Positions 1-64,000 are shown, numbered from the stretch's first letter. The stretch is DNA of 64,000 nt from a virus (IMGVR_UViG_2839447872_000003:1166-65165); one strand, 5' to 3'. Translations and numbers: made by a program. Notes: generated from the sequence alone by a model not told the origin.

Positions 1-354
1 CTCCCTGAGGGCTGTTTTGTAGGCGAAGTGGGCCACCCCTCTGGTCATCCCCTCCTCGACGAGAGCCGCGGGGTCTGTACCCTGCGGCACAAGGAAGGTC
101 TTGACCAGCAGGCGGATTCTATCCTCCTCTGCGGTCTGGATCTCGATGGGATAGAAGCTCCCCACCTTGTAGTTTGTTTTCCGCTCTGCTTTCTGCTCAT
201 TCTCCTCGTCCTCTCTGGGGGTGATGTCGGTGATGGTGATGCTGGTCCCATTCCCGTCCGCGCCGATAACCGTCTGCGGCGGCTCTGCAAACGCGGTGAC
301 GCTCATGGACAAAACCAGCAGGCTGGCCAGCAAAGGCGTCCTGATCTTTCTCAT
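1..354 (-). CDS. Secreted or surface protein, N-terminal part (runs off the window)
   Basis: Not in ORF track. ATG at 354 with AGGAGG RBS; MRKIRTPLLASLLVLSMSVTAFAEPP is a signal peptide with an AxA cleavage site; frame open to position 1. Confidence 0.75.
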   Translation of the reverse strand, partial: MRKIRTPLLASLLVLSMSVTAFAEPPQTVIGADGNGTSITITDITPREDEENEQKAERKTNYKVGSFYPIEIQTAEEDRIRLLVKTFLVPQGTDPAALVEEGMTRGVAHFAYKTALRE

Positions 355-371
355 TTGTAAAAATCCTCCTT

Positions 372-1376
372 TCACATGGAAAGCTGGGGCGGCTGCGTCT
401 CATGAGATTGCAGCCGCTCCAGCTTCTCTCTTGCCCAGTCGGGCAGAGGTTCTTCCTTTAAGACGCCGGTAAACTCCGCCGCGTCCCATACCCGTTCTTT
501 CTGTGCGAGCTGACGCGCGAATTCATTTGCCGCCTTAATACCGTCCGCCTCCTGGACCGCGTCGTTGATCCATTCCCTCGCGGCAGGGATCAGGCAGTCC
601 ACACATTGAACGAAGTATTCTTTGCAAAAGATATCTATGGTATTGAACGCCTGATTTACAGCAGCTTCACAAGCCGGGAGATTCAAAACAGCAGACAGCC
701 CGCTGCCATGATCTTCCGCTTTTCCAACCTCCAGCGCCACAGGAGCGCCGCTTCGGGTAAAATACGCCATCTTGCCGGGGGCATATGCCTCCTCCCATTC
801 ACCGCCGTCTGGTTCCACATAACCATATGATGTGAATACGCCTGCGTTTTCCTCCATATGCCGTTTTCCCAGAAGTGCCAGCAGCTCGTTTTGAAACTCG
901 CTACCCTCATCAGATTCAGCCAGCAGGCTGGCCGCCGCATCCGACAGCATCCCATTATGAATTAAATAGGCGCCCAAGTCACTGATGTTGTGGACATTGG
1001 GCGCTATGAGGCAGGAGTCGGTATGGAAGGTCAGGTCGATCAGCCTTTGCAGGGGGATAGGGCTGGTCCGGCTGTCCCGTTCCATCTGCAGCAGTCCCTC
1101 AAAGCCGCATGCCTGATCTTCTTCCAGCATGGAGAGGCGCTGGGCGAAGAGGTTGAGTTCATACAGGTTTTTGACTTTCCCAAGATCCGCTTCGGAAATC
1201 TCCTTGTGGTGGATCTCAGTCGCTTCAATCCCGCAGCAGGACCCATCCGTAATCCGGGCCTTCTCCAGCGCGTCGTGAAACTCCGCCCAGGTCGCGGGCA
1301 GCTCCAACTCGGTGGCCGTTTCATATCCCCTTGGCCCATCATTGCTGATCTCTACCTCGAAGATTTTTTTACCCAA
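372..1376 (-). CDS. Hypothetical ICE protein, possibly ArdA-like antirestriction-associated
   Basis: TTG start at 1376 after GGAGG, overlapping the upstream stop; acidic protein (LELPAT...YGYVE) typical of ICE cargo. Confidence 0.6.
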   Translation of the reverse strand: MGKKIFEVEISNDGPRGYETATELELPATWAEFHDALEKARITDGSCCGIEATEIHHKEISEADLGKVKNLYELNLFAQRLSMLEEDQACGFEGLLQMERDSRTSPIPLQRLIDLTFHTDSCLIAPNVHNISDLGAYLIHNGMLSDAAASLLAESDEGSEFQNELLALLGKRHMEENAGVFTSYGYVEPDGGEWEEAYAPGKMAYFTRSGAPVALEVGKAEDHGSGLSAVLNLPACEAAVNQAFNTIDIFCKEYFVQCVDCLIPAAREWINDAVQEADGIKAANEFARQLAQKERVWDAAEFTGVLKEEPLPDWAREKLERLQSHETQPPQLSM

Positions 1377-1866
1377 GGGTAATTCCTCCCTTCTGTTCCT
1401 CATAACGGTCCAGCCTGGAACCGAACAGCTCCTGCTCGGTCTGGATGCTCCAGTCGCCGTCCGGACTCCACGGATGGGCATAGATCTCGCCGTCCGGCGC
1501 CTGATTTGCCCGCTGCTCAAAGCCCTCGCCAAAGCCGGCCAGATGCTTGTAACCATCCTCGGAGTCAAGATCCTTGGAGGGGGGAGGGGGCGCGGCTTCC
1601 AACTCATTGAGGTACGCCCTGACCGTGTGCGCGATCCTGGCTGTTTCATATTGAAGCTCGTTAGCCTCCTCGGATTCTTTTCGGCCTTCACAGCTGAAGA
1701 CGTTGCTGGTAGGGTGGACGTCGCAGACGGGTTCCCCGTCCAGATACACACACAGGATGTTTGTGCCCTTCCTCTCTGATACGATGCCCTTTTCCCGCAG
1801 CTGCAGGGACAGTTCACCGAAGAAGCGGCTGCGGATTTCCTCCTGCCGGACATTGGTGTTTTCCAT
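1369..1866 (-). CDS. Hypothetical ICE protein
   Basis: 165 aa ORF with GGGAGG RBS, coupled to the next gene. Confidence 0.7.
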   Translation of the reverse strand: MENTNVRQEEIRSRFFGELSLQLREKGIVSERKGTNILCVYLDGEPVCDVHPTSNVFSCEGRKESEEANELQYETARIAHTVRAYLNELEAAPPPPSKDLDSEDGYKHLAGFGEGFEQRANQAPDGEIYAHPWSPDGDWSIQTEQELFGSRLDRYEEQKGGITLG

Positions 1867-1889
1867 CTCTTTGCCTCCCTTGTAACTTT

Positions 1890-1954
1890 AGCGCCCTTTT
1901 TCGGAAAATGAAAACAGCGCCCTTTTTGAAAAACCTCATTTCAAAAAGGACGCT
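1890..1954. repeat. Three copies of a 12-bp motif, two forming a 16-bp inverted repeat
   Basis: AGCGCCCTTTTT at 1890-1901 and 1916-1927, inverted AAAAAGGACGCT at 1943-1954; 1916-1931 pairs with 1939-1954 at 15/16. Confidence 0.8.
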
Positions 1955-2025
1955 GTGGATTTCTATAGAATTTTGGGGTTCGGATCCAGCCAGCTTCTGT
2001 GAACCCCCTGTTTGGATCTTTTGTT

Positions 2026-3657
2026 TTAACTGTGAAATTTGAGGTGGAACCCCCCCGAAAAGCCCGATACCATCGGCATTTCTGCCGATGGTATCCAAAG
2101 TGGGCATTTTTTTGGTGGCCCTAAAGAGAGACTAAACGAACATTCTTCTGCGGCAAAGCTTTCTATATTATCTATAACAGAAGTATCCAGTGGGAGATTT
2201 ACAAAGGTTTTCTTTCCTGTAACACTGAATTCTATTTTTAAGTGATCATCATAGAGATATACAGCGATTAGAAATGTATCGAACAGTTTTGCTTGAAAAG
2301 CTTTATCCTCAATGTTTCCGTTTTTATATAGGGACATAGCGGAAATAATATCATCCCGTGAGTAATGCAGGAGGGAAGCCTGTTCTTCATCCAAACGAGA
2401 AACCAAAATAGCCTGTTCTCTTTCCAATTCCAGCAGCCGATCCTTTGTAGTGGAGGTGATGATGCCATGTTCAATGGCTGTCAGCAGGTTTTTAGTAGCC
2501 TGTTTATTCTCGGCCAACTGGGTTTCCAAAGAGCCTATACAGGTCTGGTTTCGGTATTCCTTAGCAAAGGTCATTGCGCTGTCGGCGATCCATTCCAGGA
2601 CATCGTCACGCATGATATAATTACGAATTGCGACAGCAACCTCATGCTCGATCTTATCCCGGCGTATATTGGCTTTATCACAGGACTTCTCCATACGCCT
2701 TTTTTGGCAGATGTAGTAATGATGCAGTTTTCCGTTCTTTCCAGTGCCTGAGATACCGGCCATGGGACTTTTACAGTGACCACAAAACAGTTTTCCAGTA
2801 AGTAAATAATCTCCGTTGATCCGATGCCGGCCTTGCGGATTCTTTTTCGTTTTCAACACCTCCTGTACGCGAAAGAAAAGCCCTTTGTCCACAATCTGAG
2901 GAACCCCTCCTTCGATTCGTATATCACCATAAATATATACTCCTGTGTATCTTTCATTGGTCAACAGAGCATGGAAACTGTTTTTCCCCCATGCTTTTCC
3001 CCTGCTGGTCTTTATCCCTCGGGCGTTTAAGTCGGCGGCAATATCAGCGAATGAATCTCCGCAGGCCGTCCGGCTGAAAATCTCGCGGACAATTTCATCA
3101 TTCGGCGGGTCCAGGGCATAGCGCAGATCATCGCCTTTTTTGTAACCAAGCGGCAACCCTCCATTGGCAATTTTACATTTGGCGGCATTGTCGTATAACC
3201 CGCGCTTGATATCCTCCGCCATATTCTCACTATAGAACTGATTGACATTCATCATTGAGCGAAGCGCAAACCGGCCGGCAGCAGTATCGTCGAAATCCTC
3301 CTCGGCATAGAGAACCCGTATGCCCAAATCATTTAACTTGGCCTCGTTCATCATAGCTTGGAGCATATTGCGACCCATACGGTTTGACTTCCAGGCGATT
3401 ACATATTTAAACTTTTTCTTTTCAGCGTCTCGCATCATCCGCTGGAAATTGGGGCGTTTGTCCGTTTTGCCACTGATGGCCCGATCAGCGTAGATCTCTA
3501 TGATTTGAAAGCTATTCTGCTGGGCAAATTCCTGGCACTGCTTAACCTGCTGCTCAATGCTCACATCCCGCTGGTTGTGGGAACTGTACCGAGCGTAGAT
3601 GACGGCGGTGCCGGAATAGCGTTCCTGCTGGTCCGCCAGTTTCTTGCGTGGAGACAT
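2026..3657 (-). CDS. Large serine integrase (resolvase, recombinase and Zn-ribbon domains)
   Basis: YARYSS catalytic motif, RPNFQRMM, KSNRMGR, LLTGKLFCGHC ribbon; the 3' end crosses the att core. Confidence 0.95.
   Translation of the reverse strand: MSPRKKLADQQERYSGTAVIYARYSSHNQRDVSIEQQVKQCQEFAQQNSFQIIEIYADRAISGKTDKRPNFQRMMRDAEKKKFKYVIAWKSNRMGRNMLQAMMNEAKLNDLGIRVLYAEEDFDDTAAGRFALRSMMNVNQFYSENMAEDIKRGLYDNAAKCKIANGGLPLGYKKGDDLRYALDPPNDEIVREIFSRTACGDSFADIAADLNARGIKTSRGKAWGKNSFHALLTNERYTGVYIYGDIRIEGGVPQIVDKGLFFRVQEVLKTKKNPQGRHRINGDYLLTGKLFCGHCKSPMAGISGTGKNGKLHHYYICQKRRMEKSCDKANIRRDKIEHEVAVAIRNYIMRDDVLEWIADSAMTFAKEYRNQTCIGSLETQLAENKQATKNLLTAIEHGIITSTTKDRLLELEREQAILVSRLDEEQASLLHYSRDDIISAMSLYKNGNIEDKAFQAKLFDTFLIAVYLYDDHLKIEFSVTGKKTFVNLPLDTSVIDNIESFAAEECSFSLSLGPPKKCPLWIPSAEMPMVSGFSGGFHLKFHS
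2066..2095 (-). terminator. 13-bp hairpin with GAAA loop, probable terminator originally downstream of the tRNA attB
   Basis: GATACCATCGGCA-gaaa-TGCCGATGGTATC followed by GGGCTTTTC on the minus strand. Confidence 0.6.
2110..2142. repeat. Left att junction: core plus attP arm
   Basis: Core TTTTGGTGG; arm AAAGAGAG-ACTAA-ACGAACA mirrors AAAGAGAG-CCAG-ACGAACA at the right junction. Confidence 0.85.
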
Positions 3658-3672
3658 TCTGCACCTCCCGCT

Positions 3673-4890
3673 TCACTTTGGATTATTGTAACGATAAATA
3701 AGATTGCTTAACTCTCTGTTGTTTACCCTCAATAGTAATCCGCAATATAGCGCATCTATCTCATTTTGGGTAAGAGTGTGATCATAAACTTCTCCGCTTT
3801 CCTCGCAGGAGAATCTAAGAATAGCCGTTTCGGCTGTTTCAAGTTGTTCCAATACGCTGTCATAAAAGCCGCATTCGCAATACTCCTCAATTGTATTTCC
3901 TGATATTACGTTTCTTGTACAGTCGTAAGAATTCACTCTTGCAGTATAAACCCGTTCTCCGTTGATGCTCAATTCAATATGATCAAAGAATAACCAGTCG
4001 GTTTTTCTAAAGCCAACTTTTATATTTAGGCTTGTACCTTCGACAGAAACGGCAACAGAGCTATCTTTTGTGATGCTGTCAGCCCCAACAAAAGATAAAA
4101 CATATTTACTGTCAAATTCATCTAAACTGATGTTCCAATTCTCCTCATACTGTGATGCTGGAATAATCAAATCAAGTATTGCGTAGGCGGAATCAAGCGG
4201 TGTTGCATCATTTTCTGACAAATACTCGTTAATGTATGCAATAAGTTCTGAATAACGATAAGATTGATATAAGTTGTTATACTGATTTTGCCGTTCTTCA
4301 TCGCTAAAAAAGTCACATAAAGGACGCAGATCGAGTTCCCCATCTTTTATAGTTGCCTCGTATGAAACCCCATCTTTATCGCAATATTCACCTGTGGCAT
4401 TGTAAAAATCAGTAAAAGTTCCTATAAAACTGGATCCATCAGGGTAGTAGAGTATCCCATCACCAGAGAGGACTCTAGCGTTAAATGTACCCTCATATTT
4501 TTCTCCCGTCTCCATAATAAAGGTCCCACGTCCTGTTTCAGAATCGTTAGTAAATTCACCGCTATAAACCTGTCCACTTTCCCAAGTAGACGTACCAGTC
4601 CCTTCCCAATGACCAGCAATCCATTCTCCCTCATATGTCCATATTTCTCCGGTTGAGTTTTTTGATGTAAACTTTCCCCGCCCATCTGGAAGCCCGTTCT
4701 CGTCGATTTCTCCAGAGTAGGTTCCAGTACGCGTTCCAAACAAGAAGTTAAGGGTAATTTCTCCCTCATAAACTCCTAAAGTGCTTGACGTTTCAATAGA
4801 CGGTTCACTTTGTTGGGCATTGCCTCCTGCGCCGTTACTACACCCGACAAAAAACAGCACACAAGCAAGGATAATTGCAACTTTTTTCAT
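3673..4890 (-). CDS. MORN-repeat lipoprotein, lysogeny-region moron
   Basis: Lipobox FFVGC17; repeats such as YEGEWIAGHWEGTG, YSGEFTNDSETGRG, YEGTF; visibly AT-richer than the rest of the phage. Confidence 0.8.
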   Translation of the reverse strand: MKKVAIILACVLFFVGCSNGAGGNAQQSEPSIETSSTLGVYEGEITLNFLFGTRTGTYSGEIDENGLPDGRGKFTSKNSTGEIWTYEGEWIAGHWEGTGTSTWESGQVYSGEFTNDSETGRGTFIMETGEKYEGTFNARVLSGDGILYYPDGSSFIGTFTDFYNATGEYCDKDGVSYEATIKDGELDLRPLCDFFSDEERQNQYNNLYQSYRYSELIAYINEYLSENDATPLDSAYAILDLIIPASQYEENWNISLDEFDSKYVLSFVGADSITKDSSVAVSVEGTSLNIKVGFRKTDWLFFDHIELSINGERVYTARVNSYDCTRNVISGNTIEEYCECGFYDSVLEQLETAETAILRFSCEESGEVYDHTLTQNEIDALYCGLLLRVNNRELSNLIYRYNNPK

Positions 4891-5039
4891 AAGAACGTCC
4901 TCCTCAAATTAAAATGTCCCTGCCTTTTGCAATAACGAAAACAGTTATTTTATCACATTTTTAATTATTTTTAGTAAAATATGATATAATTTTCCTGTAC
5001 AAATACATAGCCTTGGCGCCAGGGCGGAAAGGAGTCCCC

Positions 5040-5231
5040 GTGAGCAACAACGAAAAGTTCAACGCCCTGCTCAATTCATGCTCTCATGCGCAACAGGTTT
5101 ATAATGCCCTACTTACCTTTGCTAAACCAAGCCTCCAACAAACCGATAATGTGAGCGAGAAACGCAAGATCATCATCGGAGAGTTGTTGTCCCTCTTGAA
5201 TCAAGCCGAGAGCACGCAACAAATAATTTGA
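5040..5231 (+). CDS. Small ORF convergently overlapping the repressor 3' end
   Basis: GTG after GAAAGGAG RBS; TGATATAAT -10-like element upstream; 63 aa. Confidence 0.5.
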   Translation: MSNNEKFNALLNSCSHAQQVYNALLTFAKPSLQQTDNVSEKRKIIIGELLSLLNQAESTQQII

Positions 5232-5504
5232 TTCTTCCAATGATATGTTATCTTCCCCCGGTACAACTTCAGTTGTACCGGGGGATTTCGCTTTTTGAGG
5301 AAGATGTACGCAATCTTGAAATAGAAAATTAGGCTCAACATTAAGCGCATCAATGAGTGCGTACATGATAGGTTCTTTAGGATGACTGGTTTCTTTTTCG
5401 TAGTTGGTAATTGCGGAACCAGTAACTCCTATCATTTTCCCCAATTCCTCTTGAGTGAATCCAGCCTTTTCACGGGCCTCCCTGAGACGTTTTCCAATTC
5501 CCAT
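5109..5504 (-). CDS. CI-like XRE HTH repressor
   Basis: RLREAREKAGFTQEELGKMIGVTGSAITNYEK HTH; ATG at 5504 after GGGGG RBS. Confidence 0.9.
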   Translation of the reverse strand: MGIGKRLREAREKAGFTQEELGKMIGVTGSAITNYEKETSHPKEPIMYALIDALNVEPNFLFQDCVHLPQKAKSPGTTEVVPGEDNISLEESNYLLRALGLIQEGQQLSDDDLAFLAHIIGLLEAWFSKGK

Positions 5505-5525
5505 AATGCCCCCCCTTATACCCAT

Positions 5526-5639
5526 ATTTAAACATAAAACCCTTAATTCGTCAAGATAAAAATTCAAGAAACTTTAGAAAAAACACTTGACTTATAAAGA
5601 ATCTTGAGTTATTATGGTTTTGTCATCAAGATTCTTTAG
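5526..5639. promoter_or_regulatory. Lysis-lysogeny switch: divergent promoters and three operators
   Basis: Rightward TTGACT(5587)-17-TATTAT(5610); leftward TTGACG(5554)-17-TTAAAT; motif TCAAGAWWCTTTAK at 5564-5577, 5594-5607 (inverted) and 5626-5639. Confidence 0.8.
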
Positions 5640-5655
5640 ATCGGAGGGGTGAAAA

Positions 5656-5892
5656 ATGGGAACATCTCTAATTGCTGCAAACACCAAACGTATTATCGCT
5701 GATAAGGGGCTAAAACAGCGAGTGGTTGCCGCTAAAGCTGGATTTTCTGAAAAGCAGTTCAGTGCATTGATGACTGGCAGGCGAATCATCAAGGATATTG
5801 ATGTTATGGCTATCGCAATTGCGCTTGACACTACGCCAAATGACCTTTTCGGATATCCGGTAAAACGAGATACGGACCCGACCAGCGCATAA
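5656..5892 (+). CDS. Cro-like HTH regulator
   Basis: KGLKQRVVAAKAGFSEKQFSALMTGRR HTH, divergent from CI. Confidence 0.85.
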   Translation: MGTSLIAANTKRIIADKGLKQRVVAAKAGFSEKQFSALMTGRRIIKDIDVMAIAIALDTTPNDLFGYPVKRDTDPTSA

Positions 5893-5931
5893 TCCCACTA
5901 TAGCAATATCAGAGTCTAGCAATGAAAGAAG

Positions 5932-6174
5932 GTGAAAGCGATGCAAGACGAAAAAGCAACCGCCCCAAAGATTCCAGCTTTGAGACGGCTCTACGAGGAA
6001 AAGCGGGGAAAAGAAATCGCCGCAGAACGATTTGCCCGTGTAATTCTCGAAAACGCAAGCGCACACGGGCTGTCCATCTGGCAGTTAGAAAAGGCCTGCA
6101 ACCTGGCGATCAGTCTGTGTCGAGAAGTTTCGGTTCCCACTCTTGAAGCCCTTCAACGAGACCGGGAGAGTTGA
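5932..6174 (+). CDS. Hypothetical phage protein
   Basis: ORF with RBS in the early operon; start may be 5941. Confidence 0.55.
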   Translation: MKAMQDEKATAPKIPALRRLYEEKRGKEIAAERFARVILENASAHGLSIWQLEKACNLAISLCREVSVPTLEALQRDRES

Positions 6175-6340
6175 GCAGCTCTATGTACATATCGGTGAAG
6201 GCCTCTGTCAGCAGTAAAGAATGACTGGGATATTGTGGATTATCTGGTTCGACTACTACTCTGTTTTCGGCTAACGCCTGTGTGTACTGTGCCTGCGCAT
6301 AAACAAGTGCCAAGTCATAGGCTAATTTTTGCGTATTCAT
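6110..6340 (-). CDS. Hypothetical protein, antisense moron
   Basis: AAAGGGGATG RBS, 76 aa, protein-like composition. Confidence 0.6.
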   Translation of the reverse strand: MNTQKLAYDLALVYAQAQYTQALAENRVVVEPDNPQYPSHSLLLTEAFTDMYIELLNSPGLVEGLQEWEPKLLDTD

Positions 6341-6443
6341 AAGTTCATCCCCTTTCCACCCAAATTATACCATATAGCGAGAAAAGGGGCAAACAAAAAA
6401 GCAAGAAAAAGCCGCCCGAGGGTGGTGTGAAGGAGGTTGTGAG

Positions 6444-6641
6444 ATGCCGTTTTACTGTTCAGAGGGGGAGTTATCACTACGCGATAAGCTGATGACCGCT
6501 GTTGTGGATAGCAATCTGTCTTACCAAGAGGCAATCAGCGCACTCAACTATGTGAGAACTGTGCTCAACGATAAAGCAAACAACCTCCTGGATGGTGTCA
6601 GCATCCAAGAGGTTGCCAAGAAAGAACGCTTTAATCGGTGA
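6444..6641 (+). CDS. Hypothetical phage protein
   Basis: AAGGAGG RBS. Confidence 0.55.
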   Translation: MPFYCSEGELSLRDKLMTAVVDSNLSYQEAISALNYVRTVLNDKANNLLDGVSIQEVAKKERFNR

Positions 6642-6858
6642 TGCTCGTAGGTTTACGGCGGTCGTATTCAGTGTGCAGGTCATCTACAATCTGGTAGAGC
6701 TTATCCAGCATTTCAGAGTAGTCCATTTTGGATAAGTCCTCCCTTGCTGCAAGCACCTGTACGGCCAGAGTGCCTAAGTTGTCGCGGACTTCGACAATTT
6801 GAGGGACAAGCGCATGTTCGTGACCTGGTTGGTCACAAAAAGAGCGCGTGTTGGACAT
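6631..6858 (-). CDS. Hypothetical protein, antisense moron
   Basis: GGGGGG RBS, 75 aa, helical. Confidence 0.55.
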   Translation of the reverse strand: MSNTRSFCDQPGHEHALVPQIVEVRDNLGTLAVQVLAAREDLSKMDYSEMLDKLYQIVDDLHTEYDRRKPTSITD

Positions 6859-7008
6859 GGAAACACCCCCCCCCTTCCATACTGAGTTTTAGCGACGCGG
6901 TAACACCGTCGAGACCAGTATATCAAACCGGAGAAAAAAAGGAAGGGGCGGTATGAACCCGTGCAAGAAAAAAACCGCCCAGCGGGCGGCAGGAGGGAGG
7001 TGCATTAA

Positions 7009-7275
7009 GTGGATGATAACAATCCGGATGCCAAAGCAATCCTGAAACACTATGGGTACAATGGCGACAGTACGGCGCAGACTATAGGGCTTTGGCCCAA
7101 TGATGGCACTGCAATTGCGCGGCTGGGACAATTGCCGGAGGCACTCGGTCTGTATAAGGCGGAGAAAAGCAAAATCCGGGTAGTATTTGACTACGACCCG
7201 GATTATCCAAGGGCTGTGCTCCAAGTTTGGGGATTGACACCGGCTGCACTACTTCCCGATATCGGGAATGCATAA
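7009..7275 (+). CDS. Hypothetical phage protein
   Basis: GGAGGGAGG RBS, GTG start. Confidence 0.6.
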   Translation: MDDNNPDAKAILKHYGYNGDSTAQTIGLWPNDGTAIARLGQLPEALGLYKAEKSKIRVVFDYDPDYPRAVLQVWGLTPAALLPDIGNA

Positions 7276-7401
7276 CCAAGAAAACGCCCCGACAAGTGCT
7301 GACGACACCTGACAGGGCATACAAACCAATCCAAAACAAAGGCTTGCAACTGGATTATAACATATCTTTCTGATGATCTGCAAGTACAAAGGAGACTTTC
7401 A

Positions 7402-7611
7402 ATGGATACATACCAATGCAATGCGCCCCATGATACCCTCGAATTTTCAACGTCCGATATCCCGGAATATATCCGAAAACTGGCGGCTCTTGCGGCTATA
7501 GAGTTGACCGAAAGTATTCTCAGGCAGCCGGACGGCCGCAGGATGCTGGCCGAAGAAACTGCGCGGCGCAAATCAATGGAGGGCCAAACCCCAAGAACTG
7601 AAAGGAGGTGA
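7402..7611 (+). CDS. Hypothetical phage protein
   Basis: AAAGGAG RBS. Confidence 0.65.
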   Translation: MDTYQCNAPHDTLEFSTSDIPEYIRKLAALAAIELTESILRQPDGRRMLAEETARRKSMEGQTPRTERR

Positions 7612-7617
7612 TTTCTT

Positions 7618-7863
7618 ATGAAAGCTGTTGGAATTGTTCGCCGTATTGATCATCTCGGCCGATTGGTAATCCCAAAGGAGTTTCGCCGAACCCTGGGTAT
7701 CAACGAGAACGACCCTATGGAGATTCTCGTCACAGATGATGGAATTCTGGCGCGGCCGTACAAGCAGGGCTGTATCTGCTGTGGTTCTACAGAAGACCTG
7801 GTGAATTTCAAGGATGTCTCTCTGTGCGGCAACTGCATCCATGCGTTTGCTGAAAGGAGCTGA
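7618..7863 (+). CDS. AbrB/MazE/SpoVT-family DNA-binding protein
   Basis: GIVRRIDHLGRLVIPKEFRRTLGI signature; C-terminal CxxC...CxxC. Confidence 0.92.
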   Translation: MKAVGIVRRIDHLGRLVIPKEFRRTLGINENDPMEILVTDDGILARPYKQGCICCGSTEDLVNFKDVSLCGNCIHAFAERS

Positions 7864-7867
7864 CGAT

Positions 7868-8161
7868 TTGGCGGAATTTCATCGGACAAAGAATGGAACA
7901 CCTTGGCTCGAAATTACCTGTGAGGAGCTGTCCGGCTATTCTGGGATGGACAACCCTATTTGTGACAATTGTCTAAGCAGATTGGCCGGCATCAGCAACA
8001 TCATCCTTCTTCCTATTCTCAATGAAGCATATTGCCCCAAATGCGGCAAGGAGCGGTTGGACAAAATACGGCCTTATCCGGGAGATCGCTTTATCGAAGA
8101 AAGGAGGACGCGCTTTTACCTCGAATACTTCGGACTGCAAGAGGATGATCTAGCGCCGTGA
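7868..8161 (+). CDS. Hypothetical Cys-rich protein
   Basis: TTG after GAAAGGAG; ICDNC and YCPKC motifs. Confidence 0.7.
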   Translation: MAEFHRTKNGTPWLEITCEELSGYSGMDNPICDNCLSRLAGISNIILLPILNEAYCPKCGKERLDKIRPYPGDRFIEERRTRFYLEYFGLQEDDLAP

Positions 8162-8280
8162 TCGGACTTTCATAAAAAAGAAGCCGTCTCCGCTGCCACG
8201 AAAACGGCTTTAAGCAAAAAGAACTTTATTTAGTTTATCAATGGAACGGTAAAAAGTCAAGTTCATTGGGGGGCAACTCC

Positions 8281-8661
8281 ATGCAAAATGACAACGAATT
8301 GCGCTGCCTGCGTGTTGACCTTGGCCTGCCAGCAAAGGATATGGTAGCCATCGTCCAAACCTTGTATCCCAAGTTCGATAAAACCATGCAAAGCAAATGT
8401 GAACGTGGCGACGAGTATGGTGTGAATATTAGACCGGACGCTATGAAAGCTCTGTATGAGCGGTTCGCCCCCGAGCGGCTGGAGCCGCCTAAGAGGACGC
8501 GGCACGGCCAGCACCGGCTTACCTGTCGTATCTCGGGACGTCTGGAGGATAGCGTCTACGCGGCGTTGCAACAGCACATGGAGATCGATGGCTATGCCAC
8601 AACTCAGGAATGGATCACGGCTATGGTTCTTCGGTATATCGCAGAAAAGGAGCAAGAATGA
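8281..8661 (+). CDS. Hypothetical DNA-binding protein (HTH- and RHH-like regions)
   Basis: ORF in the early operon with TTGGGGG RBS. Confidence 0.6.
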   Translation: MQNDNELRCLRVDLGLPAKDMVAIVQTLYPKFDKTMQSKCERGDEYGVNIRPDAMKALYERFAPERLEPPKRTRHGQHRLTCRISGRLEDSVYAALQQHMEIDGYATTQEWITAMVLRYIAEKEQE

Positions 8662-8719
8662 GTAATTATTTTACCTACGGCACCGTCCGTTGGGCTGACA
8701 ACTGAAAGGAGCTATCACT

Positions 8720-9676
8720 ATGATCAGAAATCCTAACGATCTCCATGACGGAGAGAAGAAAATCCGAATGCTGATTGCCGGCTACCCCGGTATTGGCAAG
8801 TCCACCTTGGCCCTGTCTGCCCCCAATCCCCTGCACATTGATGTGGATTTCGGTATTGACCGAATTGAACCCCGCTACCGCAAGCCGTACATCCAGCCCA
8901 AGAGCTACGACGAGATCCTGGAAGATCTTACCCCGGTCAACCTTCAGGACTTCGATACTCTGGTATTTGATACCGGCGGAAAGCTCATTTCTCTTATGTC
9001 TCTATGGGCCATTAAGAAAGACCCCAAGTATGGCCAGCGTGACGGATCGCTCTCTCTCAAGGGCTATGGTTTCGTCGGCAAGGAATTCGTTCGGCTGATG
9101 GATTACTGCTTCTACGAGCTGGACAAGCACATCGTGATCGTGTTCCACGCGACCGAGGAAAAGGATGGGGATAACACCCGGCTCCGCATCAAGGTCGAAG
9201 GCCAGACCAAGAACAATGTCTGGGAGCCGATGGACCTGGGCGGCTTCGTGGAGATGTATGGCAAAGACCGAACTATCGGCTTCTCCAACTGCGAGCGGTA
9301 TTTCGCCAAGGGTACCCGGGGCATCTCCGGCGTCCTGAAAATCCCCGCTCTCGGCCCCAATAGCCCCAACGATTTCCTGACCAAACTGTTTGCCGAGTAC
9401 AATGCCAAGGCTGCGGCCGAGGTGGAGCAGAACGCGGCAGATCAGGCTGCATACGAGGCGGCGATGATCGAAGGCACTGAGATTATCGCAGGAATCACCG
9501 ATGCAGACTCGGCCAACGCGGCCATGCCGAAGTATAAGGCTATCAAGCATGCGCTGACCTCAAACAAGGAGCTCGGCGTTATCTGGAACAAGAAGATCGA
9601 GGACTGCGGGCTGTTCTTCGATAAGGTCTTGAAGCGGTACACTCCTGTTCAGAAGGAGCAGAAGGGAGCTGAGTAA
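8720..9676 (+). CDS. P-loop ATPase, Sak4/AAA_24-like recombination protein
   Basis: Walker A GYPGIGKS, Walker B LVFDT, HATEEK motif. Confidence 0.8.
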   Translation: MIRNPNDLHDGEKKIRMLIAGYPGIGKSTLALSAPNPLHIDVDFGIDRIEPRYRKPYIQPKSYDEILEDLTPVNLQDFDTLVFDTGGKLISLMSLWAIKKDPKYGQRDGSLSLKGYGFVGKEFVRLMDYCFYELDKHIVIVFHATEEKDGDNTRLRIKVEGQTKNNVWEPMDLGGFVEMYGKDRTIGFSNCERYFAKGTRGISGVLKIPALGPNSPNDFLTKLFAEYNAKAAAEVEQNAADQAAYEAAMIEGTEIIAGITDADSANAAMPKYKAIKHALTSNKELGVIWNKKIEDCGLFFDKVLKRYTPVQKEQKGAE

Positions 9677-10348
9677 ATGGCTCGGTATCTGATGACACAC
9701 AGTTTACTCAGTTCTTGGCTCTATTCAATGGCGAGCAATCCCTATGAAGATATGACCACCAAGCGCGATCCAATGGCAGAGTTCATGTCTACGCTCAATA
9801 GGGAGCAGACAAAACCTAGCGGCAAGATGCTGAACGGCATCACGTTTGAAAATTTGGTCACAGCAATTCTTAGAAATGCGGCGGAGTTCGACTACTGCGA
9901 AATGAACGAAAAAACCAAGGAAATTCGACAGTTCCACATTCAGACGGCTGACCATAAGTGGTATGATGCCGCCGCTAAGGTGGCTCAAACTGTCAGCGGG
10001 GGCGTTTTGCAATACCGGGCCAACAAAACTATCGTGGTTGGCGGTCTGACGCTGGTACTGTGTGGCCGGCTGGACTGCCTCAAGGCCGGAGACATCAAGG
10101 ACATCAAGTTCTCCAGTAGCTATGACCGGGGTAAGTATTTCAGTAGTACCCAACACCCAACCTACTTTGAAATTGTCCCGGAGGCGAAGACCTTTACATA
10201 TCTGGTAAGCAACGGCTCCGAGGTATGGACGGAGCGGTACTACCGCGAGGAGACGCCCAGCATCATCCCCACCATTTCAGACTTTTTGGAATGGCTGGAT
10301 GCCCTGGAGCTGGCCCCGCTTTACAAAAAGAAGTGGCTGGCGCTATGA
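9677..10348 (+). CDS. PD-(D/E)XK-like exonuclease
   Basis: GRLDCL...DIK motif; next to the Sak4-like gene. Confidence 0.6.
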   Translation: MARYLMTHSLLSSWLYSMASNPYEDMTTKRDPMAEFMSTLNREQTKPSGKMLNGITFENLVTAILRNAAEFDYCEMNEKTKEIRQFHIQTADHKWYDAAAKVAQTVSGGVLQYRANKTIVVGGLTLVLCGRLDCLKAGDIKDIKFSSSYDRGKYFSSTQHPTYFEIVPEAKTFTYLVSNGSEVWTERYYREETPSIIPTISDFLEWLDALELAPLYKKKWLAL

Positions 10349-10875
10349 AGGGACGACTGATTGATCTATCACTGGGCCTCAATCGAAAGCAACGTATTAC
10401 CATCGAGGTCGACAGAGATTTCCGAGAGGATTTCGACCGGCTCAAAGAGGCCGAGTTGGATGTGGAGATTAAAAAACACCGTAACCGCCGTTCTCTGTCG
10501 GCCAATGCCTATTTTCACGTCCTGGTCAGTAAGATTGCCGCTGAACGCGGCGGCAGCGAGGACAGCACCAAGGAATCTCTAGTATGCGAGTACGGCGCCT
10601 TGGCCAAAGATCAGGACGGACTCACCGTAGGTTTCAAACTTCCTGCGTCAGTGGATGTGACCACCATCTATCCCTATGTGAAATGCTTTGACACCCGCGT
10701 GGAGAACGGCAAGATGTTCAAATGCTACTTGGTCTACAAGCAGACGCACCTCATGGACAGCAAGGAAATGGCTCGGCTGATTGACGGGGCCATCGAGGTA
10801 GCCAAGGAGCTGGGCGTCGAGACGGATACCCCGGAGCAGCTGGCCCGGTACAAGGAGGACTGGAATAAGGAATGA
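10345..10875 (+). CDS. NinB-like recombination protein
   Basis: RSLSANAYFHVLVSKIA and MDSKEMARLIDG motifs. Confidence 0.7.
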   Translation: MKGRLIDLSLGLNRKQRITIEVDRDFREDFDRLKEAELDVEIKKHRNRRSLSANAYFHVLVSKIAAERGGSEDSTKESLVCEYGALAKDQDGLTVGFKLPASVDVTTIYPYVKCFDTRVENGKMFKCYLVYKQTHLMDSKEMARLIDGAIEVAKELGVETDTPEQLARYKEDWNKE

Positions 10876-11255
10876 GAAAAGTTTACTGCGACTACTGCGG
10901 CCGGCAGGCTGAGTATGTGGACAGCAAGGTCATCTACGGCAAGAGCTACGGCATGATGTACCTCTGCCGGAATTGCATGGCCTACGTCGGTGTTCACAAG
11001 GGCACCGACAAGCCCTTGGGCCGGCTGGCCAACGCGGAACTCCGCTACTGGAAGAAACGGGCCCACGCCGTTTTTGACCCCCTGTGGCAGCGGGGGCGCT
11101 TCCGCGGCCACCGCAACGCGGCTTATGGCTGGCTGGCCCAGAAGATGGGCCTGCCCGTGGAGCAGACCCATATCGGAATGTTTGATGTGGCGCAGTGTCG
11201 CAAGGCCATCCATATCATTGAGAACGAAACGCGAGGAGGAAGTTCACGTGGATGA
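10872..11255 (+). CDS. DUF3268-like zinc-finger protein
   Basis: CDYCG...CRNCMAYVGVHKGT...LGRLAN...H..FDPLW. Confidence 0.85.
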   Translation: MRKVYCDYCGRQAEYVDSKVIYGKSYGMMYLCRNCMAYVGVHKGTDKPLGRLANAELRYWKKRAHAVFDPLWQRGRFRGHRNAAYGWLAQKMGLPVEQTHIGMFDVAQCRKAIHIIENETRGGSSRG

Positions 11256-11487
11256 AAAGAGAAGCCCCGAGGAGCTGCTGGCGCAGCTGTGCCTGGAGCC
11301 CGGCTTCGTGCTGGTGCCGCAGGACCGCTTTGAGGAACTGGTGCGGGCCGAGGCGGAGCGCGACGTCTTGGAAGTCGTAATTTTGGGAAACAAGAGCTAC
11401 AACGTCGATGTCGTCATGGCCGCCATCAAGAAAGCCCGGAACAAGGTGCTCCTGGGCAAGCCGGAGGTGGAGGGCGATGCTCAATAG
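11248..11487 (+). CDS. Hypothetical phage protein
   Basis: GTG after GAGGAGG, coupled to both neighbours. Confidence 0.65.
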   Translation: MDEKRSPEELLAQLCLEPGFVLVPQDRFEELVRAEAERDVLEVVILGNKSYNVDVVMAAIKKARNKVLLGKPEVEGDAQ

Positions 11488-11944
11488 AATCATCATCATG
11501 GGTCGGCTGACCCGTGATCCGGAACTGCGCAGTACCCCAAACGGCACGTCTGTTGCCTCTTTCACCCTGGCGGTAGACCGTGACTTCAAAAATAAGCAGA
11601 CCGGAGAGAAGGAAACGGACTTTATCGACATGATCGCCTGGCGTTCTACTGCCGAATTTGTTGCCAGATATTTTACCAAGGGCCGTATGGCCGTAGTGGA
11701 GGGTCGGCTTCAGATTCGTCTTTGGGAGGACCGCGATGGTAATAAGCGAAAGTCCGCCGAAGTCATAGCCGACAGCGTTTACTTTGGGGATTCAAAGAAA
11801 GATAATGATGGCCGTAGTGATCAAAATTATCCAGCGGGCGGATACAGCGATGTTCCAGGCGGAAGAGGTACGCCGCCGTCTGCACCTGTGTATTCTATTC
11901 CCGACTTCACCGAGGTGGACGATGACGGGGATTTGCCATTCTGA
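11477..11944 (+). CDS. ssb: Single-stranded DNA-binding protein
   Basis: MLNRIIIMGRLTRDPELR start and acidic DDDGDLPF tail. Confidence 0.97.
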   Translation: MLNRIIIMGRLTRDPELRSTPNGTSVASFTLAVDRDFKNKQTGEKETDFIDMIAWRSTAEFVARYFTKGRMAVVEGRLQIRLWEDRDGNKRKSAEVIADSVYFGDSKKDNDGRSDQNYPAGGYSDVPGGRGTPPSAPVYSIPDFTEVDDDGDLPF

Positions 11945-12029
11945 TTTATTTGGACAGGCCGTTCCATGCGGGCGGCCTGTCCAAAAGGCCCTGTGGCATG
12001 GACAAAGTTAAAAAGGAGTTGGATGATCT

Positions 12030-12896
12030 ATGTCCCGCAGAGAACAACCGTATCTTCCGCTTTATGTCATGGATTTTCTTACAGATGAAAAATTGGTTGA
12101 GTGCAGCGCAGAGAGTACAGGCGTCTATATCCGGCTCATGTGTCTTATGCATAAATCTGAACAGTATGGTGCGATTTTGCTCAAGCAAAAGGATAAGCAA
12201 ACTGGAAAGCAAATTTATGATTTTGCTTGTAAATTAATGCGGCAAATGCCTTATGACATAGAGACGATCGAGCGTTCATTGACAGAATTGCTGAATGAAG
12301 GCGTTCTGTCCATGGATGGGGACGTTTTATTCCAGAGGCGTATGGTGCGTGACGGCAAACTCAGCGATACAAGGGCTTCTGCGGGAAAAAGAGGCGGACA
12401 AGGGCGAGGGCAGAAAAACGGCGCGCGGGCTTTTGCTTCTCGTTTTGCTTCGGATTTTGCTCAAGCAAAAACCGAAGCAAACGCTGAAAATGAAATTGAA
12501 ATTGAAAATGAATATGAAATTGAAGATAAAAGTGAAGATGAAGATAACAGAGATATTCCGAAAGAGGCAAATACCTCATTGCCCGCGCGCGAGAAAATGA
12601 GTCGGCTGCGGAAATATGGTCAATACGGATGGGTGAAGCTGACAGACGATCAGTACGAGCGCCTTCAACGCGAACTTGGCGATGCCGAACTGCAACGATG
12701 TATTGATTACATCGATGAGAGCGCCCAGATCACCAAAAACAAAAACAAATGGCGGGACTGGAACCTTGTAATTCGAAAATGCAGCAGAGATAGATGGGGA
12801 TTGTCTGTGAAAGGGGGTGCTGCTCCTGGAAGGGATCAGCCGCATTCTGCCGAATTTAAACCTTCAACTGGATTCCGAAAAGCCGAATCATCCTGA
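12030..12896 (+). CDS. Phage replication initiator (DUF1376-like N-terminus)
   Basis: PYLPLYVMDFL start, low-complexity middle, upstream of a DnaC-like gene. Confidence 0.8.
   Translation: MSRREQPYLPLYVMDFLTDEKLVECSAESTGVYIRLMCLMHKSEQYGAILLKQKDKQTGKQIYDFACKLMRQMPYDIETIERSLTELLNEGVLSMDGDVLFQRRMVRDGKLSDTRASAGKRGGQGRGQKNGARAFASRFASDFAQAKTEANAENEIEIENEYEIEDKSEDEDNRDIPKEANTSLPAREKMSRLRKYGQYGWVKLTDDQYERLQRELGDAELQRCIDYIDESAQITKNKNKWRDWNLVIRKCSRDRWGLSVKGGAAPGRDQPHSAEFKPSTGFRKAESS
12173..12550. repeat. Probable replication origin: iterons and AT-rich tract
   Basis: Exact 18-bp repeat GATTTTGCTCAAGCAAAA at 12173-12190 and 12453-12470, further TTTTGCTT copies, then a GAAAATGAAATTGAAATT tract. Confidence 0.7.
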
Positions 12897-13830
12897 CGAG
12901 TATGCCGACCTTCGGCAGTATGGCCAAAAGATTACCTCAAAGCAAGCCGAGGATCGAGGAATAAAATCAACCTGCGGCCCTGCTCCGCCACCGGAAAAAT
13001 GCAAATATTGCGGCGCGCCGCTTTACTACGAGGGCATGATTATGCCCGATCTTACCAATGACCGTGACAATGCTCCCCCGCCCTGGATATTCCGATGGAC
13101 AAATATGCCAATTCGGTGTACCTGCCCTGATGCTGTAAAACATTGGGAACGGTACGACGCAGAACAGGAACGAAAACGTCTTGAGAAGGAAAAAGAGCAG
13201 CAGAGGATGTGGCATCGCCGTCGGGTAAACGATCTACTTGCCAAAAGCGGGATTCGAAAACGGTTTCAGCAACGGACGTTTGAACGTTTCAAAGCCGATA
13301 CCCCGGGCAGAAAGCAGGCATATAACGCAGCCCGGGAATATGCTGAAAATTTTGCAATTATCAAAGAGACCGGCGATGGACTGTACATAGAGGGAACCAA
13401 TGGGACCGGCAAGACACATTTGGCCGCCGCTATCGCCATGTACCTGACCGATAAGGAATACTCGGTTATTATGAAAACGTCCTTTGATCTGCTGGACGAA
13501 ATTAAAAGGGCTTTTGACGACGCGTACACATCGGAACATGAGGTCATGAAGGCATATCGGGAGTGTGATCTCTTGATCATTGATGATCTTGGCAAAGAAC
13601 AATGTACCGATTGGTCTATGTCAATTCTTTATTCCATCATCAACGAGCGATACGAAGCCATGAAACCAATCATTATCACCACAAATTTTGGCGCCGAGGA
13701 TTTAATCCGCACACTTACTCCACGGGGATACGGATGCCAGAAAATTGAGTCTATCATAAGCAGGCTGCGGGAGGTATCCCAAACTTTGACAATGGCTTGG
13801 GATGACTACCGCAGCAGACAGGAGGAATGA
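12817..13830 (+). CDS. DnaC/IstB-like helicase loader ATPase
   Basis: GTNGTGKTHL Walker A, LLIIDDLGKE Walker B, IITTN; start uncertain. Confidence 0.92.
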   Translation: MLLLEGISRILPNLNLQLDSEKPNHPDEYADLRQYGQKITSKQAEDRGIKSTCGPAPPPEKCKYCGAPLYYEGMIMPDLTNDRDNAPPPWIFRWTNMPIRCTCPDAVKHWERYDAEQERKRLEKEKEQQRMWHRRRVNDLLAKSGIRKRFQQRTFERFKADTPGRKQAYNAAREYAENFAIIKETGDGLYIEGTNGTGKTHLAAAIAMYLTDKEYSVIMKTSFDLLDEIKRAFDDAYTSEHEVMKAYRECDLLIIDDLGKEQCTDWSMSILYSIINERYEAMKPIIITTNFGAEDLIRTLTPRGYGCQKIESIISRLREVSQTLTMAWDDYRSRQEE

Positions 13831-14435
13831 TGAAGCAATACAGGATTTGGATGTTACCCTACATAAAACTCTGTGTACTTGTGGCCGTTGCCACGATTAT
13901 GGCGGTTGCGTCTGTAATGAAGGGAGACGCCCCTAATAAAAAAGCTCTGACAGACGTGCCAACTGCACCAATGGAAATACTCCCGGCTGCTGAAATGGTC
14001 ATTTTAGAGCAGGAAATGGAAGCAGAATCTCCAATCCCACAGATCATCGAGCGGTATGATTCTATCAACATTTCAGAAAACGAATTACATGAACTGGCAG
14101 CGATTGTCTATCTGGAGGCTGGAAATCAAAGTGCAAAAGGCCAACAGGCCGTTGCGGAAGTCGTATTGAACCGTGTGATTTCCCCGGACTTCCCGGACAG
14201 TGTACATGACGTGCTGCATCAAGGAGAGGACACAGCGATGCCGCAGTTCTCCGCAATTTGTGTTCAGCAAACCGCAGAACCGGGACAAATGCAATATGAA
14301 GCGGTTGCCGCCGCTTTATATGGTCCGTCCGTTCTTCCGGCTGATGTGGTGTACTTTTCTCGTAACGGTGAGAATGATCGCATATGGGGGGCCATTGGAG
14401 ATCATATATTCTGCTTTGGTTATGTTTGGGAGTGA
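13827..14435 (+). CDS. SleB/Hydrolase_2-family cell wall hydrolase
   Basis: LAAIVYLEAGNQ...GQQAVAEVVLNRV...FP...QF...IGDHIF; N-terminal TM segment. Confidence 0.85.
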   Translation: MMKQYRIWMLPYIKLCVLVAVATIMAVASVMKGDAPNKKALTDVPTAPMEILPAAEMVILEQEMEAESPIPQIIERYDSINISENELHELAAIVYLEAGNQSAKGQQAVAEVVLNRVISPDFPDSVHDVLHQGEDTAMPQFSAICVQQTAEPGQMQYEAVAAALYGPSVLPADVVYFSRNGENDRIWGAIGDHIFCFGYVWE

Positions 14436-14439
14436 TGTC

Positions 14440-14625
14440 ATGAAACAAATGCAGCTTAAAAGATTCTTACATGCCCTTTGTGGCCTGGGGTTCCTGATAC
14501 TGTTTGGCACCGCCAACGCCAGTGATTTAAACAGTATCTCGATTAGCCGGACGTTCTGGCAATCGTTTGTTGGGCTGACGATGTTCATTGTCGGCGGAAC
14601 GCTGGGAGGATTGATTGAATGGTAA
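14440..14625 (+). CDS. Small membrane protein
   Basis: Two hydrophobic segments. Confidence 0.55.
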   Translation: MKQMQLKRFLHALCGLGFLILFGTANASDLNSISISRTFWQSFVGLTMFIVGGTLGGLIEW

Positions 14626-15131
14626 GGAACAAAGACCCCAAGCGCCAATGGCAGGGTGCTGTCAGCAAGGCCAGAGGCAGACAGTTCGAAGAACAGATTG
14701 ACGCTGCGTTTGAATATTATCGTAATCAGGGCAGCGCCATTATCGAAAAGACCCCTGAACCGATGCGCCCCATCAAAAACCTTGGCGCTGGAAAATTTAT
14801 TGCTTTTTTCGAACGCAAAGCACAACCGGACTATAAAGGTGTCATCAAAGGCGGCCAGGCGGTCATTTTTGAAGCAAAGTTTACATCAGCCGATCGCATG
14901 GAACAAAGCCGGGTACTTCAAAGCCAGGCTGAATATTTAACCCATTATCAGTATCTTGGAGCAAGGTGTTTCATCGTGGCAGGGTTCGCCTCAAATGGGG
15001 TTTACCGGCTCCCTTGGGATGTTTGGCGGAACATGAAGGAGCGTTTTGGCCGCAAGTACATCACTGAATCAGATCTGCAAGAATATCGAGTGCTGACGGC
15101 ACAAAACGGTGCGCTGCTGTTGCTCGATTAA
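14619..15131 (+). CDS. recU: RecU-like Holliday junction resolvase
   Basis: GRQFE...IEKTPEP...PDYKG...FEAK motifs. Confidence 0.9.
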   Translation: MVRNKDPKRQWQGAVSKARGRQFEEQIDAAFEYYRNQGSAIIEKTPEPMRPIKNLGAGKFIAFFERKAQPDYKGVIKGGQAVIFEAKFTSADRMEQSRVLQSQAEYLTHYQYLGARCFIVAGFASNGVYRLPWDVWRNMKERFGRKYITESDLQEYRVLTAQNGALLLLD

Positions 15132-15148
15132 GAAAGGGGTTTATCATC

Positions 15149-15637
15149 ATGAGCGAGATTTCCAAGTACGAAGCCTACAAAAAGAAGTTGCAAGGTGTTT
15201 GCGACGAAAACGATCTGGTGTTTCGCTTTCGTTGTGACAGATATCCTATTACCCTGACCATTAAGCCGGTCACTGGTCTGGAGGAACAGCTATCTTTACT
15301 GGAGAATGTCGAGGATAAGGGATACACCAGTCCCGATGCATCCATCGTGTTTTTCTTCAAAGATGGCAGTATAACCTACAAGACCTCGCAGACCTTCACC
15401 ATTAACGACACACTGTTCTCCAAAATCAAAAACCTATTCAAAAACATGCACTACTGCTGGCTCCAGTTTTTCTTTCGGGATGTGGTCGAGAAGGGCGTTT
15501 TGACACCGAAGACCATGCCGGTTATCGATAAAAGCGACGATGACCTTCCAAAAGAAGCGGAGCCGCTGGAGGCTCTGCTCCGGCACATGGACCCCAAGAC
15601 GCACCGCATCACATCAAATTCCCCTGCCGAGGGATAA
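15149..15637 (+). CDS. Hypothetical phage protein
   Basis: AAAGGGG RBS, 162 aa. Confidence 0.7.
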   Translation: MSEISKYEAYKKKLQGVCDENDLVFRFRCDRYPITLTIKPVTGLEEQLSLLENVEDKGYTSPDASIVFFFKDGSITYKTSQTFTINDTLFSKIKNLFKNMHYCWLQFFFRDVVEKGVLTPKTMPVIDKSDDDLPKEAEPLEALLRHMDPKTHRITSNSPAEG

Positions 15638-15663
15638 GTCGGCCGACGAAAGGAGCTATTATA

Positions 15664-17235
15664 ATGGCAAAGAAGGTATTGAATGAAAGGTGCCCACTAC
15701 AGACGGAGTGCGAACGGAAGACCTGTGAATATGTCCGCAAGGAGCTGGAGTGCCCTTACTATTCTGCGAATGCCCGCGATGGATACTATATCTACGACCA
15801 GGAGGCGATTCGTGACCGGAGGGATAGGGAGGCCATGGACGAGGCCCTCCTTGCGTCCTTGGGGGATGATGACGATGACACCCCTGACGGCCTGGTCTAT
15901 ATCCCGGTCGAAGATCTCTACCCGCATCCCGACAACCCTCGGAAGGACTTGGGTGATTTGACCGAGCTGGCCGACAGCATTAAGGCCAACGGTGTCCTTC
16001 AGAATTTGACTGTTGTTCCTCGCGCCGTTACCGGGGAGATCACGGGAGAGACCTGGCAGAAGGGCTACACCGTGGTCATCGGCCACCGCCGGCTCGCGGC
16101 CTCGAAGCTGGCCGGGCTGAAAGAGCTGCCATGTGTCATCACCGATATGGACCTTCGGAGTCAGGTGCAGACCATGCTCATGGAGAATATCCAACGGTCT
16201 GACCTCACCCTCTACGAGCAGGCCCAGGGATTCCAGATGATGCTCGACCTGGGCGACAGCGTCGACGAGATCGCCCGGAAGTCTGGTTTCTCGCAGACTA
16301 CCGTTCGGCGCAGGGTAAAGCTGTTGGAGCTCGACCAGAAGAAGTTCAAGAAATCGGTGGAGCGAGGGGCCAACCTCATGGACTACATGGAGTTGGACAA
16401 AATCGAGGACCCGAAGTTGAAGAACGAGGTCCTGGACGCTATCGGGACCAACAACTTCCGACAGAAGCTGGCCAACGCCATCGAGACAGAGAAAAGCCGC
16501 AAGCTCATCGCGGAGCGAGTGCAGGCCCTTTCCGCCTTTGCGACCCAGGTTGAGAAGGTGGACCACTCCACCATGCGGTATGTGCGGAACTACGGCATCT
16601 GGAACAAGAAAGACGAGGTGAAGCGTCCTGATGACGCGGACACCGTGGCTTACTTCTTCTGTGTAGGAATGCACCAGGTAGACCTCTATCGTCAAATCGT
16701 CGAGGAGCCGGAGGACACAGAGGCGGCGGCCCAGGCGGAGCGGATCAAGGCCGAGCTGGAGCGCCGGCACGCAGAGCTTGAAACCATCTCCAGGGCAGCA
16801 TACCAGGCCCGATACGCATTCATCAAGGACTTCTCGGCGGCGAAAAAGAATGTGGCAACTGTTTGCCGGTTTGTTGCGGGGATGCTTCTCCGGGGCCACG
16901 ATGATCCGGACGACGCTATGATGTCCGAGCTCTTAGGTATTGGCGTTGATACCGAGAATGATGAAATCGACATCCCGGCCTTTGATGAACGGTCGAAGGA
17001 AAGCCCAGAATACACCCTCCTGGCTACCGCCTACGCGTCCTTTGACGCCGAGAGAGTAAATTACTTCTGGTGGCGCTGGGACCCTGCGAAGCACAGCATG
17101 GCCTGCGCCTACCAGGAAAACGAAAGCCTGGACTTCCTGTATAAAATCCTCACCGAGCTTGGATATGAGATGTCCGACGAGGAAAAAGCCCTCCAGGACG
17201 GCACCCATGAGCTGTTCCAGGAGGCGGACGGATGA
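15664..17235 (+). CDS. ParB/RepB/Spo0J-family protein
   Basis: PHPDNPRK...LADSIKANGVLQNLTV...GHRRLAA...ENIQRSDL, then HTH. Confidence 0.9.
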   Translation: MAKKVLNERCPLQTECERKTCEYVRKELECPYYSANARDGYYIYDQEAIRDRRDREAMDEALLASLGDDDDDTPDGLVYIPVEDLYPHPDNPRKDLGDLTELADSIKANGVLQNLTVVPRAVTGEITGETWQKGYTVVIGHRRLAASKLAGLKELPCVITDMDLRSQVQTMLMENIQRSDLTLYEQAQGFQMMLDLGDSVDEIARKSGFSQTTVRRRVKLLELDQKKFKKSVERGANLMDYMELDKIEDPKLKNEVLDAIGTNNFRQKLANAIETEKSRKLIAERVQALSAFATQVEKVDHSTMRYVRNYGIWNKKDEVKRPDDADTVAYFFCVGMHQVDLYRQIVEEPEDTEAAAQAERIKAELERRHAELETISRAAYQARYAFIKDFSAAKKNVATVCRFVAGMLLRGHDDPDDAMMSELLGIGVDTENDEIDIPAFDERSKESPEYTLLATAYASFDAERVNYFWWRWDPAKHSMACAYQENESLDFLYKILTELGYEMSDEEKALQDGTHELFQEADG

Positions 17236-17672
17236 AGGCTCTTACCATTTGGCAGCCCTGGGCCTCGCTGCTGGTGTCTGGCCAGAAGAAATACGAAACC
17301 CGGAGCTGGGCCACCGCCTACCGAGGCCCCATAGCCATTCACGCCGCCATGCGGCCGGTGCGTCGGACTATCGACGCGCTGGTCGCCGACCGAGGGGATG
17401 GGTGGACTGCTCTGGACTACTTTGACGCCCTGTTCATGCACCCTGGCTCCATCAACGAGTTACCTACCGGGGCTGTCATCGGAAAGGCCCTCCTGGTGCG
17501 TTGCAACTTGATTACTGAGGACTTTATGGCGCGGCTCACGCAGCAAGAATTGGCCCTTGGCGACTTTTCTTTGGGGCGGTACGCCTGGGAGTTTGAACAA
17601 ATGACCCAGTTAATAGCCCCAATCCCGGCGCGTGGCGCTCAGGGGCTTTGGTATTGGGACGCCGGCGTGTAA
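17232..17672 (+). CDS. ASCH-domain protein
   Basis: MKALTIWQPWASLL..GQKKYETRSW...RGPIAIHAA. Confidence 0.9.
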   Translation: MKALTIWQPWASLLVSGQKKYETRSWATAYRGPIAIHAAMRPVRRTIDALVADRGDGWTALDYFDALFMHPGSINELPTGAVIGKALLVRCNLITEDFMARLTQQELALGDFSLGRYAWEFEQMTQLIAPIPARGAQGLWYWDAGV

Positions 17673-17691
17673 CACAGGAGGGATGACAGGT

Positions 17692-17955
17692 ATGAAGAAG
17701 AAACGGAAATATCAGACTGTGCAGGCAAAGGCACCCCCGGAGCCAGAGGCTGTGCAGTTCCCGTCAAGCGGTCCGGTGCAGGTCGGAGACATTGTTGCTC
17801 GCCGCCCAGTCACCTTTTCGGACAACGAGAATAAAACGGCTCAAGTGATGCGCGGGCGTGTGGTCTACGTCCACCCCAAGGGCCGCTTCCATGTAGTCGA
17901 GTTTGGCGAGGGCAGGCGAGCTGTCCGGGAGAGCTTTGCAGGGGTGAGTAGATGA
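17692..17955 (+). CDS. Hypothetical phage protein
   Basis: GGAGGG RBS; YVHPKGRFHVVEF. Confidence 0.6.
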   Translation: MKKKRKYQTVQAKAPPEPEAVQFPSSGPVQVGDIVARRPVTFSDNENKTAQVMRGRVVYVHPKGRFHVVEFGEGRRAVRESFAGVSR

Positions 17956-18608
17956 AAGAAAAGATAGGAAACCTTGGCGAAGTCGCCATTGGAATACTTA
18001 ATGAACTTCATACCGAACGGCTCGACTACGAAAGCGAGTATCTCCCTTTAGTCGACTGTGCCCAGCGGTGTGCAGCCTACGAAGAAACCGGTTTGCTTCC
18101 GGAGGAAGTCGTGAAAATGGGCATGATGCTTGAGGACAGCAGGCGCTATTCTGGCCGGCTCGAATTAAAGCTGAAACCCTACCTTGACATAGGCCTTGGC
18201 CCATCGGAGCTAAATGCGCTGAAACTTGCAAGCGTGGGGAAATGCGTGGTCGAAATCAAGGAGTTTGATGGCATCGCTATCGACCGTCTCCGCAAGCTGG
18301 CCCAGGCCGAGAAGGACGGGCGGCTGGTGGTGCTGCCGTGTAAGGTGGGGGATACGGTGTATGCCAGAAATCACAACGGACGGATCGTAGATGGCGTAGT
18401 AGAGTCTATCCATCAGAATTACGTTGCAGGGAAAGCTGGCCGATGGGTTGTAACAGTATATTATCCGGAATACAACAGAACAGCAGAAAGCGGTCTCCAC
18501 CCTGACTTTTTGCCGACGACAAAGTTCTATGGCTTAGATGATTTCGGCAAAACCGTCTTTCCGACCCACGAGGAGGCAGGGGCGGCGCTGAAAGGCGGCG
18601 GCGAATGA
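17952..18608 (+). CDS. Hypothetical phage protein
   Basis: GRLVVLPCKVGDTVY...FGKTVF.T.EEA, a common phage early-region motif. Confidence 0.75.
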   Translation: MKEKIGNLGEVAIGILNELHTERLDYESEYLPLVDCAQRCAAYEETGLLPEEVVKMGMMLEDSRRYSGRLELKLKPYLDIGLGPSELNALKLASVGKCVVEIKEFDGIAIDRLRKLAQAEKDGRLVVLPCKVGDTVYARNHNGRIVDGVVESIHQNYVAGKAGRWVVTVYYPEYNRTAESGLHPDFLPTTKFYGLDDFGKTVFPTHEEAGAALKGGGE

Positions 18609-18979
18609 CCACAATGAAGAAACCGGATATTGGAACTAAAATGTATTTCGTTTGCGAGCACCTATACTGCATCCCGAACCACGCCGGGCCGGTCAAAGAA
18701 TACTGCGTATGCGAGGCAGAGGTGGTAGGCTTCTTCACCGGAGGCTATACGGAAGTGCAGCTCGTGGGAGACGACCCGAATGGACACAGGACGCCATATT
18801 ACTTCAAGCTATCGGAGATCGGAGAGAGAGTATTCTATGCGCCGGAAGAAGCGGCTGGCTATGCGCAGACCCTGACAGTACGGTATGAAAGGATATGGGG
18901 ATGGCTAGGAGCACCGGATATCCCTATGCGGCGACCATGGGAAAATTTGCTCAAAAGCCGAAAGGAAGGGACAACATGA
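18605..18979 (+). CDS. Hypothetical phage protein
   Basis: Coupled ORF in the operon. Confidence 0.65.
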   Translation: MTTMKKPDIGTKMYFVCEHLYCIPNHAGPVKEYCVCEAEVVGFFTGGYTEVQLVGDDPNGHRTPYYFKLSEIGERVFYAPEEAAGYAQTLTVRYERIWGWLGAPDIPMRRPWENLLKSRKEGTT

Positions 18980-19242
18980 GCGAATGCGAGAACTGCAAGA
19001 AGTATGAGGATTGTGCTGCTGAGAGCGGCCTGACGTGGCCATGCGGGGCTTTTGTTCCAAAAACTGTCTCGAACGGACAACGCATCCGGGCCATGAGCGA
19101 CGAGGAGCTATGCAAATTGATTATGGCAATTCCAGACGTACCATGTGGGCAGGTGGGGTATCCGGAGAAATGTACCCACAAATGCGAAGCGTGTATCACG
19201 GACTGGCTCAAGCAGCCAGCAGAGGAGACCCGGCTGTGCTGA
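18976..19242 (+). CDS. Hypothetical Cys-rich phage protein
   Basis: TVSNGQRIRAMSDEEL...WLKQPAE. Confidence 0.7.
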   Translation: MSECENCKKYEDCAAESGLTWPCGAFVPKTVSNGQRIRAMSDEELCKLIMAIPDVPCGQVGYPEKCTHKCEACITDWLKQPAEETRLC

Positions 19243-19421
19243 TTATCACCGTACAGGTCAATGCCCCGGCTGGCCAGGCTGTCGGTATCAAAGAGGATCT
19301 GGCGATGTACTTAGAGCGGTTCGGCGACATCCGAGTGGTATCGGTGACGGAGGAACAGCCCCAGTACCGTCAGATGGGGCTTTACGACGCCCGACAGCCG
19401 CAGAGAGGGAAAAAGAAGTAA
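19236..19421 (+). CDS. Hypothetical phage protein
   Basis: GTG after AGAGGAG; AVGIKEDLAMYLERFGD. Confidence 0.65.
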   Translation: MLIITVQVNAPAGQAVGIKEDLAMYLERFGDIRVVSVTEEQPQYRQMGLYDARQPQRGKKK

Positions 19422-19445
19422 GCAGGCAGATAGGGGTGAGCCAAA

Positions 19446-19865
19446 ATGACATTACAAGAACTGTCCCAGTATTTCAAATTGCGGGAGCAACTGGCGCGGG
19501 ACGAGGAGATACTGGAATCTTTGAAAGCTACGGCTTGCCCCGGAGCACAGGTGTTGACTGGTATGCCTCACGCCCCGGGAGTCCGGGATAAGGTCGGCGA
19601 CTTGGCTGTCGAGATTGCTGATATGGAGAGCCAGATCGAGTACCTGCAAGAGAAGATTTCGCAGGAAGAAGCCAAGGTATCAGTCTTTATTTCCACCATT
19701 GAGAACGACCAGACGCGCATGGTGTTCAGGCTCCGTTTCCTCCGGGGGCTCGCATGGAAAGAGGTTGCAGCCGTCATCGGCGGGAGGAATACGGAGAGCG
19801 GCGTCAAGAGCCTGTGCTACCGCTACCTCGAAACTTGCAACGGCGTGACGCGCCGTGATGCTTGA
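19446..19865 (+). CDS. Putative late transcription activator (ArpU/DUF1492/sigma-region-4-like)
   Basis: C-terminal HTH RLRFLRGLAWKEVAAVIG; last gene before the late region. Confidence 0.75.
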   Translation: MTLQELSQYFKLREQLARDEEILESLKATACPGAQVLTGMPHAPGVRDKVGDLAVEIADMESQIEYLQEKISQEEAKVSVFISTIENDQTRMVFRLRFLRGLAWKEVAAVIGGRNTESGVKSLCYRYLETCNGVTRRDA

Positions 19866-19896
19866 TGTTTTGCCCCCGGATGTGCTATGGTATGCT
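19862..19896 (+). promoter_or_regulatory. Candidate late promoter
   Basis: TTGATG(19862) and extended -10 TGcTATGGT or TGgTATGCT directly after the activator gene. Confidence 0.45.
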
Positions 19897-19918
19897 CGTA
19901 CAATCCTAAATCAAGCCA

Positions 19919-19953
19919 GGCGGCCCTCTTTCGGGAGGGTCGCCATTCTTTTT
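19919..19953 (+). terminator. Intrinsic terminator-like hairpin
   Basis: GGCGGCCCTC-tttcgg-GAGGGTCGCC followed by ATTCTTTTT. Confidence 0.7.
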
Positions 19954-19954
19954 G

Positions 19955-20053
19955 AAAGGAGGGCCACGGCCCCGCGTTTCTCCTTTGCGCGGCGGTCACA
20001 GTCCGGGCAGCTCTGTACGCCAACAGACCGCAGCGGGCAAATCAAAAAGGAGG
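19955..20053 (+). ncRNA. Structured leader with anti-SD loop, candidate cis-regulatory RNA
   Basis: Hairpin 19961-20004 with loop TTCTCCTTT complementary to AAAGGAG at 19955-19961 and to the SD at 20046-20052. Confidence 0.5.
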
Positions 20054-20062
20054 AAATCTTGT

Positions 20063-21436
20063 ATGTACGGCTTCATCGTACTTGCAACTTATGCCGTCGC
20101 AATGCTGGCGATCACGCTTTTGCTTTCGCGGCGGTCACAGACCACAGAGAGCTTCCACGTTGCCGATCGGAAGCTCGGCCTGGTCCAAAGCGCCATGAGC
20201 ATTGCGGCCACATGGATCTGGGCTCCCGCGCTCTTCACTTCGGCAGAAAAAGCATACTCCAACGGCATCCCGGGCCTGTTCTGGTTCCTGGTGCCGAACA
20301 TCCTGTGCCTGGTCATCTTCGTTCCGTTCGGGAAGCGGATCCGGGCGCAAATGCCCCATGGCATCACCCTCTCCGGGTACATGGCCGAAAAATACCGCTC
20401 CAGGGCGGTACACGGTGCCTACCTGTTCGAGCTGACCGCGCTGACGGTCCTTTCCACGGGAGTGCAGCTGCTCGCCGGCGCCAAAATCCTGGCGGCGGTG
20501 ACAGGGTGGCCGTTCTGGCTGCTGACCGTCGTTCTGGCAGTGATCGCTTTCTCCTATTCCCAGTACTCGGGCGTCAAAGCGTCGGTATTAACTGATGCGC
20601 TCCAAATGGTGCTCATGCTGGCCTGCTGCGCGCTGCTCGTTCCCTGGGCGCTTTCCGCCGATACCGGCGTGTCCGACCTTGTTCGCGGCCTGGCTGGCGC
20701 ATCTGGCGGATATAAGCACTTGTTCGACAGCAACGGCCTGGCGGTGTTCTTCTCCTTCGGCTTGCCTACGGCCATCGGCCTGATCGCCGCTCCCTTTGGC
20801 GACCAATGCTTCTGGCAGCGGGCGTTCTCCATCCAGGAGAGCAAAGTCGGCAGGGCGTTCAAGCTGGGCGCTGTATTTTTTGCGGTCGTCCCCCTGTCCA
20901 TGGGCATCCTCGGGTTTATCGCCGCTGGCTCTGGCTATGTGGCCCAAGACGCCGGCATGGTCAACTTCGAGCTGGTTGGCAGCTTGTTCCCCAAATGGGT
21001 CATGCTGCCCTTCCTGTTCATGGTGATCTCCGGATTGCTCTCCACAGCGGACAGCAACCTGTGTGCCGTGGCCTCGCTGACCAGCGACTTCGGCGGCGGG
21101 ATGAAAGCGGTCAAAGGCTCCATGCTGGCCCTGCTCGCCCTGGCTGTTGGTATCGCCAATATCCCCGGTCTGGCCGTGACTGACCTGTTCCTGGTCTATG
21201 GTACTCTCCGGGCCACGACCATGCTCCCCACGGTGTTGACGCTGAAAGGAAAAACGTTGTCGGCTCGCGGGGTTTTTGCGGGCATCACGGCCTCGATTGT
21301 GATTGGGATGCCGGTTTTTGTTGTTGGCACCTTCCTTGGCAGCTCCACGTTGAAAACGGTTGGCTGTCTGTGCGCTGTGCTACTCTCTGGCATTGTGGCC
21401 CTGGCTACCGCGCCCAGAAAGGGGGCGACAGCATGA
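20063..21436 (+). CDS. Sodium:solute symporter (SSS/SLC5), DUR3-like
   Basis: 457 aa with many TM helices; SIAATWIWA, DQCFWQRAF and SGLLSTADSNL motifs; AAGGAGG RBS. Confidence 0.88.
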   Translation: MYGFIVLATYAVAMLAITLLLSRRSQTTESFHVADRKLGLVQSAMSIAATWIWAPALFTSAEKAYSNGIPGLFWFLVPNILCLVIFVPFGKRIRAQMPHGITLSGYMAEKYRSRAVHGAYLFELTALTVLSTGVQLLAGAKILAAVTGWPFWLLTVVLAVIAFSYSQYSGVKASVLTDALQMVLMLACCALLVPWALSADTGVSDLVRGLAGASGGYKHLFDSNGLAVFFSFGLPTAIGLIAAPFGDQCFWQRAFSIQESKVGRAFKLGAVFFAVVPLSMGILGFIAAGSGYVAQDAGMVNFELVGSLFPKWVMLPFLFMVISGLLSTADSNLCAVASLTSDFGGGMKAVKGSMLALLALAVGIANIPGLAVTDLFLVYGTLRATTMLPTVLTLKGKTLSARGVFAGITASIVIGMPVFVVGTFLGSSTLKTVGCLCAVLLSGIVALATAPRKGATA

Positions 21437-22215
21437 GCCTGGGACGTAAGCAGAGCATCAGCAACGAAGCATGGCTGGAAGCTGTTGCAACCATTGAAAG
21501 CGCCGTCCCCCGGCGCGAGCTGGATGATTTGGTGGCTGTTACCATCGAGGACATACGGGCCACCGTAGGGCAGAAGAAAGCGGCCTACGCATGGAGTGCC
21601 GGCAAGGACAGCGTTGTACTCGGCAAGCTCTGCGAGGCCGCGGGCGTCACCGACAGCATGATCGGCGTCTGCGACCTAGAGTACCCCGCCTTTATGGCGT
21701 GGGTGAATGAGCACAAGCCCGCCGGGTGCGAGGTCATCAACACCCACCAGGACCTGGACTGGCTGGCCCGTCATCCTGATATGCTGTTTCCTAAAGACTC
21801 GGCCAAGGCCGGCAGGTGGTTCTCCATCGTCCAGCACCGGGCGCAGGCGGAGTACTTCAAGGCGCACAATTTGGACATCGTCATCCTGGGCCGGCGCCGG
21901 GCAGACGGCAACTTTGTCGGCCGCGGCACCAATATCTACACCGATGGCAAGGGCGTGACCCGTTTCAGCCCGCTCGCGGCTTGGGGCCATGAGCACGTCC
22001 TGGCCTATATCCACTACCACCAGCTCCCGCTCCCTCCGATCTACGGATGGAAGAACGGCTACCTGTGCGGTACGCACCCGTGGCCGGCTCGTCAATGGAC
22101 CGGCGGCATCAAGAATGGCTGGCGGGAGGTCTACGAGATCGACCCGACTATCGTCACCGCCGCAGCGGAGAAGCTGGCCAGCGCCCGCGCCTTCCTGAAG
22201 GGGGTGCAGGCATGA
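21433..22215 (+). CDS. PAPS-reductase-fold PP-loop (AANH) protein
   Basis: WSAGKDS PP-loop, LGRRRADG, FSPLAAW..EHVLAYI; ATGA overlap with the symporter. Confidence 0.85.
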   Translation: MSLGRKQSISNEAWLEAVATIESAVPRRELDDLVAVTIEDIRATVGQKKAAYAWSAGKDSVVLGKLCEAAGVTDSMIGVCDLEYPAFMAWVNEHKPAGCEVINTHQDLDWLARHPDMLFPKDSAKAGRWFSIVQHRAQAEYFKAHNLDIVILGRRRADGNFVGRGTNIYTDGKGVTRFSPLAAWGHEHVLAYIHYHQLPLPPIYGWKNGYLCGTHPWPARQWTGGIKNGWREVYEIDPTIVTAAAEKLASARAFLKGVQA

Positions 22216-22817
22216 ACGTTGTAAAAAAGCCCCTGGCTGAGCTTCGGCGCCCCGAGCGAAATGTCCGTATGCACACCGACAAGCAGCTGAAAGAATTTCG
22301 CCGGTCTGTGGAGATGTTCGGCCAGATCCGCCCCATCGTCATTGACGAGGGCGGCGTCATCCTGGCCGGCAACGGCCTGTTTGAAACCCTCCTTGCCATG
22401 GGCCACGCTGAGGCAGACTGCTATGTCGTGTCCGGGCTGACTGAGGCCCAGAAGAAAAAGCTCATGCTGGCCGACAACCGTGTATTCGACCTGGGTGTGG
22501 ATGACCTGGCTGCGCTGGACGCCCTCGTTCTGGAGTTGAAGGACGACCTGGACATCCCCGGCTTTGAGGAAGACCTGCTCCGAGCCATGGTGATGGAGGC
22601 CGATGAAGCCAGCGACGCCCTCATGGAGTACGGCACCATTGAATCGGAGCAGGCTGCAGCCATCACCGAAACCCGCGAGCGGTATGCCGCCCGAGACGAA
22701 GCGGCCGCCCAAAGCGCCGAGGAGGTCACCCCTGTATCGACCGGCGTTCCCACGGCAGACGAACCGGCCCGGCGTTTTGTGCTTTGCCCGAAGTGTGGTG
22801 AGCGGATATGGCTGTAA
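22212..22817 (+). CDS. ParB/Srx N-terminal-domain protein with C-terminal CPKCG
   Basis: RNVRMH...SVEMFGQIRPIVIDE...ILAGNG...LADNR; ATGA overlap. Confidence 0.85.
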   Translation: MNVVKKPLAELRRPERNVRMHTDKQLKEFRRSVEMFGQIRPIVIDEGGVILAGNGLFETLLAMGHAEADCYVVSGLTEAQKKKLMLADNRVFDLGVDDLAALDALVLELKDDLDIPGFEEDLLRAMVMEADEASDALMEYGTIESEQAAAITETRERYAARDEAAAQSAEEVTPVSTGVPTADEPARRFVLCPKCGERIWL

Positions 22818-23962
22818 AGCGTGTTCGCTCCGATATGGACGTGGTGACGGCGGCGCAGCAGCGCATCAAGAACGTGTTCTCCAACGGCGTCCCCGTCTAC
22901 CTGTCGTTCTCCGGGGGCAAAGACAGCATTGTCCTGGCCGATCTGACCTATAAGCTGATCCAGGCGGGAGAGATCGACCCCTCCCTGCTGACTGTTCTGT
23001 TTGTGGACGAGGAGGCCATCTTCGACTGCATTGAAGCTACGACCAAGACCTGGCGGAAGAAATTCCTGCTGGCCGGTGCGAAGTTCAACTGGTGGTGCAT
23101 CGAGGTCAAGCACTTCAACTGTCTCAACGAGCTATCCAGCGACGAAACCTTCGTCTGCTGGGACCGGCGCAAGCGCGACGTCTGGGTGAGGCAACCGCCT
23201 CCCTTTGCGATCCGCAACCACCCCCAGCTCCGGCCGCGGGTGGATAACTACCAGTCGTTCCTCCCCCGGGTGACGATGGACGGCATTATGGTCACCGGCG
23301 TCCGGGCGGCGGAGTCTGTGCAGCGTTTGCAGTACATGGCCGCGCTGAACATGGGCGCGAAGGGCATCACCGGCACCAACACCATCTATCCCATCTACGA
23401 CTGGAAGACGACCGACGTCTGGCTGTACCTTCGGGACCAGCATATCGACATTCCGGAGGTCTACCTGCAGATGTACCAGGTGGGCGTGAACCGGAACCAG
23501 CTCCGCGTGTCGCAGTTCTTCTCCGTTGATACCGTCCCCGTCCTGGTCCACCTGGGCGAGTACGACCCATCTCTCATGGAGCGCGTGCTGCGCCGGGAGC
23601 CAAACGCCTATCTGGCCGTGATGTACTGGGACAGTGAGATGTTCCGCCGCACCACCAAGAAGCGCAAGGAGCTGGAGGGCCCAGACCAGAAAGACTACCG
23701 CGCCCTGCTGAAAGATATGCTGCTGATCCGCCCGGGCGAGTTCTTCAACACCCCGCACAAGAAAGACGTCGCCAAGCAGTACCGCAAGCTATTCATCCGC
23801 ATGGACGGCATGGCCCGTCCCCGGGACTACCGGAAAATGTACGAAGGGCTGGTAGCTGGCGACCCGAAGCTCCGTACCCTGCGGGCCATCTACCAGGACA
23901 TCTCCTGTGCATACGCAGCCTACGCCAAGAACTTCCGCAAAGGAGGTGAGGCAAATGGCTGA
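22808..23962 (+). CDS. IbrA/YbdN-like PAPS-reductase-family protein
   Basis: SFSGGKDS, GVRAAESVQR, YPIYDWKTTDVW, LRVSQFF. Confidence 0.88.
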   Translation: MAVKRVRSDMDVVTAAQQRIKNVFSNGVPVYLSFSGGKDSIVLADLTYKLIQAGEIDPSLLTVLFVDEEAIFDCIEATTKTWRKKFLLAGAKFNWWCIEVKHFNCLNELSSDETFVCWDRRKRDVWVRQPPPFAIRNHPQLRPRVDNYQSFLPRVTMDGIMVTGVRAAESVQRLQYMAALNMGAKGITGTNTIYPIYDWKTTDVWLYLRDQHIDIPEVYLQMYQVGVNRNQLRVSQFFSVDTVPVLVHLGEYDPSLMERVLRREPNAYLAVMYWDSEMFRRTTKKRKELEGPDQKDYRALLKDMLLIRPGEFFNTPHKKDVAKQYRKLFIRMDGMARPRDYRKMYEGLVAGDPKLRTLRAIYQDISCAYAAYAKNFRKGGEANG

Positions 23963-24479
23963 GGTGGATCTGTTCGCGCCGCTGTCATCCCTGCAATGGG
24001 TAGACCGCGACGCGCTCAAGCCCAATGACTACAACCCCAACAAGGTCAACCGTGAGAACCTGAAGCTGCTGGTGCAATCCATTCTCACAAATGGCTGGAC
24101 GCTCCCCATTGTGGTGCGCCCTGATTACACCATCATTGACGGCTTCCATCGCTGGACCGTCGCGGGCGAGGAGCCGCTGCACACCAAGCTCCAGGGCAAG
24201 GTGCCTGTGGTGGTCGTACACCATGAGGACGCGTCCGAAGATATCTACGGCACCGTCACACACAACCGCGCCCGTGGTACACACCTGCTCGAACCTATGA
24301 AGGCCATCGTCAAGAGATTGCTGGACGAGGGAAAGAGTGTACAGGAGATCGGGAAGCAGCTGGGCATGAGGCCCGAAGAAGTATTCCGCTTGTCTGATTT
24401 CTCCCGTGATGATTTCCTGTCCATGATGACGAAGGGGGTCAAGGGGTACAGCCATGCGGAGCTGTTGACAAAGCTATAA
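23955..24479 (+). CDS. IbrB/YbdM-like ParB-domain protein
   Basis: PNDYNPNKV...GWTLPIVV...IIDGFHR...TVTHNRARGTH, C-terminal HTH. Confidence 0.88.
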   Translation: MAEVDLFAPLSSLQWVDRDALKPNDYNPNKVNRENLKLLVQSILTNGWTLPIVVRPDYTIIDGFHRWTVAGEEPLHTKLQGKVPVVVVHHEDASEDIYGTVTHNRARGTHLLEPMKAIVKRLLDEGKSVQEIGKQLGMRPEEVFRLSDFSRDDFLSMMTKGVKGYSHAELLTKL

Positions 24480-24499
24480 CACAACAACACCCCAGGAAT

Positions 24500-24594
24500 G
24501 GCGCATACATCGCGTGAGAGCGGCGTGTGCGCCTTGTCCTTGGTGCAACCCGGGGACGATGGGCAGAGCGCCGCTGTGGACGCGTATGCGCGTT
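24500..24594. other. Cluster of three GC-rich hairpins
   Basis: GGCGCATAC/GTGTGCGCC, GTCCTTGG-tgcaac-CCGGGGAC, ACGCG-tatg-CGCGT. Confidence 0.6.
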
Positions 24595-24609
24595 GCAACG
24601 GCAGACAGA

Positions 24610-24675
24610 AGGTACTGTGACGCCCCGCCCCACTAAGCTGCGGGCGCGTCGACCCCGAAAAACGTGCAGTTACCA
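24610..24675 (+). other. Candidate cos/packaging site
   Basis: AGGTACT followed by a GC-rich tract and GCGGG upstream of the small terminase, loosely like the lambda cosQ-cosN layout. Inference. Confidence 0.4.
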
Positions 24676-24837
24676 AGGAAAATTTTAGTCTGTTCCGTTC
24701 CGCTTTCTGTGGTATTTGGCATGATACCGCAGAAGATAGCGGGGAAATTTATATGCTTTATCTGCTCCTCGGGCGTAAGTCCGGGGAGTTTTGATAAAGG
24801 TCCACGTGTCACCTCCTGAGATATATAAGACCACAAC

Positions 24838-24906
24838 AGGGTAAGGGTCTCGTCCGTGGCTGCTGGTACTGGCTACGGGTGCTCCGGTGTAATTCCGGTT
24901 AGCCCT
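24838..24906 (+). ncRNA. tRNA-like three-way junction lacking a D arm
   Basis: Closing stem AGGGTAA/TTAGCCCT, 9-bp arm with loop CTGGTAC, T-loop arm CCGG-TGTAATT-CCGG. Confidence 0.4.
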
Positions 24907-24908
24907 GT

Positions 24909-24971
24909 AAAAAAAGCCCCGACTGCTGCAACAGTCGAGGCTTATGTGCTCGGGATTGTGGTGTTCGTGAC
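24909..24971 (-). ncRNA. Putative ~60-nt antisense small RNA upstream of the terminase
   Basis: Leftward TTGACG(25006)-17-TATGGT(24983) promoter; hairpin GCCTCGACTG/CAGTCGGGGC plus U7 at 24909-24941. Confidence 0.5.
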
Positions 24972-25039
24972 ACAGATACCATACCACATTCCGCACGACC
25001 CGTCAAGAAACGGGCGTGCTCCGCGAAAGGAGGTGCACA

Positions 25040-25606
25040 ATGGCAGAAATCCATAAAACCATTACAGAGGATACCGAGGTTAGCACCACGGAGCTTGCCT
25101 GCATACTCGGCATCACCGGCCGCTATGTGCGGCAGATGGCAGAGGACGGCGTATTGTCGAAGGTCGACAAAGGACGCTTCCTCCTCGCGGAATCCGTGCA
25201 GAAGTACATCAAGTACACTGCCAAGGACGCCATGAACGAGGAGGACATCAAGCTCGACAAGGCCAAGAGGACGGCGGAAGTCACCCTCAAAGCCTCAAAA
25301 GCACAGGTCGCGAAGCTGGAAGCCGAGGAGATGAAAGGCAAAATGCATCGCGCTGAGGACGTTGAAGCTATGACCTCCGATCTGGTGTACGCCATTCGCG
25401 GCGCACTGATTGCCCTGCCCGGGCGTCTGGCCGTAGACGTGGCGGCAGTAGAAAGCCCCGCCGAAGCCTCGGAGATCATCCGCAAGGAAGTCTACAAGGT
25501 CATGCGTGAGCTTGCGAACTACCGCTATGACCCGCAAAAATACGAGGAGTTGGTGAGAGAACGCAGGGATTGGGATATTATGGAGCGTGATGGCGATGAC
25601 GAGTAA
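25040..25606 (+). CDS. Terminase small subunit (Nu1-like)
   Basis: N-terminal wHTH (ELACILGITGRYVRQM), coiled coil, GAAAGGAGG RBS. Confidence 0.9.
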   Translation: MAEIHKTITEDTEVSTTELACILGITGRYVRQMAEDGVLSKVDKGRFLLAESVQKYIKYTAKDAMNEEDIKLDKAKRTAEVTLKASKAQVAKLEAEEMKGKMHRAEDVEAMTSDLVYAIRGALIALPGRLAVDVAAVESPAEASEIIRKEVYKVMRELANYRYDPQKYEELVRERRDWDIMERDGDDE

Positions 25607-27524
25607 CCTGAACGCAATCCGGATCAACAGGGTAATTTCCAAGGCATTGAAGGGGCTTGTCCCCCCTGCCGATCTGACGGTGACAGAATGGGCGGAAGCT
25701 TGTCGCCGCCTGTCGACGGAAAGCTCTGCCGAGCCGGGACCGTGGCGCACCGAGCGCACGCCGTATCTCCGCGAGCCGATGGACGCTTTTACGGACCCGA
25801 GGGTGCGGCATATTGTTATGGTTGCTGCGTCGCAGGTTGGTAAATCCGAGTTCCTGAACAACTGTATCGGCTACATCATCGACGAGGATCCGGGCAGTAT
25901 TCTTTTCGTCCACCCCACAGGCATTGACGCGAAGGAATACTCCAAGCTCCGTATCGCGACGATGATCCGGGACTGCCCCACACTGCGCAAAAAGGTAAGC
26001 AACCCCAAGAGCCGCGACAGCAACAACACTATTCTCCAAAAGACCTATCCCGGCGGAATCCTCACCATGTGCGGCTCTACTGAGGCGCACGCCCTGGCAT
26101 CAAAGCCCATCCGTTACGTATTCGGCGACGAACGCGACCGATGGGCACTGTCTGCCGGTAATGAGGGCGACCCTTGGGGTTTGGCAATGGCTCGACAGAC
26201 AACCTTCTACAACGCTAAAGCGGTAGAGGTATCTACCCCCACCATCAAAAACACCAGCGCCATCGAATTGGCCTACGCAACCGGAACGATGGAACGGTGG
26301 AAATCGCGCTGCCCCCATTGTGGGGAGTATCACGAGATTCGCTGGGCAGATATCCGCTTTGAATACGAGGAAAACATCATCGTCGGCCGCAAGACCTACA
26401 AGGTGACGAATGTCTGGTATGTCTGCCCTGGATGCGCATGTGTATCCAGCGAGTTTGAAATGAAGCGCGTTCCGGCAAAGTGGATGGCAGAAAACCCCGA
26501 CGCCTACGAACAGGGGACTCGCTCTTTCTGGCTAAATGCCTTTGTTTCCCAATGGGCAACATGGTCGTCTATTATCCTGAAGTTCCTGAATGCACAGGGA
26601 AACACTAGGAAAATGCAGGTTGTTTACAACACCTGCTTCGGCGAGGTATGGGAAGATCGCGGCGACTTGGAGGACGAAGATAGCCTGATGGCACGGCGAG
26701 AGGAATATGACGCCGAGCTTCCCGAAGGTGTCCTTGTCTTGACGGCCGGCGTCGACACACAGGACGACCGTTTTGAGTACGAGATCATCGGTCACGGGCA
26801 TTTCGGAGAAACATGGGGCATCGAAAAGGGTGTCATCATGGGACGCCCGGACGATTCCGAGACATGGGCGAAGCTGGATGATGCAGTTTTCGACCGCGTA
26901 TTCCGGTTTGCTGACGGTACCGGCCTGCGGCAGTCTGCGTCCTTTGTGGACGAAGGCGGCCACTTCACGCAGGAAGTTCGCTTGCAGTGCCGCGCGCGTA
27001 TCGCGAAGCAGGTCTTTTGTATCAAGGGTATGCCTGGGCCAAGCAGACCGTATGTGCCGCCCCCGAAGCAACAAAAGATCACCGTCCACCAGAGGTATAT
27101 CGGCACCTGTTGGCAGTATCAGATCGGCGTTGACTCCGGCAAGCAAATCATTCAGGACAATCTTCGTGTTAAGACCAAAGGCGCGAAGTATTGCCATTTT
27201 CCCCGGCGTGACGACTATGGTAGCGCATACTTTGCCGGTCTGCTCTCCGAGCGGTTGGAGTATGACGCCACAAAGAAACAGCCGTGGATTTGGAAGAAGA
27301 TCCCCGGGCACGAGCGCAACGAGGCGTTGGATTGCCGCAACTACGCTATGGCGGCGTTTAAGGCGCTCCCTGTCAATCTTGATGAGGTAGACAGACGGTT
27401 AAGGGAATCCCGCGGTAAAGCCCCCTCTGCACCCGTTGCAACTGCTCCGGCAACTACCCCGAAGCGGAAGACGAGAGCGAAAAAGCGCGGCTCCGCGCTG
27501 GATAGATATTACGACAGTTGGTAA
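25587..27524 (+). CDS. Terminase large subunit, gpA family
   Basis: TPYLREPMD, ASQVGKSE, GDERDR, STPT, CPHCG, RNEALDC. Confidence 0.96.
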   Translation: MMAMTSNLNAIRINRVISKALKGLVPPADLTVTEWAEACRRLSTESSAEPGPWRTERTPYLREPMDAFTDPRVRHIVMVAASQVGKSEFLNNCIGYIIDEDPGSILFVHPTGIDAKEYSKLRIATMIRDCPTLRKKVSNPKSRDSNNTILQKTYPGGILTMCGSTEAHALASKPIRYVFGDERDRWALSAGNEGDPWGLAMARQTTFYNAKAVEVSTPTIKNTSAIELAYATGTMERWKSRCPHCGEYHEIRWADIRFEYEENIIVGRKTYKVTNVWYVCPGCACVSSEFEMKRVPAKWMAENPDAYEQGTRSFWLNAFVSQWATWSSIILKFLNAQGNTRKMQVVYNTCFGEVWEDRGDLEDEDSLMARREEYDAELPEGVLVLTAGVDTQDDRFEYEIIGHGHFGETWGIEKGVIMGRPDDSETWAKLDDAVFDRVFRFADGTGLRQSASFVDEGGHFTQEVRLQCRARIAKQVFCIKGMPGPSRPYVPPPKQQKITVHQRYIGTCWQYQIGVDSGKQIIQDNLRVKTKGAKYCHFPRRDDYGSAYFAGLLSERLEYDATKKQPWIWKKIPGHERNEALDCRNYAMAAFKALPVNLDEVDRRLRESRGKAPSAPVATAPATTPKRKTRAKKRGSALDRYYDSW

Positions 27525-27535
27525 GGTGATTTGAC

Positions 27536-27793
27536 ATGGCTGATAAGACCGAAATCAAGGCAAGACTGGAATTCCGAAAGGAAGCTCTGAAGAAGCTGCG
27601 TGCCGCGTATCTGGCGCTGATCGACGGAGGAGTGAAAAGCTATACCATCAACGATCGGACACTGACGCGTTTCGACCTGCCCGATCTCAAAAAAGAGATT
27701 GAGGCCGCCGAGGCCGCCGTCGACACGCTGACGGCACAGCTCATCGGCCGCAAGCCGCGCAGAGCGTTCGGGATCGTTCCCGAAGATTGGTGA
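27536..27793 (+). CDS. gpW-like head-tail joining protein
   Basis: GGVKSYTINDRTLTRFDL; lies between terminase and portal. Confidence 0.75.
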   Translation: MADKTEIKARLEFRKEALKKLRAAYLALIDGGVKSYTINDRTLTRFDLPDLKKEIEAAEAAVDTLTAQLIGRKPRRAFGIVPEDW

Positions 27794-27922
27794 TCTTTTT
27801 CGCGAGGTTGTGAAAATGCCAGGGTATACGCCCGAGAGGGTCTTACTACAGGCTGACCGGCGGAATTCGATTCTTTTGCCGCCGGGAACCTGTTTTTATT
27901 CCGATAATAGGAGGCGAACACA

Positions 27923-29533
27923 TTGAGCAAGAGCCAAAAGTGCCGCAAGGCTCCCAATGCCAAGGGGTACAGCGAAGCTGGCGCGAGCCTCGACCGGCGT
28001 TCAATGAAGGGCTTCACCGCACAGAGCGGGTCGCCCAATGAAGATATAAACCACAACAACTACACCTTGCGGCAGAGGTCTCGCATTCTCTATATGTCGT
28101 CCACTGTGGCGGCGGCGGCAATCAATACCAATCGTACCAAGGTGATCGGCACCGGCCTTGTTCTGAATAGCGCCATTGATCGACAGGTGCTCGGCATGAG
28201 CGCAGATGCAGCTAAAGAGTGGCAGCGCAAAACCGAGGCAGAATTCCGCCTGTGGGCGGGCGACAAGCGCAATTGTGACGCGATCGGCATGAACAACTTC
28301 GGCTGTCTGCAACAGCTCGGCCTTAAATCCTGGCTGCTCTCCGGCGACGTCTTTCCCCTCCTGAAGCACTATAAGCGGACTCCGCTGAATCCGTACTCAC
28401 TCCGCGTACATCTGGTCGAGGCAGACCGCATCAGCACCCCGGCAGAGTACGGCGGTGGCATTTCCGCCTCCGGTTATTTCGAGGGAAAGGTACCGGAAGG
28501 AAAGCCTGGCGCCGGACACAAGATTTACGACGGTGTCGAGGTGGACGAAAACGGCTTGGTGGAGGCGTATTATATTCGTAATGCCTATCCCTTCGAGTAT
28601 GTAACCGAAGACATCAAATGGACACGTGTGGAGGTCTACGGCAAACGCACCGGGCTTCCTAATATCCTGCAAGTTATGGATAGCGAGCGTCCCGATCAGT
28701 ATCGAGGCGTTCCGTATCTGGCTCCGGTCATTGAAACCCTTTTGCAGCTGCGCCGCTACACCGAAAGCGAGCTGATGGCGGCACTGGTGCAGTCGTTCTT
28801 TACTGCGTGGATCGAGACGGAAACGGATCAGTCTCAGATTCCCTTCAACGAAACCGGCCCCGTTAATATGGGCGATACTTTGGATGGCACAGTCAACATT
28901 GAGAGCACCGACAAAGAGGATGAATACGACAACGATTATTCGCTCGGTCCCGGTACCGTTACCCATCTGGCAGCGGGCGAAAAGGTACGCTTCGGCAATC
29001 CCAATATCCCCACCACCGGATTTGACGCCTTTGTTAAGACGTTCTGCCGTCTGATCGGTGCGGCTCTGGAGCAACCTTATGATGTGCTTATCAAGGAGTT
29101 CAACAGCTCTTATTCCGCAAGCCGCGGAGCGCTGTTGGAGGCGTGGGAAGCGTTCAAGATGCGCCGCAAGTGGTTCGTGGACGATTTCTGCCAGCCCATC
29201 TATGAAGTGTGGCTGGCAGAGGCTGTCGCCCTCGAGCGCATTAAGGCGCCCGGCTTCTTCGACGACCCGCTGATCCGCAAAGCATGGTGCGGTGCCAACT
29301 GGATTGGACCCGTACAGGGGCAGCTTGATCCCAAAAAGGAAGCCGAGGCCAATATCATGCTTATCAACCATTCCATTAAAACCCACGGGCAGGTCACCCG
29401 CGAAATGAGCGGCGGCGACTGGGAAACCAATGTGGAACAGGTTAAACACGAAAACGAGCTGCTGCGCGCAACGAGGGGCGTCGCAAAGGCCTTGACACCA
29501 GCTCCCGGAGAAGGAAGCGGTGATGGAGGTTGA
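27923..29533 (+). CDS. Lambda-family portal protein
   Basis: QYRGVPYLAPVI, SSYSASRGALLEAW, GQLDPKKEAEA. Confidence 0.95.
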   Translation: MSKSQKCRKAPNAKGYSEAGASLDRRSMKGFTAQSGSPNEDINHNNYTLRQRSRILYMSSTVAAAAINTNRTKVIGTGLVLNSAIDRQVLGMSADAAKEWQRKTEAEFRLWAGDKRNCDAIGMNNFGCLQQLGLKSWLLSGDVFPLLKHYKRTPLNPYSLRVHLVEADRISTPAEYGGGISASGYFEGKVPEGKPGAGHKIYDGVEVDENGLVEAYYIRNAYPFEYVTEDIKWTRVEVYGKRTGLPNILQVMDSERPDQYRGVPYLAPVIETLLQLRRYTESELMAALVQSFFTAWIETETDQSQIPFNETGPVNMGDTLDGTVNIESTDKEDEYDNDYSLGPGTVTHLAAGEKVRFGNPNIPTTGFDAFVKTFCRLIGAALEQPYDVLIKEFNSSYSASRGALLEAWEAFKMRRKWFVDDFCQPIYEVWLAEAVALERIKAPGFFDDPLIRKAWCGANWIGPVQGQLDPKKEAEANIMLINHSIKTHGQVTREMSGGDWETNVEQVKHENELLRATRGVAKALTPAPGEGSGDGG

Positions 29534-29582
29534 ATACCCCGTATATCCCGACGAGCGAAGTATGGAAAGAGAGGAAAACGAA

Positions 29583-30821
29583 ATGAGTAATCCCTCAAAG
29601 AGCAAAGGCCCTGCCGTGAATATCCAGCGCAGTGTTTACACCATGGCCACCACGGACGGCTCCAGCGCAGAAATCGTCATGTATGGCGATATCTACGAGG
29701 AGCAGCCTGTCGATTGGTGGACCGGGAAACCCGTCGAGGGGAAGTATATTCTGCTATCCGAGTTTCTGGACGATCTGGAGCAGATCGCCAAGTGCAAGAG
29801 TATCACCATTCGCATGAACAGCTACGGAGGAGATGCCGGTGTTTCCAACACGATCCACAACCGTCTGCGTGAGCTTGCGCGGAACGGCGCCGAGCTGATC
29901 TGCGTCGTTGACGGCGTAGCCATGTCCGGCGGTTCCCTCATTATGTGCGCCTGCGATACCGTCCGCGTCAATCCGTCCAGCCTTATCATGATCCACAAGT
30001 GCTGGAGCTATATTTGGGGCGACTACAACGCTGATGAACTCCGTCAGATGGCGGATCAGAACGACGCATGGGATAAGATGCAGATTACGATTTATAAGCG
30101 CAAGACTGGTCTTTCTGATACGGTCCTTTCTCACATGATGGCCGACACCACCTACATGACGGGTAAAGAGGCTGTCGATAAGGGCTTTGCCGATGAAGTC
30201 CTGGAAGATGCCGAGCCGCTGAATATCACAGCCAGCGTTGACGGCCGTAGCCTGTTCGTGCGCGGCCGCACCATGCGTATGGAACCCGGCACATTCGCGC
30301 CCGACACTATCCCCACGGTCAATCCCGAGGCTTGCGCTTCGGTTACGACAGATGCAAATCAGCCGGAGGTCACCGGCGGACAAAAAGGAGGAAATTCCAT
30401 GACCAAGGAAGAATTCCGGATGCAGTATCCGGACCTGTTCGCGGAAGTGCAGAACGACGCGATTGCCGCCGGCAACACTGAGGCCGTCAACGCCGCCATT
30501 CAGGCGGAACAGGCTCGTCTGCAGGGCATCGACGAGATCGCTGGCCTGTTCGACGACGCTCTGGTGAAGGAGGCCAAGTACGGTGAAAAGGCCTGCAACG
30601 CTGCTGAACTGGCTCTGCGCGCTGCGCAGAACGCCGCCAAACAGGGCAGGCAGTTTCTGTCTCAGTTGGACAGCGATTCCAAAGACGCCAACACCGGTGA
30701 TGTCGGGGCTGCCCCCGGCGTAGACGAACCAAAGGGCGACGACGCTCTGACTCCCGAAGCTCGCATGGCAAAAACCAGAGCGGAGATCAAGTCTCTGCTC
30801 GGCAAGAAGAAGGAGGGCTAA
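29583..30821 (+). CDS. ClpP-family head maturation protease with scaffold tail
   Basis: RMNSYGGD, DGVAMSGGSLI, MIHK, TTYMTGKEAVDKGFAD. Confidence 0.93.
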   Translation: MSNPSKSKGPAVNIQRSVYTMATTDGSSAEIVMYGDIYEEQPVDWWTGKPVEGKYILLSEFLDDLEQIAKCKSITIRMNSYGGDAGVSNTIHNRLRELARNGAELICVVDGVAMSGGSLIMCACDTVRVNPSSLIMIHKCWSYIWGDYNADELRQMADQNDAWDKMQITIYKRKTGLSDTVLSHMMADTTYMTGKEAVDKGFADEVLEDAEPLNITASVDGRSLFVRGRTMRMEPGTFAPDTIPTVNPEACASVTTDANQPEVTGGQKGGNSMTKEEFRMQYPDLFAEVQNDAIAAGNTEAVNAAIQAEQARLQGIDEIAGLFDDALVKEAKYGEKACNAAELALRAAQNAAKQGRQFLSQLDSDSKDANTGDVGAAPGVDEPKGDDALTPEARMAKTRAEIKSLLGKKKEG

Positions 30822-30824
30822 ATC

Positions 30825-31199
30825 ATGACCAACCTGAGCAAGAAGATCGGCGAGATGGAGTTTGATGGTCTGGTGACCGATCTGACTCCTCCCGTCCAGG
30901 TGCGCGGAGGCACCATTACTAAGGGCGATGCCGAAACCATCTACAAACGCGGCACCGTTTTTGGCAAGTCCGATGCTGGCGTACTGGCCATCTATGATGG
31001 CACCAACACACCCGATTGCATCCTGTGCGACGAGGTCACTGTTGGCACCGATGCCGATGCGAGTGTGGCTGTTTACACCGCCGGCTGTTTCGATCCTGGC
31101 AAGGTGACTGTGGCCGATAGCTACAGCCTCACCGCTGCCGACTACGACAAGCTCCGCATGCGCGGCATTGTTTTCAAGTCCGCTACCCCTGCGGACTAA
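30825..31199 (+). CDS. Head decoration protein
   Basis: RGTV...PDCIL...VYTAGCF; lies between protease and capsid. Confidence 0.8.
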   Translation: MTNLSKKIGEMEFDGLVTDLTPPVQVRGGTITKGDAETIYKRGTVFGKSDAGVLAIYDGTNTPDCILCDEVTVGTDADASVAVYTAGCFDPGKVTVADSYSLTAADYDKLRMRGIVFKSATPAD

Positions 31200-31214
31200 T
31201 AGGAGGTATTACAA

Positions 31215-32288
31215 ATGGCTGCTGAACTGAATTTCTTTGACATTTATGTGCTGATCGCCATCACCGAGGAGATCGTTCCCAAGCAGACCTTTTTCAAGGA
31301 TCGCTATTTCCCCACGGGTGAGGGCGATGTTTTCGCCGCTGACAAAGTGCTGACCGAGTACCGCAAGGGCGACCGTAAGATGGCCGCTTTCGTTTCTCCC
31401 CGTGCCGGCGATATTCCCATGGACCGCCGCGGCTACTCTATCCACGAGTATCAGCCTGCGTTTATCGCTCCTTCCCGGCTGCTGACCGTTGACGAGCTGC
31501 ACAAACGCGGCTTCGGCGAGGCGCTGTATCCGGGCATGGATAAGGCTGCTCGTGCCGCCCGCCTGATTCTGGAGGATCAGACCGATATGGATCTGCGTAT
31601 CACCCGCCGCGAGGAGTGGATGGCTGCACAGACCATGATTAACAACGCCTGCACTATGCAGGAGTACATCGACGACAAGACCAAGGGCGACACCCTGTAT
31701 GTCAAGTTCTTCGACAATGCCAGCGAGCACCTGTATGTGCCCGCCGCCAAGTGGACCACTTGGGCCATTATGCGCGCCGACGTAATCGCCATGTGCCGCC
31801 AGCTCTCCAAGCGCGGTTTACCCGCCACCGATCTGGTCATGGGCTCTGATGTCGCTGAGGCGGTTCTGGAGTTCGAGGAGTTGCAGCGCCTGCTGGATAA
31901 GAACAGCGGCATCATCACTGGCAAGATCGATGAGGAACTGTCCCCCTATGATGGCGTCGTTTACATGGGCACCGTCAACTTTGGCGGCTTCAGGTTGAAT
32001 TTGATCAGTGTGGATGAAACCTATGTGGATGAGAATGACCAGGAGCAGAAGTACTTCCCCGCCGCCTCCGCCATGGTGACCGCTCCCAACTGCGGCCGCA
32101 CTATGTACGGACAGATCACCCAGATCGACTACGGCTCCACCAACTTCACCGACCATGCCGGCATCCGCGTCCCCAAGTTTACTCTGGATCAGGACAAGGA
32201 CATCCGCAAGCTGCGTCTCGGCACTCGCCCCCTGTGCGCACCCAGAAACTACTGCCCATACATCTACGCTGCCGCTGTAGTCGACTGA
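31215..32288 (+). CDS. Major capsid protein E
   Basis: FFKDRYF, KMAAFVSP, ITRREEWMAAQ. Confidence 0.93.
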   Translation: MAAELNFFDIYVLIAITEEIVPKQTFFKDRYFPTGEGDVFAADKVLTEYRKGDRKMAAFVSPRAGDIPMDRRGYSIHEYQPAFIAPSRLLTVDELHKRGFGEALYPGMDKAARAARLILEDQTDMDLRITRREEWMAAQTMINNACTMQEYIDDKTKGDTLYVKFFDNASEHLYVPAAKWTTWAIMRADVIAMCRQLSKRGLPATDLVMGSDVAEAVLEFEELQRLLDKNSGIITGKIDEELSPYDGVVYMGTVNFGGFRLNLISVDETYVDENDQEQKYFPAASAMVTAPNCGRTMYGQITQIDYGSTNFTDHAGIRVPKFTLDQDKDIRKLRLGTRPLCAPRNYCPYIYAAAVVD

Positions 32289-32313
32289 TCGATGTAGGTG
32301 AAAGGAGTACGCT

Positions 32314-32808
32314 ATGAAGAAGGTTAAAATTATTAATGGTGTCTACGGTGCTCGGGACAACAAGACCAGCCGTGTCACCCCTGTCTCTATTGGAGGTACC
32401 GTCGAAGTCAGCGACGAGGAGGCCGCTCGTTTGGTCGGTTTCAAGGTCGCGGCCTACGTCGACGAGGAATTCCCCGCCAACGGCGTTGCAACGTCTCCTG
32501 TGACCATTCCCGTTGGCGGCGCAGGTAAAAACGCGCCTGACGGTGCAGAAGGGCAGGAAAACGGCTGCGAGGACGATGAAGCTCTCGATATCGTTGACGG
32601 CCATTTCACCGTCGAAAGCTTGATGACACTGGAACGCAAGGACATGGACGCTCTTGCCGCCGATCTCGGCATTGAGGCTGCTGCTATCAAGAAGTGCAAG
32701 AACAAGACCGAGCTTGCCGAACTGATCGCGACCGTCGAGATTGACGAGGAGAACACCGGCAACGGCGAGCAACCTCCCACGCTCGGTACGGAGGGACCGG
32801 TGGAATGA
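32314..32808 (+). CDS. Hypothetical head-associated protein
   Basis: GAAAGGAG RBS; acidic protein with a Rho-N-like C-terminus. Confidence 0.7.
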   Translation: MKKVKIINGVYGARDNKTSRVTPVSIGGTVEVSDEEAARLVGFKVAAYVDEEFPANGVATSPVTIPVGGAGKNAPDGAEGQENGCEDDEALDIVDGHFTVESLMTLERKDMDALAADLGIEAAAIKKCKNKTELAELIATVEIDEENTGNGEQPPTLGTEGPVE

Positions 32809-33173
32809 GCGGCTTCAAGGACATGGTAACTACGGATATCTACAATGTTTTTCTCAACACGAATGAGTTCGCGGAGAAACGAACCGTAGAATACGACGGA
32901 GAGCGGTATGTTGATATCCCCATCGTGCTATCCGGCCTGAAGGAGCAGGAGCGGCGCCAGATCCAGTCCGACCATGTCCAGGGCCTCTACCTTGTGTCGG
33001 CCGTGCTTCATTGCGCACGATCCGACTTGGGCGGCAATCAGCCCGAAAAGGGTCAGCGTATCAGAATCAACGGACAGGAAGGCGGCGGGGGCTTCTTTCG
33101 GGAGTTCTATGTGGCTTCGTCTGTCTGTGAGCTGGGTATGTTGCGGGTTGAACTGGAGACGATCGACGAATGA
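32805..33173 (+). CDS. Head-tail adaptor/closure protein
   Basis: FKD....DI..VFLN..EFAE; position in the module. Confidence 0.7.
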   Translation: MSGFKDMVTTDIYNVFLNTNEFAEKRTVEYDGERYVDIPIVLSGLKEQERRQIQSDHVQGLYLVSAVLHCARSDLGGNQPEKGQRIRINGQEGGGGFFREFYVASSVCELGMLRVELETIDE

Positions 33174-33787
33174 GTGATATTTACAGATCGCGTGAGCGGA
33201 GCACCTATTATGGCGGCATTGTGGTTGATGTTGCTGAGGAAAGCCTTGACCGTGTAACAAAGCTGCTGGCAGGCATCAATGGCGGCGTTTACAAGGCTGT
33301 AGGGAGCGCATTGACACGCGCTGCGGCAGCCGGAAAAACCGTCGCGAAGCGGGCGGTTTCACAGGAGTATACCATCAGCCAAAGCGAATTTTTGACCCAA
33401 ACGAAAAATATCAACCATTTTATACGGGAATCATCCGGGGAAATCTCCGTAGTGTTTGGATTTAAGGGTTATGTGATACCGCTTCTGAAATTTAACACCC
33501 GTACAAATAACAACGGTCAGGTGGTCGCCCAAGTCAAAAGATCCGGGGCGGGAGAAGTATTGGATCGTGCTTTTTCTGCACAATCGGCCGTGCATGGGCA
33601 TAGGGTGATATTCGAAAGGGAAGGCTTATCCCGTATCCCGATTACAGAACTTTATGGACCGGCTACGCCTCAGATGATGTACTCCAACGAGGCTGTCACC
33701 GATGAAATCGAACAGAAGATGGCCGAGACATATGAAAAACGTATTGACCATGAAATTCTGCGCATTCTCAACGGCTGGGGAGGATAG
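33170..33787 (+). CDS. Minor tail protein Z-like
   Basis: R.PITELYGPATPQM motif. Confidence 0.75.
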   Translation: MSDIYRSRERSTYYGGIVVDVAEESLDRVTKLLAGINGGVYKAVGSALTRAAAAGKTVAKRAVSQEYTISQSEFLTQTKNINHFIRESSGEISVVFGFKGYVIPLLKFNTRTNNNGQVVAQVKRSGAGEVLDRAFSAQSAVHGHRVIFEREGLSRIPITELYGPATPQMMYSNEAVTDEIEQKMAETYEKRIDHEILRILNGWGG

Positions 33788-33790
33788 GAC

Positions 33791-34342
33791 ATGACAAAGG
33801 CAGTTCTGTTGGAGCAGTTAAGGCTTTTTACCGCCGAAGCCACAAAGGATTTGCTCCTTCCCGTGGCCCTGCAAAAAGAGGACCAAGAGCAGCCCCGGCC
33901 CCGGGCCGCCGGGGTATACCGGACGCGTTTGCCTGACAGCAAAGCGGCCAGGAAAAAAGCGCCTTACATTCTGCATCAGATCATCACAGGCAAGGATGTT
34001 CAGGCCCCCGGCCAGCGTCCCAACAATTCAGCCACCGTCCGCACCATCTTTTGCGTCTATCATCATGATGAACAAGAGGGCGGGCTTGCGCTGTTGAACC
34101 TTATGGAACGGCTGAGGATTGCTCTGTTGGAGCAAAGGAGCATCGGTAAGCAGTTTAGGCTTGATTTGGAAGCTGGGCTGGAAAGTCTGGTTTACCCCGA
34201 GGATACAGCTCCATATTACGCAGGAGAAATGATATCTGTATGGAAGCTCCCTGTTATTGAAAGGAAGGCGCCTTATGGCAAGGAAGGAAATGATAATGTT
34301 AAACAACTCTGCCCAGGGACCTGTTTTGAAGCCCAAAGATAA
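33791..34342 (+). CDS. Tail completion/terminator protein
   Basis: APYILHQIITGKD; position in the module. Confidence 0.65.
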   Translation: MTKAVLLEQLRLFTAEATKDLLLPVALQKEDQEQPRPRAAGVYRTRLPDSKAARKKAPYILHQIITGKDVQAPGQRPNNSATVRTIFCVYHHDEQEGGLALLNLMERLRIALLEQRSIGKQFRLDLEAGLESLVYPEDTAPYYAGEMISVWKLPVIERKAPYGKEGNDNVKQLCPGTCFEAQR

Positions 34343-34580
34343 CAGCTCTGGTTTTTACTGTTATATCGGCCCAAGCATTACCGGCATTATCCAGCATGGA
34401 ACTATCTGGCGAGGGAGCAGGACGGCCGCCCTGGCCGCTGCGGCGCCAGTTATCGAAAAATATCCCCTGGTCAAAACATTAATCGTATCAGGGGATGCGC
34501 TGCCCGAAGCCCGATTAAAAATTAAGAGGCCCGGCAATGCCCTGTACGTCAATTACAGGAAAATTGCCGGGCTGCGCTAA
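34263..34580 (+). CDS. Hypothetical tail-region protein
   Basis: YCYIGPSI motif; start approximate. Confidence 0.65.
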   Translation, partial: GRRLMARKEMIMLNNSAQGPVLKPKDNSSGFYCYIGPSITGIIQHGTIWRGSRTAALAAAAPVIEKYPLVKTLIVSGDALPEARLKIKRPGNALYVNYRKIAGLR

Positions 34581-34595
34581 GGAGGTCAAAATATC

Positions 34596-36029
34596 ATGGC
34601 GAATCTGGGTATTCATGTCAATGAACAGGCCACGGCGGTCAGCACGCCCGTCGTGGCCAATTCCGGCATTCCATTTGTGGTCGGGCTGGCGCCGGGCCAT
34701 TGCGCATCCAATCCTGCAAAGGCCAATTTGCCAGTGCTCTGCACCAGTTGGGCCGAGGCGGTGGAGAAGCTTGGTTTTTCCTATGACTGGGGAACTTATA
34801 CCCTTTGCGAATTTATGTATTCCCATTTCCAGTTATTTGGATGCCAGCCGGTCATCTTCTGCAATGTATTGGATCCGGCAACCATGAAAAAAGAAGTCCA
34901 GGCGGCTGATCACGATGTCGTCGACCATAAGATCAGCCTGCCTTTCGGTATCATCAATGATAACAGTCTGGTGGTGCGCAGCGGTGAGGACGAATTGGAA
35001 AGGGATACGGATTACAGCGTCCTTTACGACGAAAAAAAGGGCGTCTGCATCGTAGAGCTGTTGAGTTCAAGCGACCATTACTCAACGCAATCGCTCAATG
35101 TTGCCGGCAATACAGTGACGCCGGATACGGTAAGTGATACGGACATTGTGTCCGGCCTGGGCACAATCGACGCTTGCATGAACATCACAGGGGTAATCCC
35201 CGATCTGATCTGTGCGCCCGGTTTCTCGCATATCCCCGCCGTAGCGGCTGTTATGGCGGCCAAAGCCGCCGGTATCAACGGTTTATTCCGGGCCAAAGCC
35301 CTTGTTGACGTATTTACCGGAGATAACGGCGTCCGGGAAGTTTCCGGGCTACTCGATTGGAAAACCAAAAACAGTATGGTAGACGAAAACCAGATTGTAT
35401 GCTGGCCAATGGTGAAGATGGGCGAATACAAATTCCATCTCTCTACACAAATGGCCGGGCTGATGGCGCAGACAGATGCCGGCAACAATGGCTGCCCGTA
35501 TGAATCGCCGTCCAATAAGGCGCTGAAAATCGACGGATGCTGCCTGCTGGATGGGACGGAAATCAATCTGACCTGGGAACAGGTACAGATGATCGCTGGA
35601 AATTACGGCATTGTAACGGCTCTGAATTTCATGTCTATAGGCTGGACGTTAAAAGGCAACTACACCGCCTGCTATCCCGGAAACAACGATGTGAAGGATT
35701 ACTTTATCCCTGTTTCCAGGATGTTCGCCTGGGTAGCAAATACCCTGATTCGGACCTATTGGAGCAAATTGGACAAACCAATGAACCGGCGGCTCATAGA
35801 TACTGTCCTGGATACCTGCAATATCTGGCTGAACGGACTGGTGGCTGACGAGCGTTTGTTGGGAGCCAGGGCGGAAGTGCCGGAAGATGAAAACCCTTTG
35901 GACGATCTGCTTGCCGGTATTTTGCGTATTCATATCTATCTGACGCCGCCAAGCCCTGCGCAGGAAATTGATTTTACGCTTGAATACTCGGTCGACTATG
36001 CCACTGCGGCATTGCAGTCCGCCGGTTAA
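34596..36029 (+). CDS. Tail sheath protein
   Basis: PDLICAPGFS, ESPSNK, LTPPSPAQEIDF. Confidence 0.92.
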   Translation: MANLGIHVNEQATAVSTPVVANSGIPFVVGLAPGHCASNPAKANLPVLCTSWAEAVEKLGFSYDWGTYTLCEFMYSHFQLFGCQPVIFCNVLDPATMKKEVQAADHDVVDHKISLPFGIINDNSLVVRSGEDELERDTDYSVLYDEKKGVCIVELLSSSDHYSTQSLNVAGNTVTPDTVSDTDIVSGLGTIDACMNITGVIPDLICAPGFSHIPAVAAVMAAKAAGINGLFRAKALVDVFTGDNGVREVSGLLDWKTKNSMVDENQIVCWPMVKMGEYKFHLSTQMAGLMAQTDAGNNGCPYESPSNKALKIDGCCLLDGTEINLTWEQVQMIAGNYGIVTALNFMSIGWTLKGNYTACYPGNNDVKDYFIPVSRMFAWVANTLIRTYWSKLDKPMNRRLIDTVLDTCNIWLNGLVADERLLGARAEVPEDENPLDDLLAGILRIHIYLTPPSPAQEIDFTLEYSVDYATAALQSAG

Positions 36030-36044
36030 AGGAGGCAATCGTAT

Positions 36045-36563
36045 ATGAGCAAACAGGCAGCATCCTACATCCAGCTTGAGCTTTACGAGGACAGTGTAAA
36101 TCTGTTGGGCATTGCAAAAGTCAAACTGCCCGCAATTACATATCCGTGCGTCAATATCGCCGGAGCCGGAATGATGGGCAACATGGAAGTACCGTTGTAC
36201 GGTATGGTCGACGCCATGAGCATGACGATCAACTGGCTCAGCCCCACTCAGGACGCGGTACGGTTGGCAGCCCCGAAAAAGCACCAGTTGGATTTGCGGG
36301 TTGCGGAAGAATACTGGGATGTGGAAGCGGCAGAGGAAGGGATTTGGCCGGAAAAATACGTTGTGATTGTCCGGCCGAAATCCACTGACCCCGGCACTGT
36401 AGCGCCTATGGCCGCTGCGGATACATCCGGTGAATATGCGGTGTATTATTATGCTGCCTACAGGGATGGGCAGCAACTGTGGGAAATCGACAAGCGCAAT
36501 ATGAAGTGCGTCATTATGGGGACGGATTATATGGCTGACGTTCGAAAAGCCCTCGGAAAATAA
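36045..36563 (+). CDS. Major tail tube protein (P2 FII-like)
   Basis: LLGIAKVKLP, GAGMMG, EIDKRNM. Confidence 0.9.
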   Translation: MSKQAASYIQLELYEDSVNLLGIAKVKLPAITYPCVNIAGAGMMGNMEVPLYGMVDAMSMTINWLSPTQDAVRLAAPKKHQLDLRVAEEYWDVEAAEEGIWPEKYVVIVRPKSTDPGTVAPMAAADTSGEYAVYYYAAYRDGQQLWEIDKRNMKCVIMGTDYMADVRKALGK

Positions 36564-36583
36564 ACGGACAAAGGAGTATTGTC

Positions 36584-37024
36584 ATGAATAACGAGAAAAA
36601 GACAAATGCAGCAGAAACCGGCGGAACAGCAGATGGCATGATTATGGATATGGCGGAAGCGGCGGAGAAGCTGGAACAGGAGGCCAAAAGAGCAGACGCC
36701 GATTATAGCTCCTATACCCATGTGTTCCAGCCTCCGTTTATTTATGAGGGCAGGACCTACGATACGCTTACTTTTAACTGGGACACCCTGACGGGCAAAG
36801 ACAGCCTGGCGATTGAAGCGGAAATGATGCTCAAGGGGAAAACGCTGATCCTGCCCGCGTACACCGGGGAATATTTGGTCGGCATGGCGGCCCGTGCCTG
36901 TACCTGTCGGGATGACAGCGGGAATCGAACCGTAAGTACAAATACAATTTGCGCCTTGCCGCTGAAAGATTTTCAGGCGATCTGTAACCGGGCGCGGAAT
37001 TTTTTGCTGCGTGCGGGGTTGTAG
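36584..37024 (+). CDS. Tail assembly chaperone
   Basis: LTGKD...IE...DF..I..RARNFL; lies between tube and tape measure. Confidence 0.85.
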   Translation: MNNEKKTNAAETGGTADGMIMDMAEAAEKLEQEAKRADADYSSYTHVFQPPFIYEGRTYDTLTFNWDTLTGKDSLAIEAEMMLKGKTLILPAYTGEYLVGMAARACTCRDDSGNRTVSTNTICALPLKDFQAICNRARNFLLRAGL

Positions 37025-37200
37025 TCGGCGACGGCGGGCTGTGGCTCCGCAAGCAATGCCTGATTTTAGCAAAGTCGAACAGCACCCCCGCGTTTGATTG
37101 GCTGGATTTACCTCTGTCGGAATTTAAGGCATGGATTCAAGCGCATAACGCTGTAGCCGCAGAGGCGTCGGAAAGCCATAATCGACCCGTTCGAAATTAA
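37000..37200 (+). other. Programmed -1 frameshift site and extension of the tail chaperone
   Basis: T TTT TTG at 37000-37006; the -1 frame is open to TAA 37200 (FAACGVVVGDGGLWLRKQCLILAK...). Confidence 0.8.
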
Positions 37201-37274
37201 AAACAAAAGAGGGAGGCCAGGGGCAGATAGCCCTTGGCCTCCCCCTTTTTGCAGCCGGAGAAGGGAGGCGGCGT

Positions 37275-40200
37275 GTGGCCAGCAGGAAACCGTATGAAAT
37301 GCTGTTTGCTTTAAACGCCCAAATGAACGGCAGTTTCAGCAGCACGCTATCGAAAGCACAGCAGGAATTTGTCAGACTGGGAAAAGAGATTCAAGGTTTA
37401 AGTAAAATTCAGTCAGATATTTCCGCTTATCAAAAACAGCAGGGCGCGATTGATGCTACCCAAACAAAATTGAATAATCTCCGGCAGCAAGAAGCGCTCC
37501 TGGTACAGCAGTTAAATGCGGCTAAGAGCGCGACAGAACAAGACGCCGCCGCTATTGCCGCTTTGGAACGGGAAAAATTGAAGCTGGAACAGCGGATCAG
37601 CAATACAAACGCGGCTTTGGAGCGGCAATCACAAAAATTATCGGACACAGGCGCGCGTCTGAAAGAAGCCGGGGTTGATACCGCCAACCTGTCACAGAAA
37701 GATGCGGAATTAACCGCCCGGATTAAAGAGCTGCAAGCCGAACAGGACAAAGCCGCCGAGGGCGCGGCCAGTTTTGGCGAACGTTCCGTGCAGGCCATTG
37801 GCGCCGTACAGCAGGCGCTTATTGCCGCCGGCATAGCTGCGGCGCTGAAAAAGATAGCGGACGCCTATATGGAATGTATTAAAATAGCTGGCGATTTCGA
37901 GGCGGGCATGTCAACTGTGGAGGCTTTGTCCGGAGCTACGGCCGCCGAAATGGAACAATTGAGCAGCGTGGCTAAGGAATTGGGCGCTACAACCAAGTTT
38001 ACCGCACAGGAAGCCGCCGACGCCATGGGCTATATGGCAATGGCAGGATGGGACGCCATAGATATGATGAACGGTATGGACGGCGTGATGCAGTTGGCGG
38101 CGGCCTCCGGCGAGGATTTGGCCATGGTATCGGATATTGTGACTGATAATCTTACTGCTTTTGGGCTGACGGCTGCGGATACCGCTCATTTCTCCGATGT
38201 ATTGGCAGCGGCGGCAACCAACTCCAACACAAACGTATCGATTATGGGCGAAACATTCAAGCAATCCGCCAGTATCGCCGGTGCATTGGGATATTCCATC
38301 GAGGATGTGGCCGTGGCGGTGGGACTGATGGCCAATTCAGGCGTCAAAGGCAGTATTGCCGGTACCGCTTTGAAAAACACCTTTAACGGCTTACTGGAAG
38401 GAGCAACACTGACCGGCGCGGCTTTCGGCGAGTATGAATACTCGGCAATCAAGGCTGACGGCACCATGAAAAGCTTTTCGAGCACCATCAATGAACTGCG
38501 CGTCTACTTTGACCAGATGACCGAAGCCGAACGCGTCAATAACGCCATGACCATTGCCGGGGCGCGCGGCTATAACGGCCTGCTGGCGATCCTGAATGCT
38601 GCTGATGAAGATTATGCCTCTTTGACCGACAGCATCAACAATTGCTCCGGTGCGGCGCAGCGCATGGCGTCGATTAAACTGGATAACATGAATGGACAAC
38701 TGACCCTGATGAACTCCGCCTGGGAAGCATTGAGAACCACAATCGGGGAACAGTTTATACCGGAAATGCGAGGGCTATATGAGATCGGAACGGATGTCTT
38801 AACTGGTCTTAACGAGTTTTCAAAAGCGAACCCTGGAATTGTAAAGGGAATTGCGGCGGGAGCCGCTGTAATCGGAAGTGTCACATTGGCTTTGACCGCT
38901 TATGCGGCGGGGGCCAAAATTGCGGCAGCGGCATCTGCCCTTCTATCTGCTTCTATTCCTGGTGTCAATATTATTATGGGTGTGACGGCGGCGCTGGCTG
39001 GTATAACTGCCGCAGTTGTTGCTTTTACAGCGTCTGTCAATGAGGGCATCCCCTCCGTGAAGGAGCTGTCCGAGGCGGCGCGCGATGCGCAGGAGGCTAT
39101 GGAACAGGCCAACGCTGCATACGACGAAACCGCCACACAGACGCTTGCCACGGCGCAGACCGCCCTAATCTACATCGACAGACTGGAGGAGATCGAGGCT
39201 GCCGCAGGCGGCGCGGTGAAAGAAAATCAGGAATACCACAATATTCTCGCCCTCCTTTCCCGCACAGTGCCGGAACTGGCCGACAGCATCGACCTTACAA
39301 ATAATGCTATTGATGGCGGCACAGAAGCTCTCCGTGCAAATACGGAAGAATGGAAGCGCAACGCGGAGGCCCAGGCATACCAGGAATATCTCAATTCCTT
39401 ATATGACCAGCACGGCGAGGTCACAAAGGAATACGTCGAAAACAGTATCAAGCGCACCCAGGCGGAAATACATCTGGAGGAAGTAACAGAAAAGCGCAAC
39501 GCCGTTCAGGAGCGTCTGAATGAGCTGAGCAAAGAATCCTATGATCAGGGCGGCATGCTCACACAGGAATACTATGATCTGCAAAATTCACTGAACACAT
39601 ACAACGATGAGATCTATAAATCTGAACGTACCATTAAAAATCTGGACAAGGCCATTGCCGAAGATATCGAGACGATGGATTCCTTCCAAACTGAAATTGA
39701 TGAAGCGGATAAAGCCTGGGAAAGGATAACCGACACCACCAAAGATATGACCGAGGCCGAGAAAGCCGCCGCGCAGCAGACACAGGAGTTTCAGCAGATT
39801 TTTGATGGCGTCACCGCATCGGCAGCGACGCTCACGGAGGCTTACAAAGCGACGTATGAAGCCGCAATGGAATCCATACAGGGACAATACGCCCTGTGGG
39901 ATATGGCCGCACCGGCTGTTGCAACCAGTGCAGGGAGCATCAATTCTGCCTTGGAAAGCCAGATCACCTATTGGCAGGCATATGACGCCAACCTGCAATC
40001 CCTGACAGAGCGCAGTGCCGAGATTGAGGGCCTGAGCGATGTCATCGCAAGCTTTGCCGATGGCAGCAAGGAGGGCGTGAACGCGGTTGCGGGCCTTGCC
40101 GCAGCAACTGACGAGGAATTGCGGGAAGTGGTCGCCAATTACAATGCCAATAAACAGGCAATGTCTGACGCGTCCAACAGTACTTCGATGCTGGTGAACG

Positions 40201-40766
40201 AGGTTCCCCAGGAAATAGACAAGCTGCAAAAAGAACTGGAGGACGGCGTTGCGGCTATGAACCTTGGCTCCGAGGCGGCCGAGAGCGCCAGGGCTACAAT
40301 TCAGGGGTACATCGACGGATTGGATGGTATGCATCCGGAGGTACAGGCCGCCTTCGCCCGTTTTGCACAGGCGGTGCCGCAAACTCCGGCCCTGCCGGGA
40401 AACGGATTTGCCCCGATCGCCTCTTTACATGGACGCGGATATGCTACTGGTACGGAATCAGCGGAACCTGGCTTTGCTCTGGTAGGTGAAAAAGGACCGG
40501 AATTGATCTATTTTAATGGCGGGGAGAAAGTTGTGAACGCGGCACAAACCGCCGCCATGCGGTCACAGCCTGCCATTTCCGCGCTGGTCCCGCCTGCCGG
40601 CGGCGCCAATTCCCCGGTTACAATCCAGGTTTCATTTAATATTCAGGGAACTGCCTCCCCGGAAACCGTAGCGTCCCTGCAAGAATTCGGAAGTGAATTT
40701 GCCGAACATGTCCTGGATGTTATCGAACAGCACAATATTGATGTTACAAGGAGGGCCTATCGATGA
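37275..40766 (+). CDS. Tape measure protein (TP901-like core)
   Basis: 1163 aa, Ala-rich; LGATTKFTAQEAA, GIKGS-like GVKGSIAGTAL. Confidence 0.95.
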   Translation: MASRKPYEMLFALNAQMNGSFSSTLSKAQQEFVRLGKEIQGLSKIQSDISAYQKQQGAIDATQTKLNNLRQQEALLVQQLNAAKSATEQDAAAIAALEREKLKLEQRISNTNAALERQSQKLSDTGARLKEAGVDTANLSQKDAELTARIKELQAEQDKAAEGAASFGERSVQAIGAVQQALIAAGIAAALKKIADAYMECIKIAGDFEAGMSTVEALSGATAAEMEQLSSVAKELGATTKFTAQEAADAMGYMAMAGWDAIDMMNGMDGVMQLAAASGEDLAMVSDIVTDNLTAFGLTAADTAHFSDVLAAAATNSNTNVSIMGETFKQSASIAGALGYSIEDVAVAVGLMANSGVKGSIAGTALKNTFNGLLEGATLTGAAFGEYEYSAIKADGTMKSFSSTINELRVYFDQMTEAERVNNAMTIAGARGYNGLLAILNAADEDYASLTDSINNCSGAAQRMASIKLDNMNGQLTLMNSAWEALRTTIGEQFIPEMRGLYEIGTDVLTGLNEFSKANPGIVKGIAAGAAVIGSVTLALTAYAAGAKIAAAASALLSASIPGVNIIMGVTAALAGITAAVVAFTASVNEGIPSVKELSEAARDAQEAMEQANAAYDETATQTLATAQTALIYIDRLEEIEAAAGGAVKENQEYHNILALLSRTVPELADSIDLTNNAIDGGTEALRANTEEWKRNAEAQAYQEYLNSLYDQHGEVTKEYVENSIKRTQAEIHLEEVTEKRNAVQERLNELSKESYDQGGMLTQEYYDLQNSLNTYNDEIYKSERTIKNLDKAIAEDIETMDSFQTEIDEADKAWERITDTTKDMTEAEKAAAQQTQEFQQIFDGVTASAATLTEAYKATYEAAMESIQGQYALWDMAAPAVATSAGSINSALESQITYWQAYDANLQSLTERSAEIEGLSDVIASFADGSKEGVNAVAGLAAATDEELREVVANYNANKQAMSDASNSTSMLVNEVPQEIDKLQKELEDGVAAMNLGSEAAESARATIQGYIDGLDGMHPEVQAAFARFAQAVPQTPALPGNGFAPIASLHGRGYATGTESAEPGFALVGEKGPELIYFNGGEKVVNAAQTAAMRSQPAISALVPPAGGANSPVTIQVSFNIQGTASPETVASLQEFGSEFAEHVLDVIEQHNIDVTRRAYR

Positions 40767-40972
40767 AAAAGTACACAACCGTCCAGGGTGATATGTGGGA
40801 CAGCATCGCCTACGCCCAGCTTGGGAATGCGGATTACGCCGATAAACTGATGAACGCAAATTTGCAGTATCGGGAATATTACATATTTCCCGCCGGCATT
40901 GTCCTGAACCTGCCGGAAATAACCGGGCGTGTCAGTGATGGCATGCCCCCGTGGAAACAGGTGGGAGGATGA
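40763..40972 (+). CDS. Tail protein X (LysM-like)
   Basis: YTTVQGDMWDSIAY...PAGIVLNLP...PPW. Confidence 0.9.
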   Translation: MKKYTTVQGDMWDSIAYAQLGNADYADKLMNANLQYREYYIFPAGIVLNLPEITGRVSDGMPPWKQVGG

Positions 40973-42291
40973 GCGACAAAAATCTGTCACGCCGCGCGGC
41001 TGCGGAGATATCTTTTAACGGCATAAATATTACATCGTCTATCAAGCCTTATCTTCTGTCCATGACCTATATTGATAATGAGGAGGACGAAACAGACGAT
41101 TTGCAGATCACCCTTCAGGACAGGGAATCTATCTGGTTGGAAAAATGGCTGACAGAAGCGGTTGACGCCGCCGCGTCCGCCCCCGGTTCGGCGCCGGGAG
41201 GTTATTCCGTGGGGGATATCGTCCAGTTTACAGGATCGTTTCACTATATCAGTTCTACCGACGACGCCGGATATACAGCGATACCGGGACCTGCGCAAAT
41301 CACATTGAGCAATCCCGGGAGTAAGCACCCCTGGCATCTGATTCATACCGATAATACCTCTAATGTCTACGGGTGGGTCAACGAAGGGGACTTCCAGGGC
41401 ATGGACGGCAACGGCTCGGAGAATAACAGCAGCGCCGGCTTTAAAATTGACGCTGTGATTGTCCGGGAAAACTGGAATAGCGACGGTAAGGATAAGCTGC
41501 TGCCCTGCGGCCAGTTCGAGCTTGACAGTGTGGACGCTTCCGGGCCGCCGGCCACCATTACCATTAAAGCCACTTCCCTTCCTTTTGGAGCGCAGATCAG
41601 GCAAACGAAAAAATCCCATGCATGGGAAGCCTGTTCATTATCCGGCATCGCCAAAGAGATTGCGCGCAGCAACGGCATGGTTTGTATGTATGAATCGGTG
41701 GGCGATCCGTTTTATGCGCGGCTGGAACAGGTAAAAACAAGCGACATCGCTTTTTTGTCCACCCTCTGCCATGACGCGGGAATCTCCCTTAAAGCGACCA
41801 ACAGTATCCTTGTTTTGTTTGATCAGGCGGCTTATGAAGCGAAATCGCCCATCTTTATCATCAGGCAGGGAAAGAACGGGGGCTATACAAAATACAAGAT
41901 GAACATCGGCACGGCGAATACAAAGTATTCGTCGTGCCGCGTCAGTTATGTCGACCCGTCTACAGGCCGATGCATCGAGGCGACGGCCAGGACGGAGGAT
42001 TATAATGCCGATGCAAAGAACAATCAACAATTGGAAATCTCGGCAAAGGTGTCCAGCATCGCCGAGGCAAAGGCGCTGGCCGAAAAGCATCTGCGGCTGC
42101 ACAACAAATACGCCAAGACAGCGACATTTACCTTACCGGGAAATCCTGATCTCGTGGCCGGGGTGACAATTCTGCTGGAGGGGTGGGGCGCTTGGGGCGG
42201 AAAGTATATCATCACGCAGGCGAACCATTCTGTTAGCGGGTCCGGCTATACGACGCAAATCAAATTGCGTAAAGTACTGGAGGGATATTGA
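40969..42291 (+). CDS. Late control D / baseplate hub with inserted SH3-like domain
   Basis: YIDNEEDETDDLQITL, CGQFELD, EQVKTSDIAFL, GNPDLVAG. Confidence 0.85.
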   Translation: MSDKNLSRRAAAEISFNGINITSSIKPYLLSMTYIDNEEDETDDLQITLQDRESIWLEKWLTEAVDAAASAPGSAPGGYSVGDIVQFTGSFHYISSTDDAGYTAIPGPAQITLSNPGSKHPWHLIHTDNTSNVYGWVNEGDFQGMDGNGSENNSSAGFKIDAVIVRENWNSDGKDKLLPCGQFELDSVDASGPPATITIKATSLPFGAQIRQTKKSHAWEACSLSGIAKEIARSNGMVCMYESVGDPFYARLEQVKTSDIAFLSTLCHDAGISLKATNSILVLFDQAAYEAKSPIFIIRQGKNGGYTKYKMNIGTANTKYSSCRVSYVDPSTGRCIEATARTEDYNADAKNNQQLEISAKVSSIAEAKALAEKHLRLHNKYAKTATFTLPGNPDLVAGVTILLEGWGAWGGKYIITQANHSVSGSGYTTQIKLRKVLEGY

Positions 42292-42617
42292 TGGCATCGG
42301 ATACAAACCTGGAGAAGTTGGTGCGTCTTGGGACGGTGACGGCTGTGGACGCCGGCAAACGGCAGGCGCGGGTAAAGTATGAGGATACGGGTTCACTCTC
42401 TGGATGGCTTTACGTCCTCGCGGCGCCCCCATCCGTCCCGGACTATGATGCGCCGCAGCGCACAGAGCTTGAAGAAGGCGGCAGCGGTGAAGCGGCTTAT
42501 GAAAGCCATAGCCATGAGCTGATCATAAAACCATGGATGCCAAAGGTGAACGAAACGGTCCTGATATTGTACCTGCCGGGAGATAACACGGACGGTTTTG
42601 TCCTGGGGAGGGTTTAG
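42291..42617 (+). CDS. Baseplate spike (gpV-like)
   Basis: VRLGTVTAVD...ARV...SGWL...WMPKV...DGFVLG. Confidence 0.75.
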   Translation: MASDTNLEKLVRLGTVTAVDAGKRQARVKYEDTGSLSGWLYVLAAPPSVPDYDAPQRTELEEGGSGEAAYESHSHELIIKPWMPKVNETVLILYLPGDNTDGFVLGRV

Positions 42618-42619
42618 GC

Positions 42620-43021
42620 ATGGCAACGATCGGATGCCTTGGGGATGTGGCCTTTACAGTTTCCGATTCCGTCATCCGGACGCTCTCCAATTTTCAATGG
42701 TCCGGTTCTGCGCGTTATGCGACCCATCAGCGGCATTTGGGGCGGGGACTTCTGGAATTTACAGGGACGGACCCCGATAAGATATCTTTTGATATCACAC
42801 TTTCCGCACAACTTGGGGTAACACCCGCAAAGGAAATCGCCAGGATCGCCAAATATGTAAGCAGCGGCAAAAAGCTGCCTCTGACCATCGGCAGTCATGT
42901 CTATGGACAATACAGATGGGCGATCCTGAGCTACAGCGTCAAAGCGCAAACATTTGATAAATACGGTAATCTGTATGTTGCGGTGCTGTCCGTCAGCCTG
43001 CAAGAATATTTGAGGAGGTGA
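42620..43021 (+). CDS. P2 gpU-like tail protein
   Basis: IGCLGDVAFTVS...EFTGTDPD. Confidence 0.85.
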   Translation: MATIGCLGDVAFTVSDSVIRTLSNFQWSGSARYATHQRHLGRGLLEFTGTDPDKISFDITLSAQLGVTPAKEIARIAKYVSSGKKLPLTIGSHVYGQYRWAILSYSVKAQTFDKYGNLYVAVLSVSLQEYLRR

Positions 43022-43027
43022 AAACAG

Positions 43028-43348
43028 ATGACCTATACGATCAGCGCCGCGGATTTACGTAATATCCGGCTGAACCAAACCGATGCTTTAAACTCTGTTA
43101 TTCAAAATATCGCGATCATTTTATCGACAGCAAAAGGTTCTGTTCCTCTGCATCGTGACTTTGGGATAGCAATGGACGCGCTTGACCGGCCGGTTTCTGT
43201 GGCCGAAGTGATGATGCGTGCTGATATCCGCGAAGCGATCGAACGGTGGGAACCGAGGGCGGCTGTTGTAGATATCGCCTTTTCAGGGGACGCGTCCGAA
43301 CCGGGCAAATTGATACCAACGGTAGAGGTGGAGATCAATAATGGGTAG
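43028..43348 (+). CDS. GPW/gp25 baseplate protein
   Basis: KGSVPLHRDFG...ERWEPRA. Confidence 0.88.
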   Translation: MTYTISAADLRNIRLNQTDALNSVIQNIAIILSTAKGSVPLHRDFGIAMDALDRPVSVAEVMMRADIREAIERWEPRAAVVDIAFSGDASEPGKLIPTVEVEINNG

Positions 43349-44477
43349 AAATACAGAATATCAGTTTATCTCAACAGATGCGGCCGAAATTGTATCCCTG
43401 CTGACAACAGCCTATGAAAAGATCACTGGTATCACGATCCATCCTGCCAGCCCGGAACATCTATTCATCCGATGGATGGGCAACATAATCATACAAGAGC
43501 GTGTTTTAAATAATTATACCGGCAATCAAAACATCCCAAGCCGTGCCGAAGGCAGGAACTTGGATGCATTGGGCGAACTGTTTTTAGAGCAGACCCGTCC
43601 CGGAGCCAAGCCAGCCCGATGCACCGTCCGATTTGAAATTTCCGAGGCGCAGCTATTTGCCGTTTTGGTGCCTGCGGGAACAAGGGTTACGGATACAGGA
43701 GGCGTCCTGATCTGGCAAACGGAAGCGGATATCTATGTGCCGGCCGGTGAAACCTCTGTGGACGCGGAAGTGATATGCCAGACATCCGGTACAGTGGGAA
43801 ACGGCTATGTACCCGGACAGATTGATACCATCATGGACTTGTACGATTACTGTACAAAGTGTGTCAATATCACTGCATCCGACGGAGGCGCGGACATGGC
43901 GACGGATGAAGAATATTATGAGCTTATGCGGGCCAGTATGGACGGATATAGCTGCGCTGGCGCCAGAGGCGGGTATATCTACTTTGCCCGGCGCGTCAGT
44001 ACAGAGATCGCGGATGTAATCGCCAACTCCCCCACTCCCGGCGTGGTCAAGCTGTACATATTGATGGAAAACGGAGAGCCCGCGGGAGAGGAAATTAAAA
44101 ACGCAGTATTGGCCGCCTGCAACGAAGATACTGTGCGGCCTCTGACGGATCAGGTATTTGTAGAGGATGCCGAAAAAATAGAGTATGACATTTCCTGCAC
44201 CTACTATATACAGGAGGGCGTACAAAAAAGCGCGGCAGAATTAAAAGCGGCGGTAAATGCGGCTGTAAAAGAATACGCCGCATGGCAGAGCGCGCGCATG
44301 GGACGTGATATCAATCCGTCCTATCTGGTGGGATTACTTATGCAGACCGGGATTAAACGCGTGGAGTTGACCGCGCCTGTATTTACCGTCTTGCGGGATG
44401 GAAGCGACAGGACCGTCCCACAGGTGGCTGCGCTGCGGTCGCTGGATGTGGTTGACGGAGGGTACGAGGATGAATGA
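43341..44477 (+). CDS. Baseplate J
   Basis: AEGRNLDALG, GGAD..TDEEY, AGARGGY, RPLTDQV. Confidence 0.93.
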   Translation: MGRNTEYQFISTDAAEIVSLLTTAYEKITGITIHPASPEHLFIRWMGNIIIQERVLNNYTGNQNIPSRAEGRNLDALGELFLEQTRPGAKPARCTVRFEISEAQLFAVLVPAGTRVTDTGGVLIWQTEADIYVPAGETSVDAEVICQTSGTVGNGYVPGQIDTIMDLYDYCTKCVNITASDGGADMATDEEYYELMRASMDGYSCAGARGGYIYFARRVSTEIADVIANSPTPGVVKLYILMENGEPAGEEIKNAVLAACNEDTVRPLTDQVFVEDAEKIEYDISCTYYIQEGVQKSAAELKAAVNAAVKEYAAWQSARMGRDINPSYLVGLLMQTGIKRVELTAPVFTVLRDGSDRTVPQVAALRSLDVVDGGYEDE

Positions 44478-45498
44478 TCATGGCCTGACAACGAAAAATT
44501 TACTGGCGTCGTTCCCCGAAGCATTGCGGCATGATGCGTCGCTTGCGGCTCTGGCCTCTGCTGTCGCGGATATCCTGTCTAAGAGGCCGGAAGAAATCGG
44601 GCGGGCTGCCGTTTATCCCTCGATTGATGACCTGGATGAATCGCTTTTGGATATCCTGGCCCATGATTTTAAAGTGGATTGGTATGACTACAATTATGAC
44701 GCGGATATAAAGCGGGCGTTGTTTAAAAGCAGCTTCGCTGTGCACCGGTTTTTGGGAACACGAGGCGCTGTAACCAGGGCGTTGACCAGCATTTATTCTG
44801 CCGCATCAGTCAAAGAATGGTTTGAGTATGGCGGGAATCCATATTACTTTAAAATACTGTTGTACGATCAGGATATGCCCGTTTCCATTCCGGCCAAAGA
44901 AATCAGAAAGGCCGTTGAATTCTATAAGTCCCTGCGTTCCCACCTGGAAAAAATCACGATGATCATCGAAGCCGCGGCGCGGCTCGAAATCGGATTTTCA
45001 TGGCGGCTTGCAATGCGGACCCGTTTAAGCGTATGGGGGATGCATGAAATCCGGCTGAACGGCAGCCGCGGCTTAAACGGCGAGTGGATATTGTCCAGTG
45101 TTTGGGACCGGGGCGCGCATTTTGAGAAATTTGCTTTGCATCACCGAAAACGGACGCCGCTCCAGATGACGGTATATATGACCATCATGCAAAGAGCCGG
45201 ATTTGAGCAGCAGGACATACCGAAATTGTCCCGTTTTGCCGTGCGGACCCGAAACAATGTATACAGCCCGCAAACGATGATGTTGGACGGTTCCCACAGG
45301 CTGGACGGCGGGGGGCGGCTTGGGATTGTGTTTATGCGGGGCGGCGCATTGCGGGCGTGCGCTTTTCGGGCGTCTGCAAATGCCAGCCCGTGTATTAAGG
45401 CCGGCCTCATCCGAAACAACATGTGGCGCCTGGACGGTTCCCGCAGTCTTGACGGTGAGCGGCTGTTGAACGCGGATATCATCACAAGCGATCTTTAA
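44470..45498 (+). CDS. P2 tail protein I-like with C-terminal LDGSxxLDG repeats
   Basis: LLDILAHDFKVDWYD, GTRGAV, EWFEYGGNPYYF. Confidence 0.85.
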   Translation: MNDHGLTTKNLLASFPEALRHDASLAALASAVADILSKRPEEIGRAAVYPSIDDLDESLLDILAHDFKVDWYDYNYDADIKRALFKSSFAVHRFLGTRGAVTRALTSIYSAASVKEWFEYGGNPYYFKILLYDQDMPVSIPAKEIRKAVEFYKSLRSHLEKITMIIEAAARLEIGFSWRLAMRTRLSVWGMHEIRLNGSRGLNGEWILSSVWDRGAHFEKFALHHRKRTPLQMTVYMTIMQRAGFEQQDIPKLSRFAVRTRNNVYSPQTMMLDGSHRLDGGGRLGIVFMRGGALRACAFRASANASPCIKAGLIRNNMWRLDGSRSLDGERLLNADIITSDL

Positions 45499-45520
45499 AT
45501 CATGGAAGGAAGGGATTATT

Positions 45521-45913
45521 TTGGCGGAGAAAAACAGCATCATTACAAAAGCGCGGCGGATTGCGCTGGCCAAATTAACGGCCGGCGTAATTGACACAAT
45601 CCCGCCGGTCTCCTTTATCGCCCTGGGGGACGGCGGGGTGAACGAAAGCGGGGAGCCTATTGCCCCGGATGTGGAACAGGAGGCTTTGACGCATGAGGTT
45701 TGCCGGTATGCGGTACAGAAGCCTGTCGCCTTCCCGGTGGAGACAACGGCGCGATTCGTAATTGTTATCCCGGAGGATGAACAAGCCAAAACAAAATTTT
45801 CCGAAATGGGGTTGGTCGATACAGAGGGGAATTTTGTTGCAATTAAAACAATGTATGTGAAGCAGAAGGATGACGATGTGGAGTTTTCCTTTACCTTCGA
45901 TATGGAATTTTAA
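45521..45913 (+). CDS. Tail fiber N-terminal-like protein
   Basis: IALGDGG...EMGLVD.EG..VAIKT. Confidence 0.7.
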   Translation: MAEKNSIITKARRIALAKLTAGVIDTIPPVSFIALGDGGVNESGEPIAPDVEQEALTHEVCRYAVQKPVAFPVETTARFVIVIPEDEQAKTKFSEMGLVDTEGNFVAIKTMYVKQKDDDVEFSFTFDMEF

Positions 45914-45928
45914 TTGGAGGGGATATTT

Positions 45929-46948
45929 ATGGCAGAGGTACATAATTCCTGGCAGGATACAATGGGGGAACCTTATCAGATACCGGATAATCCGGTTTAT
46001 GACGCATCCAATATTCTAAGGCCGACGACCATGACGCCGGCCCATGCAGACATGTTTAACGAGATATTTTCCCGCCTGATCGTCAATACTGCGGCGGTCA
46101 AGAGCATTGCTGACAGCAAAGCGGGCACTGACACCGCCGCGTCTGATCAGGATGGATTGATGTCGAAGGAAGATAAAACCGCCCTCGATCAAGCGGTGCT
46201 GAATATTGCTGCCTTAAGCGGAATTTTGGGCGACGGCACGGCAGGCGGCGATTTACAGGGGAGCTATCCAAACCCGGCAATCAATCCCGCAAAGCTGGTC
46301 AATATCAAACCTACGTTTGCGCAGGCAGAGTCTCGTGCTAAGATTGCCAATGGCGATACACTGGCAATTATCCTGGGCAAAATCGCCAAGATGTATGTGG
46401 ATTTAAAAGCCGTGGCATGGAGCGGCAGCTACGCCGATTTGACAAACAAACCGTCCAACTTTACGCCCGCGGCCCATACCCATGACGACCGCTATTTCAC
46501 GGAGACGGAGATAACAACAAAGCTGAACGCAAAGTCCGATACGACCCATACGCATACGGCGGCGCAGGTAGGCGCGGCTGCGGTGTCCAGCGGTACATGG
46601 ACGCCAAATCTCAACGACGCATACAATGCCTGCTTTACCAACACAAATGCAAGCGGCGTCTGGTACCGGGCCGGAAATATCGCACTGTTTTACTTCCAGA
46701 CCCAATTAACCCGAAAATCCAGCAACAGCGCAAACATGTATTGTACGACGCCGTTTGCCGGCCATACGTTCGGAGAAGTGATTCTGCGCGGGCCGACCAG
46801 CCCAACGCTTAGAAAGAATTGGGTATTGGCAAACACAAATACAAATTCCACCTGGATGCTTATACCCGGAGGCGCGTTTGCGACAGAATCACAGATGTCG
46901 GTAGGCACGGACTTTTGGTATTACGGGCATGGCACAGTTTTGCTTTAA
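45929..46948 (+). CDS. Tail fiber / receptor-binding protein
   Basis: AGGDLQGSYPNP, SGSYADLTNKP, HTHDDRY; aromatic beta-rich C-terminus with GTWTP. Confidence 0.8.
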   Translation: MAEVHNSWQDTMGEPYQIPDNPVYDASNILRPTTMTPAHADMFNEIFSRLIVNTAAVKSIADSKAGTDTAASDQDGLMSKEDKTALDQAVLNIAALSGILGDGTAGGDLQGSYPNPAINPAKLVNIKPTFAQAESRAKIANGDTLAIILGKIAKMYVDLKAVAWSGSYADLTNKPSNFTPAAHTHDDRYFTETEITTKLNAKSDTTHTHTAAQVGAAAVSSGTWTPNLNDAYNACFTNTNASGVWYRAGNIALFYFQTQLTRKSSNSANMYCTTPFAGHTFGEVILRGPTSPTLRKNWVLANTNTNSTWMLIPGGAFATESQMSVGTDFWYYGHGTVLL

Positions 46949-46960
46949 GGGGGCAGTATC

Positions 46961-47380
46961 ATGGATCAAACAACGAAAAAAACATATGACGGCCTGTGCT
47001 CTGACTTCGTTTTTATTGAGACACAGGATTTTGAGGATGGCACACCAACCACCTTGCCGCACCGCCAGATGTTTTACAACACGGAATCAGGACGAGCAAT
47101 GCTGGCGGAAGCAGCGCCGGAGCTGCTGGATGAAATTTTAGCGGTATGGGGCGATCAACCGGCGGCCATGGACGGCGCGGAAATATTGGAGCCTTTTCCG
47201 ACCATGGAAGAAAGCGTCGAATCTCTGGAGGCACAGATGACAGACACACAGATGGCGCTGGTTGAGGCATACGAGGCGGCGGACGAACAGGCAACGACGA
47301 TCATGCTGGCACAGGCCGAAGCGTACGAATCCATGCTTGCGCTGCAAGCGCGCATGGAGGCTCTGGAAGGGGGTGAATAG
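46961..47380 (+). CDS. Hypothetical tail-fiber-associated protein
   Basis: AAGGGGG RBS; coiled-coil C-terminus with TQMALVEAYE. Confidence 0.65.
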   Translation: MDQTTKKTYDGLCSDFVFIETQDFEDGTPTTLPHRQMFYNTESGRAMLAEAAPELLDEILAVWGDQPAAMDGAEILEPFPTMEESVESLEAQMTDTQMALVEAYEAADEQATTIMLAQAEAYESMLALQARMEALEGGE

Positions 47381-47384
47381 GTAA

Positions 47385-47489
47385 ATGGCTAAAGTATACG
47401 CAGATCTGATCCGTAAGGGCTTAAAGACAATCGGGGACGTACCCAGGGCTTTACAGGCCGAGGTCAAGGAGCTGCTCGAACATGAGTAG
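47385..47489 (+). CDS. Small XkdX/CD1375-like protein
   Basis: MAKVYADLIRKGLKTIGDVP (34 aa), below the ORF-track cutoff. Confidence 0.8.
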   Translation: MAKVYADLIRKGLKTIGDVPRALQAEVKELLEHE

Positions 47490-47538
47490 CTTTTTTCTTT
47501 TCCTCGCAAAAATATTCTGCCGGAGGGAGGTGCGCATA

Positions 47539-47658
47539 ATGGCAGTTGTTTACGCGACGCTGATCGTGAAAGGCAAAAAGACGCTGGAGGACGTCCCGGC
47601 GCTGCTCAAAGAACAGGTGCGGGAAATTCTCTCCGCTCTCGATGTGGAAGTGCAGTAA
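47539..47658 (+). CDS. Small XkdX/CD1375-like protein, second paralog
   Basis: MAVVYATLIVKGKKTLEDVP (39 aa), GGAGG RBS. Confidence 0.8.
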   Translation: MAVVYATLIVKGKKTLEDVPALLKEQVREILSALDVEVQ

Positions 47659-47722
47659 CATACGATGGGGCCGGGCTGGCGGAACAGCCCGGCCCTATAT
47701 TTTGCCCGTGGGGGTGTAAGTA

Positions 47723-48073
47723 ATGGCGGATGAAAAATGCATCGTAGACCCGCAGCGGGATTGCCTTGGGCTGCATAAGGCAATCGCCCTGGAAAAGCAG
47801 ATGTCGGAATACCGCACCCAGGCGCGGGAAACGCACGCCGACATGTATAGACGGATTGCGGCGCTGGAACAGTCCGGCTCTGCACAGGAGGCGCGGTATC
47901 AGGCAATCATGGATAAATTGACGGAACTGTCCGTCCGGCTTAATGAGGCAATGGCAACTATTGCGGCGCTTAAAGAAAAACCGGCGAAACGGTGGGAGAG
48001 CATTGCCGACAAAGCGATATGGGCCGTGCTCGCGGCGGTGATCGCCTTTGTACTGGGACGGATGGGGCTGTAA
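47723..48073 (+). CDS. Lysis-module coiled-coil protein with C-terminal TM
   Basis: KPAKRWESI...LAAVIAFVLG. Confidence 0.7.
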   Translation: MADEKCIVDPQRDCLGLHKAIALEKQMSEYRTQARETHADMYRRIAALEQSGSAQEARYQAIMDKLTELSVRLNEAMATIAALKEKPAKRWESIADKAIWAVLAAVIAFVLGRMGL

Positions 48074-48089
48074 GACTGGAGGAGCACAA

Positions 48090-48368
48090 ATGAAAATCAA
48101 TTGGAAGGTACGCATTAAAAACCCGCTGTGGTGGGTGCAGATAGCGGCGGCGCTGGTACTGCCGGTGCTCGCATACTTCGGCCTGGCCTGGGAAGATATG
48201 ACCTCTTGGGGCGCGCTGAGGGATGTGCTTCTGCGCGCGGTGCAGAATCCCGTTGTGCTGCTCGCAGCGGCGGCCAGCGTGTTTAACGCTGTGACCGACC
48301 CGACGACGGCCGGCGTTGGGGACAGCAGGCGGGCGCTTGAGTATAAGACGCCGAATCGTGACGAATGA
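48090..48368 (+). CDS. Holin (phi LC3-like)
   Basis: MKINWKVRIKN..WW...DPTTAGVGDS. Confidence 0.92.
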   Translation: MKINWKVRIKNPLWWVQIAAALVLPVLAYFGLAWEDMTSWGALRDVLLRAVQNPVVLLAAAASVFNAVTDPTTAGVGDSRRALEYKTPNRDE

Positions 48369-48391
48369 AGTCGGTCAATGCAGATTCCAGC

Positions 48392-48420
48392 TTGTAAAAA
48401 AGGGCGGCGCATGGTAAAAT
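48392..48420 (+). promoter_or_regulatory. Toxin promoter
   Basis: TTGTAA-17-TAAAAT with extended TG. Confidence 0.7.
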
Positions 48421-48482
48421 AATGCTGGCGCTGTCGCAAACGGCAGGCGGTTAAGTCTTGCCCCTGAAAGGGGGCGTTGCAT

Positions 48483-48554
48483 ATGGACTATGGTTGGGTC
48501 ATCCTTGTGCTGATTTTGGCCACGGGTTACATAATTGCAATAAAAAAAGATTAG
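48483..48554 (+). CDS. Type I toxin-like hydrophobic peptide (23 aa)
   Basis: MDYGWVILVLILATGYIIAIKKD, GAAAGGGGG RBS. Confidence 0.8.
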   Translation: MDYGWVILVLILATGYIIAIKKD

Positions 48555-48632
48555 CCGCCCTCACCTTCACATGAAGCGGCTAATCTTTTAGCTATTCTGT
48601 AGGGGCTAACCGTCTGTCGACAGCGCCTCTTT
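48542..48632 (-). ncRNA. Putative antisense antitoxin RNA
   Basis: Perfect TTGACA(48667)-17-TATAAT(48644) leftward promoter; hairpin AAAGATTAGCCGC/GCGGCTAATCTTT with U-run. Confidence 0.75.
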
Positions 48633-48665
48633 GTTTTTATTATATCCGTACCGGAGATATCTGTC

Positions 48666-48694
48666 AAGCCGCTGGCCTTTGGCCGGCGGCTTTT
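48666..48694 (+). terminator. Intrinsic terminator of the toxin cassette
   Basis: AAGCCGCTGGCC-ttt-GGCCGGCGGCTTTT. Confidence 0.7.
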
Positions 48695-48795
48695 CCATCA
48701 TTCACATAAGGGATTTGAATTTAACATAAATGTTTATAAACTTCAATATATCGATTAAAAACTATAATCATAATTACAGTTCGGAGGATTGCAAA

Positions 48796-49590
48796 ATGGG
48801 ACAAGCCATAAAAGGTATTGATATTTCATCGCATCAGGGGGAAATTGATTTTGAGCGCGTGAAAGCGGACGGCGTCCGCTTTGTGATCATCAAGGCCGGG
48901 CAGGGCCTTCGGGAAATGGGGACGTTCCGTCAAAAATACCTGCCCGCAGTGCTGGCCGCGGGGCTTGACTGGGGCGCGTACTGGTGGAGCGACGCCGTGA
49001 CGGCCGCCGAAGCTCAAAAGGAGGCGGCGGCATTCGTCAGGGCGCTCGACGGCCTGCGCCCGACTTATCCGGTGTATATGGACCAGGAATATGAATCTCT
49101 CTGCGGTAACGCCTGGGGAGTGGGCAAGGGAAAGCAGCTTCGCACCGACATGGCAAAGGCGTTCCTGAAGGTTCTGGAGGACGCCGGGTACTACGCGGGG
49201 CTGTACGCTTCGACAAACTGGCTGCAATACTGGGTGGACGACAAACAGCTTGAAGCATATGACAAGTGGGTTGCGCAGTACGCCGAAAAATGCACCTACA
49301 CCGGCAGTTACGGGATGTGGCAGCATCATGGGAACGCGCGGGGCTTTGTAGGGTGTGTGGACGGCATTTCCGTACCGGTGGATATCAACGCCTGCTATCG
49401 GGATTACCCGGAGATCATCCGGGCAAACCTGCTCAACGGCTGGAAAAGTGTGGACAAGCCGGATGTGCCAACCAATCCGTCTGAGGATGGGACAATTAGT
49501 GTGTCAAGGGCAAAGTTGGAGGGCCTGCGGGATGACCTGGCGGCGGCGCTCAATTCGGTTACGCGGATATTGGGGACCGACAAGATATAA
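48796..49590 (+). CDS. GH25 endolysin
   Basis: GIDISSHQGEIDF, VYMDQE, MWQ, VDINACY. Confidence 0.92.
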   Translation: MGQAIKGIDISSHQGEIDFERVKADGVRFVIIKAGQGLREMGTFRQKYLPAVLAAGLDWGAYWWSDAVTAAEAQKEAAAFVRALDGLRPTYPVYMDQEYESLCGNAWGVGKGKQLRTDMAKAFLKVLEDAGYYAGLYASTNWLQYWVDDKQLEAYDKWVAQYAEKCTYTGSYGMWQHHGNARGFVGCVDGISVPVDINACYRDYPEIIRANLLNGWKSVDKPDVPTNPSEDGTISVSRAKLEGLRDDLAAALNSVTRILGTDKI

Positions 49591-49653
49591 TAATCTAATG
49601 ATGCAATTACTTTACGCAAGTTTTTTCATTCAATATGTTTTTATGTTTAGAGC

Positions 49654-49696
49654 AAAAGCCCCCCTTGCAGGAATCGTTCCTGCAAGGGGGGCTTTT
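49654..49696. terminator. Bidirectional terminator
   Basis: AAAAGCCCCCCTTGCAGGAA-tcg-TTCCTGCAAGGGGGGCTTTT. Confidence 0.9.
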
Positions 49697-49816
49697 GGTA
49701 TTTTTACGGCTTCGTTCTAGAGGGCTTTTTAGAACGTTTTTGAGCGTGGGGGCGTCTACCCTCCCATGGCGCAAAGTATCCGTTGCAACTCAAGTATGGG
49801 GCCATCAGGGGCATTT

Positions 49817-50170
49817 CTAACCGTTTGCCACAATCTCCACTGCGGCAATCTCCACCAGATCGTCACGAACGGCGCCGACATTCAGCGTTGAGCCGACGCG
49901 ATAGTAGGCCAGAATTTCTTCATCTGTGCCATTGATGCGCGTGGTGATGGTGTTCCTGTCGGCCAGCGTTACGCGGACCAGCCTGGGACCACCTTCGGGC
50001 GGCTTGCTGTCCACCGCCCAGCCCGATTCCTCTAGATCGTAGAAGCTGTTCCAGTTAGATTCCTTTCTGCCCTCGTAACCTCCGGGGCGGTCAATGCGAA
50101 GTAATGCGAAGCTGACGCCCTTATCACTCTTGGCTCTCAAAGTACTCTTCCTCCCCGTAATCTTCCTCAA
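49817..50170 (-). CDS. Hypothetical phage protein (true start probably downstream of 50170)
   Basis: C-terminal ITTRINGTDEEILAYY looks protein-like; the N-terminal part overlaps the next gene. Confidence 0.45.
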   Translation of the reverse strand: MRKITGRKSTLRAKSDKGVSFALLRIDRPGGYEGRKESNWNSFYDLEESGWAVDSKPPEGGPRLVRVTLADRNTITTRINGTDEEILAYYRVGSTLNVGAVRDDLVEIAAVEIVANG

Positions 50171-50342
50171 AGCGACTCTCGGTGACGCCGCCGTAGGTGT
50201 AGCCGCTGTCGAAACTCAGGTAAACAGGCGTGTCCTCGTCATAATTTCCAAGGAAATCCATCAGTTCGCCGACCGTCATGGTTTTCTTTATTTGGTCGAT
50301 TCCATATCCCTCGCGAAAGGTAGAATAAATCAGCTTTTCCAT
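50124..50342 (-). CDS. Hypothetical phage protein
   Basis: AAAGGAG RBS; MTVGELMDFLGNYDEDTPV. Confidence 0.75.
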   Translation of the reverse strand: MEKLIYSTFREGYGIDQIKKTMTVGELMDFLGNYDEDTPVYLSFDSGYTYGGVTESRFEEDYGEEEYFESQE

Positions 50343-50355
50343 AGTGCGCTCCTTT

Positions 50356-50730
50356 TCAATTTTCGGTCGTCAGACGGATAAAAGATGCGGCATAGTTACA
50401 AATGCGCGTGGGATGGAGCTGATCGTCGATGTATGCGCGGTGATAATTGGCGTAGACACAGTTTGTCCATCGCTTCAGCACTTCCAATGCCCACGGAAGC
50501 CCCCATCCATCAAGGCGTTCTCTACGTTCATAGAGAGTGACCGCAATACAGATTGCCACGGTCGCGCGCCCATGATTTTTTACGCACTCGTCAAAATTGG
50601 CGCCAACGCCAATTAAGGAAAGAGCGTCCTTTGCAGCTTCTAGCCGTTTGAGAAAAGAAAACCTCGCCTCCCGGCTGCCATCGCCATTTATGGCCTTAAT
50701 TTCACGCGTAAGTGTGTGGTCGAGTTTCAT
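50356..50730 (-). CDS. Hypothetical phage protein
   Basis: AAGGAGG RBS, 124 aa. Confidence 0.7.
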   Translation of the reverse strand: MKLDHTLTREIKAINGDGSREARFSFLKRLEAAKDALSLIGVGANFDECVKNHGRATVAICIAVTLYERRERLDGWGLPWALEVLKRWTNCVYANYHRAYIDDQLHPTRICNYAASFIRLTTEN

Positions 50731-50855
50731 TTTGTGTGCCTCCTTGATTTTTTTGCCTTACTCTGCTATCATGGAGGCGGCCGGGGTAAGGCTCCCGGCT
50801 CACCTGACTTGGTGGAGAGTAGCGGCGTTCTTTGCGGGGCGGCCGCTATTCTTTT

Positions 50856-50975
50856 TTACTCGTCTTTGAGTATCCGCTTTACCGACTCTCGAAGTTCCTC
50901 AATCGTGTGGCACTTCTCAATCAGTTCAAGGATTGCTCTCAGCAGATACTCGCTGACGTTTGCCATCTTGTCCAT
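50856..50975 (-). CDS. Small helical protein (39 aa)
   Basis: MDKMANVSEYLLRAILELIEKCHTIEELRESVKRILKDE; GGGAG-GAGG RBS; first gene after a perfect promoter. Confidence 0.7.
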   Translation of the reverse strand: MDKMANVSEYLLRAILELIEKCHTIEELRESVKRILKDE

Positions 50976-51025
50976 TCACCTCACTCCCTTCTGTAAGAGG
51001 TTTTGTACCTCTGCCTTACACTCAT

Positions 51026-51125
51026 ATTATAAACCATTCGGTTTAATTTGTCAACCCTTTATTTTAACTTTTTGGATTATTTTTTAAAATTTTTATTTGA
51101 CAAATTGAACTAAATAGAATATAAT
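51026..51125. promoter_or_regulatory. Back-to-back consensus sigma-A promoters
   Basis: Leftward TTGACA(51054)-17-TATAAT(51031); rightward TTGACA(51097)-17-TATAAT(51120). Confidence 0.9.
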
Positions 51126-51145
51126 CGTAGCATGGAGGTGATGGC

Positions 51146-51355
51146 ATGACCGTAAGACAACTCGTAGAGATGGCGGTTGCCTACGCCGGGATCTCAAATG
51201 CCGAATTAGCAAGGCGGCTTGGGTGGTCCCAGCAGCTCTTGAATAAAAGGATGAATACCGGGAAGTTCAGCATGGAAGATTGGGAGAATGTTGCTAAAGC
51301 CTTGGGTGCGAAAGCGAAAATCTGCTTTGTGTTCCCAGATGGCAAGGAGGTCTGA
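51146..51355 (+). CDS. XRE-family HTH protein
   Basis: GISNAELARRLGWSQQLLNKRM. Confidence 0.85.
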   Translation: MTVRQLVEMAVAYAGISNAELARRLGWSQQLLNKRMNTGKFSMEDWENVAKALGAKAKICFVFPDGKEV

Positions 51356-51357
51356 AA

Positions 51358-51621
51358 ATGTATCAAGACATTGAGAAAGAAGGCATTCGTCGCACTATCA
51401 TTTCCTTCGACCCGTTCCTGAAGCGGCCTGATGTAATCGGTCTGACTGATGCACAGGTCGGGAAGAAGTACGAACTTGCCACGCAGACCGTTAAGGCCAT
51501 GCGCCGCCATTTGGATGTGCCGTATGACACCATCCAGAAGTTGTGCCACTTGCTGGAATGCCAGCCGGGGGACATCATGGATGCGACCACCGTCTACACG
51601 ATACCGGTAAAAGGTGAATAA
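51358..51621 (+). CDS. HTH_26-like protein
   Basis: TIQKLCHLLECQPGDIM. Confidence 0.75.
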   Translation: MYQDIEKEGIRRTIISFDPFLKRPDVIGLTDAQVGKKYELATQTVKAMRRHLDVPYDTIQKLCHLLECQPGDIMDATTVYTIPVKGE

Positions 51622-51678
51622 GCTAAAAGAGAGTGCAGAGCCGTAGCCTTGCACTCTCTCTCTTTGATAAGCTGGTCA

Positions 51679-51936
51679 TCATTTATGTACCTTGTTCCCG
51701 GCCCTTGTGTTCTCTATCTTTGGAACGCTGTTGGGGATACGGATGATTATCTCGTCCAGCTCGCACCCAAGCGCTTCGCATATCAGATCGAGATGTTCAA
51801 GGCTGACCCGTTCGGCAAACTCGTGATAGAGTTCTCCAATCGTGTTAGGTCTGATTCCGGTAGCCCTTGCAAGATCTGCCTGCGTCCACCTCTGCTCGCC
51901 AAGCCGTGTGGACAGTAAAATCCTAATCATAGCCAA
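51679..51936 (-). CDS. HTH_26/XRE protein
   Basis: WTQADLARATGIRPNTI...LDLICEALGC. Confidence 0.88.
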   Translation of the reverse strand: MAMIRILLSTRLGEQRWTQADLARATGIRPNTIGELYHEFAERVSLEHLDLICEALGCELDEIIIRIPNSVPKIENTRAGNKVHK

Positions 51937-52023
51937 GCTCCTTTTTATTAGATTCTAACAATTATTTTAGAATCTTGCTGGTCTTTGGTAGGAAATAACC
52001 ATTTTCGTTATAGTATTTTATGT

Positions 52024-52070
52024 AAAAAAAAGTCTATTATACAGATTTTTACTGTATAATAGACTTTTTT
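52024..52070. terminator. Long hairpin, probable integrase terminator in the circular phage
   Basis: AAAAAAAGTCTATTATACAG-attttta-CTGTATAATAGACTTTTTT. Confidence 0.8.
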
Positions 52071-52075
52071 ATTAT

Positions 52076-52162
52076 TTAAATTGTAAGTGGATAAACCAAA
52101 ACGAACACTCCGCCAAGCATGTAAACGACTGGCGCAGTGTTCGTCTGGCTCTCTTTTGGTGG
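52076..52162 (-). other. Right att junction encoding the attP-form integrase C-terminus
   Basis: In frame with the integrase PPK codons across CCACCAAAA: ESQTNTAPVVYMLGGVFVLVYPLTI, TAA at 52076-52078. Confidence 0.8.
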
Positions 52163-52215
52163 AGACGAAGGGGATCGAACCCTCTACCTCTTGAATGCCA
52201 TTCAAGCGCTCTCCC
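52157..52215 (-). pseudogene. 5'-truncated tRNA-Ala(GGC) remnant (attB)
   Basis: GGGAGAGCGCTTGAATGGCATTCAAGAGGTAGAGGGTTCGATCCCCTTCGTCTCCACCA has anticodon arm, T arm, U70 and CCA; the upstream sequence cannot form an acceptor stem. Confidence 0.85.
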
Positions 52216-52383
52216 GAACCACCGGGTATGCACCCTCTGATGGCTTGGGAAAGGGCTTGAATATCCCGCCCCGGCAATTGATGAGAGACAAATTGCAGTA
52301 TAGCATGGAAGGTATATGTTGTCAACTGGCCATATCAAACTTTGATATGTACCCCTCGCCATGATTGTGGCAAGGGTGAGAGC

Positions 52384-54012
52384 TTATTGCGCCATGGGCA
52401 GTTCATAGGTAGCGCATTCGTCGATGCTGTCGATACCGTTCAGGAATTGCTCCACATTGATGTTGAATTCAATCTTGATTCTATAGTCCCGGAACACCGA
52501 AACCTTCTTGATGATGTAGCCGCAGATCATTTTCTTGACCTCCATTGGGCTTTCATCGAAAATCTTGGACCAGGACACGATCCGGTTGAACTCGGCCTTC
52601 ATCTCCTCGATCTTTGAGTTTCCATCATTCAGTTCCGCGGTAAGGGTCGTGATTCGTTCACTGGTGGACAGTACCTTCTGTCGGGTATCCTCCAGCATTT
52701 CAGTCAGCACATCTTGCGGCAGGGCGCTTTTCCCTTGGATCGCCTTCAGCACCTCGGCCTTGAGGGATTCATATTCCTTATTGGCCTTGGTGTTTTCGGC
52801 TCTGGCCCGCTGCAATTCCGAGCGTATCATTGCCATCTGCTTTTGAACCGCGCTTCCCACAATCATGTCGTTGGAAGCTCCCTGCATCTTGTCGAAGACC
52901 TGATGCAGCACCTCAGTGACGATCCCGTCCAGAATGTGCATTGTGTATCCAGTCTGTCCTGTACATTCCTGACGGCGCCGGGTCTTGTTGTAGCATACAT
53001 AGCGAATACGTTTTTTATGGACCGGCGTCCCATCCGCGAGGCGGGTGGTTGTCCCGTTGGTAGTGAGCACCAGCCGGCCTCCACAGTGGCCGCAGAAGAT
53101 GTTCCCGGAAAGCAGGGATTGGCCTGTGGTATTCAGCGGTACTGTACGCCGCTCTTTCCGCTCATTGGTCCGCTCCAGCATCAGTTTCTGCGCCAGATCG
53201 AATTGGTCTGGGGCGATGATCTGGAGGGCCTCAAAGGGACCGGCATAGGTTTCTCCGCTCCGAAGGATTCCCTTGTAGAGCGGGTTGTGCAGGATGCCTC
53301 CCACACTGGCGTCGTGCCAGTTTTGTCCCTTCCGGTTTTTGATCCTGTGGTCGTTGAGGAAGTTGGCAAGGCGCCATCTGCCGTAACCGGACGAAATGCA
53401 GAGGTCAAACATCATCCGGACGACTCTGGCCTCGTCCTCATCAATGACCAGCATGTACACCTCATGTTTGCGCTTGTTGAGGATGCCGCTCTTTTCCAGC
53501 CGGTACCCGTATGGTGCGTTTCCACCGCGGAACCGGCCTTCCTCTACCATCTGGCCAAGGGCCGTTTTGGTGCGCATCGAAGTTTTCTGGCTCTCTCCAT
53601 CGGCCTGCCAGAAACGGATGTAGTTGGTCAGGCGGTCCGTGTGGGACTCAAACCGCTGCTCTCCTTCCTGTACGCTCCAGACGCGGACGCCCTTTTTAGT
53701 AAACCACTCCACAACGAAGGGTGTTTCATCTGACTTGCGGCCCAGTCGGTCGAACATGAAGACAAGCAGAATATCGAACTTGCCCTGCTCTGCATACTTC
53801 TTGATGAGCTGCAGTTTATCACGGTCATCGGCGCTGACTTTATAACCGGATACGCCAGTTTCCTGCTCCTCGCCCACGATGACCCAGCCCATTTTCGCCG
53901 CAAAATCGTGGCAGGCTTTTCTCTGCATAGGGATGTCTGCCTGGTTGTTTTCATCGTGGTCGACCTGCTTGTTGGTGGAAACTCTGTATAAACAATAAAC
54001 TCTTTCAGCCAT
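52384..54012 (-). CDS. Large serine recombinase
   Basis: CLYRVST, FDRLGR, GGNAPYGY, LSGNIFCGHCG. Confidence 0.95.
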   Translation of the reverse strand: MAERVYCLYRVSTNKQVDHDENNQADIPMQRKACHDFAAKMGWVIVGEEQETGVSGYKVSADDRDKLQLIKKYAEQGKFDILLVFMFDRLGRKSDETPFVVEWFTKKGVRVWSVQEGEQRFESHTDRLTNYIRFWQADGESQKTSMRTKTALGQMVEEGRFRGGNAPYGYRLEKSGILNKRKHEVYMLVIDEDEARVVRMMFDLCISSGYGRWRLANFLNDHRIKNRKGQNWHDASVGGILHNPLYKGILRSGETYAGPFEALQIIAPDQFDLAQKLMLERTNERKERRTVPLNTTGQSLLSGNIFCGHCGGRLVLTTNGTTTRLADGTPVHKKRIRYVCYNKTRRRQECTGQTGYTMHILDGIVTEVLHQVFDKMQGASNDMIVGSAVQKQMAMIRSELQRARAENTKANKEYESLKAEVLKAIQGKSALPQDVLTEMLEDTRQKVLSTSERITTLTAELNDGNSKIEEMKAEFNRIVSWSKIFDESPMEVKKMICGYIIKKVSVFRDYRIKIEFNINVEQFLNGIDSIDECATYELPMAQ

Positions 54013-54204
54013 TGATATCCGTCCTCTCATGTTTTTGTGTGAGAGGGCGGACACCCAATTCATTCTATTCGATTATCAAGGTTCCCGGCTTTCGCCATAC
54101 CCATTATCTCACACTACGGCCAGAATAGCCAGGGAAATTGATAATCTTTTTGGAGGTAAATCTGCAGTAAATGGGCTGGTGTGTTGGGGTATCCTGTACT
54201 TTGC

Positions 54205-54606
54205 TCAAAGTTTTTGGGCCTCATCAGTCTGCCAAAAGCGAATGTAATCAAGCATGCGTTCTGCGTCAACGCCGTCTATGATCTCTCCCTCATAGACGCT
54301 CCAAACATGGATGCCCTTCTTGGTAAACCACTCTGCGATGAATGGGGTTTCGTTGAGATTGCGTCCCAGCCGGTCATACATAAAGACCAGCAGGATATCA
54401 AACTCACCCTGCTCAGCAGCCTTTCTAATGCGCTGTAACTTAACAAGGTCATCAGCGCTGACTTTATAGCCGGACACGCCGATCTCCTGCTCCTCGCCAA
54501 CAATGTTCCAGCCTTTTTTCTCTGCAAAATCGTGGCAGGCATTCTTCTGCATGAGAATGCTTTCCTGATCCTTACCTCTGTATAAGCAATAGACTCTTTC
54601 AGCCAT
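54205..54606 (-). CDS. Resolvase-domain-only paralog lacking the catalytic serine
   Basis: MAERVYCLYRGKDQ versus MAERVYCLYRVST; shares GVSGYKVSADD and DRLGR; ends at 133 aa. Confidence 0.8.
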   Translation of the reverse strand: MAERVYCLYRGKDQESILMQKNACHDFAEKKGWNIVGEEQEIGVSGYKVSADDLVKLQRIRKAAEQGEFDILLVFMYDRLGRNLNETPFIAEWFTKKGIHVWSVYEGEIIDGVDAERMLDYIRFWQTDEAQKL

Positions 54607-54662
54607 TTTACTGACCATCCCTTCATCAAATCTTCTGAATGCAAGACCTTCAGCAAGTCGTT

Positions 54663-54821
54663 CTATTTCTGGGGCATTGCATAGGCGCTCAGGAGAGCCT
54701 GCTTTACCAATACGGCAACTTCAGGATTTTCTTTTTCTGCAAAGCAGAGAGTGACCTTATAGCCCTGAACCGAGATATGCATTTCAGGCTTTTCTTCGTC
54801 GATTCTGAGTACCCTGTTCAT
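54663..54821 (-). CDS. Small hypothetical protein (52 aa)
   Basis: AGGAG RBS; MNRVLRIDEEKPEMHISVQGYKVTLCFAEKEN. Confidence 0.65.
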   Translation of the reverse strand: MNRVLRIDEEKPEMHISVQGYKVTLCFAEKENPEVAVLVKQALLSAYAMPQK

Positions 54822-54838
54822 AGTAATTCTCCTAAAAA

Positions 54839-54877
54839 TAAAGCATCGGCTATCCTAAAAAGATAGCCGATGCTTTT
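54839..54877. terminator. Intrinsic terminator
   Basis: AAGCATCGGCTATC-ctaaaaa-GATAGCCGATGCTT. Confidence 0.8.
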
Positions 54878-54915
54878 CAATTTCTAATTGTAGCTGCTTA
54901 GTGGCGATAGTCCTT

Positions 54916-56556
54916 TTACAGAGTAGGTTCGATTGACTGCATACCGATTTCCTGTACTTGGACGATATCCAATGTTGGCAGAGCCTTCAGATAATTCTCT
55001 ACATTCCAGTATTGGACCCCATTTTCCATCTGCGCATCTTCGCCGCGGTACAGGATATAGCGCCCCTGGATGGGGCCAAACCGCCGTTCCGTCCTCTGGC
55101 ATTTATCCTCATCGACGAGGTGTCGGTATTGAAAGGGAACCTGTTTGCTGCTGTGTTTGATTTCAAAGATCTCACAGGAGTTTTCTTTCTGGTCATAGAT
55201 GACCATGTCAAACTCGCCAGCCTCAAACTGCAGTTTGAAAACACGGTGATCCTTGTCGGCCGCCTTCATGGTTTCCAGCAGCACAATATCTTCCATCATC
55301 CGGCCGCGGACTTCTTCAAGGATGCGGCCCGTGATCTGCGTTTTGTCGTATTCGCTGAGCGCTGAGAACTGCTCATCCTTCAACAAGGAATGGACAAGGG
55401 CCTGAGCCTGACAATATCGCATTCCAGGCTGTGTGAAGAGAATATGTTCCACTGGTTCGGTTCCGGGGTCCGCCGCTTCAATGGGACAATCCACAATCAA
55501 CTCCAATGCGGCAAGATATTGCTTAATCTCTATGATGTGAGCAGTTGTGATACCGATGGACTGCTCCTCCTTGTTCCGGATATCCAGCAGTTCCATCAAA
55601 CGCCGGGTGACCGCCTCTGTATCAATGGCATCCAGCGCCTCTGTGCGCTTTTCGGGGTCACGCTCTTTCCGCAGATTTGCGGCAGTGAGCCGCAGGTCAT
55701 GGGAAAGAAAATCATCGGTCAGCACTGAGATCAGGAATCGGTGGTTCATATCCTCTATGATCCGGTTGATGGCGCTGGTCAGCTCTCCAGCTTCATACAG
55801 AGAGTACAGGTGACGGAAATGCCCGCCCGACTCGTAGCAGGCCAGGGAGTGCTGGATGTTCTTGCAGATTGCCGTGTCGATGTATCTTCGGGTGGACTCG
55901 TTATCCCGGAAGGATGCATCCTGAGCATTCACATCTTCATCGTCAAAGGCCAACTCTCCGGCGCGGAGCGTGCCGCCATATCGGATGTACTCATCAATGC
56001 TGTCGATCCCGAGCAGACGGCTATACTCCCGGTATGGGATGAAGGTCGTGTGGATGGGCTTGGCCCGGTCGTACAATTCTTCATCCATCGCCAGCCAGAA
56101 GCCCAGGGAGTCGGTACCGGACAGGACGATCTTCATTCCCATGGTGGCGAACACATCGGAAAAGAGGGCAGCCGAGTCAATAAAGTCTTCCATCAGCGTG
56201 ACCTCGTCGATGAACACATATCGGAATCCCGCGTTAAACAACTTCTTGAGATCCCGGTTCATCATCGCCATATTGTCGGTCCTGCGGGCTTTGATATAGG
56301 CGGTACGGCTTAAGTTCTCCTTTGCCATTCTGCCAATGGCCTGACGGAGCATGGTGTTTTTTCCAGTCTGGAGCAGGCCAAAGAGCAGACACACGCGGTC
56401 ATGACTTCTGCCGTGGAGGTACATCTCCAGTTGCTCAAAGCAGTCGCGTGAGGCCATTGCCTTTGATTTCTGCGCAACGGCAGCCAGTTCTTTGCCGATG
56501 GTTATATCGGTTTCGACACCTGATATTGATATGCTTTTCGGGCTGCTTCCGCTCAC
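54916..56556 (-). CDS. AAA-family ATP-binding protein, degenerate Walker A
   Basis: GLLQTGKNT, VFIDEVT, LSGTDS; C-terminal GEFDMV...EIK nuclease-like motif. Confidence 0.75.
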   Translation of the reverse strand: MSGSSPKSISISGVETDITIGKELAAVAQKSKAMASRDCFEQLEMYLHGRSHDRVCLLFGLLQTGKNTMLRQAIGRMAKENLSRTAYIKARRTDNMAMMNRDLKKLFNAGFRYVFIDEVTLMEDFIDSAALFSDVFATMGMKIVLSGTDSLGFWLAMDEELYDRAKPIHTTFIPYREYSRLLGIDSIDEYIRYGGTLRAGELAFDDEDVNAQDASFRDNESTRRYIDTAICKNIQHSLACYESGGHFRHLYSLYEAGELTSAINRIIEDMNHRFLISVLTDDFLSHDLRLTAANLRKERDPEKRTEALDAIDTEAVTRRLMELLDIRNKEEQSIGITTAHIIEIKQYLAALELIVDCPIEAADPGTEPVEHILFTQPGMRYCQAQALVHSLLKDEQFSALSEYDKTQITGRILEEVRGRMMEDIVLLETMKAADKDHRVFKLQFEAGEFDMVIYDQKENSCEIFEIKHSSKQVPFQYRHLVDEDKCQRTERRFGPIQGRYILYRGEDAQMENGVQYWNVENYLKALPTLDIVQVQEIGMQSIEPTL

Positions 56557-56604
56557 TTATGCGTCACCTCCTCGCCAATCACGCCCTGATATGTTACCGC
56601 TTTC

Positions 56605-57819
56605 TCAATTCCATTCTTCCGCCAGAAGGAAGTCACGGATATTCCGGTGCTTGATCCCGTTCCTGCTCATGTCAAACTCGTCGAGGGATACGACATACTT
56701 GGGGAAATTGTCCTGGATGCCATCGTATGCACCGAACTCCCGTTTCACCGTATCTTCAGAGGCCAGCAGGTATGTTGCCTGCACATAGAGTTTTTCTCCT
56801 CTTTTTTCGCATACAAAGTCAATTTCTTTTTCTCCTGCTCTGCCTACTGTGACAACATAACCCCGTCGCAGCAGTTCCATGTAGACAATGTTTTCGAGGA
56901 TCAGGTTGATGTCCTTCATGTTCCCGCCGAACACAGCCTCCCGAATGCCGTGATCCGCAATATAATACTTTTCGTTGGAGGCCAGTATCTGCTTGCCCTG
57001 CAGGTCCTGGCGCTTTACCTGATAGAAGAGATATGCGTCACAGCAGTACCGCACATAGTTCAGGATGGTTTCCGCCGCGACAGTCCGCTGCTCATTTTTG
57101 AAAAACTTAGCCAGAGAGGACGCTGAGAAAACTGTTCCGACATTTGCGGTCATATACGCAATGATGCGCTCCAGCAAATCAATATCCCGAATCTTGTTCC
57201 GTTTTACGATATCTTTGAGCTGCACAGAATTGAATAGATCTGTGAGATACTGCCGGGAGGGTTCTTCCTCATACCGGAGGTTGGCCAGATAGGGCATTCC
57301 TCCGGCCAGCAGATATTTTTGAAAGCATTGCTGGATCGAATCGCTTGGTGCGATTGTGTGGTACAGTTCCAGGAATTCAGCGAAGGAGAATGGGTAAATC
57401 ACAAACTCCACATACCGTCCGCCAATATAAGTGGCCAGTTCACCGGACAGCAGTTTTGCGTTGGAGCCCGTAATGTAGATATCGCAGTCCAGCGCCACTC
57501 GCAAAGAATTGACGCACTTTTCCCAGCCCTCTACTTCCTGGATCTCGTCAAAAAACAGATACGCTTTTCCCTCGATGCCCTCTGCCCGTTTTATGATCTC
57601 ATCGTGCAGAGCCGTTGCGGTCTGCAGATGGGAGTACCGCATATCTTCAAAATTGATTGAGATCATCTGAGACGGGGCAACACCAGCCTCCGCCAGTTCC
57701 TCTTTGATCAGTTCCAGCATCACCGACTTACCGGAGCGGCGAATGCCGGTCATTACCTTAATCAGTTCGCCCCCAATGAAGGGACGGATGCGGTTCATAT
57801 ACAGTTCTCGTTTGATCAT
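56605..57819 (-). CDS. AAA_14 + DUF4143 ATPase
   Basis: GIRRSGKS, FFDEIQ, ITGSN, KYYIADHG, LENIV, EIDFV. Confidence 0.92.
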   Translation of the reverse strand: MIKRELYMNRIRPFIGGELIKVMTGIRRSGKSVMLELIKEELAEAGVAPSQMISINFEDMRYSHLQTATALHDEIIKRAEGIEGKAYLFFDEIQEVEGWEKCVNSLRVALDCDIYITGSNAKLLSGELATYIGGRYVEFVIYPFSFAEFLELYHTIAPSDSIQQCFQKYLLAGGMPYLANLRYEEEPSRQYLTDLFNSVQLKDIVKRNKIRDIDLLERIIAYMTANVGTVFSASSLAKFFKNEQRTVAAETILNYVRYCCDAYLFYQVKRQDLQGKQILASNEKYYIADHGIREAVFGGNMKDINLILENIVYMELLRRGYVVTVGRAGEKEIDFVCEKRGEKLYVQATYLLASEDTVKREFGAYDGIQDNFPKYVVSLDEFDMSRNGIKHRNIRDFLLAEEWN

Positions 57820-57965
57820 GATTGGAGCGCCTCCTTTCTATCGTTGACCTCAGTATATCCCATTTACAACTGAAAATCAACTGATATAATCTGATTTTAT
57901 CAGTTATAACTTATAAAATTGGTCGTATATTGGCACAAACACTGTACACAGCTTTTCAATTTCTC

Positions 57966-58388
57966 TCAAAGAAGCCCCCGAATGCACTCGCTTTCCAGTT
58001 CAACGATGTCGCCTATCGGTATCCTTAAGCCATCAACCAGAATCAATACCTGATCCGCCTCATGGATTCTTTTCAGCCTCCCGGTTGATACGATATACCG
58101 GCCGCCGTCTTTCTTCTCGTCAGGCTGGAACCAGGTCGCCGTGATTTCCGGCCGCTCTTTGATCCGCTCCAACAGCAGTTGCTGTTTTAAGTCCAAGGCT
58201 GCCCTTGCGTCCTCATCTAACTCCATACGCTGGTCAGTCAGCCGTGCCGTTTCCGCAAGTGCGGCGCTGTGGCCGGACAGGGCCGCGAAGGGCGCAAACT
58301 GAGCCGCACGGTCTGAGAGCGGCATCCTCGGGTGCTTGGCTGAGGTAGGATGCGGCAGGCTGATGATATCATCATATGGTCCGGTCAT
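57966..58388 (-). CDS. YolD-like protein
   Basis: HPRMPLSDRAAQFAPFAALSG; coupled to the Y-family polymerase. Confidence 0.88.
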   Translation of the reverse strand: MTGPYDDIISLPHPTSAKHPRMPLSDRAAQFAPFAALSGHSAALAETARLTDQRMELDEDARAALDLKQQLLLERIKERPEITATWFQPDEKKDGGRYIVSTGRLKRIHEADQVLILVDGLRIPIGDIVELESECIRGLL

Positions 58389-59893
58389 GCTTTGTGGCCT
58401 CCGATTTGGTTGTTTCTCTCCTTGGCTGTGGCGCCGTCCTCCAGATTCAGCCCTTTGAGGATGGCGTTCTTGCCAAAACGCTTTTTGATGCCCAGCATGG
58501 TTTCCTGGAGTTTTCTCTCCCGTGCGTGGGCGGCGTCAGCCTCTTTTTTCTGCTTTTCCTTTGCCGAGTAGTCCATAAACAGGTCGATCTGCTCCGGCAG
58601 ATCCTCCGGCACAGAAGACTCGTCCAGCAGGTGATTGGCGCAGAGAGTCAGCCGGCGGGCCAGCAGGGTTTTATCTACGATCCGGTCATACAGGCTGGTG
58701 GCTGCCTTGAGCAGCTCCTCGCCGGAGGAAGTATATCCGTCCAGATTGACTGTACCATGAGCATGCTTGGGAATTTTGCGCTCATAGCGGTCCGTGGTGA
58801 CCTCTCCGGTGTAGGCTGTACCCTTGAGGTTTTCGATGTCATAGCCTACTGTGAGGACCAGTTGGTTGGTCGCAAGCCGCTTATCCACCAATTCCAGCGC
58901 CAGTGCATCGGCCATCTCCTGGATGACCAGCCTTGCCTTTTCAAATGGGTATGGGTACTGCAGAATCTGCCCGGAGACGATGCTCTTGTTTTCTGGTTTG
59001 TATGCCTTAATGTCCGCAATGGTGCAGGGTTCCCAGCCCCAGGCATGGTCGATGAGCAGTTCTGCGTTGACACCAAACAGTTTATAGAGCAGTTCCTCGT
59101 TGTGATAATCTGTAGGCTGCCCGATAGAACACCGGGCAATATCTCCCATGGTGTACAGGCCGTTGGCTTCCAGCTTGGCGGCATAGCCTTTTCCCACCCT
59201 CCAGAAGTCGGTAAGCGGACGGTGGGTCCAGAAGGAGCGGCGATAGCCCATCTCATCCAGTTCTGCGATGCGGACGCCGTATTCATCGGCGGGGACATGC
59301 TTCGCGCCAATGTCCATGGCGACCTTGGCCAGATACAGATTCGTCCCAATGCCCGCCGCAGCAGTGATACTGGTCGTCTGCAGAATGTCGAGGATGATTT
59401 TCCGGGCAAATTCACGGGCCGACAGATGGTAGGTCTGCAGGTAGCTGGTGGCGTCGATGAACACCTCATCGATGCTGTATGGATAGATGTCCTCCGGCGC
59501 AACATGCTTGAGGTACACGCTGTAGACGCGGGTGCTCCAGTCAATATAGTGGGCCATCCGGGGTGGGGCCACGATATAGTCGAGGGCCAGGGAAGGATTT
59601 CGCCGCACCTCCGGGTCGTGAGAGGAAGCGCCGGTGAACTGCCGGCCAGGGGTATTCCGCTGCCGTTGGTTATTGACCTCCTTGACCCGTTGGATCACCT
59701 CAAACAGCCTGGCCCGACCGGAAATGCCATAAGCCTTCAGGGAAGGTATGACCGCCAGACAGATGGTCTTTTCAGTGCGGCTCAGGTCCGCCACCACGAG
59801 GTTGGTATCCAGTGGATTCAGCCCACGCTCGATGCACTCCACACTCGCGTAAAACGATTTCAGGTCACAGCAAATGTAGGTTCGCTCCTTCAT
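58385..59893 (-). CDS. umuC: Y-family (UmuC/ImpB) DNA polymerase
   Basis: CCDLKSFYASVE, YSIDEVFID, GIGTNLYLAK, DFWRVG. Confidence 0.92.
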   Translation of the reverse strand: MKERTYICCDLKSFYASVECIERGLNPLDTNLVVADLSRTEKTICLAVIPSLKAYGISGRARLFEVIQRVKEVNNQRQRNTPGRQFTGASSHDPEVRRNPSLALDYIVAPPRMAHYIDWSTRVYSVYLKHVAPEDIYPYSIDEVFIDATSYLQTYHLSAREFARKIILDILQTTSITAAAGIGTNLYLAKVAMDIGAKHVPADEYGVRIAELDEMGYRRSFWTHRPLTDFWRVGKGYAAKLEANGLYTMGDIARCSIGQPTDYHNEELLYKLFGVNAELLIDHAWGWEPCTIADIKAYKPENKSIVSGQILQYPYPFEKARLVIQEMADALALELVDKRLATNQLVLTVGYDIENLKGTAYTGEVTTDRYERKIPKHAHGTVNLDGYTSSGEELLKAATSLYDRIVDKTLLARRLTLCANHLLDESSVPEDLPEQIDLFMDYSAKEKQKKEADAAHARERKLQETMLGIKKRFGKNAILKGLNLEDGATAKERNNQIGGHKA

Positions 59894-60026
59894 GCTTCGG
59901 TCACCCCTTCCTCTTTATCTTCCAACACATTTTCAAAGCCATTATAGCACATTTGTTCTGGTCGTTCTATTGTGAAAAAACACCATCTTGTACCCATTGG
60001 AAAACCAGCACAGAATGCTGTGATTC

Positions 60027-60293
60027 CTAAAGCGATATGCCTCCATATTTCTGCTCTGCCAAGATTTCAATGGCCTCCTCTTTCGTCCGGAATATCCTCC
60101 ACGGAGATACCCGGTGATATAGCCCGGTATGGCTTCGGACGCCAAAATATACCCCGTCATAGCTTTCCACAATATATTCGGAAGTGCTCTTTTTCGCTTT
60201 GTTTGTAATCATTACACAGGTATCGCCCTTATGCCATCCATACGGAAGATCTGCGGTGTCTACTGTTGGATCATCGCGATATTCAGTTCTCAT
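60027..60293 (-). CDS. Hypothetical protein
   Basis: GGAGG RBS; YHRVSPWRIFRTKEEA. Confidence 0.6.
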   Translation of the reverse strand: MRTEYRDDPTVDTADLPYGWHKGDTCVMITNKAKKSTSEYIVESYDGVYFGVRSHTGLYHRVSPWRIFRTKEEAIEILAEQKYGGISL

Positions 60294-60364
60294 TTGCCGC
60301 CTCCATCTTTCTGCCGCAACTGTAAAAGAGAGCCGCCAGTCTGGAAACCGGCGGCTCTCTTTTG

Positions 60365-61449
60365 TCAGTCATTCTTTCTCTCTGCTTGTTCCTCCAAGGC
60401 AAGGAAATGGTCGAAGTCGCTTTCAAACATGCGATCCTGCACAATCCGGTATTTTTCAAACTCGCTCTCTGCGAAGGCTTTGGCGATCTCATGCGTCACC
60501 CGGCCGGTGTCGTGGAGGATCCATGCTCATTGAATTCCAGGAAGCGATTCAGCCGCTGTGACCAGTCCTGCATGGTCATAGGGATATGGCGGCCTGCCTG
60601 GTATTCCGCATAGTCCAGGTACATGGTCACAATGCGTTCCAGCGCCTGCAGTTCCTCTCTGGAAAGATAGTTCTTAGCAATGGACACATCATACTTCTGT
60701 ATTTTTCCGTTTGGATACTGCTCCCAGGAAGTTAAGCCCATGTGAGGTTTTTCAGCGTTGGCTCGCTCCACGATCAACTCCGCCGCAGTATGACGGTGGA
60801 TCGCCCAGTGGAGTTTGTTCTGTACCTCGGAAAAAAACAGGCGTGTGGTTTTGGCTGATTTATCATAATCCAGAGCCGTGGCGTAGATGTCGGTGATCTT
60901 TTGGTAGAACTTGCGTTCAGACATCCGAATCTCCCGGATCTGCTCCAGAAGGTGGTCGAAGTATTCCTTGGTAAGTACACTACCCCCGTTTTTCAACCGG
61001 TCACTGTCCATGGCCCAGCCCTGAATAGTGTAGTCCTTAACGATGGTATTGGCCCACTTGCGGAACTGGACCGCCCGGTCATTGTTGACCTTGAATCCAA
61101 CCGCAATGATCATCTGCAGATTGTAGTGCTTCACCTGGCGGCTAACCTGACGGGAGCCCTCAGTTTGAACTATCCGGAAATTCCGGATAGTTGCCTCCTC
61201 TGTCAGCTCACCATCCTCATAGATCTTCTGGATGTGCTCATTGATTGTCCGAACATCCACATCATAGAGAGCCGACATCATCTTCTGGGTCAGCCAGATA
61301 TTCTCATCCTCATAGCGCATTTCCATGCTCTCTGTACTGTCACCGGTAGCGGCCACAAAGGTCAGGTATTCCGCTGCGCTGGATCGGATCGCCTGTTCTT
61401 GTTTATCGTTCCGCACTGCAACGCCTTCTTTCTTCTGTATCAATTCCAT
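60365..61449 (-). pseudogene. rhuM: RhuM/virulence-family protein with a frameshift near the C-terminus
   Basis: ENIWLTQKMM, YNLQMIIAVGFKV, SERKFYQKITD; at ~60521 the conserved tail ILHDTGRVTHEIAKAFAESEFEKYR continues in another frame. Confidence 0.8.
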
Positions 61450-61720
61450 ATTGGGCCAGCAGTTTCCGAGCTTCGGCTTCTCCCTCCGGTGTGATGAGGG
61501 CGGGATAGGTTCGCCCGGCAGCGTTGATCAGCCCTTCCTCTGAAAGTTTGTCCAGCAGGTCGTGATCATAGCCCTTCCAGCATCGGCGGGCAAGGGGATA
61601 CTTTTCCAGTTCCTTTTTCTTGACCGCCCGCATTTCCGGTGTATCCCGTTCCTCCCAGGAGGTCAGGTACATCAGCATGAGGGTCAATTCCCGAATGGTT
61701 TTCTTCTGTTTTTCCGGCAT
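61403..61720 (-). CDS. DUF6429-like protein
   Basis: ELTLMLMYLTSW...WKGYDHDLLDKL.EEGLI. Confidence 0.7.
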   Translation of the reverse strand: MPEKQKKTIRELTLMLMYLTSWEERDTPEMRAVKKKELEKYPLARRCWKGYDHDLLDKLSEEGLINAAGRTYPALITPEGEAEARKLLAQYGIDTEERRRCSAER

Positions 61721-61851
61721 TAGCCTGTCCTCCAATCTTTTTGACTTACTACCATCATATCACAGGACGGGCTGTTCGTCTATTCCACAATCATTCCGGG
61801 ATATACAGCAAGAGCGGCCTTCGGGCCACTCCGTATGCGTCATTACTCCGC

Positions 61852-61930
61852 TGCTGGGAGCGCAGTGGGCGAGAACGCAGTCCGCTGTCCAGTTGACCCA
61901 TTCCGAGTTAGCCAGGGCCTCTTGGTATTC
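61852..61930 (-). repeat. Degenerate duplicate of part of the metallophosphoesterase gene
   Basis: Closely matches 62770-62848 (GCTGGGAGCGCAGTGGG...GTCCAGTTGAC...GCCAGGGC.TCTTGGTATTCC). Confidence 0.85.
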
Positions 61931-61963
61931 CTCAGTTCAGCCACGGACTGTATTATGGACTTA

Positions 61964-62431
61964 TTACATCATCATTCCTGTACATATTTCTTCGCCTGTT
62001 TCATCTTCCGCACCCATCATTCCTATAAAAGAGGACTCCATATACTCGTCATAAGCCCGTGCGTATCTCTCGTACTTCTCACCGCCGGTTTCTTTCAGAA
62101 CGGTTTCATCAAATGTCCATAAAGGGTAGGAGCAGAACCCACTTTCTTTGTAGAGCCCAGTATCTTTAGCAAATCCACGATTGAGCAGCTGCGGCGCAAA
62201 GGGACAGTTGTTTATATCGACATATGCACTGTTTTTCAAGCCAATAAATTCTCCAAAAGATTTTGTAAGAATAGCGAACTGTTCTTTCTCATCTGCTCCT
62301 TGGATAGGCATATCAAGAACAATCGCAAGGCCAGGCAGTTCCTTGCCCATAAAATCATAAACCGTGTACAATTCCACCCTCGGCTCCAATATAACGGGTG
62401 TCTCAAAATAATCTTTAATTTCAAATGTCAT
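61964..62431 (-). CDS. DUF4313-like protein
   Basis: AYVDINN...SGFCSYPLWTFD. Confidence 0.7.
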   Translation of the reverse strand: MTFEIKDYFETPVILEPRVELYTVYDFMGKELPGLAIVLDMPIQGADEKEQFAILTKSFGEFIGLKNSAYVDINNCPFAPQLLNRGFAKDTGLYKESGFCSYPLWTFDETVLKETGGEKYERYARAYDEYMESSFIGMMGAEDETGEEICTGMMM

Positions 62432-62592
62432 TTTTTCCTCCTGATAACAAAATATCGCCTATGCTCTACCATATATGTAAAATCGCTTTTTCCCCTTTGT
62501 GTAGCCTATCTCTTTGCTCTTTTGGCGTCTTCCAATCCGTTCAGAATAAAAGACCAGGGAATGCTGGTTACCCACTCCCTGATCCATTGCGA

Positions 62593-63342
62593 TTAAAAAC
62601 CCAGTTCAGATATCTTCTCCCACTGGAGGATGTATTTCTGATCTATGATTCGATTCTCATGGTAATGGCCGAAAAACCAGTAGGCGAATTTACACCGCTG
62701 GCTGACCATTTCAAGAAAGTCCGTCAGTTCATCCGTTCCATAGGATGGATTGATCTTCTGCACCACACCGCTGGGAGCGCAGTGGGTGAGAACACAGTCT
62801 ACCGTCCAGTTGACTCGTTCCAAGTTTGCCAGGGCTTCTTGGTATTCCGCTTGGCTGGGCATTTCCTCGGCCCACCAACTTACCCCCTTGACCCGAAACA
62901 TGGATCGCATCCGGCGCATCAGCCAATACCGGTGTTCGAAGTCCGGATCGGCTGGATCGAGAATTCCATCCTGAATATCATGGGAGGCCGCACCGCCCAT
63001 TGTGAACCAGGCGAGGCCGCCGAAGTCGAAGACCTGTCCCCGCATAAGGTGCAGGACATGCTCCTGCACCACATGGACCCGTCCGCCATTCCATTCTTTT
63101 TCTGGTAGAGTGTTCAGCAAGTCAAAATTCTCATGGTTCCCATCCACGAACAGGGTGGTGAAGGGCTTCTTGTTCAGCCAGTCCAACCAATATTGATCTT
63201 TCTGGCTTCCATCCCACAGTCCTCCAAAATCACCCGCGATGACCACATAGTCCTCCCAGCTCATCTCCTTCTGCTGTGGGAAGTATTTGCTCCCAAAGCG
63301 TTGGAAGTCGCCGTGAGTATCACCCGTAATATAAATTGCCAT
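62593..63342 (-). CDS. Calcineurin-like metallophosphoesterase
   Basis: GDTHG, GDFG, DGNHE, THCAP, FGHYH. Confidence 0.93.
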   Translation of the reverse strand: MAIYITGDTHGDFQRFGSKYFPQQKEMSWEDYVVIAGDFGGLWDGSQKDQYWLDWLNKKPFTTLFVDGNHENFDLLNTLPEKEWNGGRVHVVQEHVLHLMRGQVFDFGGLAWFTMGGAASHDIQDGILDPADPDFEHRYWLMRRMRSMFRVKGVSWWAEEMPSQAEYQEALANLERVNWTVDCVLTHCAPSGVVQKINPSYGTDELTDFLEMVSQRCKFAYWFFGHYHENRIIDQKYILQWEKISELGF

Positions 63343-63358
63343 TCCATCGCACCTCGAT

Positions 63359-64000
63359 TTACAGGGTCATTTGCTGCTGCCCTGGCAGTGGGGAGCTAAT
63401 TTCTGCATCAGTTGCCGTGCGGACACCAGGACCGTTTCTGGTTTTCGTTGTCACCAGCAGGCCATCTTGAACAAGCTGCTCCATCAGTTCGCCCACGAAG
63501 CGGTTGGCAAGATTATGCTTGCCTTCTTTATCACAGAGCCTGTGTACAGAGAACTTTTGAGCGACATTTAAAGCAACCGGGCCTGTGATATACAGGTTTT
63601 TCCGTTTTGTCCGGCACCGTTCCAGGATTTCATGTGTGATCTCCTCGCGCTTGGTCTCCAACTGTGCCAGATATTCCTCATCAGTAATATCCCAATACCT
63701 CTCGTAGCAGTCGAAGCCATAGCAGCAGAACGATTTCGCATCCTTCAGCAGTTCTTGGATGGCTGGGATCTCGTCCATCTCTATAATACCACTAAAGTTC
63801 ATCGGATGCAGGTATAACTCCTGCCAACCTTTCGTAACGGTATCGGATGTGCTGTCCCCACAGGGCTGCAGATCCCAGCCCGCACTCTGGAACAGGCTGC
63901 GGCTTTCTTCATGAAATTTGGCGGCGTCAGTCTCAGCCGGCCAGCCGGAATCGAACTGATAGCGGCTGCGAATCCGGAAGTAAACTTTTCGGTACTCCAC
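63359..64000 (-). CDS. Hypothetical ICE protein (start at or beyond the window edge)
   Basis: 213 aa open frame ending QQQMTL. Confidence 0.7.
   Translation of the reverse strand: MEYRKVYFRIRSRYQFDSGWPAETDAAKFHEESRSLFQSAGWDLQPCGDSTSDTVTKGWQELYLHPMNFSGIIEMDEIPAIQELLKDAKSFCCYGFDCYERYWDITDEEYLAQLETKREEITHEILERCRTKRKNLYITGPVALNVAQKFSVHRLCDKEGKHNLANRFVGELMEQLVQDGLLVTTKTRNGPGVRTATDAEISSPLPGQQQMTL

Follow-up and report, generated by a model that had tools for sequence, protein, structure and literature searches.

A conserved phage cassette that joins a DUR3-like importer to PP-loop enzymes and ParB-type proteins in gut Clostridia

Why would a phage place a solute importer at the head of the genes that package its DNA? 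The cassette analysed here comes from a gut-Clostridia prophage, where it heads the late, DNA-packaging operon; the window, which is the whole stretch of DNA that was analysed, is 64,000 nt long. A preliminary description had proposed a phage operon of five genes that imports a solute and attaches it to virion DNA. The best explanation, about which belief and doubt are evenly divided, is that a self-contained cassette, which heads the late operon and works as one unit, marks phage DNA with an externally acquired compound.

Gene content and position of the cassette

The five genes, all on the plus strand, are translationally coupled. The first encodes a symporter of 457 aa, a DUR3-branch importer of the sodium:solute symporter family (SSF; 20063-21436; PF00474, 5e-16; phrog_20720, 9e-166). 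It is followed by PP1, a small PP-loop ATP-pyrophosphatase-type enzyme of 260 aa with the PAPS-reductase fold (21433-22215; PF01507, 6e-9; phrog_424), and by ParB1, a protein of 201 aa with a ParB-N-type domain, an acidic linker and a C-terminal CxxC (22212-22817; phrog_620, 3e-44; phrog_498, DNA methyltransferase, 1e-26). The last two genes encode a large IbrA-like PP-loop enzyme of 384 aa, which has the PAPS-reductase fold and a helical C-terminal domain (22808-23962; PF01507, 9e-13; phrog_2302, 9e-86), and an IbrB-like protein of 174 aa with a ParB/Srx domain and then a helix-turn-helix (23955-24479; PF02195, 7e-8, above the cut-off; phrog_2159, 3e-71). Gene calls and junctions agree with the coupling described earlier. 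ATGA overlaps are read from the sequence at 21433 and 22212, the ParB1 and IbrA-like genes overlap by 10 nt (22808-22817), and the IbrA-like and IbrB-like genes overlap by 8 nt (23955-23962). A purine-rich Shine-Dalgarno (SD) sequence precedes every downstream start. The G+C content of the cassette is 61%, compared to about 55% in its surroundings.

The cassette had been placed directly before the terminase; it is near the terminase genes, but a gap separates the two. The terminase genes (small subunit, terS, 25016-25606; large subunit, TerL, 25587-27524; both plus strand; phrog_57, 2e-31; PF05876 and PF20454, at most 1e-73; phrog_15) begin 537 nt 3' of IbrB, at 25016. Just 5' of the cassette is a late-region transcriptional regulator (19446-19865, plus strand; phrog_36 'transcriptional regulator', 1.4e-11), a position occupied in FP_Taranis by a RinA-like activator. 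It is followed by an intrinsic terminator (19919-19953, plus strand) with an 11-pair stem (8 G-C pairs) and a T-run, which is predicted to shield the cassette from transcription arriving from the 5' side. The position after the late regulator and the terminator and before terS suggests late expression, together with packaging.

Conservation and mobility

The importer, the ParB-type proteins and the IbrA-like enzyme form a layout that recurs far beyond chance. The gene order is found in hundreds of loci. Failure of the symporter to co-occur with the enzymes had been named as a point that would count against the proposal, and the association holds in both directions. All importer-found loci in IMG/VR with enough flank have ParB1, the IbrA-like enzyme and IbrB on the 3' side, and the importer lies 5' of IbrB in 55 of 56 IbrB-found loci. 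The full set is present in 70 of the 72 loci from bacterial species genomes, all of them from Clostridia and several of them cultured. The link persists down to importer identities of 34-45%, and the importer heads the cassette in each related locus with enough flank. PP1 is missing from about a quarter of the loci, so the core consists of four genes, although all five are present here. In 70 of 71 loci the ParB1 stop and the IbrA-like start overlap in exactly the same way. The cassette is a conserved, mobile unit that moves between phage backbones: TerL is 60-79% identical or undetected across loci, while IbrB, the most conserved protein of the cassette, is 60-95% identical.

Relationship to IbrA/IbrB-type modules

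The cassette is a variant of the IbrA/IbrB-type phage module, and its link to an importer appears to be new to the literature. Literature searches found no description of such a link and, as had been surmised, no characterised system with this layout. IbrA/IbrB of E. coli and their K-12 paralogues YbdN/YbdM also pair a PAPS-reductase-fold PP-loop protein with a ParB-like protein. Phage genes annotated as IbrA/IbrB or as 'PAPS reductase + ParB-like' include gp36-38 of FP_Taranis, gp29-30 of Streptococcus phage CHPC1230, gp4-5 of Mycobacterium phage Pipefish and gp08-09 of Flavobacterium phage FCL-2, and such pairs often adjoin packaging genes. FP_Taranis has the trio of ParB1, IbrA-like and IbrB proteins in common with the cassette, at 41-74% identity. 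The cassette differs from these pairs in its importer, its second ParB-type protein and, usually, its second PP-loop enzyme. The importer is absent from the pairs of the Mycobacterium, Flavobacterium and Streptococcus phages, which suggests that import is not intrinsic to the chemistry of the enzyme.

The IbrA-like enzyme resembles IbrA in its partner but lacks one of its domains. Like IbrA/YbdN it has an adjacent IbrB-like gene, with the 8-nt overlap, and the two remain together in nearly all loci that have sufficient flank. Canonical IbrA has DUF3440 (PF11922), whereas none of the 43 members of the IbrA-like family match this domain at E-values up to 1. A longer relative, 26% identical, does have it. 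The enzyme is therefore not a canonical IbrA, which qualifies the earlier comparison of the last two genes to IbrA/IbrB.

Genetic work describes IbrAB of E. coli as activators of gene expression and not as modification enzymes, and RAST-type annotation of the relatives names them IbrA/IbrB co-activators of prophage gene expression. The PP-loop enzyme and its ParB-type partners could accordingly be co-activators of late genes, or pac-site or partition-like organisers of DNA, with the importer as supplier of a signal or as a passenger. Such a role would suit the location between a late regulator and terS, the ParB-N domain and helix-turn-helix of the highly conserved IbrB, and the Pipefish trio, which occupies the expected terS position. 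However, a separate terS exists here, the spacer that divides IbrB from terS yielded no repeats that could serve as binding sites, and ParB1 has its kin among methyltransferase fusions rather than regulators. A regulator would also leave unexplained why both enzymes have an intact ATP PP-loop and why the importer is retained in 55 of 56 loci. We regard a regulatory or packaging accessory as unlikely, while leaving it some weight.

The importer

The importer belongs to the sodium:solute symporter family, and sequence comparison assigns it to the DUR3 branch. It matches PF00474 over residues 31-340 with 59 bits (cut-off 22.8; E 5e-16), and its match to TIGR00813 (1e-33) is under the cut-off of that model. 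The importer-family profile (A4), when compared with solved transporters, finds DUR3 best (4e-40), CHT1 next (5e-27) and then SGLT (3e-20). The resemblance to DUR3, the urea/H+ symporter of Arabidopsis and yeast, thus holds at the family level, but it does not extend to the residues that bond urea. The urea-binding residues of DUR3 are W93, W95, T98, Y117, Q124, Y315 and W338, and its protonation site is D312 (PMC11840088). The importer retains the W-x-W pair of TM1 (W93 -> W51, W95 -> W53) and the aspartate of TM6 (D312 -> D247), while the residues that form hydrogen bonds with urea are replaced (T98 -> A56, Y117 -> F75, Q124 -> non-polar, Y315 -> F250, W338 -> F273). The pocket is predicted to be less polar than the urea pocket of DUR3. 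The substrate is probably not urea, and these replacements do not indicate either urea or a polyamine, both of which had been considered. DUR3 is also about 700 aa long with a C-terminal domain that the importer lacks.

Members of the importer subfamily outside phages adjoin adenylate-forming ligases or a ProRS paralogue, which suggests that the subfamily tends to feed ATP-activating enzymes. The match between importer and enzymes may not be tight in specificity, since importer alleles just 57% identical accompany enzymes that are about 90% identical.

The PP-loop enzymes

Both enzymes keep the PP-loop and lack the redox motif of CysH, as the preliminary description had read from the sequence. 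The loops are W-SAGKDS in PP1 (residues 54-60) and SGGKDS in the IbrA-like enzyme (residues 35-40), and S-A/G-G-K-D-S is invariant across 36 and 43 relatives, respectively. This canonical ATP-binding loop is lost in CysH, while the ECG(L/I)H tail with the catalytic cysteine of CysH is absent from both enzymes. In an alignment with CysH, the 'LCGTH' of PP1 falls on the 'SVGDTH' region and not on the catalytic cysteine. Assignment to the assimilatory PAPS/APS reductases (CysH) was rejected, with NCBIfam scores of 18-23 bits against cut-offs of 154-254 and no ECG(L/I)H. Among the cysteines of the IbrA-like enzyme, C97 alone is broadly conserved.

The predicted structures place both enzymes in the AANH superfamily, with a PP-loop on an alpha/beta fold and matches to PP-loop structures at a Foldseek probability of 1.00. 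The nearest folds of PP1 (AlphaFold2 pLDDT 93.6) are PAPS/APS reductase, CysD and TtuA, and those of the IbrA-like enzyme (pLDDT 79.5) are TilS, NcsA/TtuA, APS reductase and FAD synthase. The TM-scores of these matches are 0.3-0.5, a range that cannot separate DNA-, tRNA- and small-molecule-directed PP-loop enzymes.

The fold neighbours bring two other targets into consideration. The IbrA-like enzyme has its top fold match in TilS, the tRNA lysidine synthetase, which first adenylates the carbonyl of a base and then attaches an amino compound. The match is weak (TM 0.33), and TilS is taken as a mechanistic analogue, with no membership claimed. Together with the tRNA thiolases NcsA and TtuA, and with the coupling of adenylation to amino acid addition in TilS, it would fit enzymes that use the imported solute to modify tRNA or another RNA, for translation tuning or for resistance to host anticodon nucleases. 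But such fold similarity is slight and unspecific (TM 0.26-0.37), and the three-cysteine Fe-S site of TtuA/NcsA is missing. TilS acts on tRNA. The partners of the cassette enzyme are ParB-N and helix-turn-helix proteins with relatives that are fused to DNA methyltransferases. RNA as the target is very unlikely.

A small molecule that boosts the metabolism of host or phage could instead be the product, if an imported nutrient were activated in sulfur assimilation, the premise of 'PAPS reductase' annotations as auxiliary metabolic genes (AMGs), or in the adenylylation of something cofactor-like, as FAD synthase or CysD do. PHROG classes both enzymes as 'moron, auxiliary metabolic gene', the fold neighbours include CysD and FAD synthase, a recent preprint interprets prophage PAPS reductases as sulfur AMGs, and small-molecule ligases are fed by the importer's relatives in cells. 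Auxiliary metabolism is nevertheless distinctly unlikely. The enzymes have no CysH redox cysteine tail and the window contains no other sulfur-assimilation genes. In addition, the obligate pairing with two ParB-type proteins, the late-operon placement and the insulation by a terminator speak against a metabolic gene that benefits the lysogen.

Indirect evidence for DNA as the target

ParB1 has a domain in common with DNA methyltransferase fusions of phages. With the N-terminal domain of the ParB-N6_N4 DNA methyltransferase fusions (phrog_498; PF02195 + PF01555), which occur in at least 60 protein clusters, it shares 65% identity over residues 1-127, and a degenerate AGNGL and the sequence KKKLMLADN are common to both. 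In ParB1 the acidic linker and CxxC tail stand in place of the methyltransferase domain, and the ParB1 gene overlaps the gene of the PP-loop enzyme. The kinship suggests that the IbrA-like enzyme takes the place of the DNA-modifying catalytic domain, and we consider it the strongest evidence here that DNA may be the target. ParB1 has no Pfam match at 0.01, yet it matches phrog_620 at 3e-44. Its NTP-binding GxxR is replaced by A-G-N-G-L, with no H and no R, while C192 and C195 of the CxxC are invariant. The IbrB-like protein is a member of the ParB/Srx superfamily (PF02195, 32.8 bits, cut-off 26.3). It has an invariant DGFHR and an invariant THNRARG, and its D62, G63, H65 and R66 (D-G-x-H-R) are unchanged in 43 sequences.

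Relatives of the enzyme also keep company with DNA modification. For example, in a Bacillus phage a relative lies between two methyltransferase genes. DndB/DndC and SspD of DNA phosphorothioation and BrxP of BREX type 4 are cases in which a PAPS-reductase-fold ATP pyrophosphatase acts with a ParB-superfamily protein on DNA. DndC and BrxP appear as weak profile matches. Membership in DndC/SspD/BrxP was rejected (25 bits against 290 for TIGR03183; PADLOC matches that span about 60 residues), and the DndC-type cysteine dyad or Fe-S ligands were not found in the enzyme.

The likeness of DndB/DndC to the cassette, as ParB-like and PAPS-reductase-like proteins, and the weak BrxP and DndC matches would be in line with a defence role. 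A prophage could mark the DNA of its lysogen as Dnd, Ssp or BREX type 4 do, or the membrane protein could be an effector against superinfecting phages. This is highly improbable. PADLOC assigned no system, with scores far under family level, a restriction or effector partner is absent, and none of DndA/D/E, SspB/C or desulfurase partners is among the annotated neighbours of the cassette. The membrane protein keeps the signatures of a transporter (full SSF match, TM1 tryptophan pair, TM6 aspartate), and the cassette, part of a late operon, lies 3' of a terminator. An importer, which the cassette has, is not part of any known phosphorothioation system.

A vibriophage PAPS-domain-Dam fusion, for which anti-Dnd activity has been shown (Piel et al., preprint 10.1101/2021.05.05.442762), also ties a PAPS-reductase-like domain to a DNA-modifying enzyme, a likeness by description and not by homology comparison. 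It is a single fused protein without ParB partners or an importer, while the cassette has both, in separate genes.

A possible pathway for marking phage DNA

In the preferred reading, marking of phage DNA, the DUR3-branch importer would, late in infection, bring in a small solute present in the gut medium. The IbrA-like enzyme would spend ATP to adenylate the target, assisted by PP1 where present. ParB1 would recruit the enzyme to phage DNA, and IbrB, with its ParB/Srx domain, intact catalytic motif and helix-turn-helix, would likewise bind DNA. The solute, either as imported or as a derivative, would then substitute at the activated position, and progeny DNA would leave the cell chemically marked, most plausibly escaping host restriction. 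The sequence analysis establishes the gene set with its coupling, conservation and mobility, the folds and motifs, and the domain that ParB1 has in common with methyltransferase fusions; from these we infer that DNA is the target and that the solute acts as co-substrate, and likewise the chemistry and its benefit. The solute may be an amine or amino-acid-like compound, attached to DNA in time with packaging and defeating restriction or CRISPR, as the preliminary description supposed. That description stands for the operon, the motifs and the DUR3-family likeness, and is qualified by the replaced urea residues, the missing DUF3440 and the optional PP1.

Marking is supported by the co-occurrence of importer and enzymes in both directions, by the mobility and conserved translational coupling of the cassette, by the kinship of ParB1 and the company of the enzyme relatives, by canonical PP-loops with TilS (base adenylation, amino acid addition) among the nearest folds, by the ATP-activating neighbours of the importer subfamily, and by a position that fits late expression. 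Against it are the lost NTP-binding arginine motif of ParB1, the generic fold matches, the importer-free IbrA/IbrB-type pairs, the loose matching of importer to enzymes and the description of IbrAB as expression activators, and every step is drawn from association. More specifically, ParB-guided PP-loop enzymes might use adenylation and substitution to install a gut-lumen compound on phage DNA after its replication, a DNA hypermodification dependent on exogenous substrate; we put this forward tentatively, as more doubtful than probable. If it is true, environmental supply decides what virion DNA is chemically, a previously undescribed kind of pathway in gut-Clostridia phages. The cassette is in any case worth experimental testing.

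The 5' leader

The order in related loci is promoter, terminator and leader. The leader of the cassette (19955-20062, plus strand) has an SD-like decoy at 19955-19961, an anti-SD (CTCCTTT) at about 19979-19986 and the true SD at 20046-20054. No Rfam family matches the leader. The anti-SD pairs with the SD in the minimum-free-energy fold, the z-score of which is not significant. A perfect anti-SD of at least 6 nt is found in 48 of 70 distinct leaders of related loci, compared to 5% of shuffles, and the flanks co-vary.

Conservation and mobility of the cassette

The five genes form a real and strongly conserved unit. The source record is a 65-kb IMG/VR provirus, and it is related to the Faecalibacterium phages FP_Taranis and Pioen. 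The importer, a symporter (20063-21436, + strand; PF00474; phrog_20720, 9e-166), is followed on the same strand by the small PP-loop enzyme PP1 (21433-22215; PF01507), the ParB-type protein ParB1 (22212-22817; phrog_620), the large, IbrA-like PP-loop enzyme (22808-23962; PF01507), and the second ParB-type protein, the IbrB-like protein (23955-24479; PF02195). The tight coupling of the genes noted in the preliminary description is borne out by the sequence: the junctions at 21433 and 22212 are of the ATGA type, and the genes that start at 22808 and 23955 overlap the preceding ones by 10 nt and 8 nt, respectively.

Conservation was sampled in three independent ways, via the importer, via IbrB, and via bacterial species genomes, and the answer was the same. 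The importer scan of IMG/VR found 258 loci. Among the best 80, with 55-82% identity, ParB1, the IbrA-like gene, and IbrB lie downstream in the same order in every adequately flanked locus, and PP1 is also present in about three quarters. Of 56 loci found via IbrB that have enough upstream DNA, 41 have the symporter, 14 have a 333-aa membrane protein of the type of FP_Taranis gp35, and one has neither. The species genomes yielded 342 loci; enough flank was available for 72 of the best 80, and the full set is found in 70 of these 72. In 70 of 71 loci, ParB1 overlaps the IbrA-like gene in exactly the same way. PP1 is optional with both importer types, so the core consists of the importer, ParB1, the IbrA-like enzyme, and IbrB. 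The preliminary description had named separate occurrence of the symporter and the enzymes in homologous loci as one result that would count against it. They occur together in all three samplings, and even importers with identity as low as 34-45% still precede ParB and PAPS-reductase genes.

The hosts in the species-genome loci are all Clostridia (Oscillospiraceae, Lachnospiraceae, Ruminococcus, Clostridioides difficile, and Anaerovorax). Cultured carriers are Agathobaculum desmolans ATCC 43058, Flavonifractor porci, C. difficile, Acetatifactor muris DSM 23669, and Dysosmobacter segnis, while the isolated, lytic-capable phage FP_Taranis has a four-gene form of the cassette.

Sequence comparisons indicate that the cassette transfers between phage backbones. 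IbrB is 60-95% identical across loci, while the terminases are 60-79% identical or undetectable. The G+C content of the cassette (20001-24000) is 61%, compared with about 55% for the prophage, and the importer segment has a negative AT skew; both are consistent with exchange of the cassette from phage to phage. There is also mosaicism within the cassette. When loci L184-L201 are set against L202, L004, and L021, importer alleles 57-60% and 82% identical to that of the window go with enzymes that are about 88-94% identical, which points to exchange or separate evolution of the importer gene.

The two PP-loop enzymes

The PP-loop enzymes are probably not PAPS reductases. Both PP-loops reported earlier (SAGKDS and SGGKDS) are present and invariant among relatives, and both enzymes indeed lack the C-terminal ECG(L/I)H found in CysH. 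The PP-loop of CysH itself is degenerate, in contrast to the canonical loops of PP1 and the IbrA-like enzyme, and the LCGTH sequence in PP1 lines up with SVGDTH in CysH. A canonical PP-loop favours ATP pyrophosphatase chemistry over PAPS reduction. Phage "PAPS reductases" have been presumed in the literature to be DndC/SspD-like anti-defence genes or sulfur auxiliary metabolic genes. A role of the cassette in auxiliary small-molecule metabolism appears quite unlikely.

The predicted structure of PP1 has high confidence (pLDDT 93.6), and that of the IbrA-like enzyme is acceptable (79.5). With both models, Foldseek searches of the PDB matched PP-loop enzymes: PAPS/APS reductases, CysD, TtuA/NcsA, TilS, FAD synthase, and LarE. 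These are generic PP-loop matches with modest TM-scores, and no single best neighbour emerged for either model. In the IbrA-like enzyme, C97 is the one cysteine with broad conservation, and there is neither a three-cysteine Fe-S site of the TtuA/NcsA style nor a DndC-type dyad. None of 43 IbrA-like members matches DUF3440, the domain of canonical IbrA, and by this comparison the enzyme is not a canonical IbrA. The search for longer relatives of this enzyme found two proteins only. One (P0278), in which part of an IbrA-like protein is linked to NAD-dependent DNA ligase domains, is probably a chimeric gene call, though it may also be an assembly artefact; the other is a distant DUF3440 and PhyH protein.

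Another reading is that the cassette defends the prophage. Matches to the DndC, CysD, and BrxP profiles fall far short of family level, and PADLOC assigned no defence system. Prophage defence is the least probable of the readings considered.

The cassette is not accounted for by published work. Our literature search turned up neither a biochemical study of IbrA/IbrB nor a paper tying them to a transporter. What is new here is a variant of an IbrA/IbrB-type module; a new class is not yet demonstrable.

ParB-type proteins and the likely target

IbrB looks like an active, DNA-binding ParB/Srx protein. It has invariant D-G-F-H-R and T-H-N-R-A-R-G motifs followed by a helix-turn-helix. ParB1 has A-G-N-G-L at the site of the ParB arginine motif and an invariant CxxC at its end. 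A search for longer relatives showed that the ParB1-type N-terminal domain is fused to an N6/N4 DNA methyltransferase in at least 60 protein clusters. One of these fusions is 65% identical to residues 1-127 of ParB1, including the degenerate motif. The shared domain suggests that ParB1 is an adaptor that phages join to DNA-modifying enzymes. In the cassette, translational coupling ties ParB1 to the IbrA-like enzyme in place of a fused methyltransferase. A fusion of PP1 to ParB1 (P0283) forms a single-member cluster and may be a sequencing, assembly, or gene-call artefact.

Other associations also involve DNA modification. In a Bacillus phage, a relative of the IbrA-like enzyme lies between two methyltransferase genes. 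The Dnd and Dpd DNA-modification systems are accompanied by ParB-like partners, and a vibriophage fusion of a PAPS domain to Dam has anti-Dnd activity (Piel et al., preprint 10.1101/2021.05.05.442762). Together with the kinship of ParB1 to the methyltransferase fusions, these associations point, by inference, to DNA as the most likely target. Modification of RNA by these enzymes, whose fold neighbours include TtuA/NcsA and TilS, is considered very unlikely. No TGT/DpdA, methyltransferase, or hydroxymethylase genes were found among the prophage early genes scanned.

Our preferred reading, held with middling confidence, is that the cassette carries out ParB-guided modification of phage DNA by PP-loop enzymes, that it uses an imported solute, and that it is expressed alongside the packaging genes. 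If so, the cassette would represent the first case of a phage system for nucleic-acid modification that encodes an importer for its substrate. It would also provide a function for widespread phage "PAPS reductase" and "ParB-like" genes, which annotation routinely places, wrongly, among the auxiliary genes of sulfur metabolism, and it would tie the DNA chemistry of gut phages to the available metabolites. The reading is directly testable because cultured strains carry the cassette. If DNA is not the target, the conserved and mobile cassette still marks an unknown reaction of late infection.

The importer and its relatives

The importer resembles DUR3 at the family level, and its substrate is probably not urea. 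Among solved transporters, the family profile matches the DUR3 urea/H+ symporters best (4e-40), well above the choline, glucose, vitamin, sialic-acid, and iodide transporters, so the earlier designation "DUR3-like" is valid at this level. It does not extend to the substrate site. Compared with the urea site described for Arabidopsis DUR3 (PMC11840088), the importer keeps the tryptophan pair of TM1 and the aspartate of TM6 (W51, W53, and D247). At the positions whose side chains form hydrogen bonds with urea in DUR3, the importer has A for T98, F for Y117, a non-polar residue for Q124, and F for both Y315 and W338.

The importer subfamily also has members outside phages (loci L169-L173 and L178), which are 33-38% identical to the importer. 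Two of them adjoin ANL-type adenylate-forming ligases and (hexapeptide) acyltransferases in glycan or sugar-modification clusters. The gene of another member overlaps that of a divergent prolyl-tRNA-synthetase paralogue beside a PaaK/CapK-type ligase, and two other contexts are uninformative. These neighbourhoods are suggestive, though not proof, that the subfamily tends to supply ATP-activating enzymes; the solute may be an amino or organic acid.

The membrane protein of the FP_Taranis gp35 type is probably not an unrelated recruit but shorter than the symporter (SSF) and distantly related to it. Profile-profile comparison gave a probability of 72% and an E-value of 3e-5 over 208 columns, and the possibility of an unrelated transporter was rejected. 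BLASTP gave no match; language-model features point towards an SSF cluster, which is a lead only.

Two related loci have additional features. At the head of one cassette (L168:152-2440) is a 762-aa importer (P0135) with about 330 extra C-terminal residues that have no Pfam match; DUR3 likewise has a long C-terminal domain. In a distant cassette with an importer of 34% identity, a gene upstream of the importer (L262:88-705) encodes a beta-barrel with a signal peptide that resembles outer-membrane proteins of the DUF2490 family; this hints at a Gram-negative host and at uptake across two membranes.

Expression signals and flanking regions

The start of the cassette resembles that of an antitermination-controlled late operon. 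Upstream are a strong intrinsic terminator and a gene for a transcriptional regulator (phrog_36), whose counterpart in FP_Taranis is RinA-like. Several related loci show, in this order, a sigma-70-like promoter (identified by eye), a terminator, and the leader. In the minimum-free-energy fold of the leader (19955-20062), an anti-SD sequence, CTCCTTT, pairs with the true SD of the importer, and an SD-like decoy lies upstream. A perfect anti-SD of at least 6 nt is found in 48 of 70 distinct related leaders but in 5% of shuffled sequences, and there is co-variation in the bases next to it. In stability, the fold does not exceed those of shuffled sequences (z = 0.22), and weight attaches only to the conservation of the anti-SD. 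We read this leader as a probable means of translational damping or control of the membrane protein. Rfam searches for a riboswitch, over the whole window at gathering scores and over 19400-20300 at permissive E-values, gave nothing meaningful.

A regulatory or packaging role for the cassette is unlikely. The cassette encodes two ParB-type proteins, and terS, followed by terL, starts at 25016, 537 nt 3' of IbrB. No convincing ParB-site repeats were found in the spacer between IbrB and terS (24480-25015). On the minus strand, this spacer contains a terminator-like hairpin (24943-24914), a promoter-like site, and, at 24685-24996, an ORF of 103 aa that matches no family.

A third ParB is encoded in the window, and its gene and the next one together span 15664-17672. 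It is a canonical protein of 523 aa with ParB_N and HTH_ParB domains, and it is followed by an overlapping gene for a 146-aa ASCH-domain protein. FP_Taranis has a ParB at the matching position.
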